Source: Escherichia coli (lineage in GTDB: Bacteria > Pseudomonadota > Gammaproteobacteria > Enterobacterales > Enterobacteriaceae). From it: a DNA stretch of 3,513 bases. Under the pieces are notes generated by a model. It made no database searches. It saw nothing but the letters and a program-made list of their open reading frames with translations, and was not told the origin of the DNA. The DNA lies in the NCBI RefSeq assembly GCF_003334335.1, contig NZ_QOWQ01000083.1. One strand, given 5' to 3'. Below, one piece after another: positions 1 through 3,513 of the stretch. A program made the translations under genes and the position numbers. The number at the start of each line of letters is the position of its first letter. Within the stretch, counting starts at the first letter, position 1.

Positions 1-203
1 CTTGCTAAATCTTCCGTCGTGACATCAATGTGACCACGTAGTGACACGCCGTGACATGTCGTGACATTTCGTGACGCGCTCACCAGAAGGTGGATATACA
101 CTGCCATCACTGTTGCGATTGGCTGTCCTGATACCCTGGCAATCGTTCGCCACTTGGGGTCATTTGGCATGTCATGCCACAATCTGAGCCAGGCATTAGC
201 CAT
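1..203 (-). CDS. Partial CDS (5' end only, runs off the window edge): putative phage replication-initiator / replisome-organizer-like protein
   Basis: Hand translation of the - strand from ATG at 203..201 gives MANAWLRLWHDMPNDPKWRTIARVSGQPIATVMAVYIHLLVSASRNVTTCHGVSLRGHIDVTTEDLA... with no stop down to position 1. It is absent from the ORF track only because no stop lies in the window. AGAGGTG Shine-Dalgarno lies a few nt upstream of the ATG. The W-x-R-L...D-P-K...LL-x-A N-terminal pattern recalls phage replisome-organizer N-domains (from memory). It sits directly downstream of the cro/cII-like genes, where lambdoid phages place replication genes. Confidence 0.45.
   Translation of the reverse strand, partial: MANAWLRLWHDMPNDPKWRTIARVSGQPIATVMAVYIHLLVSASRNVTTCHGVSLRGHIDVTTEDLA
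19..76. repeat. Iteron-like array: six direct repeats of GTGAC(A/C/G) phased at 10-11 bp
   Basis: GTGACA at 19, GTGACC at 30, GTGACA at 41, 51 and 61, GTGACG at 71. Spacings are 11, 11, 10, 10, 10 bp, about one helical turn. The array lies inside the 5' coding part of the leftward partial ORF. Confidence 0.85.
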
Positions 204-271
204 ACTCACCTCTTCTGATACCGAACTTTACCCACGAACTTCCGGAAGAAATCCGGTATAAATATTGTTGG

Positions 272-697
272 TCAATGCACAACAACAGCATTACCAGGCT
301 GACCACCACTGTTAGTCAGGGTGCCCCAGGCGATCGCTACAGCGACAAAATCATCCACATCTTTCACCAGCCGATCCCGTCGTTCGACGATCTCCCGGTA
401 ATATTCAGAACTGTGACTGCGCATACGGGCCACCAGCAAAGGCGGCATCGCCTTTTCGATCGCCGGTAACAGAGCCTGCATTTTTTCAACAGCATCAGGG
501 GTGTCTTTATCCAGCCAACGGAAAATTTTCTGGGTATTACGGGCCAGGGCTTCCGGATGGCTGTCGTCATACAGTTCCGGGAACGTCATTCCCAGCTCGA
601 AATACGCTTTGGTAATTTTCGCAGCCGGTACTTTTTCGCCGTCCGGATGCGCCCAGACATTCATCGCCATGCGGATGTGTTCATGCTTGATTTTCAT
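272..697 (-). CDS. ydaT: YdaT-family protein (CII-like prophage regulator; historically annotated 'putative toxin YdaT')
   Basis: 141-aa ORF starting MKIKHEHI..., which matches my recollection of the YdaT N-terminus of Rac-like prophages. Its start overlaps the upstream cro-like gene by 17 bp (681..697), implying translational coupling, in the cro-then-cII order of lambdoid phages. Confidence 0.8.
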   Translation of the reverse strand: MKIKHEHIRMAMNVWAHPDGEKVPAAKITKAYFELGMTFPELYDDSHPEALARNTQKIFRWLDKDTPDAVEKMQALLPAIEKAMPPLLVARMRSHSSEYYREIVERRDRLVKDVDDFVAVAIAWGTLTNSGGQPGNAVVVH

Positions 698-953
698 GAA
701 TCAACTCCGGTGCATTTGATGTGTTAACCTTGAATCCAACAGGTAAACCATCGGTTGGGTTAGGATAAATATCAGGGCGAATTTCATGCGGGGTAACTTC
801 CCACTTCATTAGCTGACATAACGGAATTACCTGCTTTGGGGGAACGTCAAAGCTAAACCATTGCCAAACAGTCTGTTGAGCGACCCCCATATAACGACCT
901 ATTTCAGCTTGAGTGTATTTCTGCCTAATTTTTTCGCGAGTGCTATCTAGCAT
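681..953 (-). CDS. ydaS: Cro-like HTH DNA-binding protein (YdaS-like)
   Basis: 90-aa ORF with a helix-turn-helix signature (QAEIGRYMGVAQQTVWQW). GAGGAG Shine-Dalgarno lies upstream of ATG 953..951. It is divergent from the repressor gene at 1063 across a ~110-bp regulatory region and is followed by the overlapping ydaT-like gene. Confidence 0.7.
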   Translation of the reverse strand: MLDSTREKIRQKYTQAEIGRYMGVAQQTVWQWFSFDVPPKQVIPLCQLMKWEVTPHEIRPDIYPNPTDGLPVGFKVNTSNAPELIHENQA

Positions 954-987
954 TTTGCTCTCCTCTAAAAAACTATAAGCAAAGCCT

Positions 988-1025
988 ACAATAAAAAACT
1001 GTACACGATCAACAGTTTTTTATTG
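988..1025. promoter_or_regulatory. Operator-like inverted repeat in the divergent intergenic region (O site 1): CAATAAAAAACTGT-N9-ACAGTTTTTTTATTG
   Basis: Left half-site 988..1001 and right half-site 1011..1025 are reverse complements apart from one extra T, with a 9-bp spacer. The region 954..1062 must contain the promoters of the cro-like and repressor genes. Candidate -10 for the leftward promoter is TATAGT (reverse complement of 971..976). Candidate -10 TAAAAT at 1051..1056 would make the repressor mRNA nearly leaderless, as for lambda cI from PRM. Confidence 0.6.
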
Positions 1026-1062
1026 TGATGCTTTTAACAGTATTTACCTGTAAAATTGAATA

Positions 1063-1464
1063 ATGATGAACGCCCTAGAAGTATCTATGTACAGAATCAG
1101 CAAGCTTCTTCAGGAAACTGGATGGAGCCAGGCTGAGCTTGCCCGTAGAATTGGTGTGACACAACAAACTGTTCAACAATGGGTCAGCGGTAAGGCTACA
1201 CCTAAAGCCTCAAGTTTGGATAAACTGGTTGAGGTTACAGGGCATCCATTGCATTGGTTTTTATTGCCTCCTGAAGAGGGGGAGCAAATTTTCACCCCTG
1301 ACACGATGAAAATTGGTCCTCGTCAACGCGAACTGCTCCAGGCTTTTAGTGCGTTTCCAGAGGAAGACCAAGAAAAAATGCTTCAAGAAATCAAAGACAA
1401 GAAAAAATCAATGGAAGAAACCATTGCCCGGTGGTTGGCGGCACAAAAAAGCCGCCGGGCGTGA
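1063..1464 (+). CDS. paaR2: HTH-XRE family transcriptional repressor (CI-like); regulator of the three-component PaaR-PaaA-ParE toxin-antitoxin module
   Basis: 133-aa ORF with a classic XRE HTH (SQAELARRIGVTQQTVQQWVSG) in the N-terminal half and a Lys/Glu-rich helical tail. It is divergent from the cro-like gene and immediately upstream of the antitoxin-toxin pair. The paralog assignment (paaR2 versus paaR1) is from memory and unverified. Confidence 0.75.
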   Translation: MMNALEVSMYRISKLLQETGWSQAELARRIGVTQQTVQQWVSGKATPKASSLDKLVEVTGHPLHWFLLPPEEGEQIFTPDTMKIGPRQRELLQAFSAFPEEDQEKMLQEIKDKKKSMEETIARWLAAQKSRRA

Positions 1465-1491
1465 CCACAGTACAAGAAGAGGAGTTATGCC

Positions 1492-1683
1492 ATGAGTACA
1501 GCCCTTTCTCCGATAGTTTCAGAATTCGAAACTACCGAACAAGAAAACAGTTACAACGAATGGTTACGCGCTAAAGTGGCGTCAAGCCTTGCAGACCCTC
1601 GTCCCTCAATTCCACATGATGAGGTAATGGCTGAAATGGAGAATCTTATTGCTCAAATTGCTGTAACTAACAGGAGCGAGTAA
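1492..1683 (+). CDS. paaA2: Type II antitoxin of a ParE-family toxin (PaaA2-like, small and likely disordered)
   Basis: 63-aa ORF MSTALSPIVSEFETTEQENSYNEWLRAKVA..., acidic and low in hydrophobic core residues. AAGAGGAG Shine-Dalgarno lies 7 nt upstream of ATG 1492. Its TAA stop shares one base with the toxin start (TAATG at 1681..1685). Size and sequence match my recollection of PaaA2 from E. coli O157:H7. Confidence 0.75.
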   Translation: MSTALSPIVSEFETTEQENSYNEWLRAKVASSLADPRPSIPHDEVMAEMENLIAQIAVTNRSE

Positions 1684-1970
1684 TGTTACCCATTTTGTGG
1701 CTACCATCTGCTCGCGATGATTTCCGTCAGATCGTAGCCTATATTGCTAAGGAAAATATTCCTGCAGCACGCAGACTAAAAATACGGATTGAAACGTCTG
1801 TTTTAGCCCTCTCTGAGCATCCATATCTATATCCGCCAAGTGATCGAGTATCCGGTTTGCGGGAAATTGTGGTTCACCCTAATTATATCGTTTTGTACCG
1901 AGTAGCAGCTTCAAGCATTGAAATTGCAAATATTGTGCATGCCCGCCGACAATTTCCCTTCCCTATCTGA
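1683..1970 (+). CDS. parE2: ParE/RelE-superfamily toxin (ParE2-like)
   Basis: 95-aa ORF with the ParE-like pattern (N-terminal L-P-S-A-x-DF-x-Q-I-x-YI, central REIVV-x-P-x-YIVLYRV, C-terminal I-x-N-I-V-H-x-R-R). The start is coupled to the antitoxin stop, and CAGGAG Shine-Dalgarno lies 6 nt upstream. Confidence 0.8.
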   Translation: MLPILWLPSARDDFRQIVAYIAKENIPAARRLKIRIETSVLALSEHPYLYPPSDRVSGLREIVVHPNYIVLYRVAASSIEIANIVHARRQFPFPI

Positions 1971-1987
1971 ACTGAACAATTTTCACA

Positions 1988-2013
1988 CTCCCTCATTCGA
2001 GGGAGTTTTTTTT
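1988..2013 (+). terminator. Rho-independent terminator of the repressor-antitoxin-toxin operon
   Basis: Perfect 7-bp stem CTCCCTC (1988..1994) / GAGGGAG (1999..2005) with a 4-nt loop ATTC, followed by eight T (2006..2013), 18 bp after the toxin stop codon. Confidence 0.85.
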
Positions 2014-2023
2014 GCCCAACACA

Positions 2024-2067
2024 ACAATTAAAAACTGTTGACACAAAACAGTTTTTAATTGTAGATT
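2024..2067 (+). promoter_or_regulatory. Second copy of the operator inverted repeat (O site 2) overlapping a strong rightward promoter
   Basis: CAATTAAAAACTGT (2025..2038) and ACAGTTTTTAATTG (2048..2061) are perfect reverse complements with a 9-bp spacer, extendable to 15-bp arms at 2024..2062. Consensus -35 TTGACA (2038..2043) is built from the left half-site plus spacer, and -10 TAGATT (2062..2067) follows an 18-bp spacer. The half-site is the same as at 988..1025 apart from single-base differences. Confidence 0.65.
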
Positions 2068-2246
2068 ATTTCCACTACCCCACCCCGCCCCACAGAACGC
2101 CAGGCAATACTTCGAGTTACCCGGCAGTGGTCAGGGGTTAAGTAGCCAGCCCGAGGCGTATGAACATGACGGCGGGAACACTTTATATAACAGCGCAGCA
2201 GGTTTTTAGTTCCGCTACCCCGGCGTTAAGGGGAAATGAGGTCAGC

Positions 2247-2399
2247 ATGGATACTATCGAGCTTGGCAACAACGAATCTCTGGTATGTGGAGTATTCCCC
2301 AACCTGGACGGCACGTTTACCGCGATGACGTATACCAGAAGCAAAACGTTTAAAACGGAAGCTGGCGCGCGTCGCTGGTTAGCAAGAAACTCTGACTGA
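2247..2399 (+). CDS. Small prophage protein, YdfA/YdaF-like (DUF1391-type); start uncertain, ORF is open from 2160
   Basis: GAGG Shine-Dalgarno lies 5 nt upstream of ATG 2247, giving 50 aa (MDTIELGNNESLV...RRWLARNSD). This size class matches the ~51-aa YdfA/YdaF proteins that follow the repressor gene in Qin/Rac prophages (from memory). The upstream in-frame ATGs at 2160 and 2166 lie within a possible secondary promoter (TGAACA 2161..2166, TATATA 2185..2190). Confidence 0.55.
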   Translation: MDTIELGNNESLVCGVFPNLDGTFTAMTYTRSKTFKTEAGARRWLARNSD

Positions 2400-2497
2400 T
2401 GAAGGTTAGTAATTAAAGAGTTCTCCACAGGCGAAGTGGAATACGTTCGCCGGACACGGGTAAGCATTCGGCATGCTCTTTAACAATCTGGGTATTC

Positions 2498-2944
2498 CTA
2501 ACCACAAAGGAATCGCATCAATTTGGATTTTGCAGACAGTTTCTCTTGTTGTTCTACGGAGATTCCTATTTTGATCTGGGTTTTTAAGATTGCGATATCT
2601 TTAAGCGACGACCAAATATTATCATCTGTTTTTTCCAGGAGCTTTAACTGCATTTTCAATTCCGAATCGGAATATTTTTCTGCATCATCATAAAGCTGCA
2701 GATATTCTGCGGATTTTCTCATTGCGTTACCTGACTTTTGTCCGAATCCGTAAATCGTTTGAACGGTTGCTATCACAACAATGAGAACTCCAGAAACTTC
2801 AGGAATAAATCCACCAATGACAGATGAACCGAGGATAATACTCACCACTGAGAAAAGTTTATCGAGACGACCAGTCGCTACAGAGAATAGTTGTTCAAGA
2901 AAATAATCATATAAAACCCTGTCAAGAATATCATCCCGGTCCAT
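2498..2944 (-). CDS. Hypothetical small inner-membrane protein: N-terminal amphipathic segment, two predicted transmembrane helices, charged helical C-terminal tail
   Basis: 148-aa ORF with AGGTGA Shine-Dalgarno 6 nt upstream of ATG 2944..2942. Hydrophobic stretches LFSVVSIILGSSVIGGFI and GVLIVVIATVQTIYGF are separated by the short loop PEVS, then a Lys/Glu/Asp-rich tail follows. The gene is convergent with the YdfA-like ORF and visibly AT-richer than flanking genes. No homolog recognised from memory. Confidence 0.7.
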   Translation of the reverse strand: MDRDDILDRVLYDYFLEQLFSVATGRLDKLFSVVSIILGSSVIGGFIPEVSGVLIVVIATVQTIYGFGQKSGNAMRKSAEYLQLYDDAEKYSDSELKMQLKLLEKTDDNIWSSLKDIAILKTQIKIGISVEQQEKLSAKSKLMRFLCG

Positions 2945-3003
2945 ATATCATCACCTGCTTGTTTGATTGTTGCTGTTCCCCCTCTCCTCTGAAGGAGCTG
3001 GAG

Positions 3004-3192
3004 ATGGTTTTGGTCGAATGTTTTTCTCAGGTATATGTTTCCTGGTATTCGGAATGTCCGCCCTGTCCGCAGGCTTACCAGTACCTGAACAATTCTTTTG
3101 AACCACCATATAAAACACCTTCCTGTTGTTGGGGATATCCAGATTATACAGATTTCCTGTTATTGGGGAATGACGGAAACCACCTCGCCTGA
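3004..3192 (+). CDS. Hypothetical Cys-rich small protein (62 aa); may be non-coding
   Basis: Consensus AAGGAG Shine-Dalgarno (2992..2997) lies exactly 6 nt upstream of ATG 3004. Product MVLVECFSQVYVSWYSECPPCPQAYQYLNNSFEPPYKTPSCCWGYPDYTDFLLLGNDGNHLA has 6 Cys including C-P-P-C. An equally long low-complexity ORF overlaps it on the opposite strand, and no family is recognised. Confidence 0.25.
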   Translation: MVLVECFSQVYVSWYSECPPCPQAYQYLNNSFEPPYKTPSCCWGYPDYTDFLLLGNDGNHLA

Positions 3193-3407
3193 CGTGGTTA
3201 AAAGCAGGCACACAACACGAAAGCGCACGGCGAGATTCCTTTGCATATAAGGCTTGTCGTTAAATTTCTTCGACCGTGCACTTCCGGTTGTGGCAGTCCG
3301 CGAAATGGCGCGGCGGTAAGTATGGCTGGGGCTTCCTCCATTGCTCCAGAAAATGCACCGGGTCGTCAGGTTGACCATACGCTTAAGTGACAGCCCCGCC
3401 ACAATAC

Positions 3408-3465
3408 CCATGTGTAGTATTTGGTGGCATCAGTTCTACTCCGTGACTGCTCTGCCACCCTTTTT
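3408..3465 (+). ncRNA. dicF: DicF-like prophage small RNA (cell-division-inhibitor sRNA family), 3' end defined by its intrinsic terminator
   Basis: TTTGGTGGCATCAGTTCTACTCCGTGACTGCTCTGCCACCCTTTTT is near-identical to my recollection of E. coli DicF (..TTTGGCGGTATCAGTTTTACTCCGTGACTGCTCTGCCGCCCTTTTT). The terminal stem differs by one compensatory change per arm (GGTGG/CCACC versus GGCGG/CCGCC). The 5' end is approximate because DicF is processed from a longer transcript, and the 5' ~15 nt do not match my memory of DicF. Confidence 0.55.
3423..3465 (+). terminator. Rho-independent terminator (3' hairpin of the DicF-like RNA)
   Basis: GGTGGCA (3423..3429) pairs with TGCCACC (3453..3459), with internal CAG/CTG pairing, followed by C then TTTTT (3461..3465). 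Orientation is + only: on the - strand the T-run would precede the stem. Confidence 0.6.
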
Positions 3466-3513
3466 AAAGTGAATTTTGTGATGCGGTGAATGCGGCTATG
3501 CGCACGCGGAACA

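Follow-up and report, generated by a model that had tools for sequence, protein, structure and literature searches.

In phage lambda and the Stx phages, the origin of replication consists of repeats inside the initiator gene, in the part that links the N-terminal domain of the protein to its loader-binding C-terminal domain. In lambda, this gene follows the cro and cII equivalents in a rightward-type early operon and precedes the gene for a P-type helicase loader, and the N-domain with the origin and the C-domain with the loader form two mosaic modules. The lambda iterons are inverted repeats of ~19 bp that bind O dimers, and the AT-rich region has almost all of its purines on one strand (PMC5043065). 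Lambda carries four iterons and the Stx phages carry six, with 13 extra residues in O (PMC7466680). In the Bacillus phage SPP1, the origin oriL is made up of direct repeats together with an unwinding element that is AT-rich, within gene 38, which encodes the origin-binding replisome organizer G38P and is followed by the helicase loader gene (PMC6316719). SPP1 also has a distant second origin, oriR. Iteron plasmids (P1, F, RK2 and R6K) have arrays of direct repeats for a replicon-specific initiator beside an AT-rich region. Plasmid iterons are typically 17-22 bp in length with a spacing of ~22 bp and lie outside the rep gene. They bind monomers of the initiator (PMC5043065).

The window analyzed here, a stretch of 3513 nt, corresponds to the immunity and early region of a lambdoid prophage in E. 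coli (Table 1). In prophage CP-933P, ydaS and ydaT replace cro and cII and are followed by the replication gene, and the gene order of the window matches this arrangement (PMC8630535). The organizer gene of the leftward operon leaves the window at its left end, and transcription from the promoter of the Cro-like gene would cross an array of repeats, designated cluster 1, in its 5′ part. On the + strand, this array reads as six co-oriented copies of GTGAC (19-23, 30-34, 41-45, 51-55, 61-65 and 71-75), with start-to-start spacings of 11, 11, 10, 10 and 10 and a mean of 10.4 bp. The whole window contains 11 GTGAC pentamers against 5.4 expected, six of which fall inside 57 nt. Tandem Repeats Finder identified a period-10 array at 41-75, and a repeat search of the window identified families of 10-nt-spaced repeats at 35-76. 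When chains of any 5-mer with a spacing of 9-12 nt were counted, the longest chain in the window had six members; in 2000 dinucleotide-preserving shuffles, the longest chain was two in 1877 and three in 123, and never more than three. These counts and shuffles confirm the report, in an earlier note on this DNA, of six GTGAC repeats phased at 10-11 bp. The unit on the coding strand is GTCAC, with an extended consensus of (T)GTCACGA(C). A palindrome, TGGCATGACATGCCA, at 165-179 in the first codons of the organizer gene was also considered as a site and was rejected as a by-product of the W-H-D-M-P codons; it is not kept in the Aeromonas homolog.

Table 1 Features of the window (positions are those of the whole 3513-nt stretch)
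Feature	Position	Strand	Remarks
5′ part (67 codons) of the O-like replisome-organizer / replication-initiator gene	1..203	-	ATG at 203-201; exits the left end
Iteron cluster 1, six direct repeats with a unit of 10-11 bp	17..76	-	gene nt 129-185
Iteron 6, GTCACGA	17..23	-	codon phase 0, peptide V-T
Iteron 5, GTCACAT	28..34	-	codon phase 1, peptide G-H
Iteron 4, GTCACTA	39..45	-	codon phase 2, peptide V-S-L; within the 21-bp stretch absent in four-copy relatives
Iteron 3, GTCACGG	49..55	-	codon phase 1, peptide C-H; within the 21-bp stretch absent in four-copy relatives
Iteron 2, GTCACGA	59..65	-	codon phase 0, peptide V-T
Iteron 1, GTCACGA	69..75	-	first iteron to be transcribed; codon phase 2, peptide S-R
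Putative Shine-Dalgarno-like GAGG	209..212	-	5 nt upstream of the organizer ATG; read from the sequence
ydaT (CII-equivalent) gene	272..697	-	upstream neighbor in the leftward early operon; YdaT-family in close relatives
Cro-like / YdaS-like regulator	681..953	-	first gene of the leftward operon
DicA-like HTH regulator	1063-1464
RelB/PaaA2-like antitoxin	1492-1683
RelE/ParE toxin	1683-1970

The complete organizer gene was read from relatives of the prophage. E. coli FORC_069 is 100% identical to window 1-272 and carries the gene as a CDS at 3172-4203 on the minus strand (1032 nt, 343 aa), annotated as 'DnaT-like ssDNA-binding domain-containing protein' and followed by a gene for 'replication protein P', while a 93.8% identical relative (L001) has the same gene layout with an organizer gene of 1038 nt. 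The full protein in relatives is 343-356 aa long and is annotated as replisome organizer or replication protein O. The organizer proteins match PHROG 'replication initiation protein' families with E values of 1e-91 to 1e-257, the Pfam DnaT DNA-binding domain PF17948 is found at aa 201-267, and the downstream gene encodes either a P-like helicase loader (phrog_109, 1e-54) or a DnaC-like loader. The full gene of the relatives, the PHROG and Pfam matches, and the operon context together indicate that the array sits in the 5′ part of an O-equivalent gene, and the annotations, the DnaT domain and the neighboring loader bear out the suggestion that the full-length reading frame encodes a replication protein. 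The place of the organizer gene, after the cro and cII equivalents and before a loader gene, is like that of its counterpart in lambda.

In L001 and FORC_069, the motif recurs five times at gene nt 410-455, with one copy degenerate in FORC_069. This second array, cluster 2, lies 207-253 bp past the left end of the window, outside it, at a distance of 260-280 bp from cluster 1; both cluster 2 and the AT-rich tract beside it are known from relatives, one of which is identical to window 1-272. In both relatives, cluster 2 is followed directly by ACAGATAAAGATACAGATACAGAATTAAAC, where GC content reaches its minimum (0.35) in the scan of FORC_069 around the gene. Cluster 2 has five copies in E. coli, four in Pseudomonas and three in Aeromonas, followed by GATAAAGATA-type sequence. 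When 105 loci were aligned on the end of cluster 2, the next 40 nt had a GC content of 0.38-0.44, compared to ~0.6 in the flanks, and were 74-77% purine on the coding strand, an asymmetry that is shared with the AT-rich tract of the lambda origin (PMC5043065). AT-richness beside cluster 1 is mild (GC 0.43-0.50), and there is no purine skew. An adjacent AT-rich region, which the earlier note had proposed to look for, was found beside cluster 2 in the relatives, and not as a purine-skewed tract at the array in the window.

One isolated copy of the motif in inverted orientation, which reads GTGAC on the coding strand and encodes D-V-T-E, is located ~33 nt past cluster 1, at gene nt 214 in L001, which is ~11 nt left of window position 1, and at gene nt 193 in L002, L004 and L005. 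Homologs from E. coli, Pseudomonas and Aeromonas all retain this copy, which in Aeromonas is present twice, 10 bp apart. Other E. coli prophages share the N-terminal 150 residues of the organizer, differ in the C-terminal half and continue with a DnaC-like ATPase; RefSeq names the protein of these variants 'phage replisome organizer'. Comparison of L001 with L002 places the mosaic junction between P-type and DnaC-type modules after gene nt ~470, just past cluster 2 and a run of GATAAA/GATACA hexamers, which itself varies in length (DKDTDTE, DKDTDKDTD and so on). The position of the junction just after cluster 2 indicates that the N-domain and the origin form one module and the C-domain and the loader another, the same division as in lambda.

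Two further scans covered 160 diverse viral loci with 38-80% identity to the Ralstonia-phage or spring-water-phage members of the family, and 109 of these loci were distinct and contained both protein anchors, DPKW and WxxRQPKRE. With a phased array defined as at least three copies, cluster 2 was present in the linker, 60-140 nt past the second anchor, in 101 of the 109 loci, and cluster 1 was present in the N-domain, ~80-100 nt past the first anchor, in 33. Array density was 3.88/kb in the linker and 1.29/kb in the N-domain, compared to 0.092/kb in 239 kb of flanking sequence. The motif differs by lineage (GTCACG, GTGACG, GCAACG, GTAACG, CGAACG, GGAACG or GAAACG), often with an extension of C(C/A)A, and both arrays share a 5-mer in 29 of the 32 loci that carry both. 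In the complete genomes of phages Evi and pAEv1818, ~40 kb each, the two arrays are the sole clusters of GTCAC/GTGAC and the longest phased 5-mer chains. GTCACG is common to the P-type and DnaC-type variants of E. coli and to Pseudomonas phages with a primase-helicase and a different repressor; across the loci compared, the motif travels with the N-domain, whichever C-domain, loader or immunity genes accompany it. That motif type and N-domain lineage are associated is partly a matter of physical linkage, since the sites lie inside the gene, and is not by itself proof of recognition. In one lineage (L172), cluster 1 (1401-1431, GTGAC on the coding strand) is inverted with respect to cluster 2 (1593-1635, GTCAC).

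Cluster 2 resembles the lambda and Stx origins in lying inside the initiator gene, in the part that joins the N-domain to the C-domain. Unlike those of lambda, the units of the organizer family are direct repeats of 10-11 bp with a core of 6-9 nt, have no dyad symmetry and occur once per helical turn, and there is a second array inside the coding region of the N-domain. The organizer family is also like SPP1 oriL in that the proposed origin lies in the organizer gene with the loader gene next to it (PMC6316719). It differs from SPP1 in host range and iteron sequence, and no second, distant iteron site of the oriR type was found in the two complete phage genomes, Evi and pAEv1818, which have no second GTCAC cluster elsewhere. 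The layout of direct repeats beside an AT-rich region is also that of the iteron plasmids, from which the organizer repeats differ in unit length, spacing and position within the gene, and no homology to plasmid Rep proteins was detected in PHROG and Pfam profile searches.

An AlphaFold model based on 38 sequences had a mean pLDDT of 79.6, with values above 90 for most of aa 11-100, and places helices at 16-25, 29-45, 63-70 and 74-84 followed by a hairpin, in a winged-helix-like layout. In this model, cluster 1 encodes the loop/hairpin at aa 46-62, between two confident helices, where the indels of the alignment fall, and cluster 2 codes for the part where a long helix (117-150) ends and a disordered stretch begins. 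Foldseek against the PDB returned weak matches, mostly to winged-helix regulators (best E 0.18), and a profile search of PDB sequences with the N-domain returned no match. Pfam gave no significant match to the N-domain and none to the lambda O family, and lambda-type iterons were likewise rejected, as no 19-bp inverted repeats are present. The Pfam family Phage_rep_org_N (PF09681, SPP1 G38P type) matched one of 38 members at E = 0.03 and none at ≤0.001, and PHROG 'replisome organizer' and 'DnaD-like' profiles matched the N-domain weakly, at 1e-9 to 2e-4, the 'replisome organizer' matches including phrog_4880 (4e-6) and phrog_5968 (2e-4). The link suggested by these profiles between the N-domain and the SPP1-type organizer N-domain is a weak one.

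Taken together, the sequence comparisons make it likely that the six repeats are iterons, that is, candidate sites for the phage's own replication initiator located inside its gene. We infer that the N-domain binds DNA, that the initiator binds the repeats and that replication starts there. This was the main proposal of the earlier note, origin-type iterons within an O-like replication gene as in lambda, and it is supported by the nature of the protein and by the conservation of the repeats at the DNA level described below. The absence of dyad symmetry in the repeats makes it more likely that monomers bind them than dimers, as in lambda O, in keeping with the monomer binding of plasmid iterons (PMC5043065). 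The initiator has three parts, in which a charged linker joins a putative DNA-binding domain at the N terminus (~aa 1-105, winged-helix-like) to a C-terminal domain, DnaT-like in this case, that would pair with the lambda-P-like helicase loader encoded downstream. Upon derepression of the PR-like promoter, the initiator would be made, and monomers or small oligomers would bind cluster 2, one per helical turn on a single face of the DNA, with cluster 1, where present, bound in the same way. The resulting nucleoprotein complex, possibly looped between the arrays, would destabilize the adjoining purine-skewed AT-rich tract, and the C-terminal domain would then recruit the P-like loader together with the DnaB of the host. 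Within the window, the array is probably an accessory upstream set and the linker array, cluster 2, the core origin, because cluster 1 is absent in ~70% of lineages, has no purine-skewed tract and is inverted in one lineage. As an accessory array, cluster 1 might strengthen or tune assembly in the ~30% of lineages that have it. Given its absence elsewhere and the lack of a purine-skewed AT-rich tract beside it, cluster 1 is not a general requirement for an origin to function, and what it does is the least certain part of the scheme. No description of this origin was found in the searchable literature, which leaves most subscription journals outside it, so that an earlier description is possible, nor did that literature contain binding, footprint, origin-plasmid or marker-frequency data for the initiator family.

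It is also possible, though considerably less likely, that the initiator binds these iterons but that cluster 1 serves mainly as a control element and not in initiation, either by titrating the initiator, by handcuffing cluster 2 or a sister copy, or by blocking transcription of its own gene. Auxiliary iteron sets with a control function are found in plasmids such as P1, F and RK2. The location of cluster 1 within the transcribed 5′ part of the initiator gene would suit such a role, as would its dispensability in ~70% of lineages and the lack of an adjoining purine-skewed AT-rich tract, and its inversion relative to cluster 2 in one lineage points to a separate array and not a continuous filament. 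The present data do not separate control from assembly, however, and the Stx phages need their extra, weakly bound iterons for replication and are not limited by them (PMC7466680). A more specific form of this idea, which we put forward tentatively, is a bipartite origin in which the upstream array, by looping onto the core array or handcuffing it, would serve as a dosage-sensing brake or booster of initiation. As a joint proposal, and with no greater confidence, very short iterons would be placed one per helical turn in two parts of the initiator reading frame, a double unit of 10 + 11 = 21 bp (seven codons) might let the arrays grow and shrink in frame, and the upstream array could conceivably block transcription of the initiator gene as well. 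If true, this would add a layer of control that has not been described in lambdoid phages.

Given that the array lies 68 nt downstream of the ydaT stop codon and that YdaT, the CII equivalent, is a tetrameric DNA-binding protein (PMC9986795), the repeats might instead be a binding array for YdaT, an alternative raised in the earlier note, or for another regulator of the immunity region. The footprinted high-affinity operator of YdaT, OM of prophage CP-933P, is an inverted repeat, TTGATT-N6-AATCAA, unlike the GTGAC direct repeats (PMC9986795). An exact copy of this operator, TTGATTTTCATGAATCAA, is present at window 687-704, at the end of ydaS and the start of ydaT, as the sole match in the window, and the search gave no match at 17-76. 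The same GTCACG arrays are also found in Pseudomonas phages with a different repressor and Cro, and arrays occupy the same gene positions in loci with unrelated upstream genes. We therefore reject the YdaT binding array and consider any such role of the repeats very unlikely.

Several other elements were observed in the immunity region. The 68-nt spacer between ydaT and the organizer gene contains an imperfect inverted repeat, 218-228 / 249-259, and within window 218-259 a hairpin-forming CCGGA-AGAAA-TCCGG. Two 39-nt palindromic elements with perfect arms of 15-16 nt, ACAAT(A/T)AAAAACTGT..ACAGTTTTT(T/A)ATTGT, are located at 988-1026 and 2024-2062, one in the divergent intergenic region between the genes for the Cro-like protein and the DicA/PaaR2-like repressor, and the other after the toxin gene, overlapping a promoter-like TTGACA-18-TAGATT at 2038-2067. 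These are probably the OR- and OL-type operators of the repressor. The three-gene unit at 1063-1970 is arranged like paaR2-paaA2-parE2 and ends with a terminator-like site, a hairpin followed by T8, at 1987-2013.

Returning to the iterons, we considered whether the repeats could be the by-product of a repetitive peptide that the protein needs, with selection acting on the amino acids only. The peptide encoded at the array is SASRNVTTCHGVSLRGHIDVTT, and SRNVT recurs in the peptides from both clusters. The codon phase differs among the six pentamers, however (2, 0, 1, 2, 1 and 0), and they encode different amino acids (Table 1), which indicates that the repeat belongs to the DNA and not to the peptide; the 'V-T/S-rich repetitive peptide' of the earlier note is right only loosely. 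When the 67-aa peptide was held fixed and its codons were redrawn from local usage in 20,000 trials, 95% of the synonymous recodings contained 0-2 copies of GTCAC, 10 contained five and none contained six. In Pseudomonas phage P7869 and Aeromonas phage pAEv1818, whose homologs have amino-acid identities of 59% and 67%, GTCAC occurs at the identical gene positions 129, 139, 149 and 160. At codons for conserved amino acids, third positions inside the pentamers are identical in 6 of 6 cases for each pair of E. coli, Pseudomonas and Aeromonas, against 32/67, 26/68 and 33/73 (38-48%) outside the pentamers for the three host pairs. Among 80 close relatives taken from IMG/VR, a 1-nt displacement of one cluster 2 iteron replaces RVTH by ICHD while GTCAC stays intact. 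In addition, the loop encoded by cluster 1 tolerates indels, and the linker encoded by cluster 2 is modeled with low confidence. The codon phases, the recoding test, the third-position conservation and the 1-nt shift all point to selection acting on the DNA itself, and on the first three we reject the peptide repeat, which we regard as highly improbable. That the repeats are conserved as DNA, and not only as protein, had been named as a point on which the earlier reading depended. The locus thus has repeats inside a replication-initiator CDS, with at least three copies of one motif, above chance and with maintenance at the DNA level, as expected of an origin within an initiator gene.

Copy number was counted in the same 80 close relatives, one of which, without a recognizable start codon, was left uncounted. 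The copies in cluster 1 and cluster 2 were 6/5 in 48 loci, 6/4 in 16, 4/5 in 10, 5/3 in two, and 6/6, 4/4 and 6/0 in one locus each. The repeat number therefore does vary between related prophages, a question raised along with the first report of the array. The difference between six and four copies in cluster 1 is 21 bp, or two units, which corresponds to seven codons (TCHGVSL); this resembles the difference between four iterons in lambda and six in the Stx phages, in which iteron number likewise varies and adds residues to the protein (PMC7466680). Changes in copy number that stay in frame occur as these 21-bp double units. In two of the relatives (L039 and L080), gain or loss of a 10-bp iteron in cluster 2 shifts the frame and truncates the organizer gene, which is the mutational cost of an origin written into a reading frame.

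Slippage-like steps of this kind, including the 10-bp changes that frameshift the gene, could be taken to mean that the repeats are a neutral, slippage-prone tandem repeat, or else that a host factor or some other phage machine uses them, as at a terminase pac site. Both readings are highly improbable. The motif differs by lineage while it keeps a fixed position in the initiator gene, and the arrays stay with the N-domain even where the hosts and the virion and packaging modules differ. A neutral repeat would neither persist in sequence between proteins of 59-67% identity nor show concerted change at two sites 260-280 bp apart.

Of 5426 complete E. coli genomes, 2184 contain DNA similar to window 1-272, and phages of Pseudomonas, Aeromonas, Ralstonia and many uncultured hosts carry the N-domain of the initiator, so this is a common replication module whose origin seems never to have been mapped. 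The comparative pattern of an iteron array followed by a purine-skewed AT-rich tract amounts to a prediction of that origin and aids the annotation of origins in prophages. It also leads us to expect that co-resident prophages with GTCACG iterons in common show replication incompatibility or cross-activation, and explains some initiator pseudogenes, because gain or loss of a 10-bp iteron frameshifts the gene. With about seven natural specificity variants of one motif (G-N-N-A-C-G), the family could be used to study how the specificity of an initiator for its iterons evolves when the site lies inside the gene of its own binder.

Follow-up and report, generated by a model that had tools for sequence, protein, structure and literature searches.

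The window, the whole 3,513-nt stretch of Escherichia coli DNA analysed here, contains between positions 272 and 1970 the five open reading frames that the first-pass annotation had placed there, two on the minus strand and three on the plus strand, with a strong terminator after them.

272-697, minus strand: ydaT, encoding a CII-like regulator of 141 aa
681-953, minus strand: cro/ydaS-like gene, 90 aa, with the SD sequence GAGGAGAG and a 17-nt overlap with ydaT
1063-1464, plus strand: repressor gene of the PaaR1 type, DicA-like, 133 aa, with an N-terminal HTH_3 domain
1492-1683, plus strand: paaA antitoxin gene, 63 aa
1683-1970, plus strand: parE toxin gene, 95 aa, with a TAATG overlap with paaA

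Thus, a CI-like repressor gene is divergent from a cro-like gene and a CII-like ydaT gene, and a PaaA-ParE pair lies within the repressor operon. The first-pass annotation had described just this architecture and had judged the system to be of a described kind rather than a new one, and it was right on both counts. Loci that are 99.9% identical to the window contain the prophage context from int to Q. Very probably, the window holds the immunity region of a lambdoid prophage of E. coli; this region is of the CP-933M/Sp4 type and would be a heteroimmune sibling of that of CP-933P. The following control elements lie around the repressor operon.

966-1045: OR-like operator region, composed of an inner perfect palindrome and outer half-sites
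988-1002 / 1012-1026: OR inner palindrome, ACAATAAAAAACTGT N9 ACAGTTTTTTATTGT
966-977 and 1036-1045: OR outer half-sites
982-1011, minus strand: candidate PR for the cro-like gene and ydaT, with -35 TTGATC (1011-1006), an 18-nt spacer, and -10 TAGGCT (987-982)
1049-1062, plus strand: candidate PRM -10, TGTAAAAT (hexamer 1051-1056), 6 nt before the repressor ATG, no SD
1987-2014, plus strand: intrinsic terminator of the repressor operon, with a stem-loop at 1987-2006
2024-2067, plus strand: OL/PL-like element with the palindrome 2024-2039 / 2047-2062, ACAATTAAAAACTGTT N7 AACAGTTTTTAATTGT
2038-2067, plus strand: PL-like promoter, TTGACA (2038-2043), an 18-nt spacer, and TAGATT (2062-2067), overlapping the OL palindrome

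The same palindrome is present at OR and OL. Its half-site, AACAGTTTTT, occurs six times (0.65 expected), and five of these copies are located in OR or OL. The operators are conserved in all loci whose repressor is at least 92% identical and are changed in diverged relatives, in which they co-vary with the repressor and still recur 3' of the repressor operon (loci L058 and L062). By sequence, the divergent repressor and cro-like genes share a multi-site operator, and a second operator set is present at the PL-type promoter; binding of both sets is predicted. The -35 element and spacer of PR are located inside the OR palindrome, the same layout as that of the PL-like promoter at 2038-2067. PR is a putative promoter with a weak match to consensus (7/12), which falls below the threshold of the promoter scan and was not called by it. 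The OL/PL-like element occupies the position that the tested PL933P fragment has in CP-933P. Its promoter is directed into an operon that contains DUF1391 and DicF (3409-3460) and leads to dicB; position 2067, where the first-pass annotation had ended the locus, is the end of the PL-like -10. The strong terminator that it had set at the end of the repressor operon lies 3' of parE and consists of an 8-bp stem followed by eight T (-13.8 kcal/mol, z = -3.65).

The repressor has a Pfam HTH_3 domain (E 4.3e-13) and is related to the 434 repressor (E 2e-5). A Pfam scan found no Peptidase_S24 domain in it, and the Sp4 repressor is likewise reported in the literature to have no peptidase domain. The DicA subfamily model, NCBIfam NF007257, aligns with the whole protein (E 4e-14), but at 52.6 bits the match does not reach the curated cut-off of 101 bits, and membership in the DicA subfamily was rejected. 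PADLOC matches were to generic HTH proteins only and were uninformative. Because the PRM -10 is only 6 nt from the ATG and there is no SD, the repressor mRNA is predicted to be leaderless. The same geometry (GATAAT-6 nt-ATG) is found at paaR2 of CP-933P, whose mRNA is leaderless by 5'RACE. The arrangement TGTAAAAT-N6-ATG is kept in the intergenic regions of repressor relatives at 82-67% identity; a relative at 49% identity (L066) instead has TGTATAAT followed by 7 nt.

The two genes that follow the repressor gene encode, as had been supposed, members of the PaaA and ParE families. The 63-aa product matches PaaA2 (PDB 3zbe, E 1.5e-22) and NCBIfam NF050103 (96 bits, cut-off 50), and PF21217 PaaA2 is recorded for the 63-aa gene at the same position in the loci 99.9% identical to the window. 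The 95-aa product falls inside the ParE fold (Pfam ParE_toxin, PF05016, E 2.7e-15; ParE2, PDB 5cw7_B, E 3.9e-37). Consequently, the locus has the elements of a PaaR-PaaA-ParE system: a ParE-fold protein, a small PaaA antitoxin whose gene is directly 5' of parE and overlaps it, and an upstream regulator gene, with co-transcription of the three genes predicted. Distant relatives of the repressor either have no toxin-antitoxin pair or have other cargo instead, which supports the description of the pair as a passenger. Relative to its Sp4 counterpart, parE has a dS of 1.36, which marks it as a different allele imported by recombination, and a dN/dS of 0.06, which rejects diversifying selection on ParE. 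The low dN/dS points to purifying selection, an indirect sign only of the predicted toxicity of ParE, its specific neutralisation by PaaA, and post-segregational killing. A 148-aa open reading frame gave no match in Pfam, NCBIfam, or PADLOC, and its AlphaFold2 model has a pLDDT of 53, too low to support a search by fold.

What the pair does for the prophage can be considered in two other ways. It is possible, but unlikely, that it serves chiefly as anti-phage cargo (abortive infection or exclusion), like RexAB, rather than in addiction or stabilisation. The pair does occupy the slot equivalent to that of rexAB, between the repressor gene and OL, and it would be expressed together with the lysogenic repressor; in relatives, alternative uncharacterised cargo fills this slot. 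However, PADLOC gave no matches for the pair, and the homologue in CP-933P acts through post-segregational killing to stabilise plasmids, with no defence phenotype reported. There is still less to recommend the idea that paaA-parE is an autonomous, self-regulating ParDE-like module, transcribed from a promoter of its own, that happens to lie beside an unrelated repressor gene. Although such a module would fit the 27 nt that separate the stop codon of the repressor gene from the start codon of paaA, and also the finding that a CP-933P toxin-antitoxin reporter is transcribed in both switch states, the 63-residue PaaA has no DNA-binding domain; a sequence scan revealed neither a promoter-like site nor a terminator between the repressor gene and paaA, and the single terminator follows parE. 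Furthermore, paaA-parE is present in every one of the 41 loci with a repressor identity of at least 92%, and paaR2-paaA2-parE2 of CP-933P is a three-gene operon. The evidence favours an addiction-type passenger of the repressor operon.

By sequence comparison, the closest system to that of the window is ECs_1069-ECs_1067, ECs_1070, and ECs_1071 of the Sakai prophage Sp4, a second, paralogous system of O157:H7; the Sakai record places the ECs_1069/ECs_1070 locus inside Sp4. Sp4 has the same gene lengths and order, operator palindromes, terminator, and PL layout as the window, and the proteins are 97.7% (repressor, ECs_1069), 97.8% (Cro-like, ECs_1070), 90.5% (PaaA, ECs_1068), 85.3% (ParE, ECs_1067), and 80.9% (YdaT) identical. 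The flanking genes, the integration site (next to potC/potD), and the downstream cargo differ. Since there are two such loci per O157:H7 genome and a statement on CP-933M has been published, elimination leaves Sp4 as the presumed counterpart of CP-933M with PaaR1-PaaA1-ParE1. Its genes are presumably those named paaR1-paaA1-parE1, the system that CP-933M is said to carry.

The first-pass annotation had matched the locus to PaaR2-PaaA2-ParE2 with YdaS and YdaT of CP-933P. This held for YdaT and its box and failed for the repressor, the Cro-like protein, and the operators. With a genuine CP-933P-type locus (L004) as the reference, the repressor shows 33.6% global identity, and a BLASTP alignment covers only residues 37-133; the C-terminal two-thirds of the protein are homologous to PaaR2 (E 1.5e-20). 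Given this identity, the different length (133 aa versus 123 aa in CP-933P), and the different N-terminal DNA-binding region, the repressor was rejected as a PaaR2 ortholog. The Cro-like protein (Pfam YdaS_toxin, E 2e-9; phrog_35) falls, like the YdaS of CP-933P, within Pfam PF15943. It is nevertheless only 16% identical to that protein (90 aa versus 100 aa) and has no BLASTP match to it, and orthology was rejected on these grounds; a PDB search with the Cro-like protein also gave no match. PaaA is 65% identical to PaaA2, and ParE (95 aa versus 92 aa) is 64-66% identical to ParE2. The intergenic region between the cro-like and repressor genes is 109 bp here and 97 bp in CP-933P, and the sequences are unrelated. 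In a motif search, the CP-933P operator motif GTTTAGTAA was absent from the OR and OL control regions, its sole match in the window being a one-mismatch, chance-level occurrence at 2404.

That the locus is the CP-933P one, or orthologous to it, is therefore highly improbable. In its favour are a shared gene order, a YdaT identity of 91.5%, an identity of about 100% in the DNA from about 342 to 708, and the rank of PaaA2 and ParE2 as top PDB matches of the toxin-antitoxin pair; against this stand the protein identities, the differing lengths, the unrelated operator sequences, the missing motif, and the far better match to the other O157:H7 locus, that of Sp4, and the CP-933P assignment was rejected. 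Two further features show where the resemblance begins and ends.

687-704: YdaT operator box (OM), TTGATTTTCATGAATCAA, which covers the start codon of ydaT together with the 3' end of the cro-like gene
about 705-2075 (about 709-2074): swapped immunity cassette, between the end (about 708) and the resumption (about 2075) of near-identity to CP-933P

As this near-identity is found on the two sides of the cassette, the segment from about 709 to 2074 has been swapped, and the window is a natural recombinant in which a CP-933P-type ydaT and its box are joined to a cassette of the Sp4/AR_0017 type. Among the regulators and operators, CP-933P-type features are confined to YdaT and the TTGATT-N6-AATCAA box. 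YdaT (phrog_163, CII-like; PDB 8bt1, E 4.9e-83) is itself mosaic: it shares codons 1-119 with CP-933P YdaT but not the 22 residues at its C terminus. The protein is closer to the YdaT of L004 than to that of Sp4. The box matches the published site exactly (chance expectation, 0.01), is conserved in all four reference loci, and has the position of the footprinted OM of CP-933P. The window conserves just the initial 40 bp of the 120-bp PRE933P fragment that had been tested. YdaT-dependent activation of PRE is only putative here, since the downstream 80 bp, which must hold the core promoter, are unrelated; no convincing -10/-35 was read at 705-800. The database names "YdaS_toxin" (Pfam) and "toxin YdaT family protein" (NCBI) would make YdaS-YdaT a second toxin-antitoxin pair of the window, a notion that is scarcely credible given that CP-933P YdaT is a non-toxic promoter activator, CP-933P YdaS binds operators, YdaT is a POU-like DNA-binding tetramer whose defined operator is exactly matched in the window, and PHROG classes both kinds of protein as transcription regulators.

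Experiments on the CP-933P sibling provide the basis for a mechanism for the window cassette, in which DNA binding, bistability, PRE activity, and toxicity are all predicted. The 133-aa repressor would be transcribed with paaA and parE from the PRM-like promoter, as in lambda cI-rexA-rexB. The repressor and the Cro-like protein would compete for the AACAGTTTTT-type palindromes at OR (988-1026) and OL/PL (2024-2067), giving a bistable switch that would also gate the DUF1391-DicF-dicB early-left operon. As the analogue of CII, YdaT would bind its box and set off antisense transcription in the direction of the repressor gene; ParE would be neutralised by PaaA. A broader and quite tentative reading combines the observations on cargo and on YdaT. 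In S24-less lambdoid immunity cassettes with a PaaR/DicA-type repressor, exchangeable cargo may generally be housed between the repressor gene and OL/PL: PaaA-ParE in some lineages, in others unrelated, uncharacterised proteins (120 and 134 aa), and occasionally nothing after a deletion in one step; the cargo may provide a lysogen-expressed defence or exclusion function like that of RexAB, rather than addiction alone; and YdaT plus its box may be a portable establishment unit that works with any adjacent heteroimmune cassette.

The system is of a known kind, yet it represents the sister type (CP-933M/Sp4) rather than the well-studied CP-933P. Recognizing this corrects a plausible misidentification. 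Because neither the DNA-binding parts nor the operators are related, and the identity of PaaA and ParE is only about 65%, the data on PaaR2/YdaS operators, immunity, and antitoxin specificity are not transferable to this locus. The window does provide a natural heteroimmune partner, with clearly readable operators, for the one experimentally dissected system of the type. The recombination junctions are located just outside the cassette, which is relevant to a published proposal in which the toxin-antitoxin pair guards the immunity region against replacement. The same immunity region is also present in an Stx2-family prophage, where a repressor with no autocleavage domain bears on the induction of toxin production.

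Among known systems, the CP-933P/Sp12 immunity region, with PaaR2-PaaA2-ParE2 and YdaS/YdaT (Jurenas et al. 2021; Prolic-Kalinsek et al. 2023), shares with the window OR, PL/OL, an ATG 6 nt after the -10, and a toxin-antitoxin pair in the repressor operon. The two regions have the same DNA-binding domain in YdaT and an identical OM box, and the C-terminal half of the repressor, PaaA, and ParE are homologous. In contrast, the Cro-like proteins are not detectably similar, and the HTH region of the repressor and the OR/OL operators are unrelated, so the two regions are predicted to be heteroimmune. In the DicA-DicC-DicF-DicB region of the Qin prophage, the likeness lies in the repressor, through the DicA model, and in DicF and dicB, which are found in the PL-type operon of the window; the dicA operon of Qin is not known to carry a toxin-antitoxin pair. 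Lambda cI-rexA-rexB/cro/cII follows the same logic, with its genes in the same order: the repressor operon carries non-essential cargo and stops short of OL/PL, the cro and cII analogues are divergent from it, and replication genes come next. The sequence relation to lambda is limited to the HTH, and the cargo there is RexAB rather than a toxin-antitoxin pair. The lambda repressor contains an S24 autocleavage domain (RecA-stimulated, SOS inducibility), unlike the repressor of the window, and while lambda has three 17-bp operator sites, the window has one long palindrome flanked by outer half-sites.

The five reading frames are all present where the first-pass annotation placed them, and the terminator with which it closed the repressor operon is also found:

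272-697, minus strand: ydaT, 141 aa, matching PDB 8bt1 (E 4.9e-83)
681-953, minus strand: cro-like gene, 90 aa, Pfam YdaS_toxin (E 2e-9), PHROG 35
1063-1464, plus strand: HTH repressor gene, 133 aa, HTH_3 domain (E 4.3e-13)
1492-1683, plus strand: PaaA-family antitoxin, 63 aa, matching PDB PaaA2 3zbe (E 1.5e-22)
1683-1970, plus strand: ParE, 95 aa, Pfam PF05016 (E 2.7e-15) and PDB ParE2 5cw7_B (E 3.9e-37)
1987-2014, plus strand: intrinsic terminator 3' of parE, an 8-bp stem followed by eight T residues (folding energy -13.8 kcal/mol, z = -3.65)

The cro-like gene and ydaT share a 17-nt overlap, and the paaA and parE frames overlap in TAATG. The 63-aa protein scores 96 bits against NCBIfam NF050103 (cut-off 50). 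This, together with the structural matches, confirms the proposed similarity of the two small proteins to the PaaA and ParE families and places the 95-aa product within the ParE/RelE fold. A Pfam search found no S24 peptidase domain in the repressor, and thus, RecA-mediated cleavage is not expected; the repressor of Sp4, a prophage of O157:H7 Sakai, is likewise reported to lack this domain (Asadulghani et al.).

The locus had also been matched to the PaaR2-PaaA2-ParE2 system of prophage CP-933P and its YdaS/YdaT regulators. A CP-933P-type locus (L004; O157:H7 chromosome, 2.18 Mb) was retrieved through the exact YdaT sequence of PDB 8bt1 and agrees with published CP-933P in having a 97-bp intergenic region with GTTTAGT repeats and a repressor that starts with MQKKE. 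YdaT of the window is 91.5% identical to its counterpart there, residues 1-119 being identical. In contrast, the Cro-like protein is 16% identical with no BLASTP match, and the repressor is 33.6% identical overall, with BLASTP aligning only residues 37-133 (42% identity, E 1.5e-20). PaaA is 65% and ParE 64-66% identical, and the published CP-933P operator motif, GTTTAGTAA, was not found in the control regions of the window. Given these low identities and the missing motif, the window is not the PaaR2-PaaA2-ParE2/YdaS locus; what survives of the match is the described kind of system and its YdaT.

Sliding comparison and two alignments reveal a mosaic. From about 342 to 708, the window is roughly 100% identical to CP-933P, a similarity that ends 4 nt past the YdaT box. 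A cassette of the type present in Sp4 and E. coli AR_0017 then extends from about 709 to 2074, and near-identity to CP-933P returns at about 2075, directly after the PL-like -10. Alignment to CP-933P within the cassette is confined to paaA, parE, and the 3' half of the repressor gene, with nucleotide identities of 52-82%. Since CP-933P-like flanks surround an Sp4/AR_0017-type cassette, the window is, as judged from these alignments, a natural recombinant in which a CP-933P-type ydaT and its operator have been joined to a heteroimmune cassette.

The cassette itself is composite. Compared with L003, the O157:H7 locus of the Sp4 type, parE (window 1700-2000) has 72-82% nucleotide identity, whereas the adjacent repressor gene and paaA have 94-100%. 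Likewise, dS relative to Sp4 is 1.36 for parE (dN/dS 0.06) and 0.08-0.16 for the repressor gene, the cro-like gene, and paaA. The parE values argue against diversifying selection and for the import of a divergent allele under purifying selection. Because parE alone has diverged while its neighbors are near-identical, a recombination breakpoint falls inside the toxin-antitoxin operon, and thus, on sequence grounds, the antitoxin and toxin genes have different histories. The C-terminal 22 residues of YdaT (codons ~120-141, window 272-340) are unlike those of the CP-933P, Sp4, and AR_0017 alleles. Together with the start of CP-933P DNA similarity only at about 342, this indicates that ydaT contains a second recombination junction, close to where the tetramerisation helix ends.

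An exact copy of TTGATT-N6-AATCAA, the operator published for YdaT, occurs at 687-704 (0.01 expected by chance); its position at the ydaS/ydaT junction is the one seen in CP-933P. Of the 120-bp PRE933P fragment that had been tested, the window shares just the first 40 bp (669-708), and the other 80 bp, which must hold the core promoter, are unrelated. Consequently, antisense transcription towards the repressor under activation by YdaT is, by analogy, rated no higher than plausible. In two other loci, L006 and L007 (4023-5004), the exact CP-933P YdaT lies beside an entirely different immunity pair, made up of a CI of 238 aa with an S24 peptidase domain and a Cro of P22 type, and no toxin-antitoxin pair was found beside it. 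The presence of the same YdaT next to unlike immunity pairs shows that ydaT is a module freely combined with heteroimmune cassettes.

The divergent intergenic region of 109 bp contains a perfect palindrome, ACAATAAAAAACTGT-N9-ACAGTTTTTTATTGT (988-1026), and further elements of the operator region (OR):

966-977 and 1036-1045: outer OR half-sites
1011-982, minus strand: putative PR, TTGATC-18-TAGGCT, laid out as PL and weak by consensus

A near-identical palindrome, ACAATTAAAAACTGTT-N7-AACAGTTTTTAATTGT, is located just past the terminator (2024-2062), where it overlaps the best σ70-like site of the window, TTGACA-18-TAGATT (2038-2067, plus strand). With one mismatch allowed, the half-site AACAGTTTTT occurs 6 times (0.65 expected), 5 of these in the OR or OL regions. 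Mapping of the published primers shows that the PL933P fragment used in those tests corresponds in position to window ~1975-2070. No SD precedes the repressor ATG (1063), which is located 6 nt downstream of TGTAAAAT, a geometry equal to that of CP-933P paaR2, whose leaderless start was mapped by 5'RACE (GATAAT-6 nt-ATG).

By analogy with the CP-933P experiments, the repressor and the Cro-like protein would bind the OR and OL palindromes in competition, generating two heritable states. When the repressor is on, PRM would drive its expression together with that of paaA and parE; PaaA, which lacks a DNA-binding domain, would neutralise ParE, and the toxin would be freed if the cassette were lost. 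PL would lead into DUF1391, DicF, and dicB. The DicF sRNA (Rfam RF00039) is present at 3409-3460, plus strand (62 bits versus a gathering score of 48, E 1.9e-12, full-length model), in a PL-type operon upstream of dicB, which in the E. coli assembly L008 starts ~135 nt past the window end.

Fifty IMG/VR loci encoding relatives of the repressor were compared. At repressor identities of at least 92%, all 41 loci have, deletion remnants included, a downstream paaA-parE and window-type half-sites at OR and OL. In two of the 41 (L044 and L056), a single 352-nt deletion (~window 1549-1900) has fused the beginning of paaA with the terminal part of parE, removing toxin and antitoxin in one step and sparing the repressor gene, terminator, and OL/PL. 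Relatives at 67% identity carry the pair, no toxin-antitoxin pair was found in relatives at 82%, 69%, and 49%, and in L058 and L059 the same slot is filled by unrelated ORFs (120 and 134 aa). In phage Tritos, L006, and L007, the same flanks enclose other CI/Cro pairs without a toxin-antitoxin pair. These losses, replacements, and swaps favor the earlier reading of the pair as a passenger of the repressor operon, and the sequence comparison supports its placement in a cargo slot equivalent to that of rexAB in lambda. Cro-like identity follows repressor identity, and YdaT varies independently (37% to 100%). The intergenic repeats of L058 and L062 are unlike those of the window yet recur downstream of the repressor operon, so the putative operators co-vary with the repressor. 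Relatives at 82-67% identity keep TGTAAAAT-N6-ATG, and a variant, TGTATAAT, stands in its place in the relative at 49%.

The best complete-genome match, AR_0017 (L001), has identical (100%) repressor, Cro-like, and PaaA proteins and a 97.9% identical ParE. Five E. coli assemblies (L008-L012) are at least 99.8% identical across the whole window; there, the element is a lambdoid prophage inserted beside potC/potD. Four have the full order int, exoVIII, dicB, 148-aa ORF, DUF1391, parE, paaA, repressor, cro-like, ydaT, DnaT-like O, P ... Q; in L010, the parE-paaA-repressor interval has a single called frame, a 36-aa remnant. One of these genomes, L008 (GCA_018032785.1; 99.97% identical over 3513 nt), has Stx2-family toxin genes past Q (18877-20112), encoding an A subunit (RIP, 319 aa) and a B subunit (SLT_beta, 87 aa). 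This is therefore an Stx prophage that carries a ParE toxin-antitoxin pair and whose governing repressor lacks an S24 autocleavage domain.

Six GTGAC motifs (plus strand; starts 19, 30, 41, 51, 61, and 71) lie within 19-75 at a helically phased spacing of 10-11 nt, inside the first ~60 codons of a DnaT-domain O-like replication gene (ATG at 203, minus strand). This iteron-like array is a possible origin or initiator-binding site. Neither the best-matching complete genomes of E. coli (L001-L004) nor deposited phage records contain segment 2408-3199, which carries this frame:

2498-2944, minus strand: 148-aa ORF, antisense to the PL operon

Its product has two neighboring hydrophobic helices (~30-47 and 50-68) and only 23 homologues, all Enterobacteriaceae hypotheticals. 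No match was found in Pfam, NCBIfam, or PADLOC, the sole PHROG match is a family of unknown function, and the AlphaFold2 model has a pLDDT of 53. It may be a membrane-protein moron.

O157:H7 genomes contain two copies of a paaA-parE-like pair. CP-933M of EDL933 carries a homologue of the PaaR2 system (mBio 2021). With only two loci in O157:H7, the second, L003, is by elimination the CP-933M/Sp4 paralogue. Its products are 100% identical to those of Sakai ECs_1067 to ECs_1071, annotated within 'prophage Sp4, lambda-like phage'. The names paaR1-paaA1-parE1, reportedly from Hallez et al. 2010, presumably belong to this second system. The L003 gene lengths are exactly those of the window, and the proteins are 97.7% (repressor), 97.8% (Cro-like), 90.5% (PaaA), 85.3% (ParE), and 80.9% (YdaT) identical. 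The locus is an allele and recombinant of an already known kind of system.

Follow-up and report, generated by a model that had tools for sequence, protein, structure and literature searches.

Gene overlaps at the antitoxin/toxin and cro-like/ydaT junctions of a Rac/CP-933P-like prophage immunity region in Escherichia coli

Related immunity switches and the layout of the locus

In prophage CP-933P of E. coli O157:H7, the genes paaR2, paaA2 and parE2 form an operon, the first gene of which has been shown to be leaderless (PMC8630535). In prophage Rac of E. coli K-12, ydaS and ydaT are carried on a bicistronic mRNA with no promoter between them (PMC11879457). YdaT footprints a site termed the YdaT-box in both CP-933P (PMC9986795) and Rac (PMC11879457), and its binding there activates a reverse promoter directed toward the repressor gene (PMC11879457, PMC8630535). 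Lambda cro-cII/PRE has the same layout, with an activator site at the 5' end of the activator's own gene and an antisense promoter toward the repressor (PMC8630535, PMC11879457); CII and YdaT are analogues that belong to separate sequence families (PMC8630535).

We analysed a stretch of 3,513 nucleotides of E. coli DNA (NCBI RefSeq assembly GCF_003334335.1, contig NZ_QOWQ01000083.1), referred to here as the window. To judge from its sequence, it comes from a lambdoid prophage of the Rac/CP-933P kind, of which it is the immunity region, and its genes make up a variant form of the paaR2-paaA2-parE2 / ydaS-ydaT immunity switch published for CP-933P and Rac. This lysis/lysogeny switch, the toxin-antitoxin pair included, is already known and well studied: its regulators, operators, structures and bistable behaviour are in print. 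The genes of the window, and the hairpin that follows them on the plus strand, are as follows.

272..697, minus strand: ydaT, encoding a CII-like activator of 141 aa (PDB 8bt1_A, E = 4.9e-83; phrog_163)
681..953, minus strand: cro-like gene in the YdaS position, encoding an HTH regulator of 90 aa (open reading frame; phrog_35, transcriptional repressor, E = 8.5e-28)
1063..1464, plus strand: cI-like repressor gene in the PaaR2 position, encoding an HTH protein of 133 aa (similarity to the 434 repressor HTH)
1492..1683, plus strand: PaaA2-like antitoxin gene, 63 aa (PDB 3zbe/5cw7, PaaA2, E = 1.5e-22)
1683..1970, plus strand: ParE2-like toxin gene, 95 aa (PDB 5cw7_B, ParE2, E = 3.9e-37)
1987..2006, plus strand: intrinsic terminator-like hairpin (8-bp stem with 5 GC pairs, then TTTTTTT) that ends the repressor-antitoxin-toxin operon

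The plus strand thus carries a three-gene operon (cI-like repressor, antitoxin, toxin), and the divergent minus-strand operon consists of the cro-like gene followed by ydaT. The toxin-antitoxin pair is the distal part of an operon headed by a repressor gene, not a two-gene operon. Both overlapping pairs, antitoxin/toxin and cro-like/ydaT, are very probably co-transcribed: the overlaps leave no space for promoter or terminator signals between the genes, and a scan of both operons, which was insensitive in that it missed the expected PR and PRM, returned no promoter-like or terminator-like site inside either pair.

The YdaT of the window is identical to that of CP-933P (PDB 8bt1) over residues 2-118 and also matches 3c4r (E = 1.4e-76). 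By these structure matches it is a POU-like HTH protein with a tetramerising C-terminal helix, and phrog_163 is the family of CII-like transcriptional activators. The antitoxin has the length of PaaA2, adjoins the toxin gene on its upstream side and scores 96 bits against the RelB-family antitoxin model NF050103 (cutoff 50). The toxin aligns with 5cw7_B over residues 1-93, and this alignment from the first residue, together with the Shine-Dalgarno (SD) site and structure that back the ydaT ATG at 697, bears out the gene calls. NCBI PGAP annotates the same two overlap geometries in a close relative, E. coli AR_0017 (2184-2200 and base 3186 of locus L001), so that the RefSeq annotation agrees with that of the window.

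Gene order and orientation are as in CP-933P (PMC8630535, PMC9986795), where the ydaS/ydaT border also bears the TTGATT-N6-AATCAA operator. No SD precedes the repressor gene that opens the plus-strand operon of the window; this gene is probably leaderless, as paaR2 is. The two loci differ in other respects. The toxins are only 67-68% identical and the antitoxin C-termini are different; the 1-nt overlap of the antitoxin and toxin genes in the window is replaced in the CP-933P type by a spacing of 1, 0 or 3 nt; and the ydaS/ydaT overlap is 4 nt in CP-933P as against 17 nt here. The Cro-like and cI-like alleles and their operators are also distinct, the window having 39-nt AAAAACTGT...ACAGTTTTT palindromes where CP-933P has GTTTAGTAA consensus repeats (PMC8630535). 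The cI-like protein, which begins MMNALEV where PaaR2 begins MQKKE, has a weak, below-cutoff match to the DicA model and no PaaR2 entry among its matches in the PDB search; its gene appears to be a different immunity allele from that of PaaR2.

The racR-ydaS-ydaT region of Rac (PMC11879457) has, like the window, a YdaT-box (ATGATTCATGAAAATCAA in Rac) whose spacer holds the ydaT ATG. Over the opening 24 nt of ydaT the two loci agree at 23 positions, although the YdaT proteins are only 31% identical. Unlike in the window, ydaS of Rac stops 22 nt before ydaT, without overlap, and no toxin-antitoxin pair follows the repressor gene.

The antitoxin/toxin junction

The sequence-only reading of this DNA had held that the antitoxin stop and the toxin start share one base. 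The overlap is present as described, the antitoxin reading frame (1492-1683) and the toxin reading frame (1683-1970) having base 1683 in common.

1479..1484, plus strand: antitoxin SD, GAGGAG, strong (-8.6 kcal/mol), inside the 27-nt gap past the repressor stop
1672..1676, plus strand: toxin SD, AGGAG (-6.6 kcal/mol), 6 nt upstream of the ATG and within the antitoxin coding sequence
1681..1685, plus strand: TAATG, comprising the antitoxin stop and the toxin start (sequence, open reading frames, PGAP annotation in AR_0017)

We found a 1-nt overlap in 94 of 94 window-type loci (80 of 80 in a first scan and 14 in a second), with TGATG in use as well as TAATG. At the 66 loci of CP-933P type, the two genes are separated by 1 nt in 46 cases, by 0 in 14 and by 3 in six. 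Stop-start distances therefore range from -1 (the value in the window) to +3 nt across about 160 related loci, and their persistence at no more than 3 nt through changes of stop codon and of antitoxin C-terminus suggests that the apposition of the two genes is maintained. That every window-type locus has the 1-nt overlap could, on the other hand, be due to shared ancestry instead of selection.

Termination-reinitiation is efficient at stop-start distances of -8 to +6 nt (PMC10666635). As -1 to +3 nt falls inside this range, the conserved trait at the junction, which is closeness and not the overlap as such, is compatible with coupling by termination-reinitiation. The geometry itself is real but unremarkable: 24% of co-directional E. 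coli gene pairs lie at -8 to +6 nt (PMC10666635), stop-start overlaps are among the commonest operon geometries, and the observation carries little weight as a discovery. Nor is an overlap evidence of coupling without comparative or experimental support. Short overlaps are 4.5-fold enriched among E. coli pairs that encode subunits of a complex (PMC6728339, PMC10666635), and PaaA2 and ParE2 co-crystallise as a single complex (PDB 5cw7/5cze). The TAATG of the window thus has the canonical -1 geometry, and joins two subunits of one complex, as in the pairs studied by Huber et al. 2019, 2023 (PMC6728339, PMC10666635).

A toxin-antitoxin pair in which coupling has been demonstrated is kis-kid (parD, plasmid R1), where, as in the window, a single mRNA carries the antitoxin gene followed by the toxin gene (PMC3920265, citing Ruiz-Echevarria 1995). 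Coupling of kis-kid limits toxin synthesis when the antitoxin is left untranslated and acts alongside antitoxin autoregulation; this was established experimentally, whereas coupling in the window is putative. By analogy, the two systems would also differ in regulation, as PaaA2-family antitoxins have no DNA-binding domain (PMC8630535) and control would be delegated to the cI-like protein. A literature search returned no coupling data for paaA2-parE2.

It had been proposed that the overlap enforces antitoxin-to-toxin stoichiometry. This stands in part: coupling would make production of the toxin follow that of the antitoxin, but it does not by itself generate an excess of antitoxin (PMC5535158). 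In E. coli data, the antitoxin:toxin ratio arises mainly from higher initiation rates on the antitoxin (PMC5535158), and by anti-SD duplex energy the antitoxin has the stronger SD of the two genes in 13 of 16 distinct variants, with means of -9.5 kcal/mol for the antitoxin and -6.4 kcal/mol for the toxin (P = 0.001 by Wilcoxon test, uncorrected for shared ancestry). The strong antitoxin SD is kept in all variants; most also retain a GGAG-like toxin motif while the antitoxin residues encoded there vary (NRSE, NGSV, HRGE, ESESV). The difference in SD strength is the more likely source of antitoxin excess over toxin.

A two-codon mini-ORF, ATGCCATGA, overlaps the antitoxin start at 1487-1495. We rejected it as an axe-txe-like regulatory minigene; it is missing from most variants and is incidental.

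The cro-like/ydaT junction and the YdaT-box

Lambda cro and cII neither overlap nor abut, being set apart by an intergenic region that contains the terminator tR1. In the window the cro-like reading frame (681-953) runs into that of ydaT (272-697) on the same strand, and the 17-bp overlap previously read at 681-697 is confirmed.

681..697, minus strand: 17-nt overlap, with the cro-like stop (TGA 683-681) lying on ydaT codons 1-6 (open reading frames, PGAP annotation in AR_0017)
687..704, no strand assigned: YdaT-box or operator OM, a perfect TTGATT-N6-AATCAA palindrome (exact match) with the ydaT ATG (697-695) in its spacer
705..708, minus strand: ydaT SD, GGAG (-6.1 kcal/mol anti-SD duplex), 7 nt upstream of the ATG and within the cro-like coding sequence

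The overlap sits in an invariant DNA block, TGATTCATGAAAATCAAGCATGA, known from published work as the YdaT-box (operator OM) and having the ydaT ATG at its centre. This block covers the first 24 or so nucleotides of ydaT and the preceding 5-7 nt, and at 687-704 it contains a perfect TTGATTTTCATGAATCAA, in agreement with the (T/A)TGATT-N6-AATCAA inverted repeat over the ydaT start. Among 86 distinct loci, the right half-site AATCAA is present in all 86 and the left half-site TTGATT in 54; ATGATT, GTGATT, CTGATT and GGGATT also occur naturally in the left position. Diversity at third codon positions of ydaT is 0.085 in codons 1-9, compared with 0.259 elsewhere.

The block carries TGA in all three frames, and at least 11 Cro-like families enter it among the 86 distinct loci, ending in ...DS*, ...IHENQA* or ...GG*. 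Frame alone decides whether the Cro-like gene stops 3 nt short of the ydaT ATG or overlaps ydaT by 4 or 17 nt, and Cro-like proteins accordingly gain a tail (DS, IHENQA or GG) from ydaT DNA; in the window, the final six codons of the cro-like gene (IHENQA) come from the ydaT 5' block. Stops in three frames of a 24-nt block are statistically unremarkable by themselves.

The 17-nt overlap occurs in 27 of 80 close relatives, alternating with a 4-nt overlap and a 3-nt gap, and in some relatives the Cro-like gene and ydaT are separated by 22 nt. Geometries are mixed within four Cro-like families, the clearest pair of loci (L072 and L014) differing by a 1-nt indel at the junction. Five Cro-like families carry the IHENQA tail, and three of these include 4-nt members that end in DS as well. 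When the block was used as the anchor of a search, window-type and Rac-type ydaT were recovered behind many Cro alleles, with a 22-nt gap, a 3-nt gap, or a 4-nt or 17-nt overlap. On the loci compared, exchange between at least 11 Cro-like families and two divergent YdaT types has left a sharp mosaic joint at the cro/ydaT border; this joint and its frame-dependent tails could inform work on modular exchange among lambdoid prophages and the design of constructs for the switch.

As the length of the overlap is set only by the frame in which a Cro-like allele enters the invariant block, we read the 17 bp as a by-product of the regulator-binding site on the ydaT start codon and not as a device for translational coupling; a published operator accounts for the longer of the two overlaps. 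The proposal that it is a conserved coupling device does not hold, given that ydaT of one and the same kind is found in geometries as different as a 22-nt gap and a 17-nt overlap and that -17 lies outside the range of about -8 to +6 nt for termination-reinitiation. In this the pair differs from those of Huber et al.: it belongs to the long 'phase 1' overlaps, described by the authors as typically uncoupled (PMC10666635). Some coupling at -17 is nevertheless possible, because in RNA phages ribosomes are reported to get back, after termination, to start codons that lie 38-50 nt upstream (PMC12548453).

It may be that the block of about 30 bp (YdaT-box, ATG and first eight codons) is a multi-purpose module joint in Rac/CP-933P-like prophages, with both its three-frame stops and the apposition under selection. 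Its four roles would be those of an operator for the CII-like activator, the ydaT start, a three-frame stop cassette that ends Cro alleles within reinitiation range, and a short homology patch for the exchange of cro and cII-like modules between heteroimmune prophages. We offer this tentatively and think it on balance doubtful.

As to the PRE-like promoter, the window has a weak -10-like TAACCT (725-730) where CP-933P has TACAAT.

Coupled or independent translation

The overlaps themselves are confirmed, and their interpretation as translational coupling is partly supported. Our literature search found no translation experiments on either junction, here or in the reference systems. We propose that a ribosome ending the antitoxin gene would reinitiate at the toxin AUG, aided by the SD 6 nt upstream, which would make toxin synthesis contingent on antitoxin synthesis; the antitoxin excess would come mainly from the stronger antitoxin ribosome-binding site. 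At the other junction, the invariant block is the YdaT-box/OM operator, through which a reverse PRE-like promoter would be activated, and it has the ydaT start codon at its centre. Any Cro-like allele joined upstream ends in the block, the frame of the window's allele giving the 17-nt overlap. Translation of ydaT on the bicistronic mRNA would rely chiefly on the gene's own SD, with reinitiation weak at most. This explanation as a whole, by which the antitoxin/toxin overlap is the local form of a family-wide apposition with reinitiation and the 17-nt overlap a by-product of the YdaT-box, is in our judgement probable.

Independent initiation is possible because both downstream genes carry their own SD, and one alternative is that coupling is absent from both junctions, the overlaps being compact packing and polarity being Rho-dependent and transcriptional. 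The two SDs are well spaced, at 6 nt for the toxin (AGGAG) and 7 nt for ydaT (GGAG), and persist across variants although the amino acids encoded by the upstream frame at these sites change. The ydaT SD is at -5.4 kcal/mol or stronger in relatives of every geometry from the 22-nt gap to the 17-nt overlap, and at Rac-type junctions ydaT works behind that gap. The PvuII C/R restriction-modification system resembles the cro-like/ydaT pair in that the gene for a small HTH regulator overlaps a lethal downstream gene by about 20 nt, with hairpins predicted at the ribosome-binding site, and direct tests found its translation to be independent and its polarity transcriptional (PMC2997769). However, tested native E. 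coli pairs with overlaps of -1 or -4 were coupled (PMC10666635), and a general lack of coupling sits poorly with toxin-antitoxin distances that stay at 3 nt or less in some 160 loci whatever the stop codon or antitoxin C-terminus. We regard this alternative as somewhat unlikely.

That both overlaps were selected for tight coupling, fixing antitoxin:toxin and Cro:YdaT stoichiometry and making upstream nonsense mutations translationally polar, was the view taken in the sequence-only reading, and it now seems unlikely. In its favour are the overlap or abutment of genes at both junctions, the conserved apposition at -1 to +3 nt, the precedent of kis-kid, and the strict coupling of 14 native overlapping pairs (PMC10666635, citing Huber 2019). 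These points have to be set against the variable geometry upstream of one and the same ydaT, seen even inside single Cro families, the position of -17 outside the reinitiation window, and the presence of an SD on both downstream genes. The literature found reports no Cro-YdaT complex, which leaves that pair without a stoichiometry argument, and coupling would not account for the excess of antitoxin.

Coupling might instead act through RNA unfolding, the toxin SD and AUG being paired with antitoxin codons some 30 nt upstream in a hairpin (roughly 1648-1684) until exposed by a ribosome translating the end of the antitoxin gene; we consider this very unlikely as the mechanism. In the minimum-energy fold, AUUGCUC is paired with GAGUAAU and UUGCUG with CAGGAG; the 120-nt fragment has z = -2.7; and pairing of the SD and AUG is predicted for the majority of window-type variants and, through a different downstream partner, for the CP-933P type. 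Such predicted pairing would fit unfolding-based coupling, instead of or besides reinitiation. Yet opening the toxin site would cost 5.5 kcal/mol, compared with 5.8 for the antitoxin site and 5.4 for the cro-like site; the consensus fold reaches only -3.6 kcal/mol, with a single double substitution and no real covariation; the pairing partner differs between the two clades; and similar predicted hairpins had no effect in PvuII (PMC2997769). We therefore did not retain RNA occlusion of the toxin site as positive evidence, its opening energy being no higher than at the sites of the upstream genes, its partner not conserved and its covariation essentially nil. The fold of the ydaT region was no better than that of shuffled sequences (z = -0.99).

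Long overlaps are often start-codon miscalls, and two in-frame ATGs, M10 (670) and M12 (664), lie 27 and 33 nt downstream of the annotated ydaT start, past the cro-like stop. That either is the true start, which would make the 17-nt overlap an annotation artefact, is extremely improbable and was rejected: neither has an SD (+0.1 and -1.5 kcal/mol, against -6.1 for the ATG at 697), both would truncate the fold by cutting helix alpha1 (Glu6-His17, in a crystal construct that begins at K2; PMC9986795), the published account of the footprinted YdaT-box places the ydaT initiation codon inside it (PMC11879457), and MKIKHEHI is kept even in the divergent YdaT of Rac.

Layout of the locus

As read from its sequence, the window has the gene layout that Jurenas et al. 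2021 (PMC8630535) reported, in which a cI-like regulator stands first in an operon with a toxin-antitoxin pair and a ydaS-ydaT (Cro-like/CII-like) operon diverges from it, the two together forming a bistable switch. The features concerned are as follows.

272-697, minus strand: ydaT, 141-aa ORF; ATG 697-695; PDB 8bt1 match, E=4.9e-83
681-953, minus strand: cro-like gene, 90-aa ORF; TGA 683-681; phage repressor family phrog_35
1492-1683, plus strand: antitoxin, 63-aa ORF; TAA 1681-1683; PaaA2 match, E=1.5e-22
1683-1970, plus strand: toxin, 95-aa ORF; ATG 1683-1685; ParE2 match from residue 1, E=3.9e-37
1987-2006: terminator, 3' of the toxin gene

The 141-aa protein is identical at residues 2-118 to YdaT of prophage CP-933P (PDB 8bt1), and a 133-aa protein is an HTH protein resembling 434 repressor. 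IMG/VR contig UViG_2563366825_000020 matches window bases 1-3197 at 99.9% identity, and many E. coli chromosomes match at 92-94% across 77% of the length. As the cI-like gene heads the operon and a terminator follows the toxin, the antitoxin and toxin genes do not form a two-gene operon but are the distal two of three genes in one; the antitoxin begins 27 nt from the repressor stop and has its own strong Shine-Dalgarno (SD) sequence (-8.6 kcal/mol).

The sequence-only reading had proposed tight translational coupling at both gene overlaps. The geometry itself was confirmed, with TAATG at 1681-1685 between antitoxin and toxin and 17 nt shared by the cro-like and ydaT ORFs (681-953 and 272-697, minus strand); the NCBI pipeline annotation of AR_0017, the closest complete E. 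coli genome, gives exactly both. The interpretation as a whole is partly supported, the two junctions differing in what they suggest.

The antitoxin/toxin junction

Stop and start overlap by 1 nt in all 80 viral-contig loci whose toxin is at least 83% identical to that of the window, through 18 distinct junction sequences (TAATG or TGATG), and again in 14 further window-type loci found by another scan that started from the ParE2 sequence of CP-933P. The overlap is absent from the CP-933P-type loci of that scan, where the two codons are separated by 1 nt in 46 loci, abut in 14 and are separated by 3 nt in six. Given 1-nt overlaps in one type and gaps of 0-3 nt in the other, the trait conserved across these sequences is stop/start apposition within -1 to +3 nt (negative values denoting overlap). 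Efficient reinitiation has been reported for distances of -8 to +6 nt; 24% of co-directional gene pairs in E. coli belong to this class, in which subunits of complexes are 4.5-fold enriched (Huber et al. 2023, PMC10666635). PaaA2 and ParE2 are known to form a complex (PDB 5cw7). Apposition and complex are thus compatible with coupling, without proving it, and a translationally coupled toxin-antitoxin pair is plausible. Translational coupling proper has been demonstrated for kis-kid (PMC3920265).

Coupling is probably not the main determinant of antitoxin excess. The toxin has an SD of its own (AGGAG, 6 nt upstream, -6.6 kcal/mol), and most variants keep a GGAG-like motif, including some in which the antitoxin residues encoded there differ. 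Of 16 distinct variants, 13 have an antitoxin SD stronger than that of the toxin (means -9.5 versus -6.4 kcal/mol), in line with the published view that in type II systems of E. coli it is mainly initiation rates that put the antitoxin in excess (PMC5535158).

Folding predictions pair the SD and AUG of the toxin with antitoxin codons some 30 nt upstream (z=-2.7). Predicted opening costs are about equal at the toxin, antitoxin and Cro-like sites (5.5, 5.8 and 5.4 kcal/mol), the predicted pairing partner differs in the CP-933P type, and the consensus fold shows essentially no covariation. A two-codon mini-ORF (ATG-CCA-TGA, 1487-1495, plus strand), whose stop overlaps the antitoxin ATG, is confined to some close variants (31 of about 160 loci); single changes remove it in others, and it is probably incidental.

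The cro-like/ydaT junction

Here the position of the upstream stop varies. Counting overlap into ydaT as positive and a stop before its ATG as negative, it lies at +4 in 49, +17 in 27 and -3 in four of 80 loci with YdaT at least 91% identical. A crude clustering of the upstream proteins from 86 distinct loci gives 11 families, all ending in ...DS* (+4), ...IHENQA/T* (+17) or ...GG* (-3), and mixed geometries occur in four of the 11; L072 and L014 are the clearest pair of loci, their junctions differing by a 1-nt indel directly before an invariant block. There are only three endings because this block, TGATTCATGAAAATCAAGCATGA, has TGA in each of its three frames. Its 16-nt core, used as a search query, heads window-type and Rac-type ydaT behind various Cro alleles at -22, -3, +4 or +17; the 22-nt gap is that between ydaS and ydaT in K-12 Rac, and recurs at three window-type ydaT genes. 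In a comparison of the 22 nt before the ydaT ATG (L013, L016, L034 and L162, the last being Rac), the Rac spacer AACATCAAGAGGCAAATGATTC reappears in other prophages, where it encodes the tail (...KRQMIHENQA/T) of a Cro-like protein 107 aa long, so that the same DNA is intergenic or coding by context.

An SD of at least -5.4 kcal/mol in strength is present in every geometry from -22 to +17, and predicted folding of the ydaT region is no better than that of shuffled sequence (z=-0.99). Huber et al. (PMC10666635), in whose notation overlaps are negative, place -17 among long phase-1 overlaps, which are typically uncoupled, and found reinitiation nearly abolished by gaps of about 20 nt. Given the variable geometry, the three-frame TGA block, the ubiquitous SD and the typical lack of coupling at -17, the most fitting reading of the 17-nt overlap is that it results incidentally from a mosaic joint and an operator; that coupling is its reason is unlikely, as the stop simply moves with the frame that enters the ydaT operator block. 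In the PvuII restriction-modification system, the gene of a small regulator runs about 20 nt into that of the lethal endonuclease and predicted hairpins cover the ribosome-binding site, yet translational coupling was not found in direct tests, and transcriptional polarity explained the polar effect of a frameshift (PMC2997769); upstream-stop mutants would therefore be informative only with mRNA controls.

The overlap region contains a perfect palindrome, TTGATT-TTCATG-AATCAA (687-704), whose spacer holds the ydaT start codon. By sequence it is the operator OM, on which YdaT left a footprint in CP-933P (PMC9986795), and the 'YdaT-box' footprinted in Rac, where the spacer ATG is likewise the ydaT initiation codon and a reverse promoter reading toward the repressor gene is activated through the box (PMC11879457). 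All 86 loci carry AATCAA, third-position diversity is 0.085 in ydaT codons 1-9 against 0.259 in the remaining gene, and Rac ydaT matches the window at 23 of the first 24 nt with proteins 31% identical; these comparisons indicate that the block is conserved as DNA, not as protein. In our own reading of the sequences, a weak -10-like TAACCT (725-730, plus strand) lies 20 nt right of the box, and its counterpart in CP-933P-type loci is TACAAT, at 21 nt. With the window's Cro allele, the PRE-like reverse promoter may thus differ or be weaker.

Earlier publications cover the system, its operators and the siting of the YdaT-box on the start codon, and the finding is already known in kind. Modestly new is that many different Cro-like alleles terminate in the conserved block according to frame, which marks the block as a sharp module boundary.

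Other elements in the window

Two 39-nt elements (988-1026 and 2024-2062; 79% identical), each a perfect 15-16-nt inverted repeat, ACAATAAAAAACTGT...ACAGTTTTTTATTGT, probably represent OR and OL in this immunity type. The former separates the cro-like gene from the divergent cI-like gene; the latter overlaps a TTGACA-18-TAGATT promoter 3' of the toxin terminator. The CP-933P repeats differ from them. No SD precedes any candidate start of the cI-like gene (ATG 1063, 1066 or 1087, within 1063-1090 of the plus strand). The lack of one agrees with leaderless translation like that demonstrated for paaR2 and lambda cI, and makes the true start uncertain.

Six GTGAC(A) repeats at 19, 30, 41, 51, 61 and 71 (19-75, plus strand), spaced 10-11 nt in helical phase, are possibly origin iterons. 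They lie within the 5' part of the replication-protein gene next after ydaT, annotated DnaT-like/O-like in an E. coli relative; GTGAC occurs 11 times in the window against 5.4 expected, six of them in this 57-nt stretch.

The antisense small RNA DicF is matched over its full length (3409-3460, plus strand; Rfam RF00039, 62 bits, gathering score 48, E=1.9e-12), which fits the left arm of a Rac/Qin-like prophage; dicB lies just past this point in an E. coli relative. A 148-aa ORF (2498-2944, minus strand; phrog_6315, E=1.3e-23; no NCBIfam match) occupies the position of sieB in Rac, within a segment (~2431-3420) replaced in otherwise near-identical relatives, and is a candidate variable 'moron' or exclusion gene. 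Finally, the 79-aa ORF at 2160-2399 (plus strand) is probably over-extended: the conserved YdaF-like protein (phrog_751, E=1.2e-34; DUF1391 in an E. coli relative) comprises 50 aa from ATG 2247, with GAGG 6 nt upstream, and RefSeq annotates a 153-nt gene at this position.

Follow-up and report, generated by a model that had tools for sequence, protein, structure and literature searches.

Two long palindromes in the immunity region of a lambdoid Escherichia coli prophage as probable OR and OL operator sets

Introduction

The closest described relative of the locus analyzed here is the immunity region of CP-933P (Sp12) in E. coli O157:H7, which comprises PaaR2, YdaS and YdaT together with an OR region (PR933P and PRM933P) and an OL region (PL933P) (Jurenas et al., 2021; PMC8630535). 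In that system both PaaR2 and YdaS footprint on the OR region, each of the two proteins represses PL933P about 100-fold, and the paaR2 mRNA was shown to be leaderless (PMC8630535). A second described system is that of Qin, where DicA represses dicBp 22-fold (PMC10448788).

The window of this study, a stretch of 3,513 nucleotides of E. coli DNA, corresponds to the immunity region of a lambdoid prophage of the Qin/Rac/CP-933P type and contains ydaT, a cro-like ydaS, a divergent short repressor gene, a PaaA/ParE pair, a PL-like promoter, ydfA and DicF. Its likeness to CP-933P extends to the gene order (ydaT, ydaS, divergent repressor, PaaA, ParE, PL and a conserved leader toward dicB), to YdaT with its operator and the toxin-antitoxin pair, both of which are homologous, and to the C-terminal region of the repressor, which is 42% identical to PaaR2 across residues 37-133. 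The two loci also have in common the geometry of the repressor start (-10, 6 nt, ATG), the place of PL before the same leader, and the use of repeats that are common to OR and PL. The repressor helix-turn-helix (HTH) and the Cro-like protein, however, are unrelated in sequence in the two prophages: the HTH of the window's repressor is unalignable with PaaR2, which begins MQKKEIRRL, and the YdaS of CP-933P begins MTLKEF. The operators of CP-933P are likewise of a different type (GTTTAGTAA), and OR and PL there are without ACAR-N7-YTGT. Because operators and HTH are both unlike those of CP-933P, the window represents a different immunity specificity; in the literature that we searched we found neither a description of this operator sequence nor any binding or reporter results on this immunity type.

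Qin resembles the window in having a short repressor without a cleavage domain (DicA) and a divergent Cro-like gene (dicC), with operators that occupy the gap between dicA and dicC and recur at dicBp, which drives ydfABC-dicF-dicB, just as the PL-like promoter of the window heads a ydfA homologue and DicF. It differs in its operators, which are of the TGTTAGT...ACTAACA type, and in the absence of toxin-antitoxin cargo; in addition, the window's repressor matches the NCBIfam DicA model (NF007257) over its full length at 52.6 bits, below the cut-off of 101.

Results

Proteins encoded in the window

The repressor gene (1063-1464, plus strand) encodes an immunity repressor of 133 aa, which combines a 434-like HTH, with the recognition helix TQQTVQQ, and a PaaR2/DicA-like C-terminal region. 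Its best match among solved structures is the 434 repressor (E 2e-5); its significant Pfam matches were all of the helix-turn-helix type (HTH_3), and Peptidase_S24 was not found among them. On the minus strand, the Cro-like regulator of the YdaS family (681-953; 90 aa; Pfam YdaS_toxin, E 2e-9; phrog_35) carries the recognition helix AQQTVWQ and is 42% identical to the HTH region of the repressor, the helix QQTV-x-QW being common to both proteins. YdaT, the CII equivalent, follows on the same strand (272-697; PDB 8bt1, E 5e-83), and at the ydaS/ydaT junction lies a YdaT operator (TTGATTTTCATGAATCAA, 687-704), which is an exact copy of the published TTGATT-N6-AATCAA (PMC9986795) and is separate from OR and OL. 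Between the repressor gene and OL, the plus strand carries as cargo (1492-1970) a PaaA-like antitoxin (1492-1683; PDB PaaA2, E 1.5e-22) and a ParE toxin (1683-1970; ParE2, E 3.9e-37), such that an operon of the paaR-paaA-parE module type, consisting of regulator, PaaA antitoxin and ParE toxin, is present in the window.

Two perfect palindromes at two promoters

An inverted-repeat search of the window returned one perfect inverted repeat with 15-nt arms and a 9-nt spacer (988-1002/1012-1026) and another with 16-nt arms and a 7-nt spacer (2024-2039/2047-2062). Aligned in direct register, the two 39-nt elements share 79% identity, and in inverted register they are 80% complementary across 41 nt (986-1026 vs 2024-2064). 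When 300 first-order Markov shuffles of the window were searched for perfect arms with spacers of 0-12 nt, arms reached 12 nt at the longest, and 254 of the shuffles yielded none above 8 nt; arms of 15 and 16 nt, carrying the same sequence at two places, are far beyond chance. The first element lies inside the 109-bp gap that separates the cro-like ORF (681-953, minus strand) from the repressor ORF (1063-1464, plus strand). The second encloses a TTGACA (2038-2043), followed 18 nt on by TAGATT (2062-2067), and comes after a terminator-like hairpin (1987-2006) with a T8 run, itself just past the toxin ORF. The original prediction had described near-identical long palindromes at two promoters, one between the divergent cro-like and repressor genes and the other overlapping a -35 TTGACA behind the toxin terminator, and had called a chance origin very unlikely. 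Our analysis bears out each of these points; the sites had been rightly placed, with coordinates that needed correction by at most one base (988-1026 for the first element, not 988-1025).

The 15-bp unit and the OR sites

Each palindrome consists of two adjacent copies of a 15-bp unit, ACA(A/G)T-N5-A(C/T)TGT, with centres 24 bp apart. With one mismatch or fewer, ACARTN5AYTGT matches the window five times as compared with 0.55 matches expected, and all five lie at OR or PL. OR1 (ACAATAAAAAACTGT, 988-1002) is an exact match that fills the spacer of the predicted leftward promoter PR. OR2 (ACAGTTTTTTATTGT, 1012-1026) mirrors OR1 at a centre-to-centre distance of 24 bp; OR2 directly adjoins the PR -35 and is followed, a short way downstream, by the predicted PRM -35. 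OR3 (ACAGTATTTACCTGT, 1037-1051) has one motif mismatch, fills the spacer of the predicted PRM, and is centred 25 bp from OR2, the three site centres falling at 995, 1019 and 1044. With OR3 present, the intergenic region takes the form of a tripartite, OR-like operator, in which several copies a little over two helical turns apart overlap both predicted promoters (PR and PRM).

The internal symmetry of the 15-mers is imperfect, with 4-5 of 7 symmetric positions pairing. Since the two 4-5 bp boxes of a 15-mer are one helical turn apart, each 15-mer would suit one HTH dimer. Adjoining sites are mirror images in this allele group and therefore read as one long palindrome; as such a palindrome holds a pair of complete 15-bp operators whose centres are separated by 24 bp, it would most likely accommodate two dimers. 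The site at 1037-1051 (OR3) was absent from the original prediction.

Transcription is predicted to start near 976 on the minus strand and, on the plus strand, near 1063 (leaderless) and near 2074. The PR promoter, which would serve the cro-like gene and ydaT (983-1012, minus strand), was read from the sequence as a -35 TTGATC (1012 to 1007), an 18-nt spacer and a -10 TAGGCT (988 to 983). It is weak, falling below calling in a consensus promoter scan; its layout is that of the PL-like promoter, with the inverted match between the two elements reaching into the -10, and among 19 distinct OR variants the -10 TA...T and the -35 TTGAT are kept in nearly all, with adjoining bases varying. An alternative PR -10, TATAGT (plus-strand ACTATA at about 971-976), was rejected, as relatives have TGTAGT or TATCGT in its place while TAG..T at 983-988 is kept. 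The predicted PRM -10 (TAAAAT, 1051-1056, plus strand) is invariant in the 19 variants and stands only 6 nt upstream of the repressor ATG, which implies a leaderless repressor mRNA.

The OL sites, the PL-like promoter and the downstream operon

At the second element, OL2 (ACAATTAAAAACTGT, 2024-2038) lies upstream of the PL-like -35 and touches it, and OL1 (ACAGTTTTTAATTGT, 2048-2062) fills the promoter spacer, its centre 24 bp from that of OL2; no third OL site was found next to 2024-2062. The PL-like promoter itself (2038-2067, plus strand; TTGACA, 18 nt, TAGATT; 10/12 in the consensus scan) is the predicted equivalent of dicBp and PL933P. Among 25 variants its TTGACA is invariant and its TAGATT nearly so, and its location matches that of PL933P, for which repression has been shown by experiment, directly ahead of the same conserved leader. 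Upstream of it ends the repressor-antitoxin-toxin operon with an intrinsic terminator (1987-2014, plus strand) made of an 8-bp GC-rich stem and T8. Downstream, the first products of the PL-like transcript (2068-2399, plus strand) would be the conserved 5' leader (2068-2246) and a ydfA-like DUF1391 gene (2247-2399; phrog_751, with DUF1391 annotation in relatives). The DicF sRNA (3409-3460, plus strand; Rfam RF00039, 62 bits against a gathering threshold of 48) lies distally in this dicB-type operon, which agrees with the original prediction that the downstream operon leads toward a DicF-like RNA. At a permissive threshold, DicF was the sole Rfam match in the window.

Conservation among loci with the same repressor type

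Loci whose repressor has the helix TQQTVQQW all carry three sites upstream of the repressor gene (50 of 50), and in 49 of the 50 these sites stand at -75, -51 and -26 from the repressor ATG, with OR1 at -75 in 49 loci and OR3 at -26 in 49. Two further sites, 23-25 bp apart, occur 3' of the repressor gene in 49 of the 50 loci, the one other locus (L008) having no downstream site within the available sequence. This survey located sites with the motif pattern itself and is in that respect partly circular, which is offset by the fixed positions of the sites and by a chance rate of about 1 match per 16 kb. The distance from OR to OL ranges from about 550 to 1343 bp and varies with the cargo, yet the site layout is held throughout. 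The check that had been suggested with the original prediction, a search of related prophages for the half-sites, thus turned out in its favor, with the 15-bp sites conserved at both places in 49 of the 50 loci.

In 19 distinct OR variants, 44 of 45 columns inside the sites are invariant, compared with 35 of 64 outside (Fisher p = 1.5e-7); OR1 is invariant in all 19, OR3 is invariant in 14 of its 15 columns, and hypervariable bases occupy the five positions that separate OR1 from the -35. At PL, the corresponding counts for 25 variants are 22 of 30 inside and 56 of 124 outside (p = 0.008). The immunity module is present in at least 507 of 5,426 complete E. coli genomes, with one allele (L003, 91% identical) in O157:H7. 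As to whether this allele corresponds to the published paaR1-paaA1-parE1, the names in the databases are generic and the open literature states only that two paralogous systems exist.

Diverged relatives and other immunity types

In diverged relatives, with repressors 92%, 82%, 69% and 49% identical, the ACAR/YTGT boxes and their spacing are kept, the site centres and orientations are altered, and the 39-bp palindrome is lost at PL; the place of OR3 is taken by ACAAGGGATACCTGT or ACAAGATGATCTTGT. The two PL sites are not mirror images in relatives L048, L049, L050 and L057, and the spacing ranges from 23 to 25 bp, and at PL of L048 and L049 the arms are no longer complementary. L057 keeps both its OR and its OL sites, with OL straight after the repressor gene, so that no room is left for a toxin-antitoxin pair. 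The motif is missing in L053-L056, whose repressors are 67% identical and have the helix AQQSVQK.

Other immunity types (L004, L005, CP-933P, the RacR-type L059 and K-12 Qin) each have a repeat family of their own at both OR and PL, with at least two sites flanking the PL -35 in every one of the five. The same conserved leader follows PL in four of the five types, the leader of K-12 Qin being shorter and sharing only its 3' end. In the heteroimmune control loci, 32 kb in all, the relaxed pattern ACAR-N7-YTGT matched at neither OR nor PL. Operator sequence changes with repressor/Cro specificity, and the flanking genes stay homologous.

Discussion

On this sequence evidence, the palindromes very probably represent the two operator sets (OR and OL) of a heteroimmune lambdoid prophage of the Qin/Rac/CP-933P group, composed of 15-bp sites for the repressor and Cro. 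The analogy to OR/OL of lambda and to DicA control that had been drawn in the original prediction is upheld by the same 15-mers at OR and PL and by the experiments on the homologous CP-933P and Qin systems. That the shared operators would couple the immunity switch to the ydfA...dicF operon is strongly supported by the comparison of loci and by those same experiments.

From these data we infer binding, its order of occupancy and its stoichiometry as follows. The repressor (helix TQQTVQQ) would sit on the OR1/OR2 and OL1/OL2 pairs, each pair probably taking two dimers, and its PaaR2-like C-terminal region may allow a higher oligomer to form. Bound in this way, it would silence two sets of genes: to one side the cro-like gene, ydaT and the genes for replication, and to the other the operon of cell-division inhibitors, whose ydfA...dicF(-dicB) genes the PL-like promoter would drive. 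PRM, with OR3 in its spacer, would produce the leaderless repressor mRNA, and the Cro-like YdaS, whose helix AQQTVWQ is near-identical, would compete for the same sites and flip the switch.

The alternative that survives best takes each 39-bp palindrome as one operator for a single symmetric unit, with half-sites of 14-16 bp lying 7-9 bp apart, or, in a variant of this model, for a pre-formed tetramer that needs an exact dyad on the -35. It would account for arms that are perfect at both places and for full 15-nt OR arms, including their A/T tracts, that are invariant and perfectly mirror-symmetric between OR1 and OR2 in all 19 variants, and PaaR2, with a C-terminal region 42% identical to that of the window's repressor, has been reported as an octamer in solution (PMC8630535). 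However, arm centres 24 bp apart are too far for one HTH dimer, each arm has its own two ACAR/YTGT boxes 10 bp apart, and the lone third 15-mer at 1037-1051 is conserved. The PL sites that are not mirror images in L048, L049, L050 and L057, at spacings of 23 to 25 bp, also speak against it, as does the O157:H7 allele, whose PL spacer has one additional base and whose arms show a one-base difference. We therefore regard this model as improbable. The original prediction had treated each palindrome as the operator of one dimer; its claim of an operator shared by both promoters stands, but each palindrome comprises two 15-bp operators, as diverged relatives keep the 15-mers and lose the long palindrome.

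Less probable still, and in our estimation very unlikely, is that the sites are bound by YdaT, which the original prediction had listed among its candidate binders, or by the PaaA-ParE complex in the course of toxin-antitoxin autoregulation, instead of by the repressor and Cro. YdaT is a DNA-binding tetramer encoded next door (PMC9986795), and the paaR promoter is reported to be partly repressed by PaaA-ParE in a review citing Hallez et al. (2010). YdaT, on the other hand, has its exact published operator at 687-704, unrelated in sequence to OR and OL, and near-identical YdaT proteins occur in prophages with quite different OR/PL repeats, for which reasons we rejected it as the binder. The toxin-antitoxin complex was rejected because PaaA2 is without a detectable DNA-binding motif and because the OR and OL sites persist in L057, where the pair cannot fit.

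That the palindromes act as RNA hairpins (a terminator, attenuator, or processing or stability element) or as DNA cruciforms can be dismissed with near certainty, for although a terminator scan flags 2024-2062 and the elements fold strongly as RNA (-16.3 and -17.6 kcal/mol; z-scores -7.1 and -6.0), their stems are almost all A-U (3 G-C pairs) with no U-run after them, the actual terminator is found at 1987-2006, immediately 5' of the second element, which itself surrounds a promoter -35 and so is mostly outside the PL transcript, the palindromes have no Rfam match, relatives conserve the boxes and not the pairing (the PL arms of L048 and L049 being non-complementary), and the repeats at these positions in heteroimmune relatives are either direct or palindromic individually.

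Returning to OR and OL sets of 15-bp sites, the mirror symmetry of OR1 and OR2 is not needed by a model of two independent sites and may hint that the pair is recognized as a unit. We consider it possible, though rather unlikely, that a short repressor of the PaaR/DicA type, already assembled as a tetramer or octamer, reads OR1-OR2 as one unit with its dyad on the -35, bridges OR and OL over about 1 kb around its own gene and the toxin-antitoxin cargo, and applies a 434-type Gln-Gln-Gln code to a 15-bp site.

In phage 434, three glutamines of the repressor (Gln28, Gln29 and Gln33) contact the ACAA box in the co-crystal structures. The window's boxes are of the same kind (ACAA/ACAG...TTGT/CTGT), the recognition helix TQQ-x-x-x-Q is kept in the alignment, and 434 also has three OR sites, neighbors being 22-23 bp apart; 434 OR3 (ACAGTTTTTCTTGT) is almost the same as OR2 of the window. 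The differences are that 434 sites, as taken from the genome of that phage, are 14 bp long (ACAA-N6-TTGT, with N6 only at OR/OL), whereas the OR and OL sites of the window are all 15 bp with N7, the sole N6 match in the window lying at 2536, outside OR/OL; that a LexA-like cleavable C-terminal domain is present in the 434 repressor and missing from that of the window; that 434 has three OL sites compared with the two seen in the window; and that PR is displaced by one operator with respect to the sites.

Lambda shares with the window a tripartite OR, with centre spacings of 24 and 23 bp in lambda and of 24 and 25 bp in the window, the same operators at a second promoter beyond the repressor operon, a leaderless repressor mRNA (implied in the window), and cargo between the repressor gene and OL, namely rexAB in lambda and PaaA/ParE in the window. 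The lambda operator, in contrast, is unrelated in sequence and 17 bp long, and the window's repressor is without the RecA-dependent cleavage domain; and whereas CI octamers form the loop in lambda, any looping between OL and OR in the window is something that we infer.

Most likely, then, the control region is of an ordinary, well-understood kind with a variant operator sequence, and no new kind of regulation is revealed. What the analysis provides is an operator map for one immunity type of the Qin/Rac/CP-933P group (five 15-bp sites, three promoters and a separate YdaT site), which predicts which prophages are homo-immune or hetero-immune and what silences the DicF/DicB-type cell-division inhibitors and the replication genes. 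For studies of protein-DNA recognition, it also provides a naturally occurring case of a 434-like code applied to a 15-bp site. If the reading of OR1-OR2 as a unit were true, the variant could further serve to study an extra central base pair in a 434-like dimer (indirect readout) and the cooperativity of non-cleavable repressors.

When conserved RNA structure was sought in the leader at 2068-2246, RNAalifold returned almost no covariation because the region is nearly invariant; this leader is common to at least five other immunity types.

Probable paired operators at two predicted promoters

The window corresponds to the immunity region of a lambdoid prophage from the Qin/Rac/CP-933P group. 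It encodes YdaT (272-697; PDB 8bt1, E 5e-83), a YdaS/Cro-type protein (681-953, minus strand), a 133-aa repressor (1063-1464, plus strand) with only helix-turn-helix-type domains in Pfam, a PaaA2-like antitoxin and ParE2-like toxin, a ydfA (DUF1391) homologue and DicF (3409-3460). Gene order is alike in annotated E. coli relatives, with dicB and an exonuclease beyond one end and replication genes beyond the other. Among 5,426 complete E. coli genomes, 507 carry the immunity module (954-2110) at ≥80% coverage, its two main alleles being ≥99% and ~91% identical, the latter including O157:H7.

A repeat search of the window identified perfect palindromes at 988-1026 (15-nt arms, 9-nt spacer) and 2024-2062 (16-nt arms, 7-nt spacer), which share 79% identity in direct register and, in the inverted one, 80% complementarity across 41 nt. 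The first lies within the 109-bp gap between the ORFs at 681-953 (minus) and 1063-1464 (plus); the second directly follows a GC-rich hairpin and T8 (1987-2006) and encloses TTGACA (2038-2043), with TAGATT 18 nt further on. When the window was Markov-shuffled 300 times, the longest perfect arm was 12 nt, and the two related palindromes of the original prediction, exceeding this maximum, are real.

Each arm is a pseudo-symmetric 15-mer, ACA(A/G)T-N5-A(C/T)TGT, which at ≤1 mismatch matches the window five times (988, 1012, 1037, 2024 and 2048) versus 0.55 expected. Three sites occupy the intergenic region (OR1, OR2 and OR3; centres 995, 1019 and 1044, set 24 and 25 bp apart) and two the second promoter (OL2 and OL1; centres 2031 and 2055), and the long palindromes arise because adjacent sites in this allele mirror each other. 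The OR/OL interpretation put forward originally is essentially right, with the corrections that each palindrome comprises two 15-bp operators and not one site, that a third operator, previously overlooked, lies at 1037-1051, and that YdaT has a separate site. A lone ACAR-N7-YTGT match at 2880-2894 (ACAGAGAATAGTTGT), inside a 148-aa ORF, is most likely due to chance, judging from its presence in L059, a locus of another immunity type.

Conservation of the sites

An IMG/VR scan with the repressor, combined with E. coli loci, yielded 50 loci with the repressor helix TQQTVQQW. All 50 carry three sites upstream of the repressor ATG (offsets -75/-51/-26 in 49), and 49 carry two downstream sites 23-25 bp apart; none were found in the available sequence of the remaining locus, L008. 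The OR-to-OL distance varies with cargo from ~550 to 1343 bp. Among 19 distinct OR variants, invariant columns number 44 of 45 within sites versus 35 of 64 elsewhere (p = 1.5e-7), and the five-base stretch separating OR1 from the -35 is hypervariable; among 25 PL variants, in which TTGACA is invariant, the corresponding figures are 22 of 30 and 56 of 124 (p = 0.008).

In four diverged loci (L048, L049, L050 and L057), whose repressors are 92% to 49% identical, the ACAR/YTGT boxes and spacing are retained, with site centres and orientations altered, so that the PL pair has lost its complementarity. This argues against each palindrome being a single 39-bp site, and also against the palindromes acting as RNA hairpins.

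Predicted promoters and candidate regulators

Predicted PR (minus strand) reads ACTGT-TGATC-GTGT-ACAGTTTTTTATTG-TAGGCT, and the likewise predicted rightward PL (2038-2067) has a matching layout, ACTGT-TGACA-CAAA-ACAGTTTTTAATTG-TAGATT. The PR -10 TA...T and -35 TTGAT are kept in nearly all variants while adjacent bases vary. Predicted PRM has an invariant TAAAAT (1051-1056) 6 nt upstream of the ATG, a start geometry equal to that of the CP-933P repressor gene paaR2, which is translated leaderless (PMC8630535). In this predicted layout OR1 (988-1002) and OL1 (2048-2062) fall within promoter spacers, OR2 (1012-1026) and OL2 (2024-2038) abut the -35 elements, and OR3 lies within the PRM spacer; the transcription start sites of PR, PRM and PL are putative. 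Public annotations give the repressor as 133 aa (ATG 1063) or 125 aa (ATG 1087), and neither ATG is preceded by a Shine-Dalgarno sequence; the spacing from -10 to ATG 1063 favours a leaderless 133-aa product.

Recognition helices of the repressor (VTQQTVQQW) and the Cro-like protein (VAQQTVWQW) are nearly alike, and both stand as candidates. The repressor's top solved-structure match is the 434 repressor, with T-Q-Q-x-x-x-Q kept in the alignment. In 434 co-crystal structures the ACAA box is read by Gln28, Gln29 and Gln33. Annotated 434 operators (OR1 ACAAACTTTCTTGT, OR2 ACAATGTATCTTGT, OR3 ACAGTTTTTCTTGT; OL1-3 ACAAT...TTGT) have the same boxes, but are 14 bp long (N6) whereas the OR/OL sites here are N7 throughout. 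We infer binding to the 15-mers, its stoichiometry and looping.

YdaT, also proposed originally, is excluded as the binder of the palindromes: it is common to heteroimmune loci, and its published operator, TTGATT-N6-AATCAA (PMC9986795), has an exact copy at 687-704 (TTGATTTTCATGAATCAA), at the ydaS/ydaT overlap, the position that the OM site and PRE promoter occupy in CP-933P. No DNA-binding motif was found in PaaA2.

Other immunity types

Each of five other immunity types has its own repeat family at both OR and PL: CACTTTTAAAGTT in L004, AATAGCA-N-TGCTATT in L005, GTTTAGT in CP-933P, TTAGGC...GCCTAA in the RacR-type L059 and TGTTAGT...ACTAACA in K-12 Qin. PL sites flank the -35 in all five, and a search for ACAR-N7-YTGT in 32 kb of heteroimmune control loci found none at OR or PL. 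Four loci (L053-L056) with repressors 67% identical overall and the helix AQQSVQK have operators of the L004 type instead. In CP-933P, OR is footprinted by both PaaR2, a reported octamer in solution, and YdaS, and PL933P is repressed ~100-fold by PaaR2 and likewise by YdaS (PMC8630535); in Qin, operators are described at dicCp and dicBp, the latter repressed 22-fold by DicA (PMC10448788). The present repressor is 42% identical to PaaR2 over residues 37-133, but their HTHs are unrelated. Among the papers searched, we found none describing the operator sequence of the window, which is a heteroimmune member of the known OR/OL-type prophage switches.

In L004, L005, CP-933P and L059 the type-specific sequence ends ~10 nt past the -10 and is followed by a conserved leader, CCCACCCCGCCCCACAGAACGCC; the Qin leader is shorter, with just the 3' end in common. 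The conserved leader (2068-2246 in the window; also in L001, L003-L005, L058 and L059), common to at least five heteroimmune prophage types, starts with a C-rich tract (CCCCACCCCGCCCCACAGAACGCC) and is nearly invariant over ~2095-2165. It has no match in Rfam, and its sequence variation is too small for structure testing in RNAalifold; a Rho-loading or antitermination-type element is speculation.

Flanking segments

A variable segment (2408-3199) stands where relatives have ydfB/ydfC, and also occurs at 99.9% identity behind the RacR-type immunity region of L059. Its minus-strand ORF (2498-2944; 148 aa) has a hydrophobic core and hits phrog_6315, of unknown function, with nothing in NCBIfam or PADLOC; a PL-like transcript would have to cross it antisense on the way to DicF. 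At the opposite end, six GTGAC(A) repeats in 19-76 (at 19, 30, 41, 51, 61 and 71; period 10-11 bp) fall within the 5' end of a minus-strand replication-initiator-like gene that starts at 203; they may represent iterons or a repeated peptide motif.

Follow-up and report, generated by a model that had tools for sequence, protein, structure and literature searches.

The window, by which is meant the whole 3,513 nt stretch of DNA that was analysed and which is an entire 3.5-kb draft contig, opens on its minus strand with the 5' end of an O-like replication gene (1..203), a DnaT-like or replisome organiser gene of normal GC content that was recognised by homology to positions 2166-3203 of the related prophage locus L001; GTGACA iterons phased at 10 bp lie at 18-76 and its start codon can be read near 203. 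On the same strand are ydaT (272..697), a CII analogue that belongs to the GC-normal backbone (PHROG 163 CII-like, E=2.9e-46; PF06254 YdaT_toxin), and a ydaS-type cro analogue (681..953; PHROG 35, PF15943), the first gene of an AT-rich immunity module. Towards the other end, on the plus strand, lie the GC-normal first gene of the PL operon, a DUF1391 gene of the ydfA/ydaF family (2247..2399; PF07151, named from the RefSeq annotation of its homologues), and the DicF sRNA gene of that operon (3409..3460), which is matched over its full length by Rfam RF00039 at 62 bits against a gathering threshold of 48 (E=1.9e-12). The coordinates and gene calls of the initial annotation were re-checked and are correct.

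Between cro and the divergent repressor gene is an OR-type operator (988..1026, unstranded), a 39-nt palindrome of the form ACAATAAAAAACTGT-N9-ACAGTTTTTTATTGT with a perfect 15-nt inverted repeat. The repressor gene (1063..1464, plus strand) encodes a PaaR-type HTH protein, the analogue of CI and DicA, that has DicA subfamily and HTH matches and lacks an S24 peptidase domain. A -10-like TAAAAT at 1051-1056 is read ahead of the gene without a Shine-Dalgarno sequence, and the repressor mRNA is probably leaderless, as has been shown for paaR2 (PMC8630535). The gene ends 27 nt before that of a 63-aa PaaA-type antitoxin in the same orientation (1492..1683, plus strand; NF050103, 96 bits; PF21217 PaaA2, an assignment precomputed for the identical protein), which has no DNA-binding domain, and this is followed by a 95-aa ParE-type toxin (1683..1970, plus strand; PF05016, E=2.7e-15). 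An intrinsic terminator (1987..2013, plus strand), with an 8-bp stem containing five G-C pairs and then T8, closes the repressor-antitoxin-toxin operon. The right end of the module is an OL/PL analogue (2024..2067, plus strand), where a second operator palindrome (2024-2062) overlaps TTGACA-18-TAGATT; the two palindromes are 79% identical and each is a perfect inverted repeat. The toxin-antitoxin (TA) pair thus sits upstream of the terminator and OL/PL, inside the operator-bounded region. The operator occurs twice, once in the gap that separates the divergent repressor and cro genes and once at a PL-type promoter farther off, and the block is replaced between heteroimmune relatives that have common flanks; both features are characteristic of lambdoid immunity.

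The antitoxin is identical to PaaA2 (PDB 3ZBE) at 40 of 53 residues (75%; phmmer E=1.5e-22) and the toxin to ParE2 (PDB 5CW7) at 61 of 92 (66%; E=3.9e-37). A ParE-fold toxin, a PaaA-type antitoxin, an upstream HTH regulator and a lambdoid immunity setting divergent from ydaS-ydaT are all present and, judged from its sequence, the repressor-antitoxin-toxin block is a paaR-paaA-parE three-component system inside the immunity region, between OR and OL. The C-terminal ~60 aa of the repressor are common to other TA-linked repressors; it shows 43% identity, across residues 37-133, with the repressor of locus L008, where the TA pair is identical to PaaA2/ParE2, and the two have the C-terminal motif ...ARWLAAQKSRRA in common.

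A small cassette and its exchange between prophages

The minus strand downstream of the DUF1391 gene carries a gene for a 148-aa protein (2498..2944), the main gene of an exchangeable cassette. An unannotated proline-rich ORF of 52 aa (2951..3109, minus strand), which has the Shine-Dalgarno sequence GGAAGGTG, ends 6 nt upstream of it, and a conserved proline-rich ORF of 38-52 aa is likewise found upstream of homologues of the 148-aa gene in five divergent contexts. A putative cassette promoter (3120..3169, minus strand) was read directly from the sequence; its perfect TATAAT at 3148-3143 lies 34 nt ahead of the small ORF, between two direct repeats of 16 nt (3154-3169 and 3120-3135), and there is no good -35 element. 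A consensus scan of the minus strand downstream of 2498 gave no clear terminator.

The 148-aa protein has a hydrophobic hairpin at residues 30-66 and its AlphaFold2 model is all-helical (pLDDT 87). A Foldseek search of AFDB50 returned 88 matches at E<=0.001, many of them annotated as SLATT, with TM scores of 0.85-0.94 at 20-31% identity, the comparison being one of predicted models on both sides without a solved structure. Sequence searches fell short of the SLATT thresholds, with no Pfam match at E<=10, none of 74 family members reaching E<=0.001 for any SLATT model and a best NCBIfam SLATT_4 score of 15-24 bits where 55 are required; in-register sub-threshold matches to this model (NF033632) do occur in seven of ten family members. 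On the evidence of these models the protein has a SLATT-like two-transmembrane fold.

Comparison with related prophages indicates that the cassette moves independently of the immunity module. In the E. coli strain AR_0017 the cro-repressor-TA module is 99-100% identical to that of the window and the segment 2408-3199 is absent; in strain G1/2 the same membrane gene (99.8%) adjoins a RacR-type immunity region that has no TA pair. The 148-aa gene adjoins four immunity types in all. The cassette is absent in three related loci (L001, L002, L003), present in three (L004, L006, L011) and found at other genome positions in three more (L009, L010, L019), and it lies antisense in a Providencia phage, phage EKP1 and a P2-like Salmonella prophage. 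The same slot is occupied by sieB in Rac-type prophages and by ydfB/ydfC in Qin-type prophages. Sequence comparison thus marks the membrane gene as a genuine passenger that is exchanged between prophages, and it is chiefly through these prophage comparisons that the proposal of the initial annotation, that this gene was separately acquired, is upheld.

The immunity module is itself exchanged. Homology with L001 runs over 1-2407 (98-100% from cro through OL) and 3200-3513, and with the RacR-type prophage L004 over 342-703 and 2079-3513 only, whilst in L006 cro and the N-terminal part of the repressor are different and homology returns from 1334. Against RacR-type, DicA-like and Rac-like prophages the breaks fall at about 703 and 2079. 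Among the matches listed from all E. coli genomes, those to 954-2250 form two groups, which either include the TA pair or begin at about 2079. The exact combination seen in the window was not found among 5,426 complete E. coli genomes.

Base composition and the origin of the modules

The full window has a GC content of 45.9%, with 52.3% in ydaT, 42.9% in cro (36% at third codon positions, GC3), 46.8% in the repressor gene, 43.8% in each of the antitoxin and toxin genes, 49.7% in the DUF1391 gene and 38.0% in the 2498-2944 gene. The initial annotation had taken the cro/cII-like genes to be GC-balanced, which is right for ydaT but not for cro, as this differs from ydaT (p=0.02) and is as AT-rich as the repressor and TA genes (p=0.72). 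Nor is the repressor-TA block significantly AT-richer than cro/cII, as had been claimed (45.3% vs 49.1%, p=0.14). The impression that the 2498-2944 gene is especially AT-rich was well founded (p=0.0003 vs cro/cII, p=0.014 vs repressor and TA), and the lowest 450-nt window is 2479-2928 at 37.3% GC (shuffle-based scan, p=0.006). The long A/T runs that had been noticed are somewhat enriched in 1063-2944, where 12 runs of at least 5 are observed vs 4.6 expected from shuffles (p=0.003); their density outside this interval is similar (4.9 vs 6.4 per kb). Within it, a length of at least 6 is reached by three A6 runs of the repressor gene, all in its 3' part, by the T8 that closes the terminator and by a single T6 of the membrane gene.

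Codon usage was compared with that of a backbone represented by genes for replication and for exonuclease in related prophages. The GC3 z-scores were +0.8 for ydaT and +0.4 for the DUF1391 gene, and -3.7 for cro, -2.6 for the repressor, -2.6 for the antitoxin, -3.6 for the toxin and -4.7 for the 148-aa gene. The depletion that the initial annotation would predict for the repressor, TA and membrane genes is therefore real, but cro has it too, so that the boundary had been misplaced. Furthermore the interval given in the initial annotation, 1063-2944, takes in the repressor, which is the CI analogue, together with the GC-normal PL leader and DUF1391 gene.

Unsupervised segmentation at a penalty of 8, for which shuffled sequence yields a mean of 0.28 change points, divides the window into 1-675 (51.9% GC), 676-2070 (42.5%), 2071-2475 (52.6%), 2476-2934 (37.3%) and 2935-3513 (49.6%). 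These blocks match recombination modules of related E. coli prophages, their borders falling within about 30 nt of homology breakpoints that were defined independently, and neither segmentation nor the codon test places a compositional step at the cro/repressor or repressor/TA border. It is highly improbable that all this is chance fluctuation in a 3.5-kb sequence with no real compositional structure. The immunity block and the backbone are only about 9 GC points apart, no change point over the window survives segmentation with a BIC-type penalty, the cro/cII comparison above is not significant and several other scan windows are only marginal. Set against this are the binned chi-square test (p=0.001-0.016, a modest overall heterogeneity), the 450-nt minimum, the GC3 z-scores, the agreement of borders with breakpoints and the replication of the same pattern in seven independent related loci, where cro has 40-48% GC, the repressor 41-47%, the TA genes 43-47% and the slot genes 36-39%.

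The AT-rich stretches are real, then, and mark the entire immunity module and a separate small membrane-protein cassette. The first module would run from about 680/704 to 2070/2078 at about 42.5% GC, beginning with the cro analogue and the OR palindrome, continuing with the PaaR-type repressor and the paaA-parE pair, and ending with the terminator and OL/PL; the second would be the two-gene opposite-strand cassette inside 2408-3199, with its core at 2476-2934 and with the proline-rich small protein and the SLATT-like two-transmembrane protein as products. The O-like gene with ydaT, the PL leader with the DUF1391 gene, and the dicF region would form the GC-normal conserved backbone around them. 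In every relative examined low GC marks lysogen-expressed, often exchanged modules and is not specific to the TA pair. We consider it likely that the window as a whole represents the immunity region, with the early-left region, of a lambdoid E. coli prophage of Rac/Qin type, assembled from interchangeable modules by homologous recombination.

A model in which a GC-balanced cro/cII/repressor backbone separately gained a foreign TA pair and a foreign membrane gene at a repressor-proximal hotspot, leaving AT-richness as the trace, appears unlikely. It has in its favour that the membrane gene shows significant AT-richness and is inherited independently of the TA pair, that the pair is missing from many related immunity regions, that toxin relatives are borne on plasmids (at 72% aa identity in Acetobacter aceti, on a plasmid of 4.8 kb, and at 58% in Pseudomonas syringae) and that parE has a divergence history of its own. 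However, the whole immunity module is AT-rich, cro included, and we do not take these stretches for recent additions to a GC-balanced backbone. As the TA genes cannot be told from the adjoining cro and repressor genes, the latter intermediate in GC, composition gives no evidence of their separate arrival, and those immunity regions of relatives that have no TA pair are as AT-rich or more so (RacR 42.8%, Rac-like repressor 40.7%), so that the separate acquisition of the TA pair does not stand as it had been argued. The comparison with homologous prophages bears out a separate acquisition for the slot gene but not for the TA pair; cro and repressor occur together in 518 E. coli genomes and repressor, TA pair and OL in 547, and among the matches listed from these genomes no copy of the repressor lacks the TA pair, which leaves little room for a TA-less one. 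PaaR-type repressors of different specificities have their C-terminal part and the TA pair in common, which argues that the pair is an old resident of the module rather than a recent arrival. That an ancestral immunity region acquired paaA-parE at an earlier time is plausible and has been suggested in the literature (PMC8630535). The immunity module is itself not a single unit of inheritance, since parE diverges far more than cro, the repressor and the antitoxin, with 78% nucleotide identity to an O157 copy against 94-98% for the remainder of the module, and so has its own recombination history.

It is possible, if somewhat doubtful, that AT-richness reflects function or position instead of ancestry and is typical of genes that are active in a repressed prophage or lie within regulatory DNA. 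The cause might then be amino-acid content (as in membrane proteins or lysine-rich ones), the density of operators and promoters, or selection that favours silencing or a low level of expression, and GC would carry no information on acquisition. All occupants of the same positions are AT-rich regardless of identity, be they cro/repressor pairs, sieB (37.2% GC), small antisense ORFs (36-38%) or dicB (37-42%), and the 150-nt minimum (30.7%) coincides with the operator region 914-1063. The residues of the 148-aa protein alone bring its expected GC to 44.1%, compared with 38.1% observed and 52% in the backbone, so that about half of its deficit is due to amino-acid composition. Against this, GC3 is significantly depleted beyond the amino-acid prediction in cro, the repressor, the antitoxin, the toxin and the 148-aa gene, with ydaT and the DUF1391 gene unaffected, and the coincidence of compositional blocks with recombination breakpoints fits circulation of these modules in an AT-richer and wider pool of phage genes. 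Both readings are, however, compatible with each other. In annotation the "repressor" here is best understood as the prophage CI analogue, the TA pair as part of the immunity module, and GC content alone as unfit for calling such a pair a separate insertion.

Comparison with known systems

The paaR2-paaA2-parE2 (CP-933P) and paaR1-paaA1-parE1 (CP-933M) systems of O157:H7 are three-component TA/immunity modules (Jurenas et al. 2021, PMC8630535; Hallez et al. 2010, as relayed in PMC8630535 and PMC4803016). Regulation and addiction have been published for the former in its immunity region (PMC8630535), and it is for the O157 systems only that experiments have shown toxicity, a neutralising effect of the cognate antitoxin and addiction in the form of plasmid stabilisation. 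Like these, the window has an HTH repressor, a 63-aa PaaA and a ParE, divergent from ydaS-ydaT and with DicB/DicF-side genes downstream. The second O157 copy, presumably the paaR1 system of CP-933M, has a repressor 98%, an antitoxin 90% and a toxin 85% identical to those of the window. Operators are duplicated at OR and OL in CP-933P as well, but their sequence differs (AAAAACTGT-N9-ACAGTTTTT in the window, GTTTAGTAA-type repeats in CP-933P) and the N-terminal domain of the repressor is unrelated to that of PaaR2. By homology with CP-933P, the repressor would bind the paired palindromes at OR and OL, silencing the cro-ydaT and PL operons and keeping its own operon on, and because of this the antitoxin and ParE toxin would be made along with it in the lysogen. 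If the immunity module were lost or replaced, the stable toxin would be freed, and the module would therefore be addictive.

The arrangement also recalls cI-rexA-rexB of lambda, set between PRM and OL/PL, in which accessory genes lie between the repressor gene and OL/PL and end at a terminator, and whose immunity region is likewise AT-richer than the replication and structural genes. RexAB is lysogen-expressed cargo cotranscribed with the repressor (textbook knowledge and PMC8630535), as is predicted for the TA pair here; the cargo differs, being a ParE-type TA pair, and no S24 autocleavage domain is present in the repressor of the window.

That lambdoid phages have mosaic, AT-rich immunity regions and carry morons is textbook knowledge. 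The morons of these phages are independent transcription units of deviant composition that are present or absent between related phages (PMC3594210), and the cassette resembles them in its presence/absence polymorphism, antisense orientation, lower GC and insertion sites that vary with phage type; it differs in that its promoter has only a -10-like match and in the want of a clear intrinsic terminator. The nearest counterpart by position is sieB (Rac, lambda and P22; PF14163), which occupies the slot between the DUF1391/ydaF gene and kil/dicF-dicB in the same antisense orientation to the PL operon and is similar in size (162 vs 148 aa) and GC content (37.2 vs 38.0%). Homology with SieB was rejected, as BLASTP gave no alignment with the 148-aa protein, PF14163 no match and hhalign of its family against SieB a probability of 0.3%, and the two are positional analogues only. 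PADLOC had no match for either the TA pair or the cassette.

SLATT proteins are SMODS and SLOG-associating 2TM effector domains, named from the comparative genomics of conflict systems. Like the 148-aa protein they have a two-transmembrane hairpin flanked by helices; unlike those with nucleotide-signalling partners, the 148-aa protein stands alone, its conserved partner being the proline-rich ORF. No SMODS, SLOG or other nucleotide-signalling enzyme was found in any context examined, the neighbours being DUF1391, the proline-rich ORF and dicF/dicB. Going by fold, position and orientation only, the cassette would form a transcription unit of its own, active in the lysogen, and may act as a membrane-targeting device for abortive infection or superinfection exclusion, as a functional counterpart of sieB. 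We tentatively suggest that a proline-rich protein of ~40-50 aa with a stand-alone SLATT-like protein could constitute a previously undescribed exclusion or abortive-infection moron of lambdoid, P2-like and other temperate phages, which replaces sieB in Rac/Qin-type prophages and in which the small protein might serve as sensor, inhibitor or membrane-targeting partner. Since alternative antisense cargo (sieB, small ORFs or the SLATT-like cassette) is found in the slot downstream of DUF1391, this is a cheap place to search for prophage exclusion functions. Of the two modules only the SLATT-like cassette is mildly new, the repressor-antitoxin-toxin block being a system that has already been dissected experimentally in O157:H7.

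Architecture of the immunity region

The window spans the immunity and early-left part of an E. coli lambdoid prophage of the Rac/Qin type and makes up the whole of a draft contig (QOWQ01000083.1 of GCA_003334335.1, 3,513 bases), the ends of which fall in sequences that are repeated among lambdoid prophages. On the minus strand lie the 5' end of an O-like replication gene (1-203, recognised by homology to relatives), ydaT encoding a CII analogue (272-697, PHROG 163) and a ydaS-type cro (681-953, PHROG match), followed by a 39-nt inverted repeat, the putative OR, at 988-1026. The plus strand then carries an HTH repressor gene (1063-1464, family and profile matches), genes for a 63-aa antitoxin (1492-1683, NCBIfam and PaaA2 matches) and a 95-aa ParE-family toxin (1683-1970, PF05016), an intrinsic terminator predicted by sequence scan (1987-2013), a second copy of the palindrome (2024-2062, putative OL/PL) that overlaps a promoter-like TTGACA-18-TAGATT, and a DUF1391 gene (2247-2399, annotated from homologues). 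Gene calling places a 148-aa gene at 2498-2944 on the minus strand, and a full-length DicF sRNA (Rfam RF00039, 62 bits) is found at 3409-3460 on the plus strand, therefore the PL-side operon, like that of Qin, continues to dicF and dicB. Within the 5' part of the O-like gene there are six 10-bp-phased GTGAC(A) repeats (18-76, plus strand, 10-nt spacing) which, from their sequence, may be origin iterons. In two of the compared prophage loci, L003 and L006, related sequence reappears ~250 nt further into the O gene.

The exact combination of modules is missing in all of 5,426 complete E. coli genomes, where no match reaches 80% coverage of the window. That it is an assembly chimera, produced by a false join, is unlikely as two further draft assemblies carry the same sequence at 100% identity, and in the complete genome of strain 90-3040 (L006) this architecture is seen with a different PaaR type.

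Base composition and exchange among related prophages

The initial annotation had regarded the toxin-antitoxin (TA) genes and the membrane-protein gene as separately acquired, AT-rich passengers on a GC-balanced backbone, a view that is only partly borne out: the 148-aa gene is indeed AT-rich, but the supposed boundary between cro/cII and the repressor plus TA block is not found. The "GC-balanced" description fits ydaT (GC 52.3%, GC3 55.6%) but not cro (42.9%, 36.3%), the two genes differing at p=0.02. The repressor (46.8%, 43.3%), antitoxin (43.8%, 35.9%) and toxin (43.8%, 33.3%) are together not significantly AT-richer than cro and ydaT (p=0.14), and are much the same as cro alone (p=0.72). 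The DUF1391 gene is at 49.7% (GC3 54.9%) and the 148-aa gene at 38.0% (GC3 34.2%), with the lowest 450-nt window of the whole stretch at 2479-2928 (37.3% GC, p=0.006 in a shuffle scan).

Heterogeneity in GC is modest overall (binned chi-square p=0.001-0.016), and no change points are obtained either by recursive binary segmentation at permutation p<0.01 or by dynamic-programming segmentation under BIC-type penalties. Blocks are recovered only with a lighter penalty calibrated on shuffles, under which shuffled sequences average 0.28 change points; these are 1-675 (51.9%), 676-2070 (42.5%), 2071-2475 (52.6%), 2476-2934 (37.3%) and 2935-3513 (49.6%). The borders at 676 and 2070 lie within ~30 nt of independent homology breaks at 703/704 and 2078/2079. 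When each protein was re-encoded 3,000 times with codon frequencies taken from conserved genes of related prophages, those for replication and exonuclease, this backbone usage fitted ydaT (GC3 z=+0.8) and DUF1391 (z=+0.4), with GC3 depleted in cro (-3.7), the repressor (-2.6), the antitoxin (-2.6), the toxin (-3.6) and the 148-aa gene (-4.7). This was the codon-usage check that the initial annotation had called for. Together with the segmentation, it divides the AT-rich DNA of the window into two compartments, one being the whole immunity region, cro included, and the other the 148-aa gene, with a GC-normal stretch between them.

The same GC pattern repeats in all seven related loci whatever the occupant of each position, with cro at 40-48%, the TA genes at 43-47%, ydaT at 51-53% and replication genes at 52-56%. 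Repressors range from 41-47%, among them RacR (42.8%), which comes without TA genes, and a Rac-like one (40.7%), and genes in the slot between DUF1391 and the dicF/dicB side are at 36-39% (sieB 37.2%). Low GC marks variable, lysogen-expressed modules of this phage group generally, and about half of the GC deficit of the membrane gene is explained by its amino-acid content; for these reasons GC is weak evidence of acquisition history.

Comparison with homologous prophages was the second check that the initial annotation had proposed. The prophage of E. coli AR_0017 (L001) aligns with window 1-2407 (98-100% identity from cro to OL) and then again from 3200, unrelated DNA replacing 2408-3199. That of G1/2 (L004) has a RacR-type immunity region without TA genes and matches only 342-703 and 2079-3513, being 99-100% identical from the DUF1391 gene (2247) onward, 148-aa gene included. 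Strain 90-3040 has another cro and repressor N-terminus, homology restarting at 1334 inside the repressor gene and continuing through a diverged TA to a 148-aa gene that is 99.6% identical. A Rac-type prophage (L007) has sieB in the same slot and on the same strand, and Qin-type relatives have ydfB/ydfC and small antisense ORFs. A hairpin conserved among relatives, GCCGGACACGGGTAAGCATTCGGC, lies to the left of the cassette in the window (2445-2468), whereas the slot genes of L001-L003 have it on their right, just before the dicF-upstream homology; the slot therefore has two distinct insertion points.

Among the 5,426 complete genomes, again with at least 80% of each query covered, cro plus repressor is found in 518, repressor plus TA plus OL in 547, TA alone in 659 and the 148-aa gene in 72. 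When the ranked matches to 954-2250 were sampled at even intervals, they either included the TA or started only at ~2079. On the basis of these counts and of a spread sample of 60 rows, from which a rare class could escape, no TA-less copy of the window's repressor was seen in complete E. coli genomes. The TA-bearing immunity region has no record in the phage collection, where the flanks alone match. The comparison thus upholds the membrane gene as a separate, exchangeable passenger, absent from AR_0017 despite the near-identical cro-OL region and present in the TA-less G1/2, but yields no repressor-only class in the sample. The same status cannot be extended to the TA genes, which are not separable by composition from cro and repressor and lie inside an operator-bounded immunity module as part of a published system.

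The SLATT-like cassette

Residues 30-66 of the 148-aa protein form a hydrophobic hairpin. The protein's sole match in sequence libraries is PHROG 6315, of unknown function; Pfam (E<=10), PADLOC and NCBIfam (default thresholds) return nothing. An AlphaFold2 model built from nine homologues is confident and all-helical (pLDDT 87, pTM 0.78), and Foldseek against AFDB50 gives 88 matches with E<=0.001, many annotated as SLATT (SMODS and SLOG-associating 2TM effector) with TM-scores of 0.85-0.94; a PDB search finds no solved structure at E<=0.001. Exhaustive profile searching yields 191 cluster representatives, each single-domain and of similar size. By sequence, seven of ten members match SLATT_4 in register, below threshold (14-24 bits against a cut-off of 55).

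In every context examined an ORF of 38-52 aa with the motif ...IPNxRKHIPEKN(I/V)RP(T/K)PPPP... ends 6-18 nt upstream of the SLATT-like gene, these being the window, Providencia phage PSTNGR2lys, phage EKP1, a P2-like Salmonella prophage and another enterobacterial contig. In the window this proline-rich ORF (52 aa, 2951-3109, minus strand) ends 6 nt before the gene, is without RefSeq annotation or PHROG match, and has a good Shine-Dalgarno as well as, 34 nt upstream of the ORF, a TATAAT. The perfect TATAAT lies between two 16-nt direct repeats, TCCCCAAYAACAGGAA, 15/16 identical (3120-3169, minus strand), the proximal of which overlaps the Shine-Dalgarno; from its sequence the region is a possible regulatory site.

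The 148-aa gene and its small partner are a separately exchangeable passenger. The cassette occupies four different genome positions, in each of which it runs antisense to the neighbouring genes, and is found with four immunity types (PaaR1-like, a 166-aa PaaR type, RacR and an S24-peptidase repressor), and it behaves as a moron. Its fold, orientation and sieB-equivalent position tentatively suggest a lysogen-expressed, membrane-acting role in exclusion or abortive infection, which we regard as possible rather than probable. Homology to SieB itself is rejected, there being no sequence or profile relation.

The repressor-antitoxin-toxin module and known systems

The repressor-antitoxin-toxin block is a copy of the three-component paaR-paaA-parE system found in cryptic prophages of O157:H7. 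Identity is 66% between the toxin and ParE2 (PDB 5CW7) and 75% between the antitoxin and PaaA2 (PDB 3ZBE), the crystallised proteins themselves being identical to those of the compared locus L008. The nearest relative, at 98% identity for the repressor, 90% for the antitoxin and 85% for the toxin, is a second O157 copy, presumably the CP-933M paaR1 system. The immunity module is itself a mosaic. Compared with this copy (L002, 3350-3640 at parE), cro, repressor and antitoxin show 3-6 differences per 100 nt and parE shows 17-24, with synonymous changes in 35 of its 96 codons. The jump falls exactly at the parE start (window 1681-1980), which suggests that a recombination breakpoint separates the antitoxin gene from the toxin gene. 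A breakpoint between the genes of a cognate pair is odd. Plasmids, too, carry relatives of the toxin, at 72% identity on one of 4.8 kb from Acetobacter aceti and at 58% on plasmids of Pseudomonas syringae, therefore the toxin family is horizontally mobile on a longer time scale.

TA-linked repressors have only their C-terminal ~60 residues in common (58% and 43% identity), the N-terminal DNA-binding parts, cro genes and operators being unrelated. The common C-terminus (window 1334-1464 against L006 and L008) ends ...ARWLAAQKSRRA, and the downstream TA is also common. The homology break inside the repressor gene suggests domain swapping of the DNA-binding part, and we infer that the TA has long travelled with the repressor C-terminus while specificity determinants were swapped.

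In CP-933P, PaaR2 is a CI analogue, YdaS and YdaT are Cro and CII analogues, duplicate operators sit at a PL-type promoter downstream of the TA, paaR2 is translated from a leaderless mRNA, and the paaR2-paaA2-parE2 locus is bistable and addictive (Jurenas et al., PMC8630535). YdaS/YdaT as a second TA pair is accordingly rejected, given their published roles (PMC8630535); the RefSeq name "toxin YdaT family protein" and the Pfam names YdaS_toxin and YdaT_toxin are misleading. At 1051-1063 a -10-like TAAAAT lies 6 nt upstream of the repressor ATG, without a Shine-Dalgarno, which is consistent with a leaderless mRNA like that of paaR2. From the CP-933P experiments and homology, the repressor would occupy the OR and OL palindromes, repressing cro-ydaT and the PL operon (DUF1391 ... 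dicF, dicB), and would drive its own leaderless operon, so that a lysogen would produce antitoxin and ParE, and the stable toxin would punish loss of the module. What the sequence itself shows is the order of the genes, the operators, sites resembling a promoter and a terminator, and homology; by analogy we infer binding, co-transcription, toxicity and addiction at this locus. The operators differ from the CP-933P repeats. Known lambdoid biology covers all of these findings except the uncharacterised SLATT-like cassette.

Follow-up and report, generated by a model that had tools for sequence, protein, structure and literature searches.

A reversed cassette with a predicted SLATT-fold product and a sas-like element between an operator-controlled promoter and DicF in an Escherichia coli prophage

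How a prophage escapes its own abortive-infection genes at the lytic switch is a problem that P22 solves, for SieB, by way of the antisense element sas, and the locus described here bears on the same question. The window, by which we mean the whole 3,513-nucleotide stretch of Escherichia coli DNA that was analyzed (GCF_003334335.1, NZ_QOWQ01000083.1), forms the immunity and early-left region in a lambdoid prophage of the Qin/Rac type. In it, ≈1 kb of minus-strand genes lies between an operator-overlapped promoter (2038-2067) and DicF (3409-3460), with the promoter aimed at DicF. A first-pass annotation had listed the promoter, its operator, a membrane-protein ORF, two hairpins, and DicF, each of which we recovered where it had been placed, and had proposed that derepression would both yield the sRNA and interfere with the membrane-protein mRNA. 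Homology with K-12 Qin predicts that DicF is processed here out of RNA initiated at the operator-controlled promoter, and the pre-dicF segment is conserved; that RNA must therefore pass through the minus-strand genes. Such an arrangement is not unique, since the 148-aa membrane-protein gene belongs to a two-gene cassette in a known slot; the layout is the P22 sieB/sas antisense switch repeated with other cargo, and thus a variant of a known arrangement.

The operator-controlled promoter and DicF

A cro-like gene (681-953, minus strand) and a DicA-like repressor gene (1063-1464, plus strand) are divergently oriented, and an operator palindrome between them (995-1019) has the same half-sites as a second palindrome at 2031-2055. 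Their common pattern, AAAACTGT-N9-ACAGTTTT, has two matches in the window versus 0 expected (200 shuffles). The second palindrome lies over the -35 hexamer of an early-left, dicBp-type promoter on the plus strand (2038-2067), which reads TTGACA-18-TAGATT (10 of 12 positions), is the top sigma-70 match of the window in a matrix scan (score 12.2), and is placed as dicBp is in K-12, between repressor and ydfA. The assignment of an operator-controlled promoter to this site thus held up, and the DicA-like repressor is predicted to control it through the operator over the -35 hexamer. At the level of sequence, this is what characterizes a dicB-type operon: a repressor-controlled promoter whose operator is shared with the repressor/cro intergenic region. 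A strong intrinsic terminator at 1987-2006 (plus strand; 8-bp stem, -13.2 kcal/mol, followed by T7) ends the repressor-relBE transcript and shields the promoter that follows from read-through.

The first gene of the early-left operon (2247-2399, plus strand) is of the ydfA/ydaF type, encoding a DUF1391 protein (phrog_751 at 3e-42), with 88.6% nucleotide identity to K-12 ydfA; the aligned position is annotated as a DUF1391 family protein in two other sequences (L001 and L002). It is followed by a noncoding segment (2402-2471, plus strand) with 85.7% identity to K-12 (L004, 2561-2630), where its counterpart lies just 3' of ydfC. Two hairpins were described here as lacking T-tracts, and both are present in that form, at 2430-2451 (-8.2 kcal/mol) and 2463-2477 (-2.6 kcal/mol). 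We rejected them as terminators on either strand because neither has a T-tract on the plus or the minus strand and because the segment is conserved in K-12 with no reversed gene nearby.

At the far end, the identification of a DicF-like RNA is borne out by a full-model match to Rfam RF00039 at 3409-3460 (62 bits versus a gathering score of 48, E = 1.9e-12), and with its terminator hairpin (-15.0 kcal/mol, then CTTTTT) the plus-strand sRNA extends over 3409-3465. Its 5' half differs from that of other DicF loci, which score 77 bits. The pre-dicF segment is conserved at 3200-3513 and includes, by homology, the long stem that characterizes dicB-type operons some 130 to 200 nt upstream of the DicF 3' end (3210-3292, plus strand; fold z-score -3.17, with 1 of 200 shuffles equally stable). 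In K-12, experiments showed that RNase III cuts the corresponding stem to give a 190-nt DicF precursor and that DicF is matured, with RNase E acting as well, out of the dicBp transcript and not from an internal promoter (PMC10448788). We also considered long-range pairing of 2402-2471 with the pre-dicF region, which would place the cassette in the loop of the RNase III stem, and rejected it, as that stem is local (3210-3292).

The window thus resembles the K-12 Qin dicBF operon (ydfABC-dicF-dicB) in having a repressor-controlled promoter 3' of a dicA-type gene, ydfA in first place, the conserved pre-dicF RNase III stem, DicF, and the terminator. It differs in adding a relBE pair and the strong terminator between repressor and promoter and in what follows ydfA: K-12 Qin has ydfB and ydfC, all co-oriented, and only ≈32 bp in place of a 728-bp reversed cassette.

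A two-gene cassette in the sieB slot

Alignment breakpoints against K-12 define this inserted accessory cassette (moron) at 2472-3199. The first-pass annotation had noted neither the RNase III stem nor that the cassette is an insertion when compared with K-12 Qin. With the 821-bp stretch 2400-3220, which contains the 2498-2944 ORF, as query, the module was matched at ≥80% coverage in 68 complete E. coli genomes with identity up to 99.9%, and it is found behind three different repressor types. In three other backgrounds, early-left genes likewise have homologous SLATT cassettes antisense to them, at 57 to 70% amino-acid identity.

The membrane-protein gene (2498-2944, minus strand) is, as had been claimed, a real gene: it matches phrog_6315 at 1e-23, is an annotated CDS in the matching complete E. 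coli genomes, and has a Shine-Dalgarno sequence, AGGTGA, before its ATG. It is the second gene of the cassette and encodes a 148-aa protein with two predicted transmembrane helices, whose family comprises 142 cluster representatives. A first structure model, built from 6 sequences, was dropped (pLDDT 49.7) in favor of an AlphaFold2 model from 74 sequences (pLDDT 89.2), which is all-helical with two hydrophobic helices. Foldseek (afdb50) returned many SLATT-annotated matches to this model over its full length (TM 0.9, E 2e-8 to 1e-6), and the N-terminal helix, two-transmembrane hairpin, and C-terminal helices are arranged as in SLATT models. From the model, then, the product is predicted to have the two-transmembrane effector fold of SLATT (SMODS and SLOG-associating 2TM effector) proteins. 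It differs from those proteins in falling below all curated sequence thresholds (NF033632, 15.2 bits versus a cutoff of 55), in having no SMODS/SLOG-type partner among the cassette neighbors, which are only the 52-aa ORF and phage early genes, and in being paired with a small proline-rich ORF. Sub-threshold SLATT_4 matches do recur across the family (best E 2.7e-5, best member 24.1 bits); Pfam finds nothing in the window protein itself and SLATT_4 in only 1 of 74 family members (E = 0.067). The 148-aa protein has no match in PADLOC, and Pfam and PDB sequence searches gave nothing usable. SieB identity was ruled out: there was no Pfam hit at E ≤ 10, hhalign gave a probability of 0.5%, and BLAST against Rac SieB and lambda SieB produced no alignment.

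The first cassette gene (2951-3109, minus strand; Shine-Dalgarno AGGTG 6 nt upstream of ATG) is a 52-aa proline-rich ORF with the conserved motif R-K/E-H-I/M-P-E-K-x-I/V-R-P-x-P and no match in a PHROG search. Small homologous ORFs of 43 to 50 aa precede the SLATT gene in three relatives (L005, L006, and L007) despite DNA divergence, and 25- to 27-aa versions occur upstream of more distant SLATT cargos. Two longer minus-strand readings were set aside: an 86-aa ORF starting from GTG (2951-3211), which has no family match and is better read as the 52-aa ORF from 3109, and an 83-aa ORF at 3160-3411, likewise with no family match. The 52-aa ORF as a second minus-strand gene (3109-2951), the cassette promoter, and the sas-like element (3105-3226) had gone unmentioned in the earlier reading.

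The position that the cassette occupies is the sieB slot of lambdoid early-left operons, where a backward sieB is found in lambda (pL-N-[sieB reversed]-ral), P22 (pL-24-[sieB reversed]-ral, with promoter and start site annotated), and Rac (racR-ydaG-ydaF(DUF1391)-[sieB reversed]-KilS-kilR). As in these three phages, a membrane-protein gene, here predicted to be expressed in the lysogen, is reversed in the early-left operon and abuts the upstream early gene with no terminator between them. Rac has the same order, with repressor, DUF1391 gene, reversed membrane-protein gene with a PsieB/sas-type element, sRNA, and cell-division inhibitor; its KilS shares the terminator 3' half and downstream sequence with DicF (55 of 59 identical) and is preceded by a homologous stem. 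Rac differs in that its cargo is a genuine SieB and its sRNA body is KilS, not DicF.

A sas-like element over the start of the first cassette gene

Like sieB, the cassette has its own promoter and is reversed inside an early-left operon. The PsieB-type promoter (3143-3170, minus strand) comprises a -35 element TTCCCC (3170-3165), a 16-nt spacer, and a -10 element TATAAT (3148-3143); it has a matrix score of 10.4 and a predicted start site near 3136, and in alignment it falls on the sieB promoter and "sieB RNA start site" annotated in P22. As in P22, this homologous region has two direct repeats flanking the -10 hexamer. The repeats, CCCCAAyAACAGGAA on the minus strand between 3120 and 3168, lie in the predicted 5' UTR (3134-3120) and over the -35 region (3168-3154), with 2 matches versus 0.01 expected, and have counterparts in P22, lambda, and Rac, the CTGTAGGGG repeats.

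On the plus strand, homology with the P22 PsieB/sas region points to a putative sas-like antisense RNA at 3105-3226. Window positions 3141-3212 align with the P22 sas region by blastn (57 of 73 identical, E = 2e-10), and multiple alignments agree. The first part (3105-3136) is complementary to the 52-aa ORF's start codon, Shine-Dalgarno sequence, and 5' UTR, and structured RNA is predicted after it. In the window, the region as a whole is not thermodynamically unusual (z = -0.18); what stands out is a hairpin within it and the RNase III stem. This hairpin (3153-3179, plus strand; TTTCC-T-GTTATT/GGGG/AATGAC-GGAAA) has a GGGG loop that, together with the 3' arm, repeats the anti-5'-UTR sequence. 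Its stem is kept in 28 unique variants through many compensatory changes (mean -8.8 versus -4.3 kcal/mol when shuffled), and the plus (early-left) sense is the more stable one in 25 of 25 unique variants (31 G-U pairs), an asymmetry drawn from related sequences and so not an independent-sample probability. Conservation of the hairpin with compensatory changes and its plus-strand preference argue that plus-strand RNA at this site is functional. Directly 3' lies a highly conserved boundary element (3180-3209, plus strand; CCACC-N3-CCTGA-N-GTGG-N2-AAAAG-CAGGC) with two overlapping stems, CCAC/GTGG and GCCTG/CAGGC, whose counterpart is the 3' part of P22 sas; compensatory variants occur in L005 (CTAC/GTAG) and in Rac (CCCGG/CCGGG). 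Both homology and hairpin covariation thus place a sas-type region on the early-left strand over a start codon and 5' UTR, as at sieB.

The sas RNA of P22 has been detected in infected cells and its sequence given (PMC13397905), and sas has a role in switching SieB translation, with the antisense RNA of a superinfecting phage shutting off SieB synthesis (PMC12197685, PMC7067206). Several features separate our locus from that precedent: the cargo is not SieB by Pfam, BLAST, or hhalign; it comprises two genes, for the 52-aa peptide and the SLATT-fold protein, where P22 has a single gene with the esc frame nested in it; the start region of the small ORF is what the antisense RNA would target; N/nut antitermination is not recognized in this operon; and the DicF RNase III stem directly follows the sas-like element. 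With a 148-aa protein that is unrelated to SieB and a gene that probably has no esc-type frame nested in it, the locus cannot follow the translational switch of P22 in detail. P22 sas reportedly derives from the pL transcript (Ranade and Poteete, 1993).

Predicted read-through and a proposed coupling of cassette and DicF

Our best reading, which we hold somewhat more probable than its rivals combined, is that one early-left promoter decision flips the cassette and DicF in opposite directions by way of the sas-like antisense RNA. From the observed geometry and homologies we infer its RNA events, namely read-through, production of the sas-like RNA, and silencing of the cassette. The early-left transcript would run through ydfA, ≈1 kb antisense across the two-gene cassette, and the RNase III stem to DicF. 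In the repressed lysogen, the SLATT protein and the 52-aa peptide would be expressed from the cassette promoter, presumably to serve in exclusion or abortive infection, while DicF and DicB would be off. Upon derepression, the transcript would cross the cassette, and its 3105-3226 segment would form a structured antisense RNA covering the first cassette gene's 5' UTR, Shine-Dalgarno sequence, and start codon, shutting off the cassette much as P22 sas does SieB; head-on polymerase collisions may add to the silencing. RNase III would then cut the adjacent stem and RNase E would follow, releasing DicF, so that a single promoter decision would flip two outputs in opposite directions.

The earlier proposals are thereby refined. 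Interference with the 2498-2944 mRNA has antisense precedent, but it more likely centers on the first cassette gene, at its 5' UTR and start codon, and acts through the dedicated sas-like element, and diffuse interference over 2498-2944 is less likely. Reciprocal coupling gains from the P22 PsieB/sas precedent and the conserved plus-strand hairpin as far as the effect of the operon on the cassette goes; an action of the cassette in return, on the operon promoter, is suggested only by the geometry. The derivation of DicF from a long antisense transcript agrees with K-12 homology and the conserved RNase III stem but has to contend with Rho, which could curtail read-through.

That last point underlies an alternative that we consider unlikely: termination by Rho or within the cassette could largely uncouple DicF and dicB from the operator-controlled promoter, leaving DicF weakly expressed or silent and the antisense overlap of little regulatory consequence. 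As had been reported, there is no convincing terminator between the convergent genes. The plus strand at 2067-3409 has no canonical terminator; all that resembles one is a pair of weak sites within the minus-strand gene, at 2659-2673 (-4.2 kcal/mol) and 2696-2712 (-7.6 kcal/mol, tail ATTTTCTC). The latter hairpin and its T-run might terminate a fraction of transcripts, but the sequence is a product of the MRKSAEYLQ codons, is missing from the diverged homologues L005, L006, and L007, and is weakened in L117; we rejected it as a selected terminator, and it is probably incidental to the coding sequence. Some relatives do have real terminators at the cassette 3' end, with a clean hairpin and T-tract in L007 and, in L005, one that faces the early-left transcript. 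As for Rho, the ≈1010 nt from the ydfA stop (2399) to DicF (2400-3408) are untranslated and include C>G stretches at 2606-2683, 2892-2995, and 3048-3151 (C/G 1.5-2.1), which the K-12 ydfC-dicF spacer lacks (<1 throughout), so that Rho could curtail read-through and could stop much of the early-left transcript. No N-type antiterminator is known from these prophages. Rac and Qin genes are silenced by Rho, and failure of Rho termination inside racR leads to lethal expression of the downstream kil (PMC4150792). Because racR lies upstream of the backward sieB and kil downstream, transcription in that case has to cross sieB, which tells against an effective block by a reversed gene. So do the intact RNase III stem, DicF, and terminator, the selection of the sas-region hairpin in the early-left sense, which implies that transcripts get there, and the recurrence of reversed cargo followed by DicF with differing cargos (DicF within 900 nt in 10 of 121 sampled elements).

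Two further readings are, in our judgment, quite improbable. DicF, or the sas-like RNA together with DicF, might come from an independent promoter inside or just 3' of the cassette and not from the operator-controlled transcript; candidates are TGAACA-17-TATAAA at 3086-3114, a weak promoter-like site that is not conserved in L005 or L007, and a site in the loop of the 3210-3292 stem. The sRNA KilS at the same position in Rac has been suggested, from global start-site data, to have its own promoter (PMC8175672), but the KilS 5' end falls in the 3' arm of the homologous stem and may itself be a processed end. An older study, as cited in PMC10448788, proposed a second promoter upstream of dicB, whereas the homologous 5' end in K-12 depends on RNase III and an internal promoter was not found (PMC10448788). 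In the window, the reported lack of a strong promoter close upstream of the sRNA agrees with our scan, in which no plus-strand promoter from 2067 to 3409 rose above chance (at 2945-3409, best 8.5 versus a shuffled maximum of 11.1 ± 1.6). Such a scan discriminates poorly, the shuffled 1-kb maximum being near the real promoter's 12.2, so that it is chiefly the K-12 experiments that speak against an internal promoter. No more probable is incidental geometry, in which the locus is an ordinary moron in a known hotspot, a recombination-prone slot, the two transcription units do not regulate each other, the cassette's orientation merely avoids being driven by the lytic promoter, and the conserved flanking element is a recombination boundary or promoter DNA and not antisense RNA. 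The boundary element does border a hypervariable slot (29 cargo clusters among 108 elements), as is typical of mosaic boundaries; in one variant class an extended -10 promoter (TGGTATnCT), only ≈38 nt away from the start codon, takes its -35 and spacer from this element, which suggests a DNA-level role; and antisense placement is general in prophage accessory loci (PMC7067206). Against this, the compensatory changes with G-U pairs in the hairpin work only in the early-left sense, and in P22 sas RNA from the homologous region has been shown by experiment to control SieB synthesis.

If the favored coupling holds, the same regulatory module drives an unrelated SLATT-fold effector here and many cargos in other phages, so the P22 solution may be general and modular. 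More tentatively, and with rather less confidence than in the coupling itself, we suggest that the PsieB/sas region is a portable self-silencing expression module whose cargo is on in the lysogen and silenced by early-left antisense RNA upon induction or superinfection. Such a module would spare a phage from its own abortive-infection cargo, and in DicF- or KilS-bearing prophages a single processing event at the downstream RNase III stem would release both the antisense RNA and the sRNA precursor. The literature searched, which was incomplete, nowhere presented the PsieB/sas module as a slot for cargo in general and nowhere placed SLATT proteins there. Besides SieB and the SLATT protein with its peptide, at least two dozen further protein families have been observed as cargo in the slot. 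The reversed cassette could also modulate the amount of DicF made. DicF and DicB follow a reversed cassette in many prophages of E. coli, one of them in an O157:H7 strain, and the K-12 Qin prophage in which DicF has served as a model probably arose from this ancestral layout by deletion; it keeps only a remnant (AAAAGTCAGACCA) of the boundary element.

Layout of the immunity region and the inserted cassette

We identify the window as a Qin/Rac-type lambdoid immunity region on the evidence of its ORFs, its matches in family searches, and the annotation of related E. coli loci. A YdaT/cII-like gene (272–697, minus strand) and a cro-like gene (681–953, minus) are followed by genes for a DicA-like repressor (1063–1464, plus) and a relB/relE pair (1492–1970, plus), a strong terminator (1987–2006; −13.2 kcal/mol, T7), a promoter (TTGACA-18-TAGATT, 2038–2067, plus), the DUF1391/ydfA gene (2247–2399, plus), and DicF (3409–3460, plus; RF00039, 62 bits against a gathering score of 48), with minus-strand coding sequence between the ydfA gene and DicF. 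The palindrome AAAACTGT-N9-ACAGTTTT at 2031–2055 encloses the −35 hexamer of the 2038–2067 promoter, and its operator half-sites recur at 995–1019, in the intergenic region from which the repressor and cro-like genes diverge (two matches to the half-site pattern in the window versus zero expected), so the first-pass annotation described this promoter fairly as operator controlled. The relB/relE toxin–antitoxin pair and strong terminator (1492–2006) form an insertion that separates the early-left promoter from the repressor gene; K-12 Qin has neither. At the start of the window (19–76), GTGACR occurs five times, at 19, 41, 51, 61, and 71, the last four spaced by 10 bp, with GTGACC at 30. These repeats look like iterons; in L001, an annotated E. 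coli relative, the stretch aligned to them falls where a minus-strand "DnaT-like ssDNA-binding domain" CDS begins, beside the replication protein P gene.

Comparison with K-12 Qin matches 2208–2392 to ydfA, 2402–2471 to the segment directly 3′ of ydfC, and 3200–3513 to the pre-dicF segment and DicF. Because the 728 bp at 2472–3199 stand in place of ≈32 bp in K-12, we regard them as an inserted cassette. The region 2400–3220 is matched at ≥80% coverage by 68 complete E. coli genomes (top identity 99.9%), and at least three repressor types precede the cassette: DicA-like with relBE (the window), RacR, and another helix-turn-helix repressor (an O157:H7 strain). At the edge near ydfA, 2402–2471 is a conserved 70-nt noncoding segment with hairpins, 86% identical to its K-12 counterpart and 81% to the copy in L002, another annotated relative.

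The cassette comprises two minus-strand genes, a 52-aa ORF (3109–2951) with a good Shine–Dalgarno sequence and, directly downstream, a 148-aa gene (2944–2498). In three diverged cassettes, the homologue of the 148-aa gene likewise follows a small ORF with the motif R-K/E-H-I/M-P-E-K-x-I/V-R-P-x-P-x-P-P, and 25- to 27-aa versions precede its more distant relatives. The 52-aa ORF is proline rich and conserved, has no PHROG match, and is unannotated in the E. coli records examined; homologues of 25 to 50 aa travel with the family of the 148-aa protein in several phage backgrounds. The 148-aa protein, whose family has 142 cluster representatives, has no sequence match in Pfam, PADLOC, or the PDB, and hits to SLATT_4 below threshold recur across the family. 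An AlphaFold2 model built from 74 sequences is confident (pLDDT 89) and superposes along its whole length on SLATT-annotated proteins (TM ≈0.9). We use the term SLATT-fold for the protein and do not assign it firmly to the SLATT family. Judged by analogy with systems of similar position and fold, the two cassette products probably constitute an exclusion or abortive-infection function.

A PsieB/sas-type control region in the sieB slot

In the annotated records of lambda (pL-N-[sieB]-ral), P22 (pL-24-[sieB/esc]-ral), and Rac (racR-ydaG-ydaF(DUF1391)-[sieB]-KilS-kilR), the membrane-protein gene sieB lies reversed within the early-left operon, and the cassette slot in the window is this sieB slot. 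The diverged SLATT cassettes of three other prophage loci (L005, L006, and L007) are likewise antisense to early-left genes. The published sequence of the P22 sas antisense RNA (PMC13397905) aligns to window plus strand 3105–3226, with 57 of 73 positions identical by blastn (E = 2e-10); judged by this alignment, the cassette regulatory region is homologous to PsieB/sas. Multiple alignments of the window, P22, lambda, Rac, and the diverged cassettes share one order of parts: start codon, Shine–Dalgarno sequence, repeat 1, −10, repeat 2 over the −35, and a CCACC...GTGG/GCCTG...CAGGC element. The P22 record annotates the sieB promoter and RNA start site, and alignment predicts a cassette promoter TTCCCC-16-TATAAT (3170–3143, minus strand) and a transcript starting near 3136 with a 27-nt leader.

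On the plus strand, repeat 2 folds into a hairpin with a GGGG loop (3153–3179), the stem of which is kept through many compensatory changes in 28 unique variants (mean energy −8.8 kcal/mol versus −4.3 for shuffles). In 25 of 25 unique sequences, it folds more stably in the early-left sense than in the cargo sense (means −8.67 versus −4.21 kcal/mol; 31 G-U pairs); as the sequences are related, this count gives no independent-sample probability. Even so, that the early-left sense is the more stable one argues that the selected structure is a plus-strand RNA, which implies that plus-strand transcription normally reaches this point. The hairpin also repeats sequence complementary to the 5′ UTR of the cassette mRNA, a complementarity from which we infer that a target-recognition role would suit it.

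A relationship of the 148-aa protein to SieB was considered and rejected, as BLAST and hhalign comparisons show no similarity. Since the window has the positional and regulatory features of a sieB/sas module but not its protein family, it represents a new variant outside the sieB family, one whose arrangement resembles P22 sieB/sas with the DicF-processing pathway of Qin attached. Known biology largely accounts for the finding; what is new relative to sieB/sas is the cargo, the two-gene layout, and the coupling to DicF. Our literature search, incomplete in coverage, returned no paper that treats the PsieB/sas region as a cargo slot of general use or that places a SLATT-fold protein there.

The boundary element and its cargo

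In lambdoid prophages, one side of a hypervariable cargo slot is delimited by the element CYACC-NN-GCCTGA-N-GTRG-NN-AAA (window 3180–3209; loci L014–L133). A scan of viral contigs recovered at least 121 elements, at least 10 of them with DicF within 900 nt. The first genes beside the element fall into at least 29 distinct clusters among 108 elements, at least eight elements having SieB-like and at least six SLATT-family cargo, and the element may be a platform that launches accessory genes in general. Its plus strand holds two stems that overlap, CCAC/GTGG and GCCTG/CAGGC; their arms alternate as A1-B1-A2-B2, an arrangement like that of a pseudoknot or of alternative folds. L005 (CTAC/GTAG) and Rac (CCCGG/CCGGG) carry compensatory variants; the search pattern used to collect most of the sequences itself fixes these bases. 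Another class of elements (L015, L025, L105, and others) has the start codon only ≈38 nt away. There, the element apparently provides the −35 (TTCACC or TTAACC) and a 16-nt spacer for an extended −10 promoter (TGGTATnCT), and a small leader hairpin, CTTGG...CCAAG, comes next. In K-12 Qin (L004, 2655–2680), only the remnant GAAAAGTCAGACCATAAC is left, just 5′ of the RNase III stem, which suggests that Qin lost its slot cargo by deletion. The DicF locus of K-12 is probably a pared-down form of a more widespread layout.

Proposed transcription across the cassette and DicF maturation

The first-pass annotation had proposed that a transcript from the operator-controlled promoter runs antisense over the 2498–2944 gene to DicF, coupling the two outputs reciprocally, with no convincing terminator on the way and no strong promoter just upstream of the sRNA. 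The hairpins that it noted at 2430–2451 and 2463–2477 are indeed present and lack a T-tract on both strands. Between 2067 and 3409, only two weak terminator-like sites occur on the plus strand, both within the minus-strand gene (2659–2673, −4.2 kcal/mol; 2696–2712, −7.6 kcal/mol, tail ATTTTCTC). The latter hairpin is a by-product of the MRKSAEYLQ codons, and we rejected it as a selected terminator because diverged homologues weaken or lose it. The convergent genes at the sieB slot of lambda and Rac abut or overlap, also with no terminator, so its absence in the window is normal for the slot. No terminator of the cassette transcript was found in the window either, and this transcript could possibly interfere with the operon promoter, as the reverse arm of a reciprocal coupling. 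L007 has a clean hairpin and T-tract after its SLATT gene (≈3690–3730), and L005 has one pointed against the incoming early-left transcript (≈5490–5530); the window and L006 have neither type.

Downstream, a significantly stable long stem (3210–3292, z = −3.17) starting ≈10 nt past the cassette boundary is homologous to the K-12 stem at which RNase III cleavage yields a 190-nt DicF precursor (PMC10448788). By this homology, the DicF maturation signals are intact and adjoin the cassette. Geometry, homologies, and conservation at the RNA level are shown by the sequence analysis; the RNA events of the most likely mechanism we infer. Under repression, the cassette promoter would express the peptide and the SLATT-fold protein, with DicF and DicB off. 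Upon derepression, the transcript from 2038–2067 would traverse the cassette, its 3105–3226 segment would act in the manner of sas, as an antisense RNA covering the region where the first cassette gene starts, and RNase III and RNase E would then free DicF. Rac offers a precedent for transcription across a reversed sieB: failure of Rho to terminate within racR lets transcription extend beyond sieB to kil, which kills the cell (PMC4150792). More generally, the model suggests a testable way in which prophages could turn off their own defence cargo when induced.

A fairly unlikely reading is a polar block, in which Rho would attenuate DicF and DicB output in the antisense stretch, given ≈1 kb of untranslated RNA with C>G stretches that the K-12 spacer lacks. 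We consider a dedicated DicF promoter improbable. KilS, the Rac sRNA, has been suggested to have its own promoter (PMC8175672), and consensus scans are weak here; however, Northern blots, primer extension, and RT-PCR traced K-12 DicF to the dicBp transcript and revealed no internal promoter (PMC10448788), no promoter-like sites are conserved, and our plus-strand promoter scan of 2945–3409, weak evidence taken alone, found no site above chance, in line with the first-pass annotation. Equally doubtful is a purely DNA-level or recombination-boundary role for the 3180–3209 element; it borders a hypervariable slot, and it qualifies as a rival because in one variant class it doubles as a compact extended −10 promoter, but for the class that includes the window the strand-specific conservation of the hairpin speaks against this role.

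In K-12 Rac, KilS (L008, 4906–5003) occupies the DicF position (window 3409–3513). The two share the 3′ half of the terminator and downstream sequence (55 of 59 positions identical), and KilS is preceded by a homologue of the Qin RNase III stem, with the annotated KilS 5′ end within the 3′ arm of this homologue. KilS may thus be a processed RNA rather than a primary transcript. The 5′ half of the window DicF (3409–3435, CAUGUGUAGUAUUUGGUGGCAUCAG) differs from K-12 DicF and resembles the KilS segment CUGUGUGUAGUCCUGGCGGCAUCAG; the window DicF scores 62 bits versus 77 bits for other loci, and the target specificity of its 5′ region may differ. In the early-left operons of related prophages, the IsrK and C4 antisense RNAs of an antirepressor control module lie downstream of DicF and dicB or replace them (L002, 6563–6751; L005, 4008–4095; L006, 4044–4232).

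Follow-up and report, generated by a model that had tools for sequence, protein, structure and literature searches.

A conserved leader of Rac/Qin-type lambdoid prophages, very probably a folded RNA at the head of the early-left operon

What is the stretch of some 170 nt that separates an operator-overlapping promoter from the first gene of a prophage operon in Escherichia coli? The original prediction saw in it a long C-rich leader, possibly structured and conferring post-transcriptional control on the genes downstream, with a second promoter inside it or, alternatively, a much shorter leader ahead of an ORF that would begin at 2160. The window, by which we mean the whole stretch of 3,513 nucleotides analysed here, is the immunity region of an E. 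coli Rac/Qin-type lambdoid prophage, and the answer depends on how the promoter, the leader and the operon are arranged within it.

The leader in its operon and its distribution

The following features frame the leader.

272-697, minus strand: CII-like/YdaT-family gene
681-953, minus strand: Cro/DicC-like repressor gene
996-1018: palindrome AAACTGT-N9-ACAGTTT, the copy between the divergent repressor genes
1063-1464, plus strand: DicA-like repressor gene
1492-1683 and 1683-1970, plus strand: RelB/RelE-type toxin-antitoxin pair
1987-2006, plus strand: intrinsic terminator
2032-2054, plus strand: operator palindrome AAACTGT-N9-ACAGTTT (OL-type), overlapping the -35
2038-2067, plus strand: sigma-70 promoter TTGACA-18-TAGATT of the early-left operon (consensus scan, 10/12 match)
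2238-2241, plus strand: Shine-Dalgarno GAGG preceding ydfA
2247-2399, plus strand: ydfA (DUF1391, 50 aa), which in this prophage opens the operon
2498-2944, strand opposite to ydfA: membrane-protein gene in the position that sieB holds in lambda, P22 and Rac
2659-2673 and 2696-2712, plus strand: terminator-like hairpins
3409-3460: DicF sRNA (Rfam, 62 bits), whose terminator is located ahead of dicB

The palindrome occurs twice in the window, where no match would be expected by chance, and since the -35 of the promoter at 2038-2067 overlaps with the second of them, this promoter can be taken as the equivalent of PL. Its predicted transcription start lies at about 2074-2076, which gives a predicted leader of about 172 nt before the start codon at 2247 and supports the length of about 170 nt that had been proposed. 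In the window the conserved cassette begins about 8 nt past this promoter, and in nearly all lineages a strong sigma-70 promoter ends 36-45 nt 5′ of the invariant loop described below, with operators that differ, so that the stem-loop would begin about 8-15 nt into the transcript. In K-12, depletion of RacR derepresses the Rac operon (PMC6765115). The plus strand is assigned to the leader from the promoter and the orientation of the operon; a wobble-pair strand test, with 13 G.U against 15 A.C cells, does not by itself assign the strand.

Thus situated, positions 2075-2246 very probably encode the 5′ leader RNA with which the early-left (PL-equivalent) operon of this Rac/Qin-type lambdoid prophage begins, an RNA that would be conserved, modular and folded. 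The leader is a conserved cassette of roughly 165 nt, and its 177-nt sequence was matched in 4,373 of the 5,426 complete E. coli genomes (~80%), with a median of two copies per genome and a maximum of eight; nearly all of the matches listed carry the annotation 'none'. The K-12 copy sits in Rac, between racR and ydaG. Beyond E. coli, a core-motif scan of species-representative genomes found the leader in Superficieibacter, Pectobacterium, Serratia, Winslowiella, Prodigiosinella and Arsenophonus (the last with many copies), and extra viral contigs supplied further lineages.

The modular character of the leader is seen in its neighbours. It always lies 3′ of a repressor gene and a promoter, the repressor being of varied type (DicA-like, RacR or LexA-family cI), and it heads an operon that runs towards kilR or dicB and recE. 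The genes that follow it directly are YdfA, YdaG or at least 12 unrelated small ORFs, and it is found without ydfA in the phages Evi and vB_EcoS-640R1 and in one deposited as Actinobacillus phage vB_Apl-pPE4. The 5′ domain is found in all carriers, the 3′ domain abuts the ribosome-binding site of whichever gene is first, and where the 3′ domain is present the start codon always falls 96-118 nt past AAGUAGCC, whatever that gene may be. When both strands of 91 loci, each with some 5 kb or more of flanking sequence, were searched with a covariance model of the 5′ domain, exactly one copy was found per immunity region, and no second, diverged copy in the rightward operon.

Known RNA families do not account for this element. 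With Rfam 15 there was no match at E<=10 on the plus strand of the leader, DicF at 3409-3460 serving as the positive control, nor any at E<=1 in the homologues from Pectobacterium, Arsenophonus, Serratia and Winslowiella, and for want of a covariance-model match in this database the C4/CI immunity RNA, riboswitches, ribozymes and prophage sRNAs were rejected as identities. A tRNA or tmRNA was looked for in the leader and none was found. The prophage sRNAs Pas, AgvB and AsxR are elements of the late region, unrelated to the leader, and trac, a Rho-dependent terminator that Rac has within racR (PMC4150792), precedes the leader and is therefore a different feature. A literature search with strings from the core sequence matched only unrelated eukaryotic primers. 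The leader defines a family of structured RNAs that thousands of genomes carry without annotation and that Rfam does not include.

Architecture of the leader RNA

The structural elements of the leader, all of them on the plus strand, are given below with their coordinates in the window.

2078-2091: C-tract CCCCACCCCGCCCC
2082-2138: stem-loop SL1, of three helices
2082-2086 / 2134-2138: helix P0, ACCCC/GGGGU
2090-2093 / 2127-2130: helix P1, CCAC/GUGG
2094-2098: 5-nt bulge AGAAC of SL1
2099-2104 / 2120-2125: helix P2, GCCAGG/CCCGGC, with an A.C mismatch
2105-2119: near-invariant 15-nt apical loop CAAUACNNCGAGUUA (invariant alignment columns)
2139-2173: near-invariant single-stranded tail of 35 nt, UAAGUAGCCAGCCYGAGGCRUAHGAACAUGACGGC (invariant columns)
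2153-2156: Shine-Dalgarno-like GAGG in the tail
2174-2192: variable middle segment, which holds TATATA at 2184-2189
2193-2202: conserved motif GCGCAGCAGG
2209-2212: conserved motif GUUC
2213-2233: H-type pseudoknot, ending just 5′ of the ydfA Shine-Dalgarno
2213-2216 / 2222-2225: pseudoknot stem S1, CGCU/GGCG
2218-2221 / 2230-2233: pseudoknot stem S2, CCCC/GGGG
2217 and 2226-2229: pseudoknot loops, L1 being A2217 and L3 being UUAA

Several elements of the original prediction can be recognized here. Its C-tract is read from the sequence exactly where it had been placed, and from the coordinates of the SL1 helices in the window it corresponds to the 5′ strands of P0 and P1; its GC hairpin just before the Shine-Dalgarno, CCCCGGCGTTAAGGGG, lies at 2218-2233, followed by GAGG at 2238-2241 and ATG at 2247, and is stem S2 of the pseudoknot. 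The supposition that the leader might be structured is therefore upheld, in a form far more elaborate than had been imagined.

The 5′ domain consists of SL1 and the tail. In the apical loop a single NN dinucleotide is the sole variation across genera, and the tail is present in seven genera; of its two ATG triplets, the one at 2160 is not conserved, and the one at 2166 is conserved and opens a short ORF of variable length. Around these fixed segments it is the pairing, and not the sequence, of the helices that is maintained. In an alignment-free test of P2 anchored on the ends of the invariant loop (7 nt on each side, 39 distinct copies), 5.15 of 7 positions paired, against 4.18+-0.11 for permuted partners, and at least eight different perfect stems occur in this position, such as CGCUGAG/CUCAGCG, CACGAAG/CUUCGUG and GCCGGGA/UCCCGGU. 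The flanking duplex of P0 and P1 has an energy of -11.6 kcal/mol with its own partner and of -6.6+-2.9 kcal/mol with partners from other lineages. In an ungapped alignment of 18 sequences, fitted to no structure, 82.4% of the cells of SL1 are paired, against 66.6% with shuffled and about 40% with slid partners; changes on both sides are seen in 16 of the 17 pairs, and double changes in 53 cells where 14.9 would be expected. Moreover, independent folds of single sequences, with the loop alone constrained, gave the same three stacked helices from different sequences in nearly all lineages. All helices of the leader covary across prophages of E. coli, Pectobacterium, Serratia, Prodigiosinella, Winslowiella, Superficieibacter and Arsenophonus.

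Folding energy, for its part, was unremarkable both for the whole leader (z = +1.25) and for the 5′ stem-loop alone (z = -1.23), and was for this reason left out as evidence. RNAalifold on a plain MAFFT alignment paired invariant columns only and missed P0-P2; the pairing that it suggested between GUUAY (2116-2120) and GUAGC (2142-2146), in which all columns are invariant and which competes with P2, was not adopted. Judged from the sequences compared, conservation and covariation strongly indicate a structure beyond chance, which folding energy alone would not. Compensatory changes, together with a fixed place relative to the promoter, are what is found in structured cis-regulatory leader RNAs.

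The interior of the 3′ domain changes from lineage to lineage. The middle segment takes the form of a UUGCUG/CAGCAG hairpin in other lineages, and some of the copies in Pectobacterium have, exactly between UUGCUG and CAGCAG, an inserted hairpin that measures about 110 nt; as GGCGGGA/UUCCGCC is found in still others, a single consensus for this segment was rejected. Beyond it, the pseudoknot is recovered with stems of differing sequence (CACC/GGUG and CGGC/GCCG for S1; GCCG/CGGC, GCC/GGC and CCG/CGG for S2), and with at least 7 bp in 32 of 41 distinct sequences, against 5.2 (at most 11) in shuffles; compensatory changes occur at six of its eight pairs, among rows that had been selected for pairing. 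In three lineages a hairpin with a GRAAGA loop takes its place. In all lineages with a 3′ domain the pseudoknot ends 1-8 nt from the Shine-Dalgarno. Other possibilities for this domain were tried and set aside: a pairing of loop 3 with AUGACGGC, perfect in Prodigiosinella only and not conserved, and, on inspection, a -1 frameshift site before the pseudoknot, where the U-run is out of slippery register and is missing in other lineages. Pairing of DicF with the leader was no better than in shuffles.

Possible roles of the leader

That at least 12 unrelated genes can follow the leader favors a role at the level of the operon or directed at the host, and its position at the 5′ end, its independence of neighboring genes and its approximately 50 near-invariant unpaired nucleotides point in the same direction, to a role in the operon as a whole and to a host partner that is itself conserved. 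A regulatory role after initiation, as had been suggested for the leader, is plausible.

The context in which such a role would be exercised is one that generally lacks N. No N-like ORF was found in the window, either among its open reading frames or with PHROG profiles, nor any annotated N gene in the E. coli contexts examined. The only boxA of the window (2474-2486) lies past ydfA and moves with the sieB module; among 152 distinct carrier loci, 25 have a boxA within 1.5 kb and 127 have none, and a general linkage of the leader to boxA was rejected on this count. Arsenophonus is different. There, within about 25 nt of the 5′ domain, a boxA (CGCUCUUUAACA), a boxB hairpin (of three types) and a boxC-like GGUGUGUG are found, and after boxA-boxB(-boxC) an N-like ARM protein with an arginine-rich N-terminus is encoded, whose start lies 240-340 nt from the leader element; in some Arsenophonus copies the 5′ domain is joined directly to a Shine-Dalgarno and an ORF. 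Since nut and N are found in Arsenophonus where other carriers have the 3′ domain, the two may be alternatives to each other, and since the 5′ domain coexists with nut+N, it cannot be merely a substitute for N. In K-12, depletion of RacR raises the whole left operon of Rac 40-70-fold, out to ralA and ydaC, without N (PMC6765115), and N-less lambdoid phages have been assumed, without evidence, to use a put-like mechanism, no such RNA having been identified (PMC12315714).

With these elements, and with less than even confidence, we propose that the leader acts in cis to secure read-through, by antitermination or by an anti-Rho effect, of an early-left operon that has no N. It would do so while being transcribed, acting on the elongation complex or on the nascent transcript, and RNA polymerase would in this way pass the Rho-dependent and intrinsic stops along a long and partly untranslated operon, made up of ydfA, the antisense sieB-like gene, DicF with its own terminator, dicB and recE. 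A host component that is conserved, be it RNA polymerase, Nus factors or Rho, would make contact with the surface formed by the invariant unpaired loop and tail, and the helices would serve to present this surface. The leader would then be a functional analogue, and not a homologue, of HK022 putL. What favors this reading is the covariation in all helices, the single copy at each of the 91 loci, the place of the leader just past a strong, repressor-controlled promoter in nearly every lineage, as with putL, the general lack of boxA and N, the terminator-like hairpins and the DicF terminator in the operon, the induction of Rac without N, the put-like mechanism already assumed for such phages, and the place that nut and N take in Arsenophonus. 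We entertain, with more doubt than conviction, the further possibility that the leader founds a class of its own, a processive antiterminator or anti-Rho leader that is made of RNA, needs no N and has no relationship of sequence with put.

Some observations run against read-through. The leader is present as a single copy per prophage, with none in the rightward operon, and its 5′ domain is found alongside nut+N in Arsenophonus; it has neither sequence nor structural likeness to put; terminator-like hairpins are not enriched on the sense strand downstream (1.8 per locus, against 4.2 on the antisense strand); a pseudoknot so close to the Shine-Dalgarno fits a translational role equally well; and the wobble test assigns no strand and the folding energy is not exceptional.

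The translational role just mentioned leads to another explanation, rather unlikely in our judgement, according to which the leader would be a portable 5′ UTR cassette for mRNA stability or translation, with the stem-loop blocking decay that depends on the 5′ end and the pseudoknot insulating, enhancing or repressing the loading of ribosomes. The stem-loop begins some 8 nt or less from where the transcript is predicted to start, the pseudoknot and the start codon keep their distances whatever the gene, and the Arsenophonus copies that fuse the 5′ domain to a Shine-Dalgarno and ORF would also be in keeping with such a cassette. However, 50 near-invariant unpaired nucleotides across genera far exceed what a generic stabiliser or insulator needs, some 7-8 unpaired nucleotides at the 5′ end are above what is typical of protective 5′ hairpins, the constant distance to the start codon may merely mark a module boundary in mosaic phage genomes, and in Arsenophonus the element is far from the N-like start. 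Invariant unpaired nucleotides in the loop, bulge and tail of a multi-domain RNA are typical of RNAs that bind ligands or proteins, and a sensor (riboswitch, thermometer or operator bound by a protein of the host or the phage) could gate early-left expression of kil, dicB and the recombination genes through alternative pairings of the 3′ domain. The compact H-type pseudoknot adjoining the Shine-Dalgarno is in line with this, as is a helix between GGCGGGAAC (2171-2179) and GUUCCGCU (2209-2216), which would compete with S1 in the window and Rac types. This helix, though, is lineage-specific, most lineages having GGCAG there; no conserved expression platform, whether sequestering the Shine-Dalgarno or of the terminator type, was found; Rfam riboswitches gave no match; and the gene context suggests no ligand, because the downstream genes are unrelated. 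A sensor is an unlikely identity for the leader.

The alternatives that dispense with an untranslated folded RNA fare worse. It is very improbable that GAGG at 2153-2156 and ATG 2166 (or 2160) start a regulatory uORF or an extended YdfA of 77-79 aa, the in-frame ATG at 2160 giving an ORF of 79 aa. In favor of translation, the GAGG stands 9 nt before the invariant ATG 2166, and reading from this ATG continues without interruption into the frame of ydfA in 35 of the 52 distinct ydfA-linked leaders, one 3-nt indel keeping the frame; PHROG 751 and a 46-aa PHROG match the extension, which is thus used by gene callers, and in Rac and some other copies the stop of the uORF is a UAA in loop 3 of the pseudoknot, near the next start. 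But the 35 open cases come from just two sequence types, close relatives of each other, the remaining 17 have a broken frame and an intact ydfA, and the uORF can be as short as 6 codons or longer than 25, its stop not being conserved in position. Nor does the putative extension carry a coding signature: its variable sites fall 12/14/13 by codon position, without third-position bias, and it has 4 synonymous against 9 nonsynonymous changes, whereas ydfA proper has 35 against 19, with a bias also of 22 against 15. Initiation at 2160, the alternative initially offered, is not supported: that ATG is present in only 17 of the 52 ydfA-linked leaders, reads TAAG or TACG in most types, and is passed over in the RefSeq annotation, which calls a DUF1391 protein of 50 aa.

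Scarcely to be expected, likewise, is an essentially unstructured C-rich leader, possibly a loading site for Rho, with the internal promoter originally suggested and the real start near 2197. The C/G ratio does reach 4.0 in 2070-2109, an AT-rich patch lies 17-20 nt past the invariant GAACA in most lineages, and 4-6 nt further comes CAGCAGG, which faintly resembles AUCAGCAGG, the start of the PL transcripts of lambda and P22. A rut site is some 70-80 nt of C-rich, G-poor and unstructured RNA; here the C-rich segment measures only about 30 nt, the ratio does not exceed 1.3 beyond it, and the segment itself is base-paired in conserved helices. As for the internal promoter, both of its motifs are present, TGAACA at 2161-2166 and TATATA at 2184-2189, with a spacer of 17 bp and not of 18, the latter figure requiring ATATAA at 2185-2190 as the -10. 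The match is weak and was not called by the consensus scan: the -35, which lies within an invariant block, agrees with the consensus at 4/6 positions here and 3/6 in other types, and the -10, without T at position 6, is in the most variable part of the leader and differs between types. An additional weak transcription start near 2195 may exist. The covariation, meanwhile, extends upstream of the putative internal start, and the compensatory conservation of SL1, with a strong promoter 8-15 nt 5′ of it in nearly every lineage, is what a transcript would show that begins near 2075 and is made from this conserved promoter. Equally hard to credit is an element that works as DNA and has no RNA function, either a recombination linker at a module junction or a site bound by a protein. 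Its placement, exactly at the mosaic junction where repressor/operator modules that vary meet first genes that vary, would suit a linker, and the wobble test does not prove the RNA strand. A linker, nonetheless, would need identity of sequence and not complementarity, and what is observed in five helices is compensatory double changes that keep the pairing while the sequence changes, with helix lengths and a 110-nt hairpin insertion that vary as they do in structured RNAs.

Relation to known leaders and significance

If read-through is accepted as the reading to be pursued, the closest comparison is with the put sites of HK022. In both cases a structured RNA would come right after the early promoter of an N-less lambdoid phage, the cis action of the leader being our proposal, and putL occupies the same place after its promoter as the leader (PMC9378689). 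Both have stem-loops with conserved unpaired nucleotides, and both contain a -10-like hexamer of the NANNAT type, GAACAT at 2162-2167 in the leader and AACCAT in putL (PMC9378689). They differ in that the leader is a long stem-loop of three helices with a 35-nt tail and a distal pseudoknot (~165 nt) and put is two adjacent stem-loops (~70 nt), and in that the leader is single-copy, in the left operon only, and put forms a left/right pair, putL after PL and putR after PR. Antitermination by put needs no additional factor and depends on the zinc-binding domain of the RNA polymerase beta' subunit. A blastn-short comparison gave only chance words of 7-9 nt, the covariance model of the 5′ domain had no match at the HK022 put sites, in lambda or in P22, and homology through the shared string CCCGGC(A)GUGGUCA was discarded because this string falls within a strand of P1 that varies, and the family does not conserve it. 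By these comparisons the leader is not a homologue of HK022 put.

The nut sites of lambda type, which like put come as left/right pairs, share with the leader a location in the PL leader, and in Arsenophonus the 5′ domain is directly upstream of boxA-boxB-boxC and the N-like gene. They have a boxA (like CGCUCUUUA) and after it a boxB hairpin, neither of which is present in 2075-2246, and an ARM protein of the N type is encoded close by, and among the relatives of the leader only those in Arsenophonus have such a boxA, downstream of the element. The N-leader of lambda is 222 nt long and structured, with nutL and an RNase III site that controls translation of N. Like our leader, it is a long, structured and untranslated head of the early-left operon with structure near the ribosome-binding site of the first gene, but there is no homology, the first gene after our leader is variable and usually not N, and the leader has no long duplex of the RNase III type. 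With regard to the pseudoknot (7-8 bp, a 1-nt L1 and an A-rich L3 of 4-5 nt), compact H-type pseudoknots by the ribosome-binding site are likewise found in riboswitches of the preQ1 type, the T4 gene 32 leader and ribosomal-protein operators; unlike these, the one in the leader has no Rfam match and leaves the Shine-Dalgarno itself outside the knot.

To our knowledge, HK022 put is the only phage RNA known to make RNA polymerase resistant to termination with no protein involved, and its occurrence is limited to a few phages closely related to one another. The leader is a concrete, widespread and structurally defined candidate for a put-like role in N-less lambdoid phages, and it accounts for the spurious long YdfA that gene callers occasionally report. 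The operon that it heads encodes the cell-division inhibitors KilR, DicB and DicF as well as RecET, so that its control bears on viability, filamentation and recombineering, and the copy that K-12 carries in Rac, between racR and ydaG, makes its function directly testable by standard genetics. If the proposed role were true, the leader would turn out to be the device, so far missing, through which the kil, dicB and recET operons are expressed in lambdoid prophages lacking N, and it is carried by Rac/Qin-type prophages in about 80% of E. coli genomes, the Rac prophage of K-12 included, and by prophages of at least six other genera of Enterobacterales.

Operators, inserted genes and the window edge

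The palindrome AAACTGT-N9-ACAGTTT occurs in two copies in the window, at 996-1018 and 2032-2054, where none would be expected by chance, and the DicA-like repressor likely uses them as its operators, OR and OL. A toxin-antitoxin pair, with a terminator at its 3′ side, separates the repressor gene from the early-left promoter:

1492-1970, plus strand: toxin-antitoxin pair of the RelB/RelE(ParE) type
1987-2006: intrinsic terminator

The pair is a moron-like insertion, and most other carriers of the leader are without it. Where the immunity region faces the replication genes, the window edge carries an iteron-like array (16-74, plus strand), in which GTCGTGACAT-like 10-mers occur four or five times with 10-nt spacing.

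The nut-like site and the operon downstream of ydfA

Downstream of ydfA, directly next to where the sieB-like gene on the opposite strand has its 3′ end, are two elements whose arrangement (2474-2513, plus strand) is nut-like:

2474-2486, plus strand: boxA TGCTCTTTAACAA, an exact rrn-type match
2494-2499/2508-2513, plus strand: hairpin ATTCCT-aaccacaa-AGGAAT, 7 nt past boxA

In lambda and P22 this place is occupied by N. The window contains no N-like gene; the boxA and hairpin could be either a relic nutL or an N-independent site for Nus factors. Further along, the operon and the strand opposite to it carry the following:

2659-2673, plus strand (the operon sense strand): terminator-like hairpin with a T-run
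2696-2712, plus strand (the operon sense strand): terminator-like hairpin with a T-run
2951-3211, minus strand: putative ORF of 86 aa, very basic and of low complexity, upstream of the sieB-like gene
3409-3460, plus strand: DicF sRNA (Rfam RF00039, 62 bits, E = 1.9e-12)

Both hairpins fall within the stretch antisense to the sieB-like gene, and DicF belongs to the same operon as the leader, further downstream. These two hairpins and the DicF terminator are obstacles standing between the leader and dicB. The 86-aa ORF has no PHROG match.

Leader variants in other prophages

In the Pectobacterium-type prophages (L215, L218, L251 and L157) the 3′ domain of the leader carries an insertion between GUUGCUG and CAGCAGG, a long, imperfect hairpin measuring about 110 nt, and the conserved motifs on either side are kept. 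The Arsenophonus genomes (L131-L140, L161-L170, L219-L256) hold the 5′ domain in many copies, in some cases as a tandem pair whose members lie 1.7-2.7 kb from each other and belong to adjacent immunity regions. Behind every copy come a boxB hairpin, of which there are at least three types, and an N-like gene. Phage vB_Apl-pPE4 (L002), deposited as an Actinobacillus phage, carries a 98-nt 5′ domain identical to that of copies from E. coli prophages, L006 among them, with which it scores equally against the covariance model of this domain, and its immunity region encodes a DicA-like repressor, YdaT, kil and exodeoxyribonuclease VIII; its stated host, Actinobacillus, may be worth re-examining.

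Likeness to the PL leaders of lambda and P22

The PL transcripts of both lambda (L178, 2583-2540, minus strand) and P22 (L179, 30885-30840, minus strand) start with AUCAGCAGGACGC, and the 3′ domain of the window leader contains the conserved GCGCAGCAGG (2193-2202), of which the Serratia version is AUCAGCAGCAGG. The P22 leader also contains GUAGCCA...GGC, resembling the invariant tail of the window leader. These likenesses between the lambda and P22 PL leaders and that of the window may reflect either chance or a distant kinship.

Follow-up and report, generated by a model that had tools for sequence, protein, structure and literature searches.

A SLATT-like membrane protein gene in an antisense cassette of Escherichia coli lambdoid prophages

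In defence systems of the CBASS and reverse transcriptase (RT) types, SLATT proteins are predicted to be the pore-forming effectors, and in the known systems they are paired with an RT or a CD-NTase (10.64898/2026.04.29.721553; PMC9122126). The mechanism of their activation has yet to be resolved (10.64898/2026.04.29.721553). All SLATT systems studied so far depend on an enzyme that produces nucleotides or cDNA. Lambda RexB, a membrane protein expressed from the prophage near the repressor, is thought to collapse the membrane potential on infection; it has four transmembrane (TM) helices and needs the sensor RexA. In the annotation of P22, sieB lies within the early-left operon but on the other strand, and it has a promoter of its own. 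The locus analysed here shares features with each of these systems.

The window, i.e. the whole analysed stretch of 3,513 nucleotides from E. coli, comes from a lambdoid prophage of dicBF type and comprises its immunity and early-left region. The minus strand encodes YdaT and a Cro-like protein; the HTH repressor, relB and relE are encoded on the plus strand. The relB/relE-type toxin-antitoxin (TA) pair (1492-1970, plus strand) is situated between the repressor gene and the presumed early-left promoter. Two 39-nt palindromes at 988-1026 and 2024-2062, with arms of 15-16 bp and 79% mutual identity, bracket the repressor-relBE block and are probably OR- and OL-type operators. The second of them, operator-like with 16-bp arms, overlaps a promoter-like site, TTGACA-18-TAGATT (2038-2067), and the two together occupy 2024-2067 on the plus strand. 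We take this promoter-like site for the early-left promoter, which the cassette described below would oppose. Other prophages with the same cassette carry RacR-type immunity or a HigB-type TA module (L002, L056), so the region is mosaic. At the beginning of the window (19-76, plus strand), there are five GTGACR motifs, the last four exactly 10 bp apart within the 5´ end of a replication (DnaT-like/O-type) gene; this array looks like origin iterons.

The gene of interest occupies positions 2498-2944 on the minus strand, between a DUF1391/YdfA-like ORF of the early-left (dicBF-type) operon (2247-2399) and the DicF sRNA (3409-3460; Rfam RF00039, 62 bits, E 1.9e-12), which are its upstream and downstream neighbours and both lie on the plus strand. 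It starts with ATG, is preceded at a distance of 6 nt by the Shine-Dalgarno (SD) sequence AGGTGA and encodes a protein of 148 aa. Its GC content is 0.36-0.41, compared with 0.48-0.55 in the flanks. Between two groups of alleles, which share about 85% of DNA identity and 89-92% of protein identity, the pN/pS ratio is 0.11-0.16 (pS 0.30-0.34, pN 0.035-0.05), whereas the same comparison in the two shifted frames gives 0.78 and 4.7. Because of this low ratio in the true frame, we conclude that the ORF is a genuine gene under purifying selection and not a chance ORF. Intact homologues are present in 38 of 41 close loci, and the gene is found at the same site in 68 of 5426 complete E. coli genomes. 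RefSeq labels the protein, WP_000373333.1, only as "hypothetical protein". The initial annotation, made from the sequence alone, had described an unrecognised, AT-rich gene with a good ribosome-binding site (RBS), placed antisense between the YdfA-like ORF and DicF, and all of this stands. Its list of local elements was right about the antisense gene and overlooked a micro-ORF and a conserved upstream element, to which we return below.

Comparison with the Qin prophage of E. coli K-12 delimits the cassette. Window positions 2402-2471 and 3200-3513 match K-12 (NC_000913, blastn) on either side of a 32-bp junction, and the 728 bp at 2472-3199 are thus inserted between the 3´ flank of ydfC and the region upstream of dicF. 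Qin lacks the conserved element and represents the empty site. When the whole window is compared with E. coli, even the best matches extend over only 77% of it, the gap being the gene region. In strain AR_0017, the prophage of which is 95% identical over window positions 1-2407, the variable stretch corresponds to 2408-3199. The gene had been supposed to occupy the place of ydfB and ydfC. Both of them are indeed absent from the window; however, they coexist with the SLATT-like gene in strain 2013C-3033, which shows that the gene has been added to the region and does not stand in for them.

Hydropathy of the 148-aa protein peaks at 29-51 and 40-68 and delimits two hydrophobic segments, about 30-48 and 51-69, joined by a linker of 3-5 residues (PEVSG). 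Basic residues are located outside both TM segments (R26/K29 and K70/R76/K77), so according to the positive-inside rule the topology is N-in/C-in and both termini should be cytoplasmic. The hairpin is followed by a polar, helical tail of 79 aa. The AF2 model (pLDDT 93) places helices at 3-44 and 48-65 and agrees with hydropathy on the tight two-helix membrane hairpin and long tail proposed at the outset. With this model, Foldseek returned 94 matches from afdb50 at E<=1e-3, many of them named SLATT or DUF4231. The similarity to these named proteins extends over the full length (TMq 0.89-0.95 over about 148 columns) and relates predicted models on both sides, as no solved homologue exists. The top fold matches in BFVD are SLATT proteins of giant viruses, with weak E-values.

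At the level of sequence, the protein falls into PHROG family phrog_6315 (E 1.3e-23), which has no assigned function. When 1.84 billion representatives were searched exhaustively, 84 relatives emerged at E<=1e-3, mostly of 146-178 aa, and the typical size in the family is about 150-175 aa. The family shares the motifs YSYxLE, GR(I/L)DK before TM1, YQFG after TM2, a D(S/T)xxW segment and a C-terminal (A/C)G; residues R26, L84, D107, A118 and G148 are near-invariant. Among 19 family members scanned, 12 including the window protein matched a SLATT-named HMM at E 0.16 or better, with SLATT_4, _1, _6 and _fungal as recurring models. These NCBIfam matches mostly span the TM hairpin, where compositional bias is possible, and no family member scanned reached a curated SLATT cut-off (12-24 bits versus 35-100). 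For example, the window protein scores 15 bits on SLATT_4, the cut-off of which is 55, and the best family member, P0062, scores 24 bits.

Other searches with the family were negative. No Pfam family, SLATT/DUF4231 included, was matched at E<=0.001 by the window protein, by any of 45 family members or by P0111; PADLOC had no match for the window protein, and a sequence-profile search of the PDB returned noise only. P0111 carries its SLATT name from UniRef, yet has no Pfam match, and relatives of P0062 include no Pfam-annotated SLATT member with a precomputed domain. The SLATT names of some relatives may be inherited cluster names and would then not count as independent evidence. The resemblance to SLATT effectors suspected in the initial annotation is consequently upheld for the fold (TM about 0.9 over the full length) and not for any SLATT HMM at its cut-off. 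Taken together, we regard the protein as very probably a divergent, stand-alone member of the SLATT superfamily that lies outside every curated SLATT family. Two further candidates were rejected. Membership in the SieB family, raised as well, found no Pfam SieB match, and hhalign of the family alignment with P22 SieB, lambda SieB and P22 SieA gave a probability of 0.2. A holin or lysis-cassette reading was dismissed since the neighbours in the window and in its E. coli relatives are immunity and early-left genes and no lysis genes are adjacent.

Upstream of the SLATT-like gene, and on the same strand, lies a proline-rich micro-ORF of 52 codons (2951-3109, minus strand; MVVQKNCSGTGKPADRADIPNTRKHIPEKNIRPKPSPAPSEERGNSNNQTSR) with its own SD, GGAAGGTG, 6 nt before its ATG. 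Its TGA stop falls inside the SD of the SLATT-like gene, from which we deduce that the two ORFs are translationally coupled. The proline-rich stretch reads …HIPEKNIRPKPSPAPS…. Analogous ORFs precede homologues in seven loci (L004, L005, L045, L048, L057, L061 and L064); they comprise 21-48 codons and end 4-16 nt before the main ATG, although the main proteins behind them share only about 30-45% identity with the window protein. Their proline-rich parts are …NPKPIRPTPPPPSTPS… in Providencia phage PSTNGR2lys, …TPTPPPPTNTS… in phage EKP1, …RPAPKPEPKPK… in L045 (1583-1684), …RPVPPPKPQRKS in L048, …HHVPIRRAPPPPPPSKP in a P2-like prophage of Vreelandella, …GHIPPKPTPPPKK in L061 and …HVPVNQRPAPIPEPKPEM in an e14-type E. 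coli prophage (L064); coordinates of three of the ORFs are 4875-4991 (L004), 4847-4993 (L005) and 5863-5985 (L057). A proline-rich micro-ORF is thus kept from E. coli to a genome of Vreelandella (Halomonadaceae). The micro-ORFs tested matched no family in PHROG or PADLOC, and an upstream ORF of this kind is missing altogether in L044, L051 and L058. We also considered a leader acting by polyproline (EF-P-dependent) stalling. This was downgraded because the window version, RPKPSPAPS, has no consecutive prolines, unlike several homologous micro-ORFs that contain PPPP or longer runs.

Variation among E. coli alleles bears on the relation of the two ORFs. The N-terminal half of the micro-ORF is replaced between alleles and the C-terminal half is identical in protein, its coding sequence (the 3´ half) showing 3 synonymous and 0 non-synonymous changes. 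In 8 of the 41 close loci (L029-L031, L037-L040 and L043, from IMG/VR), two CAAGCAGGTG repeats mark a deletion, located about 35 nt ahead of the SLATT ORF, which has removed most of the micro-ORF. Five of these eight retain an intact SLATT ORF of 148 aa, and in the other three it is truncated or frameshifted (68 or 119 aa). No disrupted SLATT ORF was found in the 32 loci that keep the micro-ORF. The association, which goes back to about two independent events, suggests that the micro-ORF and the SLATT-like gene are functionally linked. The five intact ORFs at the same time demonstrate that a prophage can carry the SLATT-like gene without the peptide.

The micro-ORF is preceded by a conserved element of about 90 nt (3126-3215, minus strand), a putative promoter/leader. 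An alignment of 9 loci with 3 unrelated types of cargo reveals long invariant blocks, and at every locus examined the element ends at the RBS of an opposite-strand gene, whereas the genes themselves differ. Of 5426 E. coli genomes, about 1250 contain the element, whereas only 85 contain the whole small-ORF region. A repeat search identified a direct repeat of the CCCCAAYAACAGGAA type (2 matches versus 0.08 expected), with copy 1, CCCCAATAACAGGAA, at 3154-3168 and copy 2, CCCCAACAACAGGAA, at 3120-3134, both on the minus strand; the latter abuts the SD of the micro-ORF. Between the copies, a TATAAT hexamer (3143-3148, minus strand) can be read as a candidate -10 box, at the position of which other alleles have GTTAAT or TATAAT. 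A consensus promoter scan did not report this site, and a good -35 box was not found. In L019 the candidate -10 region carries a 9-bp tandem duplication, TGTATAATC (about 3040-3060). The repeats contain ACAGGA/AGGA motifs, one of which overlaps the SD of the micro-ORF, and they are possible CsrA sites by their motif content. Similar paired repeats of CCACAAC type were noticed upstream of the homologues in L004 and L057. A structured RNA was considered for the element and rejected: as RNA it is less structured than shuffled sequences (z = +2.0; it folds worse than 199 of 200), and Rfam has no match at it.

What follows the element is variable. Besides the SLATT-like module (the window type and the e14-type allele WP_000196297), it precedes a 171-aa coiled-coil/Zn-ribbon protein gene of phrog_1244 (L054, L063, L065 and L066; in O157, O103 and other strains) and a gene of the ECs1072 family, phrog_5286 (L055). 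In E. coli AR_0017 an alternative antisense gene of 64 aa, phrog_4987 of unknown function (L001, 5738-5932, minus strand), occurs without the element. PADLOC had no match for the alternative cargo genes, and none of the cargo genes is a known defence gene. In our interpretation, the element is a putative promoter/leader from which an antisense cassette with exchangeable cargo would be transcribed. The site looks like a cargo hotspot in lambdoid prophages of dicBF and e14/yfdP types.

Homologues of the SLATT-like gene were inspected in 12 different genomic settings. Almost without exception the gene belongs to a temperate phage and stands alone, or accompanied only by the micro-ORF, while its neighbours are encoded on the other strand. 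Lambdoid early-left regions next to repressors are represented by the window, L002, L004, L045, L048 and L064. In phage EKP1 the gene lies between the antiterminator gene and the lysis genes, in a P22-like element (L044) it is flanked by ejection/SLT genes and by arc/ant, at the place of sieA in P22, and in Mu-like Salmonella prophages it lies between terminase and DUF1804/lysis genes. In a P2-like prophage it comes immediately after gene A and a traR-like gene; P2 itself carries tin and old near gene A. One homologue, P0047 (4001-4486 of metagenome scaffold L051), is located outside phages. It shares 23 nt with the 3´ end of a gene for a Type ISP restriction-modification protein (1669 aa) and is followed by genes for a 606-aa protein and an SMC_N/AAA_23 protein, a setting that is possibly a defence island. 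In none of the 12 contexts, the window included, did we find a CD-NTase/SMODS, SLOG or reverse transcriptase partner. As a side remark, EKP1 (L005; OM284015) is recorded as an Elizabethkingia phage, and its genes are of enterobacterial lambdoid type (Rz, class II holin, DUF4222, antiterminator and a 31%-identical SLATT-like module), so that this host assignment may be questionable.

Because of this genomic context, we propose that the SLATT-like gene might encode an abortive infection or exclusion effector which is expressed in the lysogen and acts by membrane permeabilisation, a reading to which we would give about an even chance. The locus would constitute a self-contained "moron" cassette composed of the promoter/leader element, the micro-ORF and the gene for a SLATT-like inner-membrane protein. 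Being transcribed against the repressed early-left operon, the cassette would be expressed in the lysogen. Its product would be an inner-membrane protein whose two termini face the cytoplasm, and it would be held closed by its cytoplasmic helical bundle, probably with the help of the proline-rich peptide. A cue from infection might then release the protein, which would oligomerise and permeabilise or depolarise the membrane. The damage would abort the superinfecting phage, i.e. the outcome would be similar to that of sieB or rexB and the effector would be similar to SLATT. The role of the proline-rich peptide in this process would be to gate or assist the SLATT-like protein. More tentatively, and with more doubt than belief, we suggest that the micro-protein and the SLATT-like protein might form a minimal, enzyme-free sensor-effector Abi system, accompanied by a cargo-exchange hotspot marked by the element. 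If this were the case, the cargo genes of phrog_1244, the ECs1072 family and phrog_4987 would be new defence genes, too.

Other roles can be imagined for a small inner-membrane protein of a prophage. It might block DNA entry at the inner membrane without killing the cell, as a superinfection-exclusion protein like P22 SieA, T4 Imm or HK97 gp15, and the homologue of L044 indeed resides at the position equivalent to that of P22 sieA. We nevertheless consider such entry blocking unlikely: there is no homology to SieA (hhalign probability 0.2), the fold matches SLATT-type effectors, and only about 3-5 residues would be periplasmic, whereas about 110 of 148 would be cytoplasmic and thus better suited to sensing in the cytoplasm than to touching the ejection apparatus of an arriving phage. 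The tight coupling of a small upstream ORF to the membrane protein gene is also reminiscent of an addiction module, in which the membrane protein would be the toxin, the proline-rich peptide the antitoxin, and the pair would stabilise the prophage. All three disrupted SLATT ORFs come from loci without the micro-ORF, and a relBE module is already present in the window. However, the five loci with an intact 148-aa ORF and no peptide, as well as the homologues of L044, L051 and L058, which have no small ORF, make this explanation quite improbable. TA and abortive infection roles are in any case compatible and not mutually exclusive.

The position of the cassette between the putative early-left promoter (2038-2067) and dicF/dicB brings to mind a role in cis, where convergent transcription would dampen early-left read-through into the toxic dicF-dicB; alternatively, the protein might modulate host physiology or the lysis-lysogeny decision of the phage. 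Since the cargo genes behind the element are unrelated, selection may act on the promoter itself. Yet strong purifying selection acts on the coding sequence, and relatives of the gene are found in prophages of P2-, Mu- and P22-like type and beside a restriction enzyme, all of them without dicBF. With respect to lysis, no lysis genes are adjacent in the window or in E. coli relatives. We would be surprised if this last explanation were correct.

The SLATT superfamily as such is already known. No description was found in the literature searched for three components of the present locus, namely the putative SLATT-like clade to which the window protein belongs, the pairing of a SLATT-like gene with a proline-rich micro-ORF in place of a sensor enzyme, and the cargo site marked by a conserved element in lambdoid prophages. 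Searches for WP_000373333, WP_021565033, phrog_6315, WP_000559928 and WP_000016389 found no literature, and ECs1072 has one mention, in an unrelated transcriptome paper. If the SLATT-like protein needs no partner, or only a peptide of about 21-52 aa, no simpler tractable model could be had for studying how SLATT proteins are gated. The shared element, which precedes at least three unrelated uncharacterised genes, offers a cheap handle for mining prophage cargo. Should these cargo genes be defence genes, the site would be a lambdoid counterpart of the P2/P4 hotspots, and the prediction of host range for phage therapy in E. coli, including O157 and O103 strains, would be affected.

Among known systems, the P2/P4 defence hotspots (PMC9122126) are comparable in having conserved flanks, interchangeable cargo and a fixed position in the prophage. 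The site described here differs from them in that it lies in lambdoid prophages of dicBF and e14/yfdP types, is defined by an element of about 90 nt and harbors no cargo gene known as a defence gene. With SieB of lambda and P22, the window protein has in common that it is a small inner-membrane protein encoded antisense in the early-left operon under its own promoter, which in the window is inferred. SieB had been named initially as a precedent in kind and not as a homologue, and the same antisense early-left geometry of P22 sieB bears this out; homology between the two proteins is not detectable, and their size and architecture are unlike. Lambda RexB is likewise a prophage-encoded membrane protein near the repressor, and its four TM helices set it apart. 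The closest parallel is with the SLATT effectors of type I CBASS, DRT10/UG17 and DRT3. The window family differs from them in scoring below every curated SLATT HMM cut-off and in its partner, which is not a nucleotide-synthesising sensor enzyme but, where present, a proline-rich peptide of 21-52 aa. It shares with them the two-TM hairpin with cytoplasmic helices on both sides, the location on a mobile element and a full-length fold that matches proteins named SLATT or DUF4231.

Follow-up and report, generated by a model that had tools for sequence, protein, structure and literature searches.

An unannotated DicF allele with a replaced 5′ arm in a lambdoid prophage immunity region of Escherichia coli

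DicF is a textbook prophage sRNA. Towards the end of a 3,513-nt stretch of Escherichia coli DNA, called hereafter the window, positions 3409–3465 hold a genuine member of the DicF family in which the seed arm has been replaced. The allele is unannotated, and its seed replacement is notable. It is not a private mutation, but represents a circulating minority allele family, called hereafter “window-type”. We consider it likely that the 3409–3465 segment is a functional DicF allele, in which pairing with ftsZ is kept while the arm that contacts xylR and the RNase E site are replaced.

The DicF hairpin and its 5′ arm

A covariance-model scan (cmscan, 4,227 Rfam families) gave a single match in the whole window, to DicF (RF00039). 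It places the dicF gene at 3409..3460 on the + strand, spans the full-length model (1–52 of 52) and scores 62.0 bits, for a gathering score of 48 (E 1.9e-12), which is far above the chance level. The match is followed by a U5 tail (TTTTT, 3461..3465, + strand), the same as in K-12, which is the expected 3′ end for intrinsic termination. An earlier note, made from the letters of the window, had placed a DicF-like sRNA at 3408–3465 and proposed such a scan as a check; its coordinates were right. For comparison, K-12 DicF scores 76.7 bits, and the window-type alleles 58–62 bits.

K-12 DicF (NC_000913.3, 1649382–1649434, UUUCUGGUGACGUUUGGCGGUAUCAGUUUUACUCCGUGACUGCUCUGCCGCCC) was taken as the reference, in a register that sets K-12 nt n against window position 3407+n. 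In this fixed register, 37 of the 41 positions between nt 13 and nt 53 are identical, in agreement with the earlier statement that the 3′ two-thirds nearly match K-12. The four core differences are C18U (3425), U21C (3428), U29C (3436) and G50A (3457). RNAfold predicts a terminator/Hfq-type hairpin at 3423..3459 (+ strand), with an outer stem (3423–3429 with 3453–3459), an inner stem (3431–3435 with 3445–3449) and a loop that bears the conserved ftsZ/pykA-pairing sequence. The structure is the same in K-12, and the predicted energies are −15.8 kcal/mol for the window versus −15.9 kcal/mol for K-12.

Three of the four differences fall in the stem and preserve its pairs, as had been noticed at the outset. 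The C18:G50 pair of K-12 (3425 with 3457) has become U:A, and the U21:G47 pair has become C:G by the change at 3428; the remaining difference, U to C at nt 29 (3436), lies in the loop. Among the matches listed, which comprise 19 distinct alleles, standard pairs were found in 228 of 228 stem cells. One stem pair shows a two-sided change (4 alleles), with U:G intermediates in 2 of the 19 alleles, and all the remaining stem polymorphisms are switches between wobble and Watson-Crick pairs. In two window-type loci, GGUGG is paired with CCGCC, which corresponds to a U:G intermediate at the pair that is C:G in K-12 and U:A in the window. The earlier note had taken the stem for the signature of a structurally constrained RNA. 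The complete pairing sustains this in part, but the change amounts to about one evolutionary event, so that it fits structural constraint while providing, by itself, modest covariation statistics.

The 5′ end differs. In the first 12 nt, only 2 of 12 positions match K-12, and alignment to K-12 delimits a divergent patch with the variant 5′ arm CACAAUACCCAUGUGUAGUAUUU at about 3400..3422 (+ strand). When the flanks are included in the alignment, 14 nt of K-12, TCTGTTATCAATTT, are absent between positions 3408 and 3409. These 14 nt sit just upstream of the K-12 5′ end and overlap it, and they hold the RNase E site that generates this end. The suspicion that the 5′ end was not that of K-12 was thus well founded. 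The flanks, about 45 nt upstream and about 50 nt downstream, are 90–95% identical to K-12, and the arm divergence is therefore a localised patch (about 3400–3419) and not general drift. The patch is sharp, about 20–35 nt, within a block of about 200 nt that is otherwise 90–95% conserved. This block is common to both allele types and comprises an upstream hairpin, the arm, DicF and about 70 nt downstream, with divergence outside of it. Therefore, the window-type arm is not an artefact of a recombination junction, but moves with the dicF cassette. In a conservation profile, the arm was not more conserved than its surroundings.

Among 2.9 million viral contigs, the arm pattern matched dicF loci alone, the same 39 that are described below. 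A source of the arm, or a perfect target for it, elsewhere in phage DNA was accordingly discarded.

The model score, the two-part 3′ hairpin with its U-run, the core complementary to the ftsZ ribosome binding site and the location in the operon were all found as in RF00039. Two traits that go with this family in K-12 were not found, namely the K-12-type 5′ arm UUUCUGGUGACGUUU and the RNase E 5′-end site AAU↓UUUC (the arrow marks the cut). The arm is not scored by the Rfam model, so that its absence bears on functional equivalence and not on membership. The K-12-type processing site is likewise not required by the model, yet it matters for functional equivalence.

Target pairing and processing

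Genetics of K-12 DicF has established that its 3′ part pairs with the ftsZ ribosome binding site and its 5′ end with xylR (PMC5069750), and manX pairs with the 3′ end of DicF (PMC5861419). Pairing energies were computed on K-12 target leaders for segment-wise duplexes, together with shuffles. They replaced a folding of full-length sRNA-mRNA duplexes, which over-extends and ignores intramolecular structure.

For xylR, the K-12 5′ arm with two stem nt gives −19.7 kcal/mol (13 bp, +8..+20), versus −6.3 kcal/mol for the window. With the arm alone, the values are −15.8 kcal/mol for K-12, which none of 300 shuffles equalled, versus −7.2 kcal/mol for the window (z about 0). Simple duplex energies of this kind discriminate poorly, the validated K-12 pairing with ftsZ itself having z = −0.8 versus shuffles. 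For ftsZ, the loop gives −18.8 kcal/mol in K-12 versus −17.5 kcal/mol in the window, or −20.0 kcal/mol with two more nt. The register of this pairing is the same in both alleles (−24..+1), and the U29C change costs one A-U pair. The differences are also small for pykA (loop, −22.3 for K-12 versus −21.4 kcal/mol for the window) and for manX (3′ site, −24.4 versus −23.9 kcal/mol). From these duplexes, the window allele probably keeps the ftsZ function and loses at least the known xylR target. The altered target set that had been suggested from the 5′ end is thereby computed for one validated target, xylR, with the ftsZ, pykA and manX contacts kept.

A precedent is provided by the DicF3 mutant of Balasubramanian et al. 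(2016), which keeps ftsZ repression and filamentation, and loses the regulation of xylR and pykA as well as much of the toxicity (PMC5069750). Like the window allele, DicF3 has an altered 5′ arm and an intact 3′ part, and its phenotype is the one predicted for the window allele. In contrast, DicF3 is an engineered substitution in a K-12 RNA with a defined 5′ end, whereas the whole arm and the processing site have been replaced naturally in the window. Given that DicF3 does not regulate pykA, this target may need the arm too.

Two observations on arm pairing were made in passing. The variant arm CCAUGUGU (3407–3416) is complementary over 8 bp to ACACAUGG, at manX +25..+32, in the region of the SgrS site (PMC5861419) and adjoining the known DicF site. 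Such a match has a chance of about 0.03 per target, and four targets were tried; the pairing is weaker in the AUGCGU sub-allele (from −16.4 to −12.5 kcal/mol) and is not conserved among sub-alleles. As a target of the arm, manX +25..+32 was therefore not retained, and is kept as a remark. Secondly, K-12-type copies differ among themselves at nt 12 of the arm, where G, A or U is found (for instance in loci L001, L029 and L030). With A or U at this position, the predicted xylR duplex weakens from −19.7 to −13.9 kcal/mol, so that even copies of the K-12 type may differ in their control of xylR.

RNase E cleaves at the consensus RN↓WUU. In the 55 nt upstream of the K-12 stem, this motif is present at the mapped DicF 5′ end only. 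Upstream of the stem in the window, the sole motif is GU↓AUUU, at 3418/3419, and a cut at this position would leave a 4-nt arm. No such motif was found upstream of the stem in the GUAGUC sub-alleles. In K-12, DicF is cut from a ydfABC-dicF-dicB transcript; RNase E makes its 5′ end, its 3′ end results either from Rho-independent termination (53-nt form) or from RNase III (72-nt form), and the RNA is Hfq-dependent and acts in trans (PMC5069750). For the window allele, the analysis shows the membership in the DicF family, the structure, the local replacement, the spread among genomes, the synteny and the lost complementarity to xylR, whereas expression, 5′ end, Hfq dependence and actual regulation are what we infer. 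Its variant arm may be part of the mature RNA, trimmed off, or embedded in a longer species.

Prophage context and spread of the allele

The window is the immunity region of a lambdoid prophage. Two genes lie on the − strand, a cII-like/YdaT gene (272–697) and a cro-like gene (681–953). Divergent from the latter is a cI/DicA-like HTH repressor gene (1063..1464, + strand), which matches the NCBIfam DicA subfamily with E 4e-14, below the cut-off, as well as PHROG transcriptional regulators; its counterpart in locus L001 is annotated as an HTH protein. A 39-nt operator-like palindrome separates the two divergent genes (988..1026), and a second 39-nt palindromic operator-like site, 79% identical to it, is found at 2024–2062. 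Their core is the operator motif AAACTGT-N9-ACAGTTT, which has two copies in the window and was seen in 0 of 200 shuffles. The second palindrome overlaps the −35 box of a promoter-like sequence, TTGACA-18-TAGATT (2038–2067, + strand). Judged by its sequence, this composite site (2024..2067) is likely a repressor-controlled early-left promoter, predicted to drive ydfA through dicF (and dicB). No promoter-like site was found in the window directly upstream of dicF.

The repressor gene and the early-left promoter are separated by an inserted toxin-antitoxin pair of the RelB/RelE type (1492–1970; RelB NF050103, 96 bits; RelE/StbE, E 1.6e-5, just below the cut-off), after which comes a terminator-like hairpin (1987–2006).

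The first gene of the dicF operon is a ydfA-like gene (DUF1391; 2247..2399, + strand), identified by phrog_751 (E 1e-34) and by the annotation of loci L001 and L003. Its product is 88% identical to K-12 YdfA. Between ydfA and dicF, and antisense within this transcription unit, lies an open reading frame of 148 aa, orf148 (2498..2944, − strand). It matches phrog_6315 (E 1e-23) and is annotated as a hypothetical protein in L003; no match was found in NCBIfam. Among the matches listed, orf148 is upstream of 14 of 38 window-type loci versus 1 of 108 K-12-type loci.

A hairpin is predicted by folding just upstream of the arm (3360..3396, + strand). It is conserved in both allele types and is a candidate processing element. 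A compensatory change in this hairpin was considered and rejected: the window has a U.G wobble and a C.A mismatch, versus two U-A pairs in K-12. On the other side of dicF, the sequence up to the window end (3466..3513, + strand) is conserved, with 3 differences from K-12 in 48 nt, and has low diversity in both allele types. In K-12, the RNase III cut that yields the 72-nt form falls in the region downstream of dicF, ahead of dicB (PMC5069750). In L003, which matches the window at 100% over a 264-nt flank, dicB starts 188 nt past the dicF match. A dicB gene beyond the window end is thus expected, because loci with identical flanks have it.

The same order recurs in other window-type loci. ydfA was upstream in 33 of 38, and a DicB homologue was downstream in nearly all those with enough sequence, either at about +220 nt (22 loci) or, where an insert intervenes, at about +1,100 nt. 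The upstream contexts of window-type loci number at least four, among them Qin-like ones with YdfA/B/C 100% identical to those of K-12. The insert between dicF and dicB, about 870 nt long, is present in L081 (5046–5234) and in about 12 other window-type loci. It carries isrK (RF01394, 65.5 bits) and a C4 antisense RNA (RF01695, 77.9 bits), so that these loci have three Rfam sRNA families in a row within one early operon.

In complete E. coli genomes, the share of the window that is matched at a single place does not exceed 77%. One set of prophages, among them AR_0017 with its K-12-type dicF, matches the immunity region and RelBE; a second set, among them G1/2 (NZ_CP060083) with its RacR-type immunity, matches the part from orf148 to dicF. 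This makes the locus a mosaic of modules.

Scanning IMG/VR with the exact core yielded at least 120 dicF loci, and an arm-specific scan 39. With the window itself, the window-type loci are 40, and the K-12-type loci at least 114. K-12-type loci have the pattern ...TATCAATTTTCTGGTGAC[G/A/T]TTTGGCGGTATCAG...CTGCCGCCC, and window-type loci the pattern ...CACAATA[C/T]CCATG[T/C]GTAGT[A/C]TTTGGTGGCATCAGTTCTAC...CTGCC[A/G]CCC. Among the matches listed, the window-type share is about 7–9% of an unbiased sample. Its arm is polymorphic at two to three positions among the 40 loci, with three sub-alleles: GTAGTC (22 loci), GTAGTA (13 loci, the window's own) and ATGCGTAGTC (5 loci).

In 5,426 complete E. 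coli genomes, some dicF flank was detected in 4,563, the window-type family in 208 (about 4%) and the exact 49-nt allele in 23, including STEC of serotypes O91:H21, O113:H21, O22:H8 and O103. The 208 genomes belong to commensals, ExPEC-like and animal strains, and STEC other than O157. At least 13 complete genomes match the 264-nt dicF flank at 100% identity. None of the RefSeq records matched carries an annotation under the window-type match. About 90 distinct carriers were sampled; they came from humans, poultry, pigs, gulls and wastewater, and none of their records is labelled O157:H7. One genome, G1/2, has dicF flanks in four places, one of which is window-type.

The window-type allele was found in none of 50,697 sequenced phage records, and full-length flank matches in these phages are about 83% identical, consistent with K-12-type copies. 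A species-representative scan, with one genome per species, gave no evidence for the exact dicF core outside E. coli/Shigella prophages. Five core matches in non-enteric records were examined and set aside: four are without dicF-like flanks, and the remaining one, from a MAG labelled Proteobacteria (L124), is a dicF of the K-12 type.

Interpretation and biological meaning

The reading that we favour is the following. dicF would be transcribed as part of the repressor-controlled early-left operon of a lambdoid prophage, from the operator/promoter at 2024–2067 through ydfA, dicF and dicB. As in K-12, transcription would end at the dicF hairpin and its U5 tail. The product would be an Hfq-type sRNA with a 5′ end made by endonucleolytic processing. 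Its loop and 3′ side are nearly identical to those of K-12, so that pairing with the ftsZ ribosome binding site, and hence the division block, should persist; the contacts with pykA and manX should persist as well. In K-12, the 5′ arm is single-stranded, pairs with xylR and adds to the toxicity; in the window it has been replaced as a patch, and the K-12 RNase E site is missing. Because of the replaced arm, the allele is predicted not to regulate xylR. A DicF3-like behaviour would be expected, with filamentation and no effects that depend on the arm, barring separate targets of the new arm.

With the DicF of the K-12 Qin prophage, this allele shares the RF00039 match, the two-part hairpin with U5, the ftsZ/pykA/manX pairing sequence, the ydfA...dicF...dicB order, a DicA/cI-type repressor and the conserved flanks of about 200 nt. 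It differs by the arm (2 of 12 positions matched), the absence of the 14 nt with the RNase E site, the loss of xylR complementarity, the pairs 18:50 (U:A) and 21:47 (C:G), the loop change U29C, and the antisense orf148, which replaces ydfB and ydfC. A broader parallel is the OmrA/OmrB pair of sRNA paralogues, which have one module in common and another that is divergent. The dicF alleles similarly combine a conserved structural/Hfq module and pairing region with a divergent region that could change the target range. They differ from OmrA/OmrB in being on mobile prophages and not in the core genome, and in that the functional consequence is predicted. Within the DicF reviews and papers examined, a set to which the primary EHEC reports do not belong, no dicF allele with a different 5′ arm is described.

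The mature 5′ end is what decides among a retargeted seed, an arm-less DicF and a neutral patch. That the replaced arm acts as a second seed selected for different mRNAs, so that distinct paralogues, present together in one cell, widen the DicF regulon, is a possibility that we hold tentatively. It would account for a sharp patch in a conserved block, for the persistence of the allele in several mosaic contexts and 208 genomes, and for the further dicF copies of carrier genomes such as G1/2; moreover, the K-12 arm is a validated seed (PMC5069750), and the new arm has an 8-bp complement in manX. However, that complement is of the frequency given above for four targets tried and weakens in the AUGCGU sub-allele, and the arm is both polymorphic among the 40 loci and no more conserved than its surroundings. 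The more general proposal, that DicF evolves by swapping of seed modules, with at least two prophage types that have a common ftsZ-silencing hairpin, unrelated arms and processing signals, and targets proper to each arm, is one that we put forward with similar reserve. We think it rather unlikely that the mature RNA starts elsewhere, which the missing K-12 RNase E site brings to mind, and that the allele is a pure ftsZ/manX/pykA regulator. Such an RNA would start either at 3419, as AUUU plus the hairpin, or further upstream and include the conserved hairpin, with the arm irrelevant or embedded. The 14-nt deletion that removes the K-12 site speaks for it, together with the placement of the cleavage motif solely at the mapped 5′ end in K-12 and solely at 3418/3419 in the window. 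Yet the motif is degenerate, and the commoner GUAGUC sub-alleles, which are without it, would need a different route although their arm is otherwise the same.

The hairpin and U5 might form a regulatory terminator between ydfA and dicB, an attenuator of the early operon that is read through by antitermination, with the RNA as a by-product devoid of function in trans. Its position inside the operon, upstream of dicB, and the pair-preserving changes of its stem would suit this role. But, among the matches listed, 20 nt of loop and 3′-side sequence are (nearly) invariant across alleles, which a terminator does not need and pairing with ftsZ, pykA and manX does, and K-12 DicF has been proven to act in trans and to depend on Hfq (PMC5069750); we regard a mere terminator as improbable. 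That dicF is a decaying, non-functional remnant in a cryptic prophage seems very unlikely: the lower Rfam score than K-12 (62 versus 76.7 bits), the lost processing site and the missing RefSeq annotation point that way, but the stem changes preserve pairing, the hairpin energy is unchanged, the core is intact, and the family is present in 208 genomes and several recombinant contexts, with a DicB homologue downstream in nearly all loci with enough sequence. The earlier note had also proposed one of the known divergent dicF copies of EHEC prophages. EHEC O157:H7 is cited as having multiple dicF copies (Melson and Kendall 2019, as reported in PMC7873438), and Sakai and 86-24 carry four (PMC7873438, PMC11774850). 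These copies are prophage-borne, with more than one per genome; carriers of the window-type allele likewise have several dicF loci, and the exact allele does occur in the non-O157 STEC listed above. If the allele were one of the four, the arm there would be CCATGYGTAGTM and not TTTCTGGTGAC. The facts run the other way: the family extends to 208 of 5,426 genomes, none of the roughly 90 sampled carriers is labelled O157:H7, and the one published distribution survey was confined to dicF sequences more than 99% identical to K-12 (PMC5069750, Fig. 9 legend). An already described O157:H7 copy is thus a most improbable identity, and the earlier suggestion is not supported.

The pairing regions of DicF are separable, with cell division controlled via ftsZ, and metabolism and toxicity via the 5′ arm, and a natural family, carried by about 4% of complete E. 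coli genomes, retains the former and replaces the latter. If the arm is trimmed or neutral, the finding is that of an ordinary variant of a known sRNA; if the arm is a working second seed, its value rises. Should the seed swap be true, the window-type arm would have its own host or phage targets, and a lysogen carrying both types would have two DicF regulons that differ in part. The copies are unannotated, and surveys based on near-identity would miss them, so that statements on DicF copy number and regulon in pathogens and commensals may be incomplete. The window-type family amounts to a natural experiment, which bears on the DicF functions that prophages actually require and on the diversification of sRNA seeds carried by mobile elements.
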